From a virus (Duplodnaviria > Caudoviricetes): 27,695 nt of DNA. How positions within the stretch are numbered: the stretch's first letter is position 1; each line of letters begins with the position of its first letter. Both the position numbers and the translations under genes were made by a program. Positions 1-27,695 of this stretch are shown piece by piece. Location: positions 1 to 27,695 of the IMG/VR virus record IMGVR_UViG_3300025646_000258. One strand, written 5' to 3'. The notes under the pieces were generated by a model. It worked only from the letters and a program-made list of their open reading frames with translations. It searched no databases and had not been told where the DNA came from.

Positions 1-615
1 ACGGGTGCGCTGGGCACTCTTGGAATTGCTGGTCTAAGTGGTGCAAGTCGCATGGGTCTGTTTGGCGGCAGTCCTTCAGAGTTGAGCGGAGAATCTGCAT
101 CTTTTGGCAGCATGGGCTCCCAACCACAGTCTTTCGGTGCAGGGAGCGCCATGGGAGCCGGTGCAGGCAACCTTGCGAACGTACAAGGGAACGCGACAGC
201 CGACCGTGTGATTTTTGACCCCTTGCTCGCTCAGGGGAATCAGGCGCTGACCGGATTCGAGGGGCAACAGGAGTTTGGAGGGTTCGGCGTCAGAACAGGT
301 GAGGACATGTACATTGGCGACCGACTCATGAAAAGCGTGGTTGAAGACATGCACCGTAAGGCACTTCTCAAGAAGGAAGGGCTCTGCAAAGGCGGTTGCG
401 GTCAGACCATCAAGATGTGTGGCTGTGAGAAGACCGTGAAGGCTGAGTGCCCGAAGTGCGGCAAGAACTGCTCCTGCGACCAGAAGAACAAGGCCGACAA
501 GAAGCCTGCACACGGCATGGTCATCGTCATCGGCTCTAAGGCTGGCCCCGGCCCCATGACTGAAGGCAAGCGCGACAAGTTGGACTCTGAGAAGGGCTCC
601 GACAAGGACGACTGA
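1..615 (+). CDS. Hypothetical protein, 5'-truncated; Gly-rich N-part and Cys-rich C-terminal region
   Basis: Frame is open from position 1 (TGALGTLGIAGLSGASR-MGLFGG...), so the gene probably starts left of the window. C-terminal part has CKGGC...CGC...CPKCGKNCSC, a putative metal-binding cluster. Confidence 0.7.
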   Translation, partial: TGALGTLGIAGLSGASRMGLFGGSPSELSGESASFGSMGSQPQSFGAGSAMGAGAGNLANVQGNATADRVIFDPLLAQGNQALTGFEGQQEFGGFGVRTGEDMYIGDRLMKSVVEDMHRKALLKKEGLCKGGCGQTIKMCGCEKTVKAECPKCGKNCSCDQKNKADKKPAHGMVIVIGSKAGPGPMTEGKRDKLDSEKGSDKDD

Positions 616-644
616 TTATATCGGATGAGCGTCAAATCGGGTCC

Positions 645-684
645 GGGGCGGGGGGTTCCCCTCCGCACACCGGCCCTCCGCCCC
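645..684 (+). other. GC-rich intergenic stem-loop
   Basis: GGGGCGGGGGGTT (645-657) pairs with GGCCCTCCGCCCC (672-684) over 13 bp including G-U pairs. It lies in the longest intergenic gap of the window. Confidence 0.55.
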
Positions 685-736
685 ACCTACGGTGCACTTA
701 AGACCCACCGGCACTTCGCCATTTCGAGGGAACACC

Positions 737-1297
737 ATGTCCGGTGTAGATAACAGCAACAATGACCAAGCAGAAATTCGACTGATGGGGCTCATCCTGA
801 CGCAGGCTGTGTCCATTGGTTTGGCCATCGCCATCTTTGATTCTGGCATCTGGCTTAACCTTCCTGAGCCAACCCTCAACGGCGTGACCTACGCTATGGC
901 AGCCTTCGCCGTGCAAGGCTTAGCCTACTACCTGTTCAAAATGTTCTTTCAGCAAGGAATGGATGAACGCGCTCGCGCTGCTGCTCAAGAGCGTGCTCGG
1001 CGCACACGCTATCGCAGCATGGAGATGAACTTCGACCAGCGGCGTCAGGATATGGAGATGCGGATGCAGGAGGCTCAATTGGAAGCCGAACTCCGCTGGA
1101 TGGAGAAGAACCCCGGTCGCACACCTCCTTGGATAGAATCTCGCATGGCTTCGGCCAGTTCTTCGTCGGTCGACTTCATCCCAGAAGAAGTGGCAAGGCA
1201 CGTGGCACCAATGAGCCTTGGGCTTGAGTTCACTGACGCTGAAGAGGACGTCGGTCCTGAGCGCGGTCCTGATGGAAAGTTCAAGAAGAAGGAGTGA
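737..1297 (+). CDS. Membrane protein with two N-terminal TM helices and a coiled-coil/charged tail
   Basis: Hydrophobic segments LMGLILTQAVSIGLAIAIF and GVTYAMAAFAVQGLAYYLF, followed by an R/E/Q-rich helix. ATG at 737 follows GAGGG and is preferred over the track start at 692. Confidence 0.8.
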   Translation: MSGVDNSNNDQAEIRLMGLILTQAVSIGLAIAIFDSGIWLNLPEPTLNGVTYAMAAFAVQGLAYYLFKMFFQQGMDERARAAAQERARRTRYRSMEMNFDQRRQDMEMRMQEAQLEAELRWMEKNPGRTPPWIESRMASASSSSVDFIPEEVARHVAPMSLGLEFTDAEEDVGPERGPDGKFKKKE

Positions 1298-1303
1298 TGG
1301 GGC

Positions 1304-1552
1304 TTGGGCCGCATCTTCAAGACGCCGTCTGACGATGCCGTCGAGGAGACCCTTCGGAGCATGCACATCGCCAACACGGTGGACGTGGCCTACGAGCGCA
1401 GTCTTGGATGGTTGCGTACCGTTCTGTTTTCTGTCGCCACAGCATTCATCATTAGTGGCTACGAGTTCTACCGTGACTGGAGTCTTTGGGAGTCAACGGG
1501 TGAGTGGGTCAGAGAAACGCTTCGTCGGTGGGCAGACTCGATTTTCAACTGA
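1304..1552 (+). CDS. Small single-pass membrane protein
   Basis: TTG start 6 nt after GGAGTGA; hydrophobic stretch LGWLRTVLFSVATAFIISGY; Trp-rich C-terminus; tightly packed between neighbouring genes. Confidence 0.75.
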   Translation: MGRIFKTPSDDAVEETLRSMHIANTVDVAYERSLGWLRTVLFSVATAFIISGYEFYRDWSLWESTGEWVRETLRRWADSIFN

Positions 1553-1561
1553 GGTTCGACC

Positions 1562-2284
1562 ATGAGTGCAATCGGAGGCTCCGCACTGGTCGGTGGCGTC
1601 GTTTTTGCTCGTGAGTTGTGGCACTACTGGAAGCCTCGCCGCGTCGGTGTCTACGGTCCGCCTATGGTTGGCAAGACGACGCTCGACCGCTACATGACCA
1701 CACCCGGTGAGATGGAAGCCATCCCTGAAGACGAACGAACCAAGCACTTCAAGGTCCCCGGACTGAATCGTTTTTTGCTGCCCACCCCAACACGAAAGCG
1801 CGTGTCCTACAAGGGCGATACGCGGGTGGTTTATTCTTCGGACGTGGGAGGCGACGAGCGCTTTTGGAACCTCTGGATTGACGACATGGTCAACCGTCAA
1901 GTCGAATCCATCGTCTTTCTGTTTGACCATCGCTCAAAGGACGGTGGCGAAGCGGCCATTCAAGCCATTGGCGGCTTCAAGTACCTCGTTGACGCTGTTC
2001 TGCATCGCCAATATCGGTACCGCAACTTGAAATCGTGGATGAAGGGGAAAAAGTATGCACCAAAAATCGTCATGCTCGTGGCGAACAAAGCCGACCAGTG
2101 GTGGGACGAACAAGCCAACATTCTCTGGCAACAGCAGCGACTCGGTGAACACGCCATGTACGACCCTTTCAGAGCCGACCTCGTCCGTTTGCAGAAGGCG
2201 GGTATTCCTACGAAGAGGGGAATGATGGCCACAAGAATTGGCTGGAACGTCGAAAACACGATGCTTGACTTGCTGACTGGATAG
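1562..2284 (+). CDS. Ras-superfamily (Arf/Sar1/Rab-like) small GTPase
   Basis: G1 GPPMVGKT (1655-1678), G3 DVGG followed by DERFWNLW (from 1841), beta strand IVFLFD, G4 NKAD (2084-2095) and a G5-like MATRIGWNVENTM. N-terminal hydrophobic/aromatic segment. Confidence 0.9.
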   Translation: MSAIGGSALVGGVVFARELWHYWKPRRVGVYGPPMVGKTTLDRYMTTPGEMEAIPEDERTKHFKVPGLNRFLLPTPTRKRVSYKGDTRVVYSSDVGGDERFWNLWIDDMVNRQVESIVFLFDHRSKDGGEAAIQAIGGFKYLVDAVLHRQYRYRNLKSWMKGKKYAPKIVMLVANKADQWWDEQANILWQQQRLGEHAMYDPFRADLVRLQKAGIPTKRGMMATRIGWNVENTMLDLLTG

Positions 2285-2294
2285 GTGATAAGTG

Positions 2295-3299
2295 ATGATT
2301 GGAAGATTTGGTGGATATGGGCAGGTACCGCAGAGTGACGCGAGTCTGGCGACGATGAGTCAGGCTCACTTAATGGCATTGAGCCAGCAAGGCAACGCGA
2401 GCCATGAGCAATTGCTGGAGATGCAGGCTGCTCAGCAAGGCATGCGGGACATGGCTGGCAAGCAGAACATTGTCGTGCCAAAGGTCAACTTCTATCCGAG
2501 CCGCCATCCTGACCCTCGGAAGGCGAGGAAGCAGGACATTCGGCAGGCTCGGAGTCTTTTGACGCCGACCAAGCGAGGTTTGCTGAATCCATTCCGCTGG
2601 GTTTGGACGTTTAAGTACAGGTACAACAGGCAGAGCAACCTCTGCGTCATCGACGGGTGCAACTGCGAGGAACTGATTCGCTACGACAACCTCTACGCGA
2701 AGATTACGGATGAGGAAACCGGCAAGAGTTTGTGGGAACTCTACTGGCGAAACCCCGTCACACAGACTCCAGAGCCTTTCGTGGCACGGGAAAAGGTCAC
2801 CAACGGTCAGAAAATGAAGGGGACCTACTGTCCTGAGCACCTCCACCTTTACCACCTCCTGTGCAAGTGGGAAGCCGAGAACGACAAGGACCACAACACC
2901 ACCAAGACGGGAATGAAGGAAATGGTCAAGAAGGGTGTTTCGACGGTCGCTGTTCCTATCGCGGTGGTCAAGAAGAAGGACAACACGCCTGAGTTGCTCA
3001 AGAAGTACGAGCCCTTCTTTATGGAATTGGAAAGGGACTCCAGCACGCACCCCGGCATCACCCTCTCGCACTACCAGAACCCTGAAACCGGACTGAACGA
3101 CATCACCACGGTCACTTTTGACTTGCGGATGTTTCAGAAAGAAGTGCTGGCCACGCGACCTCAACTCTCTGATGCCATCGCGAACCTTGGCATCATGCAG
3201 ATTGCACCGACCCACCCTGTAGTCGGACCAGCAGAAGGTGTTATGGGAAGGCCTGAACTCCCACAGACCGAGCAGGGTCTGTTCGGACAGGGGGCTTGA
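2295..3299 (+). CDS. Hypothetical protein with a putative Zn-binding domain
   Basis: ATG 6 nt after AGGTGA. CVIDGCNC ... YCPEHLHLYHLLC ligand set; Gln/Met-rich N-terminus. Confidence 0.75.
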   Translation: MIGRFGGYGQVPQSDASLATMSQAHLMALSQQGNASHEQLLEMQAAQQGMRDMAGKQNIVVPKVNFYPSRHPDPRKARKQDIRQARSLLTPTKRGLLNPFRWVWTFKYRYNRQSNLCVIDGCNCEELIRYDNLYAKITDEETGKSLWELYWRNPVTQTPEPFVAREKVTNGQKMKGTYCPEHLHLYHLLCKWEAENDKDHNTTKTGMKEMVKKGVSTVAVPIAVVKKKDNTPELLKKYEPFFMELERDSSTHPGITLSHYQNPETGLNDITTVTFDLRMFQKEVLATRPQLSDAIANLGIMQIAPTHPVVGPAEGVMGRPELPQTEQGLFGQGA

Positions 3300-3302
3300 G
3301 TC

Positions 3303-3920
3303 ATGTTTGGCAACCCATCATCATCTGGAGCATTGAATCTTGGTGCCTCTTCAATGGTCGCGCAGCCTGCCATGTCGAACCCCTTCGCTTCACAGGGTAT
3401 GCAGCAGATGTCCCAGTCCCCCTTCATGGGAGGGATGGCTGGTGGCATGGGCATGCAGCAGAACATGATGCAGCAGCCTATGGCACCTCCCAGTGAAATG
3501 GAAATTCAATTAGCACTGATGCGCACTTTGGCTCCTATTGACCGCTTCGTTGCCGGACCGAGCATGGCTACGTTGGTGAAAATGCTCAACGACCTCATGT
3601 CTTTCTCGATTCTTGAAATCTTGAAAAGTGCTACGTTCAAACTTGACGATGAAGGCGTGATGAAAATGGACATTACGAGCCTTCCTCCTCATCTGCAGAC
3701 GATGAGCGCTGAGAACGTCACCACTCAGTATAACTCACTCCAGATGGTGAGTCAGCAGAGCATTCAGCAGGCAGAAATGCAGCAGCAGCAGATTGCTGCG
3801 TTTGCACAGCAGAGCATGATGGGAGGCGCGTTGAGCGCAGCCCTTGCGAATGAAGGCCTCATGGACAGGGCAGGTGGCGCTGCTGGTAAGTTCATGGGTT
3901 CGTTTATGGGGGTGAGGTGA
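3303..3920 (+). CDS. Met/Gln/Gly-rich hypothetical protein
   Basis: Starts 3 nt after the upstream stop. Low-complexity M/Q/G termini flank a central helical region, and the C-terminus (AAGKFMGSFMGVR) looks amphipathic. Confidence 0.75.
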   Translation: MFGNPSSSGALNLGASSMVAQPAMSNPFASQGMQQMSQSPFMGGMAGGMGMQQNMMQQPMAPPSEMEIQLALMRTLAPIDRFVAGPSMATLVKMLNDLMSFSILEILKSATFKLDDEGVMKMDITSLPPHLQTMSAENVTTQYNSLQMVSQQSIQQAEMQQQQIAAFAQQSMMGGALSAALANEGLMDRAGGAAGKFMGSFMGVR

Positions 3921-4159
3921 TGATTCAGGATTCTATGTCGGGTTTTGCGTCTTCGACGATGGAGATTTTCGCTCCGGTGAAAAGCGTCATCATCGACATG
4001 GTCATGGTGCAACTGTTGTCCATCATCATCGCATTGGCAGCCATTTTACTACTTGCATCCTCGGAGTTGAAGAGTGACCAGATTGCCTACCTTGTGGCAG
4101 GACTATTCGGGGCGTTCTTCATGCTCGGCAGCATCTATGCCCGCATCTCCGAGGTGTAG
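3917..4159 (+). CDS. Small two-TM membrane protein
   Basis: Overlaps the upstream stop (GTGA; ATG at 3920 is an alternative start). TM1 VMVQLLSIIIALAAILLLA and TM2 IAYLVAGLFGAFFMLGSIYA. Confidence 0.75.
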   Translation: MMIQDSMSGFASSTMEIFAPVKSVIIDMVMVQLLSIIIALAAILLLASSELKSDQIAYLVAGLFGAFFMLGSIYARISEV

Positions 4160-4429
4160 AGGGCCAGTGTAGCGACCCCACTTCTTGAGTGGGCACTCGC
4201 TCGACCGCAGCACGGTCTTGACCCGCATTTGGCAGCCGCACTCCAAGCACCGGCTGTACCATTCGTCCCAGCGCGGGCAGGTTTTACAGATGCTGATTCG
4301 CTCTGTCTGAATTTGGTCAGGTACAAAGCGGCGCAGTCCAGCGTCTCGTGCTGCTCGACTAAGGTCGACAACGGTTTTCATGGACACAGGTACGCCTGCA
4401 ATCCGAGGTGCAGCGCGTGGCAGTTTCAT
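4103..4429 (-). CDS. Small Cys-rich Zn-binding protein (resembles the DUF6171-like R-x-x-IC-x-x-C...C-x-x-CGC...K...CP-x-x-KW pattern)
   Basis: Within the track ORF 4103..4642(-). Motif ERISICKTCP...RCLECGCQMRVKTVLRSSECPLKKW. ATG at 4429 fills the otherwise empty gap 4160-4430. The family name is recalled, not searched. Confidence 0.7.
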   Translation of the reverse strand: MKLPRAAPRIAGVPVSMKTVVDLSRAARDAGLRRFVPDQIQTERISICKTCPRWDEWYSRCLECGCQMRVKTVLRSSECPLKKWGRYTGPLHLGDAGIDAAEHEERPE

Positions 4430-4490
4430 GCTGTTCAGGACCGGCTTGGCGTTCAAAACCGTTATGGCGGCTGGTTGCGTGGCCCGACGT
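4430..4490. promoter_or_regulatory. Probable divergent promoter region
   Basis: 61-nt gap between head-to-head start codons (4429 on -, 4491 on +) with a central AT-richer core (GTTCAAAACCGTTAT). Neither gene has an SD site, consistent with leaderless mRNAs. Confidence 0.4.
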
Positions 4491-5189
4491 ATGGGGAGCG
4501 GACGCCAGAACAAGCGTTCATGTCCGTTCTGCCAACACGGCGACCGTGACTCGTTGGAACAGAGCATCATCGACGGGGTCGCCGAAGCCCGATTGATAGA
4601 CCAAGACTTGGGCTGGAGAGCCAATACGGCTGAACGCCACATGAAAAATCACGTCGGTGACTATCATGTCGGCGCCAACCACTCCTGCGCGGTCTGCACC
4701 GACGACAACCGGCGCATGTTTGAGGTCGCCTACTTTGAAGGCGAGCGCACCACGGACGACATCGCTGAAGAATTGGGGTGCAGTGAAGAATTGGTCTACC
4801 GCCACATGAAGCAGCACTTCCAACCGTTGGTCAAGAAGTCGTCAGCGGCCATCGTGGCCATTGATGCTGGGCAGGAAATCGACATCTTGCGCGACAACGT
4901 CCAGTCCCTCAACGGCAAGTTGGCTCAGTTCATGCAGGAAAGCAGCGTGCACGATGATGGCGTGATTGCCGACATGGTGCGTCTGCACAAGGAAGTGCGC
5001 GAGACACTCAAGGACCTCAGCATGTATCAGGAGAAGTGGGCTACCCCGACAACGAGCGTGGCCAACAGCACCATCAATGTCCTGAAAGTTGAGTTGGGTA
5101 AGGAGAGCCCTGAAGTATGGCGCCGCGTCCGCGAAAGCCTGCTGTCCCAAGCCGATGGTGTCGACGAAGACATCGTAGATATTCTGTGA
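4491..5189 (+). CDS. Tandem Zn-finger/HTH DNA-binding protein with C-terminal coiled coil; candidate terminase small subunit
   Basis: Two repeats: CPFCQH...LG...ERHMKNH and CAVC...DDIAEELGCSEELVYRHMKQH. A coiled coil follows, and the gene heads the run leading to TerL. Start could alternatively be 4464. TerS role is inferred. Confidence 0.65.
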   Translation: MGSGRQNKRSCPFCQHGDRDSLEQSIIDGVAEARLIDQDLGWRANTAERHMKNHVGDYHVGANHSCAVCTDDNRRMFEVAYFEGERTTDDIAEELGCSEELVYRHMKQHFQPLVKKSSAAIVAIDAGQEIDILRDNVQSLNGKLAQFMQESSVHDDGVIADMVRLHKEVRETLKDLSMYQEKWATPTTSVANSTINVLKVELGKESPEVWRRVRESLLSQADGVDEDIVDIL

Positions 5190-5198
5190 GGTGAGAAG

Positions 5199-6317
5199 AT
5201 GCCGGCGACTGGTTCCGACACGCGGATGTACAGTCCGCGTAGCGAGTCCAACCTCGGCTACTCCAAGGACGACGACTACCCGCACGGTATCGGCGACCCA
5301 GAGGAAATGGAGGCCTACCGCGACAAGCAGATGGCTGAGAAGGAGAAGCCAACGCTCACCGATGACCTCCCTCACCTGCAACTCTCCATCCCTCGCACAC
5401 CTCCGCCCGTGCCCGGTATGCCTCCGATGGAGGAAGAGGAGCCAGCGATGGACGACCAGTTCAACGAGGGTCAGCAGTTTGGGGCCATGACGGGCATGCC
5501 TGACGTGGGCAACCTCAGCATCGGCAACGCGACGGGGACCATGCCCGCTCCCGGTGGCATGTTGGCTACGGGTGAGCCTATGGAGCACGCGTGGTCGTCG
5601 CTCATGAAAGCGCGGCTTGACGATGTGGGCACTGGGAAAGACAAAACGTGGAGCCAGCCGAAGTTTGAGACGCAGCCCGGTGGGTCCGACATCACGACGG
5701 CGACCAGCCGCCGCTCCAAGGCGCAGTCGCGTGCACTCGGTGGCGGCGGGAAAAAGCGCGGCCTTGACCTCGCTCCACTGAGCGTCGACCGGACGCACCT
5801 TGGCGTAGCGACCAAGCAGCCCCTCCGCCTCTTCCCTGAGCAGTACGGCCACCAGCGCGCGACTCAGCAGCGCCGCAGGCTCATGGGCAACGTGCCTCAG
5901 GCTCCTGCGGGGCACGGGCTTGGCCCAGAGCGGACCTATCAGCCGCGTGGACCGAAGGTTGCTGTGAGCGGGCAGACTCCGATGAAGGAGCCTATGGTGC
6001 CCCGCGAAAGAGGGCAAGGTTTTGCCAAGTCCATGGAGGGCCTGCGCGAGGACATCGAGGCCCTGAACAAGGCCAAGGACTACCTGCAGTTCAGCCAAAT
6101 CCGAAGGCTGCTGCGCCAACTCAAGGATGCGACGGAGCGGCAAGAGCGGCGACTGAAGGCTGCTGCGCCCGGTGAGAATCGAGAGGCTGGACATCGAGAG
6201 GGGCAGGACAGCACGACGAAACCTGAGGGCGCCACTGAGAATCTGGAGGACGACCCGAAGAACTGGGGCGCCCCGTCCACGTTGTTTGCTGCACGTGGGA
6301 GCGGGAGGGTCGGCTGA
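5199..6317 (+). CDS. Hypothetical protein, largely low-complexity/disordered
   Basis: GAGGTGA SD 4 nt upstream of ATG; 372 aa; stop overlaps the next start (TGATG). Confidence 0.75.
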   Translation: MPATGSDTRMYSPRSESNLGYSKDDDYPHGIGDPEEMEAYRDKQMAEKEKPTLTDDLPHLQLSIPRTPPPVPGMPPMEEEEPAMDDQFNEGQQFGAMTGMPDVGNLSIGNATGTMPAPGGMLATGEPMEHAWSSLMKARLDDVGTGKDKTWSQPKFETQPGGSDITTATSRRSKAQSRALGGGGKKRGLDLAPLSVDRTHLGVATKQPLRLFPEQYGHQRATQQRRRLMGNVPQAPAGHGLGPERTYQPRGPKVAVSGQTPMKEPMVPRERGQGFAKSMEGLREDIEALNKAKDYLQFSQIRRLLRQLKDATERQERRLKAAAPGENREAGHREGQDSTTKPEGATENLEDDPKNWGAPSTLFAARGSGRVG

Positions 6318-8320
6318 TGTTCAGGGTCCATCTGCCCGCCACGTCCTACCTGAAGAAGCAGGTGAAGTTCTTCGACACGCTGGATTTCCTCAAGGCGTAC
6401 AAGAAGCACGTTTGGATGAACCAGTCGGCCTCCGTCACCAAGAGCGCTGGGTTGGCCTTTGGCGACCAACTGCTCCCTCACTCATGGGCGCCGACCGATG
6501 CCGGTATTCACCCTGACCCGAATACCCCCGACCACCCGCCGTGGAACCATCACCCTGAGACGGGTGAACTTCTTCCCGGCGGACTTCACCCCATCGACTT
6601 CATTCATCGTGACCTGCAGCAGCGATATGGGTACAGTCCGCAGCAAGCCGCAGACCTGATTGACGAAGCCGTTGATGTGCATAACCAAGAGGCTGGCAAA
6701 AATCACCAAGCCCCTTACTTTGGCAGCCCGCAGTGGCGCAAGGTCTTCATTGGACCACATTACCCTCACAATGAAGATGTACACATGCGTAGGGTGCGTG
6801 GTCGAGACCCGCTGTACGAAGGCGGACCTCGCCCGTTCATCACGTATTTCGCGAACAGCGGTAACGTCGAGGGGGCCGCCCAAGGCCAGTGGATTGATGG
6901 TGGTGCCGTGCACATCAATCGCGCACTTGGGCAGGTGTTAGGAAAGCGAGGACATCTTCAGGGACTGAGCCCCGAACAGTACCCGAATTACGTCAAGTAC
7001 AACGCTCTCAAGCCGGGCGACCTTTCTGGTGGTATTGTTCAGTCGATTGGAACAAAGGATTTCAACAAATATCGTCAAACAGGTCAGTTGCCTCCGTTTT
7101 ATCAGAGTGCAGAAATGCAGGCGGCATTGGCCGAGCAGCGCCGCCATCCTGAAATCCACGCACACCAGTTGGCACAATTACTGCCTGATGCTTTTTATCA
7201 CGCGCCTACGGGAAGTGGAGGTGGTCGTGGCGGCGGCTCAACGATTGACCTGAAAGGCATTCTTGGTCAGATGGGGGTCGAGCACGGTCTTTCTGACGAA
7301 GAATTGGCCAAGATTGCCGGAACAAGGGCCATGAAGATGCTGTTTCAGGAGACCCACAACATCGACTCAGAGAGTGGCAGTGGTGCCGTAAAGTCACTGG
7401 TCAATGTAATGCTCCGAGACATCAACTCTCACTACACAGATGAGTTTTACCCGATGCACGCTTCGCATGCACGTGGTGCTGAAATGGATGAATCGACACC
7501 GTTTCACCGAGCCGCGAACCGGGTGGCCGGAAACATTGTCGCGCACATGAGCAACGCTGTTCACAAGTTGATGATGCAAGGTATGCCTGAAGACGAGGCG
7601 AAGATGACTGTGGCTCGCCAGATGCGTGAATCTCAGGTCGACACAAAAGGTCGCTACGAACCAGAAGAAGGTATGCGCGAGAAGACAGAGGCGGTTTTGA
7701 CGGCGATGCTCAACAGAAGCGGCCATGACCCGGTGACGATGGATTCGTTGGACAGGATGTTGGGCGAAATCCCGACAGACCCTGAACAGCATCACTTGCG
7801 GACACCGACTCTGTCGTTTGAAACAGAACACGTTGCTCCAGAACACTGGAAGAAACGCATTGTTTTCCCTCACGAAACCGCTCCACAGGGCGACCAGACG
7901 ACTGAAGAAGCACCGCCACTCCCACCTGCACAGCCACCTGCACCTGCCCCCGCACCCCCTATGGGGGGCGCTGGACCGGGTGCAGGACCGGGCGCAGGAC
8001 TGGGTGCAGGACAAGGCGGTGTTGGCCTTGGACCGGCTGGTAAGGGGGGAGTGCTCGTGACGTCGCCTACCGGAGCAACACTACCACCATCACTCACGTG
8101 GGCAAAGCCCACGACTCCACCTGTCGCACCAACGATGCGTCAGGCCGCTCCGTTTGAAGAGCAGTACATGCAAGCGCGCAACGTGCCGCGCGAGCAGACC
8201 TTTTTCGACATCGGTACTGGTGCGGTGGTGCAGCGCTCTGATGATGTGGTCTCCAGCCTCGACGAGATTCGCAAGAAGATGGGCTACTTCGACGGCTTCC
8301 TCAGGGGGCTGCAGCCATGA
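6317..8320 (+). CDS. Hypothetical protein (667 aa), His-rich with a Pro/Gly-rich C-terminal linker
   Basis: Long ORF translationally coupled on both sides (TGATG and ATGA overlaps); no recognised catalytic motif. Confidence 0.8.
   Translation: MFRVHLPATSYLKKQVKFFDTLDFLKAYKKHVWMNQSASVTKSAGLAFGDQLLPHSWAPTDAGIHPDPNTPDHPPWNHHPETGELLPGGLHPIDFIHRDLQQRYGYSPQQAADLIDEAVDVHNQEAGKNHQAPYFGSPQWRKVFIGPHYPHNEDVHMRRVRGRDPLYEGGPRPFITYFANSGNVEGAAQGQWIDGGAVHINRALGQVLGKRGHLQGLSPEQYPNYVKYNALKPGDLSGGIVQSIGTKDFNKYRQTGQLPPFYQSAEMQAALAEQRRHPEIHAHQLAQLLPDAFYHAPTGSGGGRGGGSTIDLKGILGQMGVEHGLSDEELAKIAGTRAMKMLFQETHNIDSESGSGAVKSLVNVMLRDINSHYTDEFYPMHASHARGAEMDESTPFHRAANRVAGNIVAHMSNAVHKLMMQGMPEDEAKMTVARQMRESQVDTKGRYEPEEGMREKTEAVLTAMLNRSGHDPVTMDSLDRMLGEIPTDPEQHHLRTPTLSFETEHVAPEHWKKRIVFPHETAPQGDQTTEEAPPLPPAQPPAPAPAPPMGGAGPGAGPGAGLGAGQGGVGLGPAGKGGVLVTSPTGATLPPSLTWAKPTTPPVAPTMRQAAPFEEQYMQARNVPREQTFFDIGTGAVVQRSDDVVSSLDEIRKKMGYFDGFLRGLQP
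7969..8010 (+). repeat. Degenerate 12-nt coding tandem repeat (AGPG units)
   Basis: gctggaccgggt gcaggaccgggc gcaggactgggt gcagga encodes AGPGAGPGAGLGAG. Confidence 0.6.
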
Positions 8321-9342
8321 CCGACAAGGTGCTCGTGAAGGCCATAAGGCCTGAGTTCCCAGTGTCTGGTGGACCGCCAATCATGGTCATGGACAGTGGC
8401 CAAGGGGGAGGGCGTGGAGCCGTGGGCGTCACCCGCCGTCAGCGCGCTCTTGGTGGGCTTGGCACGGCAGTGGGTGTGCTCGGTTCGCTCGCTGGTCAGC
8501 ATCGAAGCCTCGGTGGGCTGGTTCAGTCTGCCATCTCTGGTGGCGCTCAGGGCTCCGCGCTTGGCAACGCTTTAGGTCGAAAGTTCACGTCTCGCGAGCG
8601 ACAAGCCCGCGCTGACTACGAAGAGGGAGTTCGTCAGAAGTACGCAGCACGTCAAGCGTCAGGCGACATGGGTATGTTCCAAGGCACTCGTCGTATGGGG
8701 AAGACAGTAGGTACTGCTTCTGACCCCATGACGATGGCCAACCAGATGCGGTATGTGGACCGAGAGCGGGCGGAAGCCATTGAACGGCAAAAGGCGCAGG
8801 CGGCTGTTGAAGAAGCACGGCGGAGGGCACATGGGAGGAACTTGGGTGAGGAAGACTTGGCAAACCTTGAGCGCATAGATAGGCTCAAGCGAATGATGGG
8901 TGTGGACAATATCACCTTTGATGCAGGCTTAGCCAACATGGAGGCTGCAGGTGGCCCGGCGTCTCGCTATCCGCCACCAGAAGCCGACTTTCAACCGACG
9001 AGACCAGTGGTCAATGCGGGTGGAGAAGTGGTGCACCCTGACGCAAGCCAAGCCGTTGCCGTCGTCCAAACTACGCCTCTACTCACAGCACCGGGCGCTG
9101 CTGCTGAGATTGGTAGAGATGAAAAGACTGCCATCGACGCCGCCACTCAGGAGACCATTGGTGTGACTGGTGACGGTGCGAGCAAGGAGCAAGAGCAAGC
9201 GCTCGCCAACTATCAGCGACCACGTCCTCAACCGTCGCAGCCGCAGGGCACGACGGTGCAGACAAAACTACCCGTCGGTGTTCAAGATAACGAGACTGCT
9301 GGGATGAGTGAACTACAGCAGCGTAATATGGGGGCGGTGTGA
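8317..9342 (+). CDS. Hypothetical protein with a glycine-zipper-like hydrophobic segment and coiled coil
   Basis: ALGGLGTAVGVLGSLAG...GGLVQSAISGGAQGSALGNALG followed by an R/E/A-rich helix; abuts TerL. Confidence 0.75.
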   Translation: MTDKVLVKAIRPEFPVSGGPPIMVMDSGQGGGRGAVGVTRRQRALGGLGTAVGVLGSLAGQHRSLGGLVQSAISGGAQGSALGNALGRKFTSRERQARADYEEGVRQKYAARQASGDMGMFQGTRRMGKTVGTASDPMTMANQMRYVDRERAEAIERQKAQAAVEEARRRAHGRNLGEEDLANLERIDRLKRMMGVDNITFDAGLANMEAAGGPASRYPPPEADFQPTRPVVNAGGEVVHPDASQAVAVVQTTPLLTAPGAAAEIGRDEKTAIDAATQETIGVTGDGASKEQEQALANYQRPRPQPSQPQGTTVQTKLPVGVQDNETAGMSELQQRNMGAV

Positions 9343-10824
9343 TTGGCTGACGTCAATTCCCTCATCTACGACATGGACCGCCAGATGTCGGCGAAGTCCT
9401 TTGACTACTTCTTCACCGACATCCTCGGATTTGATTTGTCCCAGCACCATCGTGACTGGCTCCGTGGTCTCAACGAGAACCGCTACTACTGCGTGAAGGC
9501 GAGCCGTGACCACGGCAAGTCTGTGTTCTTCATGTCCTACGCGCTTTGGATTGCAGCGTTTCAGCCGGGCACGCACATCATGGTGTTCAGTCACAGCCTT
9601 GAGCAGACGCTTGAGCACATGCGTTTTATCAGAAACAACATTGAGACCGCAGACATCCTGAAGGAATTGAAACCAGCAGGAAAGCCGTGGGCCAAGTCTT
9701 ACTTTGAGTTCACCAACGGCAGCCGTATCATGGCTAAGTCCGTGGGCGGCGCGACCCGTGGTTTCCACCCCGACGTGGTCGTATGCGACGACATTCTGTG
9801 GGGCACGACCAGTTCTGAATTGCAGCGCGCTGCTGACTGGTTCTACACCGTCCTGCTTCCTGTGCTGCACCACACGGGCCGCCTGATGATGGTGGGGACA
9901 CCCTTCTCCTACAACGACCTGTACGCTGAATTGGAGGACAAGGACACCTTCACTGTCGAGACCTATCCCGCCATTCTGGCGAACGGCGAGCCTCTGTGGC
10001 CCAACCGATGGCCACTTGAGGCCCTCAAGCAGCGTGAGGAATCCATGCCCGCCATCAAGTTCGCCCGTGAGTACCTGTGCGAGCCGATTCACGACATGTC
10101 GAGCATGTTCCCGATGACGCTGTTGGAGAAGGCTCGCGACTCCAGCCTTGTGCTGTTGGACAAGGCTGAGCAGGACTTTGACGAAGAAGGCGAGCCCTCT
10201 GGCACGTTTGGTCAGCACTTTGTCGGATGGGACCCTGCAATTGCCAGTGACTCCAACGCTGACTACACCGCTATGGCGGTTTTACGCATACCTCCAGACG
10301 AGGACGTCAAGCAGGTCGTCCACATCGTCAACGAAAAAGGGTTAAGCAGCACGGCTCAAAAGCGTCACATCATTATGCTCAACAGTCGCTTTCAACCTGA
10401 ACTCATCGAACTTGAAGGAAACAATTTCCAACGGATGTTTGAGGCTGAACTCAAGGACATGCGTGAGGACATCCCCATCAAGACTTTCATGACCACTCGT
10501 CAGAAGAAGGAGTCGATGTTCATGAGCCTCCTCATGGCCTTTGAGCAGGGTCAGATTCGCACCCCTTGGGGCGATGAGAAGAGCAAAGAGTTCACCCGTG
10601 CGCTGGAGACGCAACTCAGCCGGTTCGGTATGCAGAAGAACGGGCGGCTGGAGTCTGTTGGCTCGCACGACGACTTGGCCGTGGCGCTTGCGCTGGCGAA
10701 CTGGGCCACCAAGGAGTTCAAAGGAAGCATTGTTCTTCTTGACGACTACCTTGACGGCTTCGACAGTTGGTTTGGCGACGTAAGGCAAGACCAAGTCGCC
10801 GGAGCAACGTGGTTCACGGCATGA
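9343..10824 (+). CDS. terL: Terminase large subunit
   Basis: Walker A ASRDHGKS, Walker B VVVCDD, coupling motif VGTP, RNase H-like nuclease VGWDPA...DYTA...ELEGNNFQ...HDDLAVALALA. TTG start. Confidence 0.93.
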   Translation: MADVNSLIYDMDRQMSAKSFDYFFTDILGFDLSQHHRDWLRGLNENRYYCVKASRDHGKSVFFMSYALWIAAFQPGTHIMVFSHSLEQTLEHMRFIRNNIETADILKELKPAGKPWAKSYFEFTNGSRIMAKSVGGATRGFHPDVVVCDDILWGTTSSELQRAADWFYTVLLPVLHHTGRLMMVGTPFSYNDLYAELEDKDTFTVETYPAILANGEPLWPNRWPLEALKQREESMPAIKFAREYLCEPIHDMSSMFPMTLLEKARDSSLVLLDKAEQDFDEEGEPSGTFGQHFVGWDPAIASDSNADYTAMAVLRIPPDEDVKQVVHIVNEKGLSSTAQKRHIIMLNSRFQPELIELEGNNFQRMFEAELKDMREDIPIKTFMTTRQKKESMFMSLLMAFEQGQIRTPWGDEKSKEFTRALETQLSRFGMQKNGRLESVGSHDDLAVALALANWATKEFKGSIVLLDDYLDGFDSWFGDVRQDQVAGATWFTA

Positions 10825-10852
10825 CTAAATAGCACCGAAAGGAGGAAACGTC

Positions 10853-12157
10853 ATGTGGCCAAGTCTTGGAGTCGGTGGCGAAAACGTCGTCGACATGGGC
10901 CACCCCACTCTTTCGGCAGTGGCCTCCAGTTTGGCTACGCATCCTCGCATGAGCGTGCCATTGGCCAAGGCTGTGGCTGAGGCTACGGTTGTCTTTGTTG
11001 ATGATGATGACTCGAAGCCTACTTACGCACCCTTTGCTCCTACTGGTGAAGGTTGGTTTGAAGACCGAATCGGGAAGAGCGCGAACGAAATTATCCGTGA
11101 CCTGCGCAAGGCTCGCCGTGTGCTGAAAGAGGACAAGGTTGAGATTGACGCCCTTATCGCCAGCATCCGCGCCCTCAAGAGCGCCGAGGTTGACGCGACG
11201 CTGTCGCGCTTGGAGTGGGCTCCCCCTCACATCGAAACGATGCGCAAGATGGGGCTGTCGGACAAAGACATGCGCTCGCTTCGTCTGTTCGGTGATTCTC
11301 GCAAGGCCAGTCTTGTGCGTGCCTGCAGTGTGTGGGAAGCAGCGGAAGACTCGCTTGCCAAGTTGGATGAGTTTTCAGACGTTTGGGGCGAAGAAGAGCG
11401 TAACGCTTGGGTCAACGCCATGCAGCAAAAGCAGGACGCTCGAAAAATGTGGAGCAACGCACTGCACCAGTTTGAGACGCTGTCGAAAGAGCAGCAGAAC
11501 TGGTTGCACATGGCCAAGGAAGAAGTTGAGGAGAAGGGTGCGATGAGCGCACGCGCCATCACCAGCAACCTCGTGGAGAAGGGGGTTTCTCGCATCACAG
11601 CGGGCCGCATGTCCAAATTGCTGACCATGTACGGCGAGGAAGTCAACATTGTGAAGGGTCACCGTAAAGGCGAGTTCATCTCCATGTCGAGGGAAGGCTT
11701 GGTGCTCAAGGACCCGTGGGCTTACGCGGCAGGCTTCCTTGATGCAGACGGCTACATCACCATCACCGAGCGTGGCGAGCCACGTGCTGGCTTCATCGCA
11801 ACGGGCGACCGTGGTCGAATGCACTGCGAAGAGTTGCACAAGAACGTAGGCGCAGGCATCCTCCAATTGGACCAGAAGGTGTACAAGGATGGTCAGCGCA
11901 GTCAGCACCGCGTCAGTTTCTACTCCAAGGACGACCTGACCAAGTTGCTGGACAACATCACCCCTCATCTGAGGATGAAAGATATGCAGGCTAAGGCCGT
12001 CAAAGCCTACATCAGAGAGAAGAACCCGTTGCGTAAAACACAACTCAAGCGCTTCGTGCAGTTCTCCAATCGGGACGGAACAGACAAAGGTGAGGAGTCC
12101 CTGCGCGAATGGGGAGTCGACCGTGATACGGTCATGAGTTGGGCGGAGGGTCTGTGA
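10853..12157 (+). CDS. LAGLIDADG endonuclease-domain protein with a long helical N-terminal extension
   Basis: YAAGFLDADGYI motif at 11723-11758 followed by a typical LAGLIDADG tail (SKDDLTKLLDNITPHLRMKDMQA); GGAGG SD. Confidence 0.85.
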   Translation: MWPSLGVGGENVVDMGHPTLSAVASSLATHPRMSVPLAKAVAEATVVFVDDDDSKPTYAPFAPTGEGWFEDRIGKSANEIIRDLRKARRVLKEDKVEIDALIASIRALKSAEVDATLSRLEWAPPHIETMRKMGLSDKDMRSLRLFGDSRKASLVRACSVWEAAEDSLAKLDEFSDVWGEEERNAWVNAMQQKQDARKMWSNALHQFETLSKEQQNWLHMAKEEVEEKGAMSARAITSNLVEKGVSRITAGRMSKLLTMYGEEVNIVKGHRKGEFISMSREGLVLKDPWAYAAGFLDADGYITITERGEPRAGFIATGDRGRMHCEELHKNVGAGILQLDQKVYKDGQRSQHRVSFYSKDDLTKLLDNITPHLRMKDMQAKAVKAYIREKNPLRKTQLKRFVQFSNRDGTDKGEESLREWGVDRDTVMSWAEGL

Positions 12158-13914
12158 TGGCAGAGAAGAGCCGTGTTGGTCGCCTGATTGAATCGGTGTC
12201 CAGCCCGTTCCGGCGCAGGACCACACCTGAGCCTCAGATGCCACTGTGGACGACGGGCATCCAAGAGCCCGTGCTTGTGCAAGGTATCACCATCCCCGCA
12301 CTTTACGCTGTGGCCAACGAGAACCTCATTCTGCGAACGGTGCTCAGCACCCTGCAACAGGAAATCTTCCGGCGCGGCTACTATTGGGAAAAGAAGTTCA
12401 ACCGCAAGTGCTCTGCATGTGACGCTGAGTTTCAACACGATGTAGACACGTGCAAGGACTGCGGTAGTCCTGAACTCGTTGAACCTGACCCCGACCAATT
12501 GGTCTATCCTCGTTGGTTGCTGGACCAGCGCAATTCGATGGAGCAGACCTTCATGGACGTGCTTCGCGAAATCGAGTATGACCTGAACATCGTGGACGAT
12601 GCGTTCCTCATCCTCATCAAGGAGTATTTCATCGACCCTGAGACAAAGCAGGTCGCTTTCTACCGCGTCAAAGAGTTCGTGCGGGGCGACCCCATCTTCA
12701 TGCGCATCATCGCCGACAAGCGCGGCGTTCGCGGTGGACGGTTTCGAGTCTGCCCAATTCACCGCAGCGAGGTCAAGTCCTATTCCGAGGACGACAAGTT
12801 CTGCCCCACCTGCGGCTACGAGATGGAGGATGTGCACCACGTCAACACGGCTGGCAGCGGCAAGACGCAATACTACCTCAAGGGCGAGGTCATTCACGTC
12901 AGCAAGTACCAGCCGTCGAAACTCTACGGCCGCAGCCCCGTGTCGACGCTCTGGCGTCAGGCCATGACCCTCACGGCCATGGACAATTACATGTACACCG
13001 CTTACTCCAAGCGCAGGATTCCTCGCGGCATCCTCAGCATCAACACGGACAACCTTGAGTCCATGAAGGCGTTCTGGAAGGCCACGGACGAAAAGTTGGA
13101 GCGTGACCCCCACTACATCCCCAAGATTGCCACTGAGGGCTCAGGTAAGGGTGGCGTGAACTGGGTCAAGTTGATGGATTCGCTGGAGGAGATGCAGTAC
13201 ATCCCTGCACGGGATGAGATGCGTCAGCGCATCGCTGCCTTTTACGGAGTGTCCAACGTCTTCATGATGGACACCGGCAAGTCCGGCGGTCTGAACAACG
13301 AGGGCATGCAGATTCTCGTCACCAATCGTTCTGTCGAGTTTGGTCACAAGGTCTACACCGAGCACCTCTTCCCTCGTATGGTTGAGGAGATGGACGTCAC
13401 TGACTGGAAATTGACGCTTTATCCCAACGAAGAAGAAGACGAGGTCACCCGTCTGCGCCGCGACGAGATGGAAGTCAACATCGCTCAGCGCATGATGATG
13501 ATGGGGTATCAGCCCACGTTGGTTGAAGACTCCAACCGCGACATTCGATTTGTGTACAAGCAACCTGACCCAGCAGCGCAGCCACCCCCCGGTCCCGGCG
13601 GGATGCCTCCGGGCGGTATGCCCATGCCGGGCATGCAGATGGGCGGTGGCATGGGGACACCGGGCGCGCTTCCCAGCAGGCAGATTCCGCCTCAACTGGC
13701 GGCACGTATGGCAGGCGAGGCGCAAGCAGGTATGGCGAACCCCGGCGGAGAAGGTATGGGTCTGCGAAATCGCGGACCAGCCAGTCCGCAAAACAGAACC
13801 AGCATGGGTTCAGGCGCACCCTTCTCCAGCGTTCAACAGCGTGGAGCCCCGATGGGTGGCGTTGAGCAGGCTGGTCAGAGCATTCTTGACGCCAGAAACT
13901 TTCGTGGGGCCTGA
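12157..13914 (+). CDS. Portal protein with two Zn-ribbon insertions
   Basis: Position after TerL; portal-like motifs EVIHVSKY...LYGRSP, PRGIL, EMQY...RQRIAAFYGVS. ATG at 12157 overlaps the upstream TGA. CSAC/CKDC and CPIH/CPTC pairs. Confidence 0.88.
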   Translation: MAEKSRVGRLIESVSSPFRRRTTPEPQMPLWTTGIQEPVLVQGITIPALYAVANENLILRTVLSTLQQEIFRRGYYWEKKFNRKCSACDAEFQHDVDTCKDCGSPELVEPDPDQLVYPRWLLDQRNSMEQTFMDVLREIEYDLNIVDDAFLILIKEYFIDPETKQVAFYRVKEFVRGDPIFMRIIADKRGVRGGRFRVCPIHRSEVKSYSEDDKFCPTCGYEMEDVHHVNTAGSGKTQYYLKGEVIHVSKYQPSKLYGRSPVSTLWRQAMTLTAMDNYMYTAYSKRRIPRGILSINTDNLESMKAFWKATDEKLERDPHYIPKIATEGSGKGGVNWVKLMDSLEEMQYIPARDEMRQRIAAFYGVSNVFMMDTGKSGGLNNEGMQILVTNRSVEFGHKVYTEHLFPRMVEEMDVTDWKLTLYPNEEEDEVTRLRRDEMEVNIAQRMMMMGYQPTLVEDSNRDIRFVYKQPDPAAQPPPGPGGMPPGGMPMPGMQMGGGMGTPGALPSRQIPPQLAARMAGEAQAGMANPGGEGMGLRNRGPASPQNRTSMGSGAPFSSVQQRGAPMGGVEQAGQSILDARNFRGA

Positions 13915-13924
13915 CGTAGTAGCA

Positions 13925-13943
13925 TTTAAGCCGAAAGGAGTGA
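13925..13943 (+). promoter_or_regulatory. TATA-like box (TTTAAG) and SD (GGAGTGA)
   Basis: Intergenic TTTAAGCCGAAAGGAGTGA upstream of 13948. CCGAAAGGAG is also present at 10835-10844, after the TATA-like TAAATA. Confidence 0.45.
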
Positions 13944-13947
13944 TGGC

Positions 13948-14304
13948 ATGAGCATGGACGTCAAGAAGTTGGACCCGATGGCGCGCAAGATGCGCACGCA
14001 CGTCGACGCGTTCTACAAGGCGCTGGATGAGCAAAACACGAACGATGCTCGACATCACATCACTGAAGTGATGAAGTTCGCCGACTACCTTGGGAAGGAC
14101 ATCGACAGTTCAATCGTCAAGGCTGCTGAGGCCGACATGAGGCGGCTCGGCGTCAACGACCTTTTCGCAGGTGGCGTTCCGGTTCGCAAGATGAACGACG
14201 CCGTCCACAACGTCCACCGTCCGGCGGACAACGTGCTCCCCGGCACGGTCCGAACGACTCGGTTCGGTGCAGTGAACCGTCGCTTGACGAACCGTGAAGT
14301 CTGA
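13948..14304 (+). CDS. Small hypothetical head-module protein
   Basis: SD upstream; located between portal and protease. Confidence 0.75.
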   Translation: MSMDVKKLDPMARKMRTHVDAFYKALDEQNTNDARHHITEVMKFADYLGKDIDSSIVKAAEADMRRLGVNDLFAGGVPVRKMNDAVHNVHRPADNVLPGTVRTTRFGAVNRRLTNREV

Positions 14305-14314
14305 GGTGAGCAAC

Positions 14315-14686
14315 GTGTCTGATGTGGAGGGGAACCCTGCGGAGCGCTTGATGGGTGCCCTCATCAGCAAGATGGAGACGATGGATGCGGGCATCCAGAG
14401 CCTGCGTGCTGAGAATGTTGAGTTGCGCAAGATGATGCAGAACCCGTCAGCGATGCTGCGCAAGGCTGGCTTCGTGTCTGTGGGAACCTCCCGTCCCGAA
14501 GGATTGGCTATGGATGAGTTCCGAGGCGCCATGGATGACGTGGTGCTCAAGGCTCAGGATGGCTCTAAACTTGGCATCCCTGTGTCTAACGAGGACTTTC
14601 ATGCTATGGACTGGGCAGACATTCACGCCTTGGCTGAGCAGGCCAAGGATGCCGGTGCAATCGGCAACCAGATGGGTATGGAGTGA
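14315..14686 (+). CDS. Small coiled-coil protein, scaffold-like
   Basis: GTG at 14315 lies 5 nt after GAGGTGA. N-terminal coiled coil; C-terminal MDWADIHALA resembles the scaffold C-terminus MDWDEVHRLA. Confidence 0.75.
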   Translation: MSDVEGNPAERLMGALISKMETMDAGIQSLRAENVELRKMMQNPSAMLRKAGFVSVGTSRPEGLAMDEFRGAMDDVVLKAQDGSKLGIPVSNEDFHAMDWADIHALAEQAKDAGAIGNQMGME

Positions 14687-14691
14687 GGAAG

Positions 14692-15042
14692 ATGAAGCCA
14701 CGATTTGAGCCAGTGCCAGACGAAGTTCACCATTTGCTGAAGGCTGCGCGCGAACTTGAAGACCGCATCGCCAAGAAGGAGGGCAGCATGCCCGACTACT
14801 CTGGACAAAAAGAAGGTGCAACGCAGGGCAGTGCCCGTTTTGAAGCACAGCCCTCCGGTGTCCCCAACACCTTCTACAACACGAACAACGTCGTGCCTGA
14901 AGTTCAGGACGTGAAGAACAAGGGCGCTATCTCTGAGAGCAGCAGCGTGCTCGACAAGAACCCCTACTACCCAACGGCCTTCAGCACCACTGGCGCTCTG
15001 GAGAACACGGCGGGCGATAAGGGTGCGCGAAACTCCCCTTGA
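14692..15042 (+). CDS. Small hypothetical head-module protein
   Basis: ATG at 14692 after GGAGTGAGG; short helix followed by a polar disordered tail. Confidence 0.72.
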   Translation: MKPRFEPVPDEVHHLLKAARELEDRIAKKEGSMPDYSGQKEGATQGSARFEAQPSGVPNTFYNTNNVVPEVQDVKNKGAISESSSVLDKNPYYPTAFSTTGALENTAGDKGARNSP

Positions 15043-18000
15043 TACGCTCGACCGAGCGAGGGATGTCTTCGCCAAGTCGCTGACCGATGGCGTCGGAAGG
15101 GCGGATGCAGGGGCTGAGTTTTTCCTTCAGGCCGTGAGCGCTGAGCGCCACGGCTATCTTTTGGGTGCAGACGACGAAGCACTCATCAAGATGTTCTACG
15201 CCGTCATCCGTAAGGAAGACGAAGGTGCAACGGGCACGCAGGGTGCGGTTGACCTTGCCAACGACATGAACGAAGGTATGCAGGAAAGCGGTCTGAGCCA
15301 GTACCAAATTGGCTACGACATCAGTCATGGGGCTGGAATGGGGCTGGCCCCAAACCCCTCCTATGACGAGAATCGAGTTGTCCCTCCTGAGCCAACCGCT
15401 GGCTCTCTTGTCGGTCACCATGTGCAAATGGTTGACGGTCATGAAGACGACCCTTACCGTACTCACGACGTGTTTGGCCCTGACTTCAACCCGCTTTACG
15501 GTCGCATGGGCGAGCATTTGGCTGGCTACTACGTGGCGGACGACCCTCGCGAAGAATCTGTAGCCCAGAAGCATCATCACAAAGAAGGTGCGTGGGAAGA
15601 AGAGGCGAAGGATGGTCTGCACAGTTTCCTGCGTAACGTGCATCACCTCGGCAAGTTGGACACCGATTATGCGACCAACCATGCCCTGTATGAGAGAGAC
15701 TACTCTGATTGGACATCAAACAACAGTTCGGACCTGAGCAGGGTACGCCAGCAATTGGAAGAGGAAGGGTTGGACGAAGGCGAAATTGACCACCGCTTTC
15801 GTCAAGCGCACATCAAGCAGAAGCAGGCTGAGTGGGACGAGAACCTTGGGTTCTTCGACTACCTCTTTGGCATGGAATGGCTGACGCCAGAAGAGCGTGC
15901 AAAGGCCTACGAGTACATGCGCGAGCATGGGGCTGCAAGGCACGAACAGAAACCTCTCAAGTTTGGGCGTCACACAAACGACCCCGATTTCATGCCGCGC
16001 TTCAAGCGCTCGTTCTGGCAGAGGTTCGCCCCTTACTACGACTGGTGGGTGCGCGACCCCAAGGGTCCGGGCGAGGGCATGATGAACCGCCCCATTCGAC
16101 TCCCAGAGGCAGCGACTGAGTACACCGAGAAGCGTTTCAACCTCGATGCACTGCGCTCTCACCGCCCTGACGTCGGTGGCGCACACGGACTTGAGCGAGC
16201 ATACGACTCGTTCAACAGGTTCCTTGATATTGCGGCTCAGTACGAAGGAGTTGACCCCAGACACGTTGAGAAGTACCGGATGAAGGGCGGTCGAGTGCCA
16301 GTCCTGAATCCTGATTATGATGAGAATGGTGAGCAACTTCCCTTACAGTTGACCAACATCGGTAGTCAGCAAGAAATGCGTCCTCAATCAAAAAATGACT
16401 TGCAGGCCCGTAGCAACGGTCTCGGTGAACTCGAATTGCGCCTTCTTCTGGGCATCGACATGAACGGGAAGTTGTACGAAGAAGGGAAGCACCCCCTGTG
16501 GGGAAACCTTTGGATGGCCAAGGACCAGTTCGGAAATCCGGTTGCAGGGATGCAACCTGAGTTCACGCAGGAAGAGGCTGACTCCATCATGCGGGAGCGG
16601 TTACGAGAAGGTGTCCAGACGGCTGCGCCCGGACGTGCTGCTCGCAACCACGCCATTGGGATGTACGGTACCTACGTTGACCCTGACGCTTACGGTTGGA
16701 CCGAAGACCACGATTCGCTCAAGACGTACTTTGCCGAACCCTTCCTCGGCATGGGTGGCCTGCACAAGAACCCTAACGAGTTGTTCAACATCCTTCACCA
16801 CGCAAGTCTTCTTTTCTCGCCCAAGCAGCAGCAGACTCAAGACGAAAGCGAGGCCTTGCGGGGCTTTTCATTGGCTGACTTTGGTATCGAAGAGGAGGAT
16901 GTGCCTGAAGAAGAGGCGGAGTACGAGGCTCAGATGGCTTCTCCTCGCGAGAACAAAGGGGGCAAGCGCGAAGAGAGTCTGCTGTTTTCGCGCACAGGGA
17001 ACAGTATCATGCACCGGCATGACCCAGAATCGGATTCGGCGGCCACCATGGGACCATTCTTGGGACCCTTTGACCAGCGGTCCATCCAGATGGGGGACAT
17101 GGCAGTGGGCAACAAAACAGTTCTGACCAACTCCAAAGGCTCTGACGTCGACGCGGCTGCGAACCTTTCACCTCACCACGTTCTTCAATCGTCCAGTCGA
17201 CAGGGGACGTTCGGCTTCAACTCTCAGACGACCCGACACAACGTGACGGTTGACTCGGCGCACGCCAACCGCCTTCAGGGGGAATACCACAACGCCCGTG
17301 AGTCCGGGGACAGCGATGCTGCACAGGCTGCTCACGACGCGATGAGAGGTAATGTGCCTGAACATATCAAAATCAGCAACCCCTTCGGAGCCGAGGGCGG
17401 CGCTCTCAGCGACGAGACCTTCAATGCCCACGGGGCGCATCACTACTACGACATCGCTCATCGACTTGGCTTTGGTCGAGCGCCAATGGACCCTCAGCGA
17501 GAGCCTTTGGAGCACGGAAGCGCCTTGATGGGCCAGTCTCCGCTGCGCAATCCAGATGAAATGGAGCGGCTTAGTCGGCGGGTCGCTGTTCCTGAAGAAG
17601 CCAACTTTGAGACGGCGAAAGCCGCACTTGATGAGGAGTACGAACGGTACTCCAAATCGGTAGGCGACTCAGAGGAAAAGCAGCAGGAGTTGAAAGAGGA
17701 GTACGAGCGAAGGCTTGCTCGTCTTCAGCAAGAGCATGCTCTGAGACCTTATCCTGACGAAGAAGCACTGTACGGCACAGAATCGTTTTCGATGCCAGAG
17801 CAAGGCGGTATGTTCGGAGCGCTCCAAGGCGGACTTGTTCCTCGGTTGTCGATGCCCAGCCCCCTCAAAGAAAATGAAGAGGAGTTTTTTCGTCTTGTCG
17901 ATGCGTCGGCTCAAGTGCAGGAAGCGCTTGACGCCACAGATGACCCTGCTCGTCGAAAGCAGTTGCAGTCTGAACTCATCGACCTGAATCAGCAGATGGA

Positions 18001-20860
18001 CGTGTTGGAGTCCACGCTTGGTGATGTAGGGGGTCAAGTGGAGGTAGGGGCTGTTTCTTCTACAAGTAAGCGGGCTTCTAAGCGGGCTTCTGTACGAGCA
18101 ACGCATCAGAAGTTGAGGGGCGATACGCAGGCGATTGCGGAAGCAGGCGCTCATTTGAAAGACGTCATCGGCACGACCGACCCGGACGCGCTGGCCCACA
18201 TTTTCGACCCAAGCCTGCCGCACGCCACTGTTGAGGCCAACATGCGTCAGTGGGCGCGCATGGCCAACGACTACCTCAACCGCGTACCGCACCGCCTTCA
18301 CGGCATCCATACCTTGGGGACCACCGAGTTCAGCGAGGCTGGGAGCCAAGCGCAGACGGGCTTTGGCACAAACATCAAGCGCATGGTGCACGATGCAGGC
18401 CAAGTGCCGCCGGTCGACCTGCAGATGATTCTTTCTGGCGGCGCTGGTGATGCGGTGAACGCCATCCTCGATACGCTGGAGTTGGACCCGAACGACCCTC
18501 GCCACGTCAAGATGGCAGAGGAATACTTGGAGCACGATATGTTTCCGAGGATGCTTTCAGGCCAGCCTACCGCGCCCGTGATGACCCTGCGTCAGGTGTT
18601 CAAGCAGATGTACCCGGACATCGACATCGACTTTGAAATCGGCGACCTCCGTAAGCGCACCAACCGTGGCCGTGCAGACGAAATCAAGCAGAAGGTCCAA
18701 GCCCTCCACCGCACCTTTGCCGTAGGTGCTGAAGAGCGCAACGCTCAGTTGGGTCTGTCCCACACGCTTGCGTATAACCCGGACGACCGTGGTTCAGAGG
18801 ATTTCACCAAGAAGCGCTCTGCGATGGGCAACGCGAAGCAGAAATTACTCAGGTACGAAGACGAGCACTTCAACACCCTTCAGCAACTCGACTCCATCAT
18901 TACGGGACTGCCGGAAGTTGAGCCAGCCGCTCAGGTGATGCAAACCCGTCGAGGTATGGGCGCTGTGCCCGTGGACAAGTTCGGGCCGAACACGCACTCG
19001 GTTATGTCGCTGTACAACTCAGCGGGCTACCGTCACGGCATGGGACGAAAGATGCAACCCAACTTTGATTTCCGCATCAAGCCCGATGGCACGGTGTCCA
19101 TCCTCCCCGTGCAGCCCGGAGCGTTGACGACGCACCTTGTTCAGCCGCTGGAGTCGTTCTGGAACAAGGTCGCTCCGGCTGCATGGATGCACATGCTTCG
19201 ACACCCTGACCACGCTGACGCCCGTGCGGCGCTGAACACGGCCGAGCACGAAGCGGCTGAGTTCAAGGTCAACAGCGTGGGCATGAGCCGGAACAGCAGC
19301 GCTCACAACATCACGATGTCCGAGTCAGGCCTTGACGTGCAGTTGGCTGGCTTGACCAACCCTGACGTTATTCGCAAGGAGTTGGGGAAGAAGGTCCCGC
19401 TGCTTCAGCCGATGCACCGCATCTTCGACCTTGACGACTTGGAGCATCTGCGTGGCTTCACTGGAGACTGGGTCGTTTCGACCATGCCTGAAGGTGAGCG
19501 CGGCTTCGTCAAGAAGGAGGACGACAAGGTCACGTCTGACTCGTTCAGTTTGTCGGACAAGGACAAGGAGAACTTCACGAAAGTAGCCAGCGAGGACTAC
19601 CACGCCGACGTCATCAAATTGGAGGACGGCTACTACATCTTCGACGTCATTGAGTTTGACGAGAAAGAGGTGCACGACGTGCCTCTCAACGACCGCATGA
19701 AAATCCTGCGCGGCGCCATGGAGGGCGTGCAGAACATCCACATCCCCAGTGCGAGCGACACGCGCTTGACCGACGACGCAGGTCTCAAGGTCACAGTCGA
19801 AAACCTGCAGAAGGACGACGAACCTATCCTGCTGCGTGATGCCAAGTCCGTCTACATGGCTGGCGAGATGCGGCACCCGAAGTGGGTGCTGCTCAAGCCC
19901 GGCAAAGACGTGGTGCTCCGTGTGCTGGAGCGGCGCGGTGACGGACCCTACACCTATCGACTCGGCACTGGGCCGGTGACGCGTGAAGAGCACATCGGCT
20001 CTCGCGCCGTCGAGTCCGATGGCGAGACCTACATGGACGTCGGTGCGGCGTTCAACAGTCCTGAGAAGTTCAACGAAGGCGACCACGTGCGCGTCAACGT
20101 CGCCAACGTCAGCAAGGTGGAGGGCGCCGACAACACAGCCGTCTACACCCTGACCGGCTCTGAAATTGAAGGAGAGGCTGAAGGAGAAGGCCTCGTTAGT
20201 CAGGAAACCCTGAGCCTGCTTGCCAAAGCAGAAGACCAGTGGCTCTGCGAAGTCACACGGGCTCCCGGCGGGATTCGCGTCAGCATGCCTCAGGGTCACG
20301 TGCTGTACAAGTGCACGCAGAGCGGTTCGATGTGGACGGCCCACAGTCCGCTGGCCGACAACACGTATCTGGTTCGTCTTGCCGAAAGTCAGCGACCCTA
20401 CTGGTCTCCTGTAGCAGGTGCGATGCTCAAGGCTGACGTCGACATCAAGGAGATGGTCGAGGAAGATGAAGACGAGTTTGGCGAAGCCAAGCCTCTCATC
20501 AAGCCAAAGAAAGTGCAGGGCACGTCATGGTGGGAGCAAGAGGAGAAAGTCAAGGCGATGCGACGGGGCATCTTGACGCTGGAGCGCTTCCTGAAGAGCG
20601 GCATCGGCGCAGTGGGCGCATCAAATGCAGGTGCCAAGGGTCTGGGTTTTGACTACGCTACCCCCATTGAGTCTCCGATGGGTCCGACGAACCTCCACGA
20701 CGAGAAGACAATGCCTGATTTTGACAACCGGAAACGGCCCGGCGAGGACTCCGACATTGAGGAAGAATCGGAGGACAGCGAGCCTGCGAAGCACATGGTT
20801 ATCCCTACAAAAGAAGGCGTTCTTGAGGTCACAGACGACAAGGCCGTCTTCCGTATGTAG
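15023..20860 (+). CDS. Giant protein (1945 aa) with a C-terminal degenerate ATP-dependent DNA ligase-like nucleotidyltransferase plus OB-like region
   Basis: About 19400-20200: DWVVSTMPEGERGFV (motif I-like), YYIFDVIEFDEKEVHDVPLNDRMKIL (IIIa), EPILLRDAKSVY..GEMRHPKWVLLK (IV/V), then a beta-rich region. The N-terminal ~1450 aa is unrecognised. Confidence 0.8.
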   Translation: MRETPLDTLDRARDVFAKSLTDGVGRADAGAEFFLQAVSAERHGYLLGADDEALIKMFYAVIRKEDEGATGTQGAVDLANDMNEGMQESGLSQYQIGYDISHGAGMGLAPNPSYDENRVVPPEPTAGSLVGHHVQMVDGHEDDPYRTHDVFGPDFNPLYGRMGEHLAGYYVADDPREESVAQKHHHKEGAWEEEAKDGLHSFLRNVHHLGKLDTDYATNHALYERDYSDWTSNNSSDLSRVRQQLEEEGLDEGEIDHRFRQAHIKQKQAEWDENLGFFDYLFGMEWLTPEERAKAYEYMREHGAARHEQKPLKFGRHTNDPDFMPRFKRSFWQRFAPYYDWWVRDPKGPGEGMMNRPIRLPEAATEYTEKRFNLDALRSHRPDVGGAHGLERAYDSFNRFLDIAAQYEGVDPRHVEKYRMKGGRVPVLNPDYDENGEQLPLQLTNIGSQQEMRPQSKNDLQARSNGLGELELRLLLGIDMNGKLYEEGKHPLWGNLWMAKDQFGNPVAGMQPEFTQEEADSIMRERLREGVQTAAPGRAARNHAIGMYGTYVDPDAYGWTEDHDSLKTYFAEPFLGMGGLHKNPNELFNILHHASLLFSPKQQQTQDESEALRGFSLADFGIEEEDVPEEEAEYEAQMASPRENKGGKREESLLFSRTGNSIMHRHDPESDSAATMGPFLGPFDQRSIQMGDMAVGNKTVLTNSKGSDVDAAANLSPHHVLQSSSRQGTFGFNSQTTRHNVTVDSAHANRLQGEYHNARESGDSDAAQAAHDAMRGNVPEHIKISNPFGAEGGALSDETFNAHGAHHYYDIAHRLGFGRAPMDPQREPLEHGSALMGQSPLRNPDEMERLSRRVAVPEEANFETAKAALDEEYERYSKSVGDSEEKQQELKEEYERRLARLQQEHALRPYPDEEALYGTESFSMPEQGGMFGALQGGLVPRLSMPSPLKENEEEFFRLVDASAQVQEALDATDDPARRKQLQSELIDLNQQMDVLESTLGDVGGQVEVGAVSSTSKRASKRASVRATHQKLRGDTQAIAEAGAHLKDVIGTTDPDALAHIFDPSLPHATVEANMRQWARMANDYLNRVPHRLHGIHTLGTTEFSEAGSQAQTGFGTNIKRMVHDAGQVPPVDLQMILSGGAGDAVNAILDTLELDPNDPRHVKMAEEYLEHDMFPRMLSGQPTAPVMTLRQVFKQMYPDIDIDFEIGDLRKRTNRGRADEIKQKVQALHRTFAVGAEERNAQLGLSHTLAYNPDDRGSEDFTKKRSAMGNAKQKLLRYEDEHFNTLQQLDSIITGLPEVEPAAQVMQTRRGMGAVPVDKFGPNTHSVMSLYNSAGYRHGMGRKMQPNFDFRIKPDGTVSILPVQPGALTTHLVQPLESFWNKVAPAAWMHMLRHPDHADARAALNTAEHEAAEFKVNSVGMSRNSSAHNITMSESGLDVQLAGLTNPDVIRKELGKKVPLLQPMHRIFDLDDLEHLRGFTGDWVVSTMPEGERGFVKKEDDKVTSDSFSLSDKDKENFTKVASEDYHADVIKLEDGYYIFDVIEFDEKEVHDVPLNDRMKILRGAMEGVQNIHIPSASDTRLTDDAGLKVTVENLQKDDEPILLRDAKSVYMAGEMRHPKWVLLKPGKDVVLRVLERRGDGPYTYRLGTGPVTREEHIGSRAVESDGETYMDVGAAFNSPEKFNEGDHVRVNVANVSKVEGADNTAVYTLTGSEIEGEAEGEGLVSQETLSLLAKAEDQWLCEVTRAPGGIRVSMPQGHVLYKCTQSGSMWTAHSPLADNTYLVRLAESQRPYWSPVAGAMLKADVDIKEMVEEDEDEFGEAKPLIKPKKVQGTSWWEQEEKVKAMRRGILTLERFLKSGIGAVGASNAGAKGLGFDYATPIESPMGPTNLHDEKTMPDFDNRKRPGEDSDIEEESEDSEPAKHMVIPTKEGVLEVTDDKAVFRM
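18067..18091 (+). repeat. Perfect 12-nt tandem duplication in coding sequence
   Basis: TAAGCGGGCTTC x2, encoding KRASKRAS. Confidence 0.8.
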
Positions 20861-20867
20861 TTAAGTA
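20861..20867 (+). promoter_or_regulatory. Archaeal TATA-like box for a probably leaderless protease/capsid transcript
   Basis: TTAAGTA ends 24 nt before the ATG at 20892, which has no SD site. Confidence 0.5.
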
Positions 20868-20891
20868 GTGTGACTGTAGATTGCGTGAACA

Positions 20892-22235
20892 ATGAGCGCC
20901 TCGGCGATGCTGCGAACCTCCCCCGTCCAGCACGGCGGGAGCATCAGCATCGTCAAGTCGGACAGCGACCTTGTTATCGCTGGCTACGCTTCGGTCGAGA
21001 TGGTCGACAAGCAGGGCGACCTCATCACCCGTGGAGCCCTCAAGGACGCCTTTGACGGCTTCATGAAGGCGGACGGCTACCGCAACGTCCAACTCGCACA
21101 CTCCAACATTCAGGTGGGTCAGGTTATCCCCTCTTACACGGACTCCAGTGGTCGCGTGTGGAAGTCCGGTGTCGATGACGCCGGCATGTTTGTCGTGATT
21201 CAACTTCGCGACGACATCGAAAAGGCCCGTGAAGTGGCCAACGAGATTCGCAAAGGCGCGCTTCGCGGCTTCAGCATTGGTGGGCAGGCGTTTAAGCGCA
21301 TGCGAAAGAGTGACGCCAGTCATGGCGACTACACTGAAATCTCCAAGTTGGAACTGCACGAGGTGACGATTTGTGAGAAAGGCATCAACCCAGAGGCCAC
21401 ATTCCGAATACTAAAGGAGGACACAACAATGACGAACGAAGACAATGTGTTGGGCGATTTGTCCAGCGTGCTGGACAGGCTGAACGGACGACTGGATGCC
21501 ATGGAAAAGGGTATGCCCCCATTCATGGCAGACAAGAAGAAAGACGAAGAACCCAAAGAGGAGTCTTCGTCTGACGAGGAAGAGGACGAGAAAGATAAGA
21601 CGGAGAAGGGTTTCTCCGACATCATCACCGCCGACTACCTCAACTGGATGGAGAACACGCTCAAGTCGCAGGGTGTCGACACGGGCGCGGCTCGCGCTCA
21701 CTTCGACGGCATCTCCAAGGCCAACCTCGGCTCCACGCCTGAGGCCATCGGCGACGGTGCCGATTACTTCGCTGGGCAGGTCAAGGGTCGCGCTCAGGAA
21801 GGCGGCTCCCCGTCCACGAACGCCATCGGTCGCATCAACTCCGGCGGCGGCCCCGTGGCCAAGGGCTACCTCTCCCCCGATGACGTGACCCCCGCTGACC
21901 TTGAGGCCGCTTACGCTGTCTACAAGGCGGCTGCGGTCGAAGAGCGGTTCAAGGGCTCCCTCGGTACGGTCTTCGCGGACCGCCTCGCCAAGGAACTCAA
22001 CGCTGAGGCGCAGGCCCGTGAGGCCCGCTCCTTCGACGCGCGCACCCCGCTGGCGAACATCGAGAAGGCCCTGAGCGACCTCAGCGCCCGCATCGACAAC
22101 ATCAGCACGTCCGCTGCTGCGGCGCCCGCCATCCGCAAGTCGTTTTCCGCTGTCGAGGTCCCGTCCACTCAGGACCTCGCCAACATGGACTGGGACGAGG
22201 TTCACCGCCTCGCCGGGAGCGTCTTTGAGGTTTGA
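20892..22235 (+). CDS. HK97-type prohead protease fused to a C-terminal scaffolding domain
   Basis: IAGYASVEMVDKQGDLI, LAHSNIQVG (catalytic His), GFSIGG (catalytic Ser), LHEVTICEKGINPEATF; directly upstream of the MCP. Confidence 0.9.
   Translation: MSASAMLRTSPVQHGGSISIVKSDSDLVIAGYASVEMVDKQGDLITRGALKDAFDGFMKADGYRNVQLAHSNIQVGQVIPSYTDSSGRVWKSGVDDAGMFVVIQLRDDIEKAREVANEIRKGALRGFSIGGQAFKRMRKSDASHGDYTEISKLELHEVTICEKGINPEATFRILKEDTTMTNEDNVLGDLSSVLDRLNGRLDAMEKGMPPFMADKKKDEEPKEESSSDEEEDEKDKTEKGFSDIITADYLNWMENTLKSQGVDTGAARAHFDGISKANLGSTPEAIGDGADYFAGQVKGRAQEGGSPSTNAIGRINSGGGPVAKGYLSPDDVTPADLEAAYAVYKAAAVEERFKGSLGTVFADRLAKELNAEAQAREARSFDARTPLANIEKALSDLSARIDNISTSAAAAPAIRKSFSAVEVPSTQDLANMDWDEVHRLAGSVFEV
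21429..22235 (+). CDS. Nested in-frame scaffolding protein (internal start)
   Basis: AAGGAGG (21414-21420) lies 8 nt before an in-frame ATG exactly at the end of the protease domain. The product is helical and charged. Confidence 0.65.
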   Translation: MTNEDNVLGDLSSVLDRLNGRLDAMEKGMPPFMADKKKDEEPKEESSSDEEEDEKDKTEKGFSDIITADYLNWMENTLKSQGVDTGAARAHFDGISKANLGSTPEAIGDGADYFAGQVKGRAQEGGSPSTNAIGRINSGGGPVAKGYLSPDDVTPADLEAAYAVYKAAAVEERFKGSLGTVFADRLAKELNAEAQAREARSFDARTPLANIEKALSDLSARIDNISTSAAAAPAIRKSFSAVEVPSTQDLANMDWDEVHRLAGSVFEV

Positions 22236-22253
22236 GCCTCAGCAGAATAAATT

Positions 22254-22277
22254 GACATGGAGGAATGAATCATGGCA
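22254..22277 (+). repeat. 24-nt translation-initiation repeat, copy 1 (MCP)
   Basis: GACATGGAGGAATGAATCATGGCA, identical to 23420-23443. Confidence 0.9.
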
Positions 22278-23402
22278 CGAGAATACATGCGAACCATCAA
22301 CGACATGGAGCGGTACTACTACGGGGCAGGGTCCTCGATGGGGTACTCCTACTCTGGCAGTGAGTTGCTGAAGGCGGACTCCCCGCTCCTCAGCACCACG
22401 GCCGGTACCTACCAAGCCATCTACGGGCGCAAGGTGTGGAGCCAGTTGAACCAAGAGTTCAACGCCTTCTCCATCCTGCCCAAGAAGCCTTGGGACCGCA
22501 GCGGGTGGCGCGTCGTCACCGCCAAGCCGTCCAAGACGGTCGGCGGCGGCATCGCTGAGAACGGCACCCTGCCGGACACCACCAAGCCGACCTTCCAGAA
22601 CGTGGCTGCGAAGCCCAAGACGGTCGCGCACTCCTTCGACATGTCGGAGACGGCCATCTTCCTGAACGACAAGGACGACGGTCTGGGCGACATCCGCTCG
22701 GTCCTCAAGGAAGAGATGGGCAAGCACCACGCAGAGCACATCAACGACATGCTCACCGAGGACGTTACCAACCCTGCGGGGAACGACATCGAGTCGCTCG
22801 ACCGCGTTACCACGGGGAACAACTCGATGGCTGGTGGCGGTGTTCACTACGACAATGGCGACGAGGACATCTACTCCATCGACCGCAGCGCCAACACGTG
22901 GGCCTTCGCTGAGGACTCCGCCAACGCGTCGTCCACCAACCGGACGCTCAGCCTTGACCACCTCGACGAGACCTTCCGCCTCATCTGGGAGCGCGGTGGC
23001 AACCCCAAGGTCATGCTGACCGGGTACGACACCCTCATGCGCATCCAGCAACTCCTGCAGGCGCAGCAGCGCTTCATGGAAGAGAAGCGCGTGGTCCCCA
23101 CCTACAACGGCGTCAAGGGTGTCCCCGGTATCGAAGCCGGTTTCATCGTGGCGACCTACAACGGTGTCCCCATCATCCCCACCAAGGAAATGGCCGGTGA
23201 CGGCATCAGCCGCATCTACATGCTGGACACGGACTACTGCTACTTCAGCACCGCCAAGCCGACCCAGTACTTCGAGTCGGGCATCGAGACCGGCGACCCC
23301 TTCGCCATCAACCGTCTCGGTCAGGAAGGGCTGTACCGCACGATGGGCGAAATCTGGACCACCTTCTTCGGTGGACAGGGGAGCATCCGCGACCTCCAGT
23401 GA
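22272..23402 (+). CDS. Major capsid protein (HK97 fold inferred)
   Basis: 376 aa after protease/scaffold; strong SD; visibly strong C-ending codon bias; MCP-like segments (AFSILPKKPW, GGGIAENG, LSLDHLD...GGNPKVMLTG, TYNGVPIIP, IYMLDTDY). Confidence 0.88.
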   Translation: MAREYMRTINDMERYYYGAGSSMGYSYSGSELLKADSPLLSTTAGTYQAIYGRKVWSQLNQEFNAFSILPKKPWDRSGWRVVTAKPSKTVGGGIAENGTLPDTTKPTFQNVAAKPKTVAHSFDMSETAIFLNDKDDGLGDIRSVLKEEMGKHHAEHINDMLTEDVTNPAGNDIESLDRVTTGNNSMAGGGVHYDNGDEDIYSIDRSANTWAFAEDSANASSTNRTLSLDHLDETFRLIWERGGNPKVMLTGYDTLMRIQQLLQAQQRFMEEKRVVPTYNGVKGVPGIEAGFIVATYNGVPIIPTKEMAGDGISRIYMLDTDYCYFSTAKPTQYFESGIETGDPFAINRLGQEGLYRTMGEIWTTFFGGQGSIRDLQ

Positions 23403-23419
23403 GGTTGCACCAAAGACAA

Positions 23420-23443
23420 GACATGGAGGAATGAATCATGGCA
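23420..23443 (+). repeat. 24-nt translation-initiation repeat, copy 2
   Basis: Identical to 22254-22277. Confidence 0.9.
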
Positions 23444-23926
23444 GCGAACGAAACTGTAGCAAGCGAAGGTCTGGAACTCCGGTTCAACCCCGGTGACTTC
23501 TCAAACGTCAGTGTGGTGGCCGACCTCGGCCTCCACGCCGGTACCCCCATCAGTGAAACTGGTTGGCTCGACGGCAACACCGGAGGTTCCTACCCCGGAA
23601 GCCTGACGGGCTTCGTCGCCAGCAACTCGGACGGAAACGCGGTGGGCTCAATCCGCCTCATCACCATCAAGTTCGACACTGATGCGGCTACTCCGGTCGA
23701 CATGGTGTTCTTGAGCGGCGTGTCGAAAATCCTTGGTGTCGTCGGGTCGAACAACCCGACTGCCGACAAGACCCTGAACATCGCGACGTTCACGGCTGGC
23801 AAAGTCGACGACACCTCCGGCTCGGAGTCTGTGGCGTCCACGGGCGGCTCTGCCCTTGGCTTCACGGCTGAAACCGAGACAGCCGCCGCGACCGGATGCA
23901 CTGTGACCCTGCTGGTGCTGAACTGA
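23438..23926 (+). CDS. Probable abundant virion protein (capsid decoration/cement candidate)
   Basis: Immediately after the MCP with the same initiation region; G/S/T/A-rich, beta-type composition. Confidence 0.7.
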   Translation: MAANETVASEGLELRFNPGDFSNVSVVADLGLHAGTPISETGWLDGNTGGSYPGSLTGFVASNSDGNAVGSIRLITIKFDTDAATPVDMVFLSGVSKILGVVGSNNPTADKTLNIATFTAGKVDDTSGSESVASTGGSALGFTAETETAAATGCTVTLLVLN

Positions 23927-23937
23927 GGTGAGCCTTC

Positions 23938-24324
23938 GTGCCCACCGTGACTTACATCGGCAGCCGGGTCTACCGGAAGAAGCCTGACGGGACCGGAGAA
24001 CTCTGGCCGCGCGGCGAGCCAGTGAGTGTCTCTCAGGACTATCTGGACAAGCACCGTACCGCCATCTGCACCAACCCGACCGCCTTCCTCGTTGAAGGCG
24101 ACGAGGCTGTGACGGTGGACGAAGGCGCTGACGGCATCCCCGACGAAGGCTGGTCAAAGAAGGACATCAGTGCTTGGCTTGAAGAACGCGGACACGAAAC
24201 TGGCGGCTACACGACCAAGTCGAAGTTGCTGACCACCGTAGCCGAAGTCTTGGCACCCGCACCCGAACCAATTCCTGAGGTCGTCGAGACCTCTGAGGAG
24301 ACCCCCACACAGGAGAGTGAATGA
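23938..24324 (+). CDS. Small protein with a C-terminal HeH/SAP-like helix-extension-helix
   Basis: GTG 6 nt after GAGGTGA; WSKKDISAWLEERGHETGGYTTKSKLLTTV pattern, a type often seen just after MCP genes. Confidence 0.7.
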   Translation: MPTVTYIGSRVYRKKPDGTGELWPRGEPVSVSQDYLDKHRTAICTNPTAFLVEGDEAVTVDEGADGIPDEGWSKKDISAWLEERGHETGGYTTKSKLLTTVAEVLAPAPEPIPEVVETSEETPTQESE

Positions 24325-24635
24325 ACTTGGCAGTGACAATTGACCCCCGACCGACGTACTTTGGCGACCGCATGGTTGTGACCGGCTCGTATGATGCGAC
24401 TGAAACGACGATTGAACTGGGCGACCTTCTCGCAAGCGTTGACGCGTTCACGTTGAACCCATCTGCAGTCACCCTTCAAAACGTGGACTCGACGCCGGCT
24501 GACGACGGTGGTACTCTCGCCATCCTCGCCCTCATGGACTCCGCAACCGTGAGTGGGACCACTGTGACCATCCATCCGGCTGCAGGTGGCTCAACCAAGG
24601 CTGGGACCTTCCTCGCCATCGGTCGCCGCAACTGA
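24321..24635 (+). CDS. Small virion structural protein candidate
   Basis: ATGA overlap with the upstream gene (TTG at 24327 is an alternative start); T/A/G/V-rich; ends FLAIGRRN. Confidence 0.72.
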   Translation: MNLAVTIDPRPTYFGDRMVVTGSYDATETTIELGDLLASVDAFTLNPSAVTLQNVDSTPADDGGTLAILALMDSATVSGTTVTIHPAAGGSTKAGTFLAIGRRN

Positions 24636-24646
24636 GGTGATGACCT

Positions 24647-24823
24647 CTGGCTGAAGGTGCGAAGGTGATTGGGCCGTATGCGCCCAAGGACTTCAGTGAC
24701 CTGACGGCGCTCAACGGAACCATCGCTACGGACGTGGCTGCGGCCATTGGAGCGAACTCTATTGTCGGAGCCGAGCCCATCAACGTCCTCGGAAACATTT
24801 TCATTGTCGTCTCCTTCACATGA
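24647..24823 (+). CDS. 58-aa protein absent from the ORF track, probable CTG start
   Basis: (M)AEGAKVIGPYAPKDFSDLTALNGTIATDVAAAIGANSIVGAEPINVLGNIFIVVSFT*. It exactly fills the gap, has GAGGTGA 6 nt upstream, and its stop overlaps the next gene's SD. Confidence 0.65.
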   Translation: MAEGAKVIGPYAPKDFSDLTALNGTIATDVAAAIGANSIVGAEPINVLGNIFIVVSFT

Positions 24824-24833
24824 GGTGAGGGGT

Positions 24834-25118
24834 ATGGACGACTTTGGCAGCCTTGGGCTTGACGACATCCAACGGATGCAGAAGCGAGGCATTCGCTTCA
24901 ACGAAGGCTACGGCGCTTCGGTTCGCACCAACGAGGACAAGCCTCTGGAAGGCGTCACGTTGAAACAGCGCAACCGCAACCGGCAGGCAGGCGACGTCCT
25001 CAACATTGGCTCCGGCACGCGCTGCAAGCACTGCGGCATGCTCTACTTCTGTTGGGTCGATAAGTGCCGAACGTGCCAGAATCCGATGGACTTCAATCTG
25101 GGAGTGAAGCAACACTGA
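24834..25118 (+). CDS. Small Zn-ribbon protein
   Basis: ATG at 24834 lies 5 nt after GAGGTGA (preferred over the track start at 24747); CKHCG...CRTC. Confidence 0.78.
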   Translation: MDDFGSLGLDDIQRMQKRGIRFNEGYGASVRTNEDKPLEGVTLKQRNRNRQAGDVLNIGSGTRCKHCGMLYFCWVDKCRTCQNPMDFNLGVKQH

Positions 25119-25127
25119 GGTGAGAAC

Positions 25128-26693
25128 ATGCCTGTTGTCTTCAGTCCCGGTGAGCCAGAGACCCGACCTCTGGACCCGTCCGCCGTCGTCTACACGACGG
25201 GGAACAAGGTGGCTGAACTTCTTGGCATCGCTGCTGGAACGCCTGTGGTTGGCGCAGCGGATGCAGCGTCGACGGGTTTCTACATCACAGGCACGGATTT
25301 TCGTGAGCACGGGTTTGAGAGCGGCGATACCATCCTCGTTTTCAGCGACCTCGACCCTCTGGGCACCGAGTTCACCATCACCGCGCCTGCGGTCGAGGAC
25401 GTTAGCGGCACGAAGTACGTGAAGTTGCCAACCACCATCGCTACGCCTGCGAACTACACGGAGGCTGCGAACACCGAGATTCAGAACCTCACCATCTTCA
25501 CCAACGGCAAAAGCCGTGGCGTGACCCGCAACATCGTGGAGACGCACATCAAGCGTATTCAAGACCGCATCGACAACATCACGCACAACGCGTGGAGGCC
25601 CTACCTCGTGGCTGCGGAGTTCATCAACTTCGACACGTACAAGCCCTACCGCCGCCGCTACTACACGGACTACGTGGGCACTGCACCGCTGCTGTTCAGG
25701 AATGTTCAACAGGTTCTTCGGATTGAACTCTGGCAGGGAGACGACTACCGTGAAATCGGAGCAGCCGAAGCCCGCATCAAGATTCAAGACGTTTCAACGC
25801 TGTATGGGGCGTCGATTTTCCTCAGCGTTGGTGACGGTAGTGTGGGTCGCCTTGATTCTGGCAGCGCTGCTACTGAATGGCGTGGACAGTTTGATGCGAA
25901 TAGTGCTGCCCAGAACCTCGCGGACCTGATAAACAAGGAAGACCGCGTGAGCAAGGCCGCTGTCGATTTCAGCCCTGCTTTCACCCTTGAAGGCTCCAGT
26001 GCAAACGTCGCCGTGCACAACGAGTTCCTTGCGAGCGCAAACGCCGAGTACGGCACTGGCGTCGTAAAAGTCACCAGCATGAGGGCTGTGAAGGCTGGGG
26101 AAGAGTGCAGCATCGTAGCCCTCGCTACTGGCCTGACCATCGAGCAGACTGCCGAGGCAACGGCTACGGTGTCTTCTGAAAGCGCAGGTACCATCACGGT
26201 CGATTCGACAGAGGGATTCGTCAAGGCGGGTGTTGCGACAGACGGGACCAACGTCTTCCGCTACACCGGCAAAACCGCCACGACGCTGACTGGATGCGTG
26301 GCTGTCGAAGGCTCACTGCCTTCCTCTGGCGACATCTCTCAGCACGTGTTCGTCACCGACCTGCAAGGTGGCAGTGCGAGCGGGGACAACGCTCGCCTGC
26401 GCGACTGGTGGCTCGACCACGAAATGGGCATCATCTACTTCAACAACTCCTACCCCTTTTTCGAGTGGAACGCCGTTAAGGTCGCCTACATCTATGGCGA
26501 GCGGTACCTCGAAAAAGCGATTGAAGAGGCCGCCACCAAACTTGTGGCGAGCGAGTTGCTGATGGCTGACGACCGAAGTGTGCTCATCCCTGAAGGGACG
26601 CAGAACATTGACCTCGGCTCCAAGGCACAACTGTGGCGACGTGAGGCCATGGATATTCTCGCTCGCTACAAGGAAGTGGTGGTCTTCTCATGA
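25128..26693 (+). CDS. Head-tail connector/neck protein with large beta-rich insertions
   Basis: Adaptor-like elements: YTTGNKVAELLG, HIKRIQDRIDNITHNAW, VKVAYIYG...AIEEAATKLVASELL...AMDILARYK; position after the head genes. Confidence 0.65.
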   Translation: MPVVFSPGEPETRPLDPSAVVYTTGNKVAELLGIAAGTPVVGAADAASTGFYITGTDFREHGFESGDTILVFSDLDPLGTEFTITAPAVEDVSGTKYVKLPTTIATPANYTEAANTEIQNLTIFTNGKSRGVTRNIVETHIKRIQDRIDNITHNAWRPYLVAAEFINFDTYKPYRRRYYTDYVGTAPLLFRNVQQVLRIELWQGDDYREIGAAEARIKIQDVSTLYGASIFLSVGDGSVGRLDSGSAATEWRGQFDANSAAQNLADLINKEDRVSKAAVDFSPAFTLEGSSANVAVHNEFLASANAEYGTGVVKVTSMRAVKAGEECSIVALATGLTIEQTAEATATVSSESAGTITVDSTEGFVKAGVATDGTNVFRYTGKTATTLTGCVAVEGSLPSSGDISQHVFVTDLQGGSASGDNARLRDWWLDHEMGIIYFNNSYPFFEWNAVKVAYIYGERYLEKAIEEAATKLVASELLMADDRSVLIPEGTQNIDLGSKAQLWRREAMDILARYKEVVVFS

Positions 26694-27163
26694 CGGCGGA
26701 CTGGAAAGAGCCGCTGGAGACGGTCATTGACCTGCTCAAGGCTGACTACGACGCCGGCACTGGGACGGGCTGGAACCGCGCGAACACCGATAACGTCAAA
26801 CCCGTGGTGCTCGACATCGCAGACGAGGGGCCTGAGCGCGGCAAGCGACTCGACCTCCAGCGGCACGACTACATCCTGTGCTACGAAACGGCGCTGAACG
26901 AAGAGGTCCCAGACCTCCTCTACAACTTCGTCACGACGCGCGTGAACATCACCGTGGACATGCGCACGACGCGCAGCAGGTCACGTCTGCGCAAGATGGA
27001 AAACGAGATGCGGCGCGTCATTCACACGTCGAGGAAGGGGGACGGCGTCAACTTTGACCGCATGATTCTCAAGACGCGAACCGACTTGTCTGACCGTACC
27101 AAACAGTTGTTCAGACACACGTTTCAGGTCGAAGTGGTTATTCTTGCGGAGTTGATTCCATGA
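26690..27163 (+). CDS. Probable tail-completion/terminator protein
   Basis: 157 aa; ATGA overlaps on both sides; size, position and alpha/beta pattern (VNITVDMRT...EMRRVI...FRHTFQVEV) fit this role. Confidence 0.55.
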   Translation: MTADWKEPLETVIDLLKADYDAGTGTGWNRANTDNVKPVVLDIADEGPERGKRLDLQRHDYILCYETALNEEVPDLLYNFVTTRVNITVDMRTTRSRSRLRKMENEMRRVIHTSRKGDGVNFDRMILKTRTDLSDRTKQLFRHTFQVEVVILAELIP

Positions 27164-27695
27164 GCGGCTTTGGGTCTCATTTCAAAGGTGACGTTTCAGA
27201 AGTCACCATGGGTCATGAGACTGGATTGTTCATCGAGCACGGTTTCCCGCGTACGTGGACGGCCACAGACAACGTCGACTACACGACCATCACGTTTGCA
27301 GGCACGACGACGGTCAGTACGACCAGCATCTTTGAGCAGCAGAAGCCTGTGCTCAAAGTGCCACTTGGTATGCTCATTGGTCAGCGACTGACCTTTCACA
27401 ACACAGGGGCGGGTGCAGGAGCGTTCTCCGAACACTACCCTACGTCGTTCAAGAGTCGCACCTACTCCATCATTGACCACACGTTTGAGTCTGATGCAAC
27501 GGTCATCAAAATCGTCCCTGCCTTGAATAACATCGGTGCTGGTTTGAGCAGCGATACCGGCGATGCGCTGTTCATTCACTCAACTGGGTTCCCGACAATT
27601 CAAGGTGACAGCAACTCGGTCATGAACACCGCAGCGGACGCATCCAAAGAGGTCAGCCTCATCGACCAGTTCATTGGTCTGGCCAGTTTCATGAC
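27160..27695 (+). CDS. Probable major tail (tube) protein, 3'-truncated; absent from the ORF track
   Basis: ATG at 27160 opens a frame with no stop to the window end: MSGFGSHFKGDVSEVTMGHETGLFIEHGFP...IDQFIGLASFM. Function inferred from position only. Confidence 0.6.
   Translation, partial: MSGFGSHFKGDVSEVTMGHETGLFIEHGFPRTWTATDNVDYTTITFAGTTTVSTTSIFEQQKPVLKVPLGMLIGQRLTFHNTGAGAGAFSEHYPTSFKSRTYSIIDHTFESDATVIKIVPALNNIGAGLSSDTGDALFIHSTGFPTIQGDSNSVMNTAADASKEVSLIDQFIGLASFM

Follow-up and report, generated by a model that had tools for sequence, protein, structure and literature searches.

A conserved gene cassette with a divergent small GTPase and predicted membrane proteins in viruses of Marine Group II archaea, a candidate membrane-acting system

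Small GTPases of the Arf family carry the switch II signature W-D-x-G-G-Q. Their defining feature is an N-terminal amphipathic helix (bioRxiv 2024.02.28.582541). In these proteins, a nucleotide-driven toggle of the interswitch sets the helix free. In Haloferax, the small GTPase ArvA is reported to drive vesicle formation with two operon partners (PMC10927574). By the same report, the ArvA-ArvB-ArvC (OapABC) operon combines an archaeal small GTPase that has a predicted N-terminal amphipathic helix with a Zn-binding partner and acts on the membrane. For archaeal tailed viruses, a recent review calls the players in egress “completely uncharacterized” (PMC10791045). Among viruses, giant eukaryotic viruses encode Rab, Ran, and Ras GTPases of the same fold, and holin-type lysis cassettes place small membrane proteins near structural genes. 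Here we describe a viral gene cassette that has features in common with each of these systems.

Magroviruses are abundant and prey on the main archaea of the surface ocean; their hosts are uncultured. Magroviruses of groups A and B have a head-tail module with an embedded ligase and a LAGLIDADG-type nuclease, and their capsid is halovirus related (PMC5434244). The stretch analyzed here (the window, 27,695 nucleotides) encodes, according to Pfam and PHROG scans, a terminase, a nuclease, a portal, a ligase domain, a protease, and a capsid in that order, and by its gene content it fits the group A/B-type description. It belongs to the genome of a magrovirus, a tailed virus that infects Marine Group II archaea. 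Its capsid protein best matches that of HVTV-1 and is 33% identical to its nearest cultured relatives (HVTV-1 and HCTV-1). The PHROG label of the nuclease is HNH, and LAGLIDADG is a reading from its sequence.

Six co-oriented open reading frames (ORFs; g1 to g6) occupy positions 737 to 4159, about 3.4 kb (Table 1). They encode three predicted membrane proteins, a GTPase, a Cys/His protein, and a Met/Gln-rich protein. A preliminary description of this DNA had reported six codirectional genes with gaps of at most 10 nt, and the ORF coordinates agree (6, 9, 10, and 3 nt, followed by an overlap of g5 and g6). It had also presented the module as undescribed to its author's knowledge, and the literature that we searched contained no description of it.

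Table 1. Coordinates of the cassette genes and flanking features in the window
Feature	Position	Strand	Description
g1	737-1297	+	186 aa; 1-2 predicted TM helices followed by a long, charged helical stretch; tail variable
g2	1304-1552	+	82 aa, TTG start; one weak predicted TM helix, amphipathic C terminus
g3	1562-2284	+	240 aa; divergent small GTPase, hydrophobic N-terminal helix, two inserts
g4	2295-3299	+	334 aa; soluble, predicted Zn ligands
g5	3303-3920	+	205 aa; Met/Gln/Gly-rich, conserved central domain
g6	3917/3920-4159	+	80 aa; small two-TM protein, accessory
Hairpin	645-684	+	3' of the preceding gene; compensatory changes in relatives
TATA-like element and purine motif	697-732	+	Conserved spacing upstream of g1
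Convergent Cys-rich gene	4103-4429	-	DUF6171/phrog_13558-like; outside the cassette

By its motifs and predicted fold, g3 is a small GTPase of the Ras superfamily, as had been proposed, and is predicted to bind and hydrolyze GTP. The G1 (GxxxxGKS/T), G3 (DxxG), and G4 (NKxD) motifs are all present, and G37, K38, D94, G97, N175, K176, and D178 are invariant in 71 viral sequences. The AlphaFold model (pLDDT 73.5, pTM 0.75) has a Ras-like fold, and all of its top Foldseek matches are small GTPases (best E value, 7.5e-8; probability, 1.0). The more specific likeness to Arf and Sar1 holds in part: “Arf/Sar1-like” is the best label that sequence searches provide, but the protein is very divergent, and Foldseek places Rab and Rho ahead of Arf, a point against the explanation favored below. 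Among g3 relatives, the Pfam Arf family (PF00025) was matched by 9 of 27 (E values up to 0.05; best, 4.2e-9) and Roc by 10 of 27; g3 of the window itself matched no Pfam family. When the PDB was searched, the best true match of a wide g3 profile was the Asgard ArfR 8OUN (GerdArfR1), and a narrow profile had no match. The top row of the wide search, RecA, was rejected as a repeat artifact.

With Arf, Arl, Sar1, and ArfR, g3 shares the predicted Ras fold, a predicted N-terminal helix ahead of the G domain, and a D-x-G-G switch II with a conserved Trp after it (W105, invariant); this family also supplies its best sequence-profile matches in the PDB and Pfam. It differs from them in its length (~240 aa), in having two inserts (a long one that separates switch I from G3 and a basic one ahead of G4), and in being encoded with dedicated viral membrane partners. 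The W-D-x-G-G-Q signature is incomplete in g3, as no Trp precedes the G3 Asp and the catalytic Gln position is variable across relatives, with Asp in the window. The N-terminal extension is 24 to 26 residues long and hydrophobic in four clades; in the single AlphaFold model, helix 3-23 was poorly modeled (pLDDT 49 to 65), and residues 37 to 50 had a pLDDT of <50. The median hydrophobic moment of this helix is 0.29 to 0.46 across clades. It is 0.29 in the window's clade, a weak amphipathicity that we counted against the explanation favored below.

Arv is cellular and comprises three genes, whereas the cassette has two or three additional integral membrane proteins, and the comparison with ArvA was made by description, not by sequence. 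An identity of the partners with ArvB (DUF2073) or ArvC (DUF2072) was rejected, both families being unmatched by g1 to g6 and by 72 g4 and 71 g5 relatives. The best cellular match found is an Asgard small-GTPase subfamily (loci L281 and L285 to L295) with inserts similar to those of g3, scoring 33 to 42 bits against a virus-only profile compared with ≤25 bits for the Arf-like GTPases of genome G006. The Asgard proteins, however, lack the N-terminal helix, and no cassette partners neighbor them; the subfamily, from a cellular search of the Asgard phylum only, is a match rather than a demonstrated source. Three GTDB matches that looked like close cellular homologs were rejected as 8- to 16-kb contigs with viral gene order, likely misbinned. 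The giant-virus GTPases serve viruses of eukaryotic hosts, are 9 to 22% identical to g3, and bear Rab- or Ran-type names; we know of no such cassette in those viruses. In comparison with holin cassettes, g6 has a size and two helices that we take to be those of a class II holin, but it matches no holin family and lacks a charged C-terminal tail, no endolysin adjoins, and a GTPase is at the core.

For g1, described as a two-TM protein, that topology holds in two distant clades, in which two hydrophobic segments exceed the threshold in 10/10 and 55/55 sequences, but the window protein has a single clear segment, the second being subthreshold in 67 of 70 close sequences. No Pfam family above the cutoff and no PHROG matched g1. 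As proposed, g2 has one hydrophobic segment, although a weak one (52/67 close sequences), and g6 has two (66/68). The g2 start codon is TTG, an ATG at 1297 being out of frame. Of the GTPase's companions, the soluble g4 is the best conserved. Its predicted Zn ligands (C117, C122, C179, and H182) are retained in three clades but partly lost in clades C and E, a loss that we counted against the favored explanation. No Pfam family matched among 72 g4 sequences, and Foldseek gave no match at an E value of ≤0.001. The best structural matches were generic helical bundles (VIA Z score, 5.1), with only residues 22 to 213 well tested. An ArfGAP zinc finger has the form CxxC-x16-CxxC with a catalytic Arg. 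As an ArfGAP, g4 was rejected because of its ligand spacing (C117/C122 to C179/H182) and the absence of a conserved Arg afterwards. A predicted complex of g3 (with GTP and Mg) and g4 residues 15 to 297 scored 0.01 against a mark of 0.32, which speaks neither for nor against binding. The composition of g5 is Met/Gln rich, as had been noted; it is low in complexity and scaffold-like, with a conserved central domain. No DNA-binding or enzyme output domain was found in the cassette core.

The genes of the cassette stay together. We retained 80 GTPase-anchored close loci (GTPase identity, at least 60%), and all six genes occur in the same order in 79, the remaining locus being cut off, as well as in 43/43 terminase-anchored loci that were long enough. 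Homologs are therefore not scattered but travel as a block over five clades (A to E) and three genomic settings, the five-gene core recurring in four distant clades. The block has moved as a unit among genomic settings: in clades A and B, it is found upstream of the terminase region; in clade D, it is placed between the genes for the capsid and the head-tail adaptor; and in clade C, it is next to a thermosome gene. The six-gene module of the preliminary description is syntenic in close loci, but the core is five genes, since g6, present in clades A and B and with a look-alike by eye in clade E, is absent from clades C and D. Profile matches link g1 across clades B, C, and E, and weak ones do the same for g2. 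The clade D counterparts of g1 and g2 were assigned by position only, their homology not being demonstrated (probability, <1%), which we counted against the favored explanation.

The core is also present in three complete virus-like records of 128 to 140 kb, in which no terminase or portal was matched while a positive control was detected. When records were picked by an unrelated marker protein, 10 of 12 had the cassette, including 3/3 complete ones. The terminase-lacking complete genomes carry a small HerA/FtsK-like ATPase; a search with it alone returned only itself. The published magrovirus “group D” is defined by DNA polymerase B, thermosome, resolvase, and RNA polymerase A and has no morphogenetic block. 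A related 110-kb record (G001) has all four of these genes and, at the level of gene content, fits that description; a scan of 94 of its ORFs gave no match to a capsid, portal, or protease. For a 204-aa protein conserved in the terminase-lacking elements, PDB sequence searches lent no support to a jelly-roll reading. That complete genomes without a detectable terminase or portal carry the core argues for a host-facing job, and the cassette is likely host facing rather than part of the virion.

The flanking DNA bears on expression. The left intergenic region, described earlier as structured, folds as a whole no better than shuffles (z = 0.17); what remains is the hairpin upstream of g1, with 12 to 13 bp and compensatory changes in 7/8 consensus pairs among 20 hand-picked sequences. 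Its pyrimidine-rich loop is complementary, in relatives, to the purine motif just 5' of the g1 start, but this pairing is not significant in the window itself (P = 0.235) and was counted against such control. The hairpin is possibly a terminator or a translation block. A TATA-like element (697 to 702) precedes the purine motif (726 to 732) by ~30 nt. Among 36 distinct upstream regions from close relatives, this spacing is 27 to 32 nt in 34 and 25 nt in the other two. The cassette thus likely has a promoter and a ribosome-binding region of its own here. The convergent gene proposed as the right boundary is present but shares 57 nt with g6. Some relatives lack it and have the next gene after g6 in the same orientation; the right boundary is therefore not conserved. 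An AbrB/MazE-type regulator gene is inserted after the GTPase in 36/79 close loci, and in clades A and B, the block is followed by a gene for a helix-turn-helix (HTH) protein, which does not accompany it to clades C and D.

The cassette probably has a membrane-acting role of some kind, and this role is better supported than any specific purpose. The earlier reading of a self-contained membrane machine gains from the block traveling together and from Arf as the best label, with its core reduced to five genes. For the purpose, we tentatively favor a GTP-switched machine that releases progeny at the host membrane, a reading that falls somewhat short of an even chance. Located on the host cytoplasmic membrane, such a machine would act late in infection, bending or breaching the membrane. 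In this scheme, g1 and g2 would be embedded in the membrane and bring in the GTPase, whose N-terminal helix would become exposed when GTP binds, on the model of Arf and ArvA. Of the remaining proteins, g4 and g5 may act as regulator and coat or scaffold, and g6 could be an optional holin-sized helper. Expression might be withheld until late by the cassette's own promoter together with either hairpin pairing to the g1 ribosome-binding region or the inserted AbrB/MazE-type regulator. The fixed gene order, the N-terminal helix with Arf-like sequence, and the reported ArvA vesiculation precedent (PMC10927574) count for this explanation, as does the lack of any holin or lysin family match (Pfam, PHROG) among 29 window proteins scanned, although the window is a fragment and a lysis gene could therefore sit elsewhere in the genome. 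Synteny indicates a joint function of the genes without saying which. HVTV-1 and HCTV-1 lyse their cells, and the absence of a tblastn match to the GTPase in either counts against release. Two clade representatives had no match in 50,697 phage records, the nearest cultured haloviruses included, so the cassette cannot be a general lysis solution of archaeal tailed viruses.

The same membrane activity could instead build viral structures without lysis, either a replication or assembly compartment or vesicles that export DNA or particles. This is unlikely, yet it draws on carriers with genomes of 100 to 140 kb (one examined having its own DNA polymerase and RNA polymerase subunit), on elements without detectable head-tail genes, on the scaffold-like g5, and on the vesicles reported for cellular cargo with ArvA (PMC10927574). 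It is weakened by the lack of a coat-like fold for g4 and by partners that match neither the ArvB nor the ArvC family; moreover, head-tail viruses assemble without need of a membrane. A change of the host surface or division (superinfection exclusion, a division block, or altered transport) seems quite unlikely. It would suit a set of small membrane proteins that has a promoter of its own and, optionally, an AbrB/MazE-type regulator and that is common to viruses that would compete for the same presumed hosts. Exclusion genes are usually variable and patchy, however, whereas no genome of the clade that is long enough lacks this block, and the GTPase is conserved at or above the identity threshold among the 80 retained loci. 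The block is also located within or next to clusters of structural genes.

The position of the block in clade D, and upstream of the terminase region in clade A, recalls a morphogenesis or entry device, in which packaged proteins would help DNA to cross membranes or particles would be wrapped in membrane. With no PHROG structural match, and with carriers both with and without a detectable terminase and portal (the latter with the HerA/FtsK-like ATPase), the cassette is not tied to one virion design, and we regard this role as improbable. Least probable is that the GTPase serves as a membrane-anchored sensor or timer without membrane deformation, for example, coupling the GTP level to late expression or lysis timing. 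The variable catalytic Gln position, the inserted regulator gene, and the HTH gene in clades A and B are in its favor, but the core has no output domain of the kinds sought, and the HTH gene is left behind in clades C and D.

It is rather doubtful, though conceivable, that Marine Group II viruses of two unrelated particle designs, head-tail magroviruses and the large “group D” genomes, share one self-contained Arf-like membrane-trafficking machine. If they do, it would be the first GTP-switched system for egress known to be encoded by a virus of prokaryotes. It would also add a fourth route of release in archaea to pyramids, budding, and holin-like lysis and would parallel, in minimal form, the budding of vesicles in eukaryotes. 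The large “group D” genomes may belong to tailless membrane-containing viruses, and the cassette in complete genomes without detectable head-tail genes offers a handle on these elements. Its presence there also suggests that unrelated types of virus exchange host-facing modules. At 3.4 kb, the candidate is suited to expression in Haloferax and to liposome assays, for which neither host nor virus culture is needed. In a wide-profile homolog search, the best 120 of 486 matches were close relatives only. Protein P0085 has five relatives, none informatively named, and protein P0007, absent from viral contigs, is present in metagenomes.

The six-gene cassette is real and strongly conserved, and it is apparently undescribed so far. 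All six ORFs of the tight, co-oriented block named in the preliminary description are present, spaced 6, 9, 10, and 3 nt apart except for the last pair, which overlaps; the convergent gene proposed as its right-hand boundary is also there but is absent from part of the relatives. None of g1 to g6 had a Pfam family above the cut-off or a PHROG match. With transmembrane segments called by Kyte-Doolittle windows rather than by a trained predictor, g6 has two hydrophobic segments in 66 of 68 close sequences and g2 has one in 52 of 67, whereas the two segments earlier ascribed to g1 hold for the distant clades B and D, with one clear segment in the window's own clade (clade A). Of the two soluble partners, g4, which no Pfam family matched, has a well-modelled core (pLDDT 77.7), and in 72 sequences C117 and C179 are invariant and H182 is near-invariant; clades C and E have lost some of these predicted Zn ligands. 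The g5 product, for which no family was found, contains 7 to 11% Met and 11 to 16% Gln in all four clades measured.

Coordinates of the cassette and of associated features
Feature	Location	Strand
g1	window 737-1297	+
g2	window 1304-1552	+
g3 (GTPase)	window 1562-2284	+
g4	window 2295-3299	+
g5	window 3303-3920	+
g6	window 3917/3920-4159	+
Convergent gene	window 4103-4429	-
Conserved hairpin through purine motif at g1 start	window 645-732	
Cys/His + HTH protein	window 4491-5189	
1,945-aa ligase-domain protein	window 15023-20860	
Example of AbrB/MazE-type insert	L065 8761-8937	
Extra segment between GTPase and g4	L040 8717-9774	
Two shorter ORFs at g4 position (clade D)	L123 7105-7779	
HerA/FtsK-like ATPase, Arg/Lys-rich, 204-aa, and 314-aa protein block	L264 4982-12133	minus

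The claim of novelty apparently holds in the literature searched, which gave no paper on a magrovirus GTPase. GTP and GTPase terms are absent from the main-text portions covered of PMC5434244, PMC11706807, PMC8651126, PMC10160649, PMC13465236, and PMC5894146, the ICTV profile (PMC10768690) lists no GTPase, and the covered part of PMC5332604 has 0 occurrences of the term. The supplements of PMC5434244 and PMC11706807 gave no match in the text covered, outside which the annotation tables of PMC11706807 probably lie. Some GTPase relatives carry the JGI label "GTPase SAR1 family protein," so the GTPase gene alone already has an automatic name.

Downstream of the cassette, the 27.7-kb window encodes a large terminase, a nuclease, a portal, a very large DNA-ligase-domain protein, a prohead protease, and a major capsid protein whose closest cultured-virus match is halovirus HVTV-1 (33%). 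The text of Philosof et al. (PMC5434244), in the part covered, places a ligase and a homing nuclease within the structural module of group A and B magroviruses, and because the window's module fits that description, Marine Group II archaea are its presumed host. The ATP-dependent DNA ligase domain lies near the C terminus of the very large protein, within the head module, and the remainder has no family match. The Cys/His + HTH protein 3' of the cassette, conserved in clades A and B, is possibly a small terminase subunit or a regulator, and its gene likely starts at 4491 rather than 4380.

The expectation that homologues travel with the GTPase was borne out: among the best 80 of 150 GTPase matches in IMG/VR (the clade A set), g3 to g6 are found in 80/80 and g1 and g2 in 79/80, the sole locus without the latter beginning 96 bases before the GTPase. 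In a second set, drawn without reference to the GTPase as 80 of 268 terminase matches, all six genes are present in 43/43 loci that extend 8.28 kb or more upstream; the remaining 37 stop short of this, and 6 of these show the expected part of the block. The two sets share many contigs and are therefore not independent. In 36 of 79 close loci (L045 to L080), g3 and g4 are separated by a small gene, apparently of AbrB/MazE type; of four such genes tested, one scores above the MazE/AbrB cut-off and two give weak matches. By eye, the region upstream differs in these loci and holds short inverted repeats close to where g1 begins. One other locus carries ~1 kb extra at this position, containing a low-complexity ORF. 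Three magrovirus-like contigs with the full cassette (L081, L082, and L083) are binned in GTDB to two alphaproteobacterial genomes and one Asgard genome, likely by mis-binning.

Across 1.84 billion representatives, a profile search returned 85 proteins. The 13 clade B loci (35 to 40% identity, two of them cut off) have g4 and g5 in 13/13 and g1 and g6 in 12/13, with g2 as a small ORF that matches weakly. In clade D (80 of 140 matches kept, about 30% identity), the block lies 3' of the capsid gene and 5' of a head-tail adaptor-like gene, is without g6, and has right-sized ORFs flanking the GTPase in 73 to 78 of 80 loci. Profile comparison links clade D g4 at a probability of 91% and g5 at 32% to clade A, 86% to clade B, and 97% to clade C, with no link for g1 and g2 (under 1% to clade A). 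At one clade D locus, the two pieces at the g4 position reflect either a disrupted gene or an error in the sequence. In clade C (4 loci, 2 distinct), g1 to g5 adjoin a thermosome gene. In clade E, represented by the 7 examined of 11 metagenome loci, g1 and g2 are followed by an inserted acidic protein and then by g3, g4, and g5, after which comes an ORF that by eye resembles g6; in L296, L305, L336, and L337 (clade E type), the insert is a protein of ~255 to 300 aa with a very acidic tail.

The placement of g3 in the Ras superfamily is well supported by sequence and model. The G1, G3, and G4 residues, including the P-loop lysine K38, are invariant in 71 viral sequences whose identity falls as low as 27%, and the structural matches of the AlphaFold model (pLDDT 73.5, pTM 0.75) are small GTPases. 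Rab and Rho rank on top at low TM-scores, and therefore the fold does not pick a family. A wide profile favors Arf-type proteins, namely, Asgard GerdArfR1 (8OUN, E 1.3e-8; so named in the covered part of bioRxiv 2024.02.28.582541), Arl8, and Arl3. Among 27 relatives, Pfam Arf matched 9 and Roc 10. The N-terminal extension of 24 to 26 residues is hydrophobic in all four clades measured, forms a low-confidence helix in the model, and is only weakly amphipathic in the window's clade. The viral GTPase lacks the switch II signature of Arf proteins. Judged by its anatomy, the protein would work like an Arf, but we do not file it as an Arf family member.

In close relatives, the g1 start carries a purine motif that a TATA-like element precedes by ~30 nt; 5' of this element lies a hairpin (L001 to L044) whose loop is complementary to the purine motif. 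Compensatory changes occur in 7 of 8 consensus pairs among 20 sequences, which were hand-picked from 43 for showing the hairpin, so the count leans in its favor; the loop motif is absent from 5 of 43 upstream regions. Loop-purine motif pairing has P under 0.05 versus mononucleotide shuffles in 25 of 36 distinct regions, and the window's own pairing does not beat such shuffles at this level (P 0.235). On the model of the late lysis genes of phage T4, the loop could block g1 translation in a read-through transcript, and the cassette's own transcript would be spared.

Carriers without detected head-tail genes include G001, a 110-kb clade C record encoding DNA polymerase B, a thermosome, a resolvase, and RNA polymerase subunit A; a scan of 94 of its ORFs gave no match to a capsid, portal, or protease. 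Its gene content is that of "group D," a magrovirus class without the morphogenetic block, whose nature the covered part of the published description leaves open (PMC5434244). Further carriers were selected with an unrelated protein of 204 aa as the marker, whose copies in G001 and G002 are about 85% identical (12 loci, of 19 found; five short contigs left out). The GTPase is present in 10 of the 12, both misses being 10- to 12-kb fragments, and is accompanied by g1, g4, and g5 in 10/10 and g2 in 9/10, the loci being too short for g6. In the three records that are complete with terminal repeats (128 to 140 kb), the window terminase, a general terminase profile, and the Pfam portal were all unmatched, and a tailed control matches; head-tail genes that have diverged strongly could have escaped detection. 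All three encode a small HerA/FtsK-like ATPase whose top PHROG match bears the label "terminase large subunit" (E 1.6e-17), which counts against a terminase-lacking view. Group-D-like elements may be tailless viruses, and PDB sequence searches gave no support to a tailless membrane virus; the host of these carriers is assigned solely because of the group D description. G001 (L261 to L266), G002, G130, G135, and G136 share a block of the ATPase, an Arg/Lys-rich protein, the 204-aa protein (identity of 76 to 87% among most records and about 52% in two), and a protein of 314 aa, and these elements gave no terminase or portal match.

Because the cassette is kept across genomes with different packaging machinery, the host membrane would be the simplest shared target, and a membrane role is plausible. 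A nucleotide switch whose N terminus forms a hydrophobic helix, tied to two or three membrane proteins and to a pair of soluble partners, would most simply act on that membrane. Release is our tentative first choice of purpose, since in tailed viruses the block sits with late genes, its expression seems to be under tight control, and the window shows no lysis gene. Lytic haloviruses gave no match to the GTPase, so the cassette would be at most a lineage-specific solution. In a euryarchaeon, vesicle formation can be driven by ArvA, a small GTPase of this kind, according to the covered part of PMC10927574.

Cellular GTPases were sampled in one archaeal phylum (an Asgard phylum, 121 genomes); 20 of these genomes match the viral GTPase at E 1e-5 or below, one through a mis-binned viral contig. 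The best cellular matches belong to a subfamily without the N-terminal helix and score 33 to 42 bits against a virus-only profile; the Arf-like proteins of one Asgard genome (G006) score 25 bits or less. This small-GTPase subfamily (L281 and L285 to L295) has long inserts, and in L289 to L291, it adjoins a conserved protein of ~270 to 330 aa that looks DENN/GAP1-like by eye.

Follow-up and report, generated by a model that had tools for sequence, protein, structure and literature searches.

We describe a small GTPase from the Arf/Sar/SRbeta side of the Ras superfamily that is encoded by a tailed virus, probably a magrovirus, inside a five-gene block whose order (two membrane proteins, the GTPase, a zinc-type protein and a Gln/Met-rich protein) is the same in four distant viral lineages. 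In all 144 distinct viral copies from the loci examined the G2 threonine is preceded by an arginine, Arg59, which we infer to be an arginine finger acting in cis, with a relaxed Gln site after DxxG. Tentatively, we take the protein to be a membrane-tethered GTP timer that would use its own predicted arginine finger and trigger a late membrane step, most probably lysis for release.

The window, that is the whole stretch of 27,695 nucleotides analysed here, is one 27.7-kb virus record, 26% complete. Its genes for TerL, a homing endonuclease, the portal, a large ligase-domain protein, the prohead protease and the MCP form the structural module of a tailed virus, and its capsid protein is 33% identical to those of haloviruses. 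A structural module with embedded ligase and nuclease belongs to the magrovirus description of Philosof et al. (PMC5434244, in the part of the paper available). With such a module and an MCP about 33% identical to those of haloviruses the window fits these viruses, in agreement with the earlier note, which had attributed it to an archaeal tailed virus. Judged by structural module and capsid likeness, the window virus is probably of the magrovirus type; because its module resembles the magrovirus description, Poseidoniales, which are abundant ocean archaea, would be the host, a presumed host that was uncultured at the time these viruses were described. The ligase-domain protein (15023-20860), located between portal and protease, has 1,945 aa; about 1,450 aa without a family match precede its C-terminal ATP-dependent ligase domain (E 1.4e-6). 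A ligase in the magrovirus structural module was noted by Philosof et al. (PMC5434244, available text), and in HVTV-1 a comparable place is taken by a 1,313-aa 'zeta toxin' gene. TerL is followed by a 434-aa protein (10853-12157) with a C-terminal homing-endonuclease-like match (phrog_5046), whose position is kept in most lineage-A loci. Three poorly conserved ORFs rich in Gly, Pro, Gln and Met lie between the HTH gene and TerL (5199-9342); they have no convincing family matches and diverge much faster than the flanking genes. Just 5' of the block, at 630-700, a short G+C-rich non-coding stretch with self-complementary runs was seen by eye, possibly a terminator or promoter region. The features of the block and of the GTPase are listed in Table 1.

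Table 1. Features of the GTPase gene and its surroundings in the window (gene numbers are relative to the GTPase gene).
Feature	Position	Strand	Description	Basis or occurrence
Gene -2	737..1297	+	Membrane protein, 186 aa, one strong and one weaker hydrophobic segment, charged helical tail	
Gene -1	1304..1552	+	82 aa, one borderline hydrophobic segment (1.52)	
GTPase	1562..2284	+	Small GTPase, 240 aa, Ras-superfamily G domain, Arf/Sar/SRbeta side	ORF, predicted fold
N-terminal helix (predicted)	1568..1630	+	aa 3-23; first half Gly-rich and hydrophobic, second half amphipathic	Model, pLDDT 46-73
G1	1655..1678	+	P-loop, aa 32-39	
Arg59-Thr60	1736..1741	+	G2 threonine and adjacent invariant Arg, candidate intrinsic arginine finger	Alignment
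G3	1841..1855	+	aa 94-98, DxxG, then Asp98 where the catalytic Gln usually stands (varies in the family)	
Basic insertion	2006..2065	+	Between helix 3 and strand 5	Charge
G4	2084..2095	+	NKxD guanine-specificity motif, aa 175-178	N, K, D invariant in 144/144
G5	2228..2236	+	A-T-R here, S-A/S-x in other lineages	
Gene +1	2292..3299	+	Soluble zinc-type protein, 335 aa, conserved Cys118, Cys180, His183	
Gene +2	3303..3920	+	Gln/Met-rich helical protein, 205 aa	
Two-transmembrane protein	3917..4159	+	80 aa	Lineages A, B
HTH protein after the cassette	4380..5189	+	Possible terminase small subunit (inferred)	Lineages A, B

The ATG of the GTPase gene is immediately preceded by TGAGGT, a sequence resembling a ribosome-binding site, and the 240-aa translation contains every motif that the earlier note had quoted, including the N-terminal segment at aa 8-23. 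G1, the G2 threonine, G3 DxxG and G4 NKxD are present in order, which is the Ras-superfamily motif set; the ordered G1-G3-G4 pattern appeared in 6 of 200,000 shuffles. K38, T40, R59, T60, D94, G97, N175, K176 and D178 are invariant in 144/144 distinct viral copies, and purifying selection acts on the gene, with dN/dS of 0.016/0.51 relative to L004 and 0.096/1.99 relative to L001. The G5-like stretch is also present (aa 222-234), but here 'MAT' lines up with the Arf motif one residue out of register, because the family alignment sets G5 at A223-T224, with S-A in other lineages. Single-sequence searches of Pfam, PHROGs and PDB with the GTPase gave nothing useful, and a search of NCBIfam gave TIGR00231 at E 0.1. 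Pfam PF00025 did not match the window GTPase above cut-off; the best close relative reached E 0.0063 and some distant family members do match, and PF19993 was found with one member of 66 at E 0.14.

An AlphaFold2 model of the GTPase, made from 66 sequences (pLDDT 75.7), is predicted by its Foldseek and VIA matches to have a single Ras-superfamily G-domain fold. The top matches in VIA, where rows within 1 Z count as tied, are Arf6 (Z 16.2, rmsd 3.4, 168 aligned), SRbeta (16.1), Arl2 (16.0), LokiRagO (15.7) and Sar1 (15.2), and the best Rab has Z 14.4, 1.8 Z below Arf6. Foldseek returned a mix of Arl2, G-alpha and Rab as top rows. A profile of 15 diverse family members found first 8oun (E 2.6e-6), an entry cited in the Asgard ArfR preprint (bioRxiv 10.1101/2024.02.28.582541), and then Arl8. 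In Atlas, viral clusters come first and bacterial Arf-labelled clusters follow at 0.94-0.95; one local similarity to Rab33B was seen (E 0.48). Rab proteins end in a C-terminal Cys prenylation tail, and the window GTPase has no such tail, since it ends right after the last helix, without any Cys. Membership of the Rab family was rejected on the Z score, the missing Cys tail and the modest separation from Asgard Rab-like rows in the tree described below. Thus, of the designation 'Arf/Rab-like' in the earlier note, the Arf part holds, as the Arf/Sar/SRbeta side of the Ras superfamily by VIA and profile, and the Rab part is not supported.

Among 909 candidates, 475 are homologues of the window GTPase, and as some of them carry the JGI label 'GTPase SAR1 family protein', a GTPase label already exists in databases. 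A profile search of 1.84 billion representatives gave 86 matches and exposed distant lineages. The viral loci scanned comprise the best 80 of 150 for lineage A, 13 for lineage B, the best 80 of 179 for lineage C and 4 for lineage D; scanning with P0128 gave no locus. The capsid protein of one lineage-B genome is 65% identical to that of the window and that of one lineage-C genome 43-53%. In two lineage-D contigs (79% and 33% complete) no capsid gene related to the window's was found, and the lineage-D contigs may represent a different virus group or element. In lineage D (L162-L165) the block lies near a chaperonin-like gene (L165 4820-6481), and one contig measures 110 kb and is 79% complete. 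Eleven of 80 capsid-selected contigs reach at least 21.7 kb upstream, and the GTPase was present on 11/11 of these (contig names matched by hand); four capsid-selected contigs were too short upstream to show it. HVTV-1, HCTV-1 and the methanogen viruses vir519 and vir335 gave no GTPase homologue (0/4), with a complete lineage-C genome positive as control. None of 50,697 GenBank phage records matched the GTPase, a blank that says little because the capsid query found only 11 of these records, none labelled magrovirus. A scan of GTDB with close-family patterns, which can miss a distant host homologue, gave 11 loci. Three of them (L179, L180 (G001:C18) and L181) carry the whole viral block on contigs of 8-16 kb, in metagenome bins named for two alphaproteobacteria and one Asgard archaeon; they are likely mis-binned virus, and from such bins the gene might wrongly be taken for a cellular or Asgard one. 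Of the remaining eight loci, the three for which ORF lists were read are EngA/Der-like false matches.

Searching 121 Asgard genomes revealed a cellular GTPase family at E 1e-15 to 1e-18, which is also top-scoring among Asgard loci with a virus-only profile and whose homologues are labelled mainly Heimdallarchaeia and Hodarchaeales. The same homologue search returned Arf-like proteins of about 230 aa, with four readable loci that look bacterial; 401 sampled genomes of one bacterial phylum gave no such relative at E 1e-15, in a search run with no positive control. Members of the Heimdallarchaeia/Hodarchaeales family (L311-L322, L324, L302; P0290-P0371) have DxPGD, a long interswitch and no N-terminal helix, and their gene neighbours are a CxxCxxCC protein and 2-oxoacid oxidoreductase-like genes in several genomes and a 272-aa gene without assigned function in others. 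The bacterial-type GTPases of L340-L343 (about 230 aa, Arf-like) have a strongly amphipathic N-terminal helix and are each followed by a conserved gene of about 185 aa without Pfam match; two have an uncharacterized gene of about 250-275 aa upstream. A membrane-gene block was absent near the GTPase genes of these nearest cellular relatives in the loci read.

A tree computed under LG+G4 has 162 core columns and 61 rows, the other 27 of 88 having been left out because they were redundant or long; in it the viral family forms a single branch (95/97) that joins the Heimdallarchaeia-type and bacterial-type groups (97/90), apart from Asgard rows that were labelled here, from Pfam scores and motifs, as ArfR-like (six rows) and Rab-like. 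A quick mixture-model tree of the 88 rows gave the same grouping (SH-aLRT 90). Forcing the viral family together with the ArfR-like rows or with the Rab-like rows was rejected only modestly (AU p 0.025 and 0.046). The tree is unrooted and contains no eukaryotic (Arf, Sar, SRbeta), MglA, Rup, Roc or ArvA sequences, and therefore names no donor. Profile search and phylogeny, which the earlier note had put forward as a check, thus give Arf-side matches and place the family outside the sampled Asgard ArfR, among unnamed prokaryotic GTPases. The bearing on the origin of eukaryote-like GTPases that had been claimed is indirect: the viral clade is a side branch and not the root of Arf, and these data give no ground for taking the virus as donor or ancestor of eukaryotic Arf.

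Genes -2, -1, +1 and +2 are present in order in 155/155 loci with at least 1.3 kb upstream and at least 2.2 kb downstream (180 loci examined). Since these loci also supplied the neighbour-gene profiles, independent evidence for the block comes from the comparison across lineages. There, hhalign shows +1 to be homologous throughout (91-100% against lineage A), links -2 of lineages A, B and D (93-96%) and links +2 in the pairs A-B, B-C and C-D (87-99%); the signals of -1 and of -2 in lineage C are weak. Order is constant in the 80 lineage-A loci, with the upstream genes absent only in L058, a contig that ends 95 bases before the GTPase. A match of gene -2 to SLATT_4 is weak (E 0.016) and below cut-off, and the 80-aa two-transmembrane gene after the block was not seen in the two lineage-C loci read. 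In lineages A and B the block is located upstream of TerL, at a distance of about 8 kb, in C it is found between the capsid genes and those for neck and tail, and in three of the four lineages it lies inside late genes. As its location differs between A/B and C, it has moved as a unit within the late region. Of the neighbours, the +1 protein was modelled with pLDDT 85 and pTM 0.64, and its fold matches were poor (E about 1 or worse in Foldseek, best Z 4.1 in VIA, best 0.77 in Atlas), a blank that does not show a new fold. ArfGAPs have a C4 zinc finger followed by a catalytic Arg; the +1 protein, with Cys118, Cys180 and His183 as ligands and no conserved Arg after them, was rejected as an ArfGAP. 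Among the GTPase neighbours tested, a roadblock protein (MglB-type) gave no Pfam or fold match, ArvB-/ArvC-type families no Pfam match and the GAP1 family no match.

The earlier note highlighted Asp98, at the site of the catalytic Gln. As the defining catalytic change of the protein this Asp is not supported, since in 144 distinct viral copies from fetched loci the site drifts between Gln (63), Glu (58), Asp (19) and His (4), and Asp98 was discarded as a family hallmark. By lineage, the counts are Glu 39, Gln 20, Asp 11 and His 2 in A, Asp 8 and Gln 5 in B, Gln 38 and Glu 19 in C and His 2 in D; the window protein and its 120 best matches (118/121 scored) have Glu 84, Asp 16, Gln 16, Asn 1 and His 1. 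The closest relatives, at 85-88% identity, carry Glu at this position, and Gln toggles among close relatives inside one unchanged cassette. An acid prevails among the cellular relatives (80/82 Heimdallarchaeia-type, 28/31 bacterial-type), which lends the emphasis of the earlier note some ground. Nor need an acid after DxxG mean a slow enzyme, because Ras Q61E has increased intrinsic activity (PMC2987813, according to the available text).

Constancy is found instead at Arg59-Thr60, which was present in 144/144 distinct viral copies, both in the alignment and in an alignment-free check; among three unplaced family members that have no locus, R-T at 59-60 is seen in P0162 but in neither P0128 nor P0160. 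In the alignment, the counterpart of Thr60 in the cellular rows is their conserved switch-I Thr; before it these rows mostly have Pro, Lys or Met, and Arg occurs in 2/12 bacterial-type, 0/9 Heimdallarchaeia-type and 0/6 ArfR-like rows. In group 1 MglA, an arginine next to the G2 threonine serves as an intrinsic finger, and MglB positions it (Wuichet and Sogaard-Andersen, PMC4316618, available part). Because Arg59 is invariant at the position of this MglA finger, the viral GTPase is probably not simply slow or reliant on the arginine of a neighbour; the earlier note, which had predicted slow hydrolysis or dependence on a neighbour-supplied GAP, missed this residue. Arg59 suggests catalysis in cis, and a partner may still be needed to position it. 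The AlphaFold2 model contains no nucleotide and is of low confidence in switch I (pLDDT 56-65), so the role proposed for Arg59 is read from the alignment. Rather doubtful is the opposite view, that the protein is a slow GTP-locked scaffold or obtains its catalytic residue in trans from a neighbour, Arg59 being structural. It draws on the absence of Gln from the window protein, from 81/144 viral copies and from 80/82 Heimdallarchaeia-type relatives, on group 1 Rup GTPases without Gln, which have been proposed to get Gln in trans, and on the near-invariant Arg79, Asn133, Asn263 and Arg279 of the +1 protein in lineages A, B and D; yet Gln is kept in 63/144 copies, toggling within one cassette, and Arg59 is invariant where the cellular relatives vary. 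That view concerns chemistry and is compatible with any of the cellular roles considered for the block.

The Arf-like amphipathic segment that had been suggested for the N-terminus is borne out in its distal half: the last 11 residues of the predicted helix have a hydrophobic moment of 0.59, as compared to 0.52-0.63 in three Asgard ArfR-like proteins, but the proximal half is little amphipathic (18-residue moments 0.13-0.19). All four viral lineages keep the helix, with lineage medians of 0.55-0.69 for the 11-residue moment. A transmembrane anchor at the N-terminus was rejected, as the hydropathy peak of the whole protein (1.24) is below the transmembrane threshold. Liposome binding that depends on GTP and on the helix is described for some Asgard Arfs, and many are thought not to act on membranes (PMC11914678, in the part accessible). 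The median net charge of the basic insertion is +8 to +9 in lineages A, B and D (+8 in the window's lineage) and +2 in C, and the insertion is a possible second contact with lipid or nucleic acid.

In the timer that we propose, GTP loading would free the helix at the N-terminus; this freed helix together with the basic insertion would bind the membrane near the membrane proteins of the block. Arg59 would act like the finger of group 1 MglA and stabilise, in cis, the transition state; because the finger would act in cis, the post-DxxG site could be relaxed and a partner would need only to position the switch, the zinc-type +1 protein being the best candidate. Whether the small membrane proteins assemble into a lesion or curved patch would be gated by the nucleotide state. 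Archaeal examples of membrane action that depends on GTP are ArvA (PMC10927574) and Asgard Arfs (PMC11914678). Points against the timer and lysis are the borderline hydrophobicity of gene -1 and its weak homology across lineages, the little amphipathic first half of the helix, the many Asgard Arfs without action on membranes, the two lineage-D contigs in which no related capsid gene was found and the absence of a membrane-gene block near the closest cellular relatives in the loci read, and a separate holin-endolysin-like locus proposed for another Poseidoniales virus genus (PMC11706807) counts against a role in lysis. Nor can it be the lysis system of tailed archaeal viruses in general, because HVTV-1, HCTV-1 and the two methanogen viruses are without homologue. 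That magroviruses possess a GTP-clocked egress machine, in which a self-activating Arf-related switch, equipped with an arginine finger of its own, gates small membrane proteins to breach the host membrane, we consider somewhat unlikely.

Other roles of the block have to be weighed. It could be a membrane-anchored assembly platform, where the GTPase cycle docks and releases proheads, portal or packaging machinery at the inner membrane face, without any role in lysis; the block adjoins putative terminase genes in A and B, is flanked in C by capsid and neck genes, and occurs in these viruses in the manner of a core gene (11/11 capsid-selected contigs). We regard this as unlikely, since haloviruses with a homologous capsid protein (33%) have no such block and in lineage D the block is found near a chaperonin-like gene, with no related capsid gene found on the two contigs tested. 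Remodelling or hijack of the host without lysis, whether by ArvA-like vesiculation, by forming an internal compartment, by blocking division or by excluding superinfection, also seems improbable, given that no neighbour has an ArvB-/ArvC-type Pfam match, that the late-gene position fits a terminal step better and that tailed virions have no envelope. There is a precedent in ArvA, to which vesicle formation in Haloferax is ascribed (PMC10927574, available text), and a review speculates that viruses could exploit ArvA (PMC10791045). Quite improbable is an action away from membranes, for example on nucleic acid or ribosomes through the basic insertion in a protein that merely shares an operon with membrane genes, as the strong charge of this insertion (+8), the modest N-terminal hydrophobicity and the helix-less Heimdallarchaeia relatives might suggest, against which stand the conservation of the helix in all four lineages, the insertion charge of only +2 in lineage C and the movement of the block as a unit.

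In literature on magroviruses, Poseidoniales viruses, archaeal Caudoviricetes small GTPases and tailed-phage Arf-like GTPases, as far as these texts were available, we found no description of the GTPase; the term 'GTP' is absent from the main text of three magrovirus papers, and supplements were checked for two, one (PMC11706807) in part only. GTPases that cluster with Arf in a possibly mobile Asgard region are already published (PMC11529989, available part), and giant viruses encode Rab-type proteins (BFVD matches). A 2024 review calls the main players in the egress of tailed archaeal viruses 'still completely uncharacterized' (PMC10791045). Should magroviruses indeed have the GTP-clocked egress machine considered above, lysis under the control of a small GTPase would be a first among prokaryotic viruses and would offer an answer to the question how tailed archaeal viruses exit their host, via a GTPase lineage shared with Heimdallarchaeia. 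The block is compact, expressible and conserved across distant lineages of abundant marine viruses, which makes it testable in vitro and in laboratory strains. Moreover, the family is a natural experiment on GTP hydrolysis, with the catalytic Gln free to vary and the Arg beside the G2 threonine fixed, and the Heimdallarchaeia and bacterial sister groups widen the prokaryotic Arf-side diversity.

With the Arf family (Arf6, Arl2, Arl8, Sar1, SRbeta, Asgard ArfR; PMC11914678, available part) the viral GTPase has in common the predicted G-domain fold (Z 15-16), a predicted N-terminal helix before strand 1, DxxG followed by the switch-II Trp, and NKxD, but it is only 11-17% identical to its top structural matches and differs in its basic insertion, the Arg before the G2 Thr and the variable Gln site. 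From G2 Thr to G3 Asp there are 34 residues (24 in lineage C), as compared to 19 in the ArfR-like L270, so that the interswitch is not of typical Arf length (criterion of PMC11914678, as given in its accessible part), and the tree holds the family apart from the ArfR-like rows (AU p 0.025). The Heimdallarchaeia/Hodarchaeales (e.g. P0321) and bacterial-type (P0377, P0391) GTPases, with which it forms one branch (97/90, core columns only), share the long interswitch, an extended helix 3 and mostly an acid at the Gln site, but mostly have no Arg before the G2 Thr and have other gene neighbours, and the Asgard members are without N-terminal helix. The Rab/Ras/Ran GTPases of giant viruses (BFVD matches, PDB 5XC5) are likewise virus-encoded and of the same fold, but they belong to viruses of eukaryotes, are Rab-type and not Arf-side, and are 10-22% identical to the window GTPase. 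DO-GTPase ternary systems (PMC7159879) have a Walker B glutamate and a GAP1 gene downstream; the viral G3 begins with Asp. ArvA of Haloferax, a small GTPase with amphipathic N-terminal helix and zinc-ribbon neighbour, drives vesicle formation (PMC10927574, available text). ArvA-ArvB-ArvC (OapABC) and the viral block each combine an archaeal small GTPase, an amphipathic N-terminal helix, which in the virus is predicted and amphipathic in its distal half, and a zinc-binding partner downstream, in the virus a zinc-type protein. ArvA also acts on membranes, but its system is cellular and the accessible text describes no membrane genes in its operon (PMC10927574); the two are set apart here by description and by the family searches of the neighbours, not by ArvA sequence. 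Group 1 MglA and SofG (PMC4316618, available part) share with the viral family an invariant Arg right beside the G2 threonine. In MglA the G3 reads TVPGQ, the Gln is fixed and the partner is MglB, whereas the viral GTPase has DVGGD, a DxxG with a variable next residue, together with an N-terminal helix and no roadblock match among its neighbours. The likeness to MglA, which is not in the tree, is positional and may be convergent. Taken together, the viral protein would be an Arf-side switch with an MglA-like predicted finger, a member of neither family.
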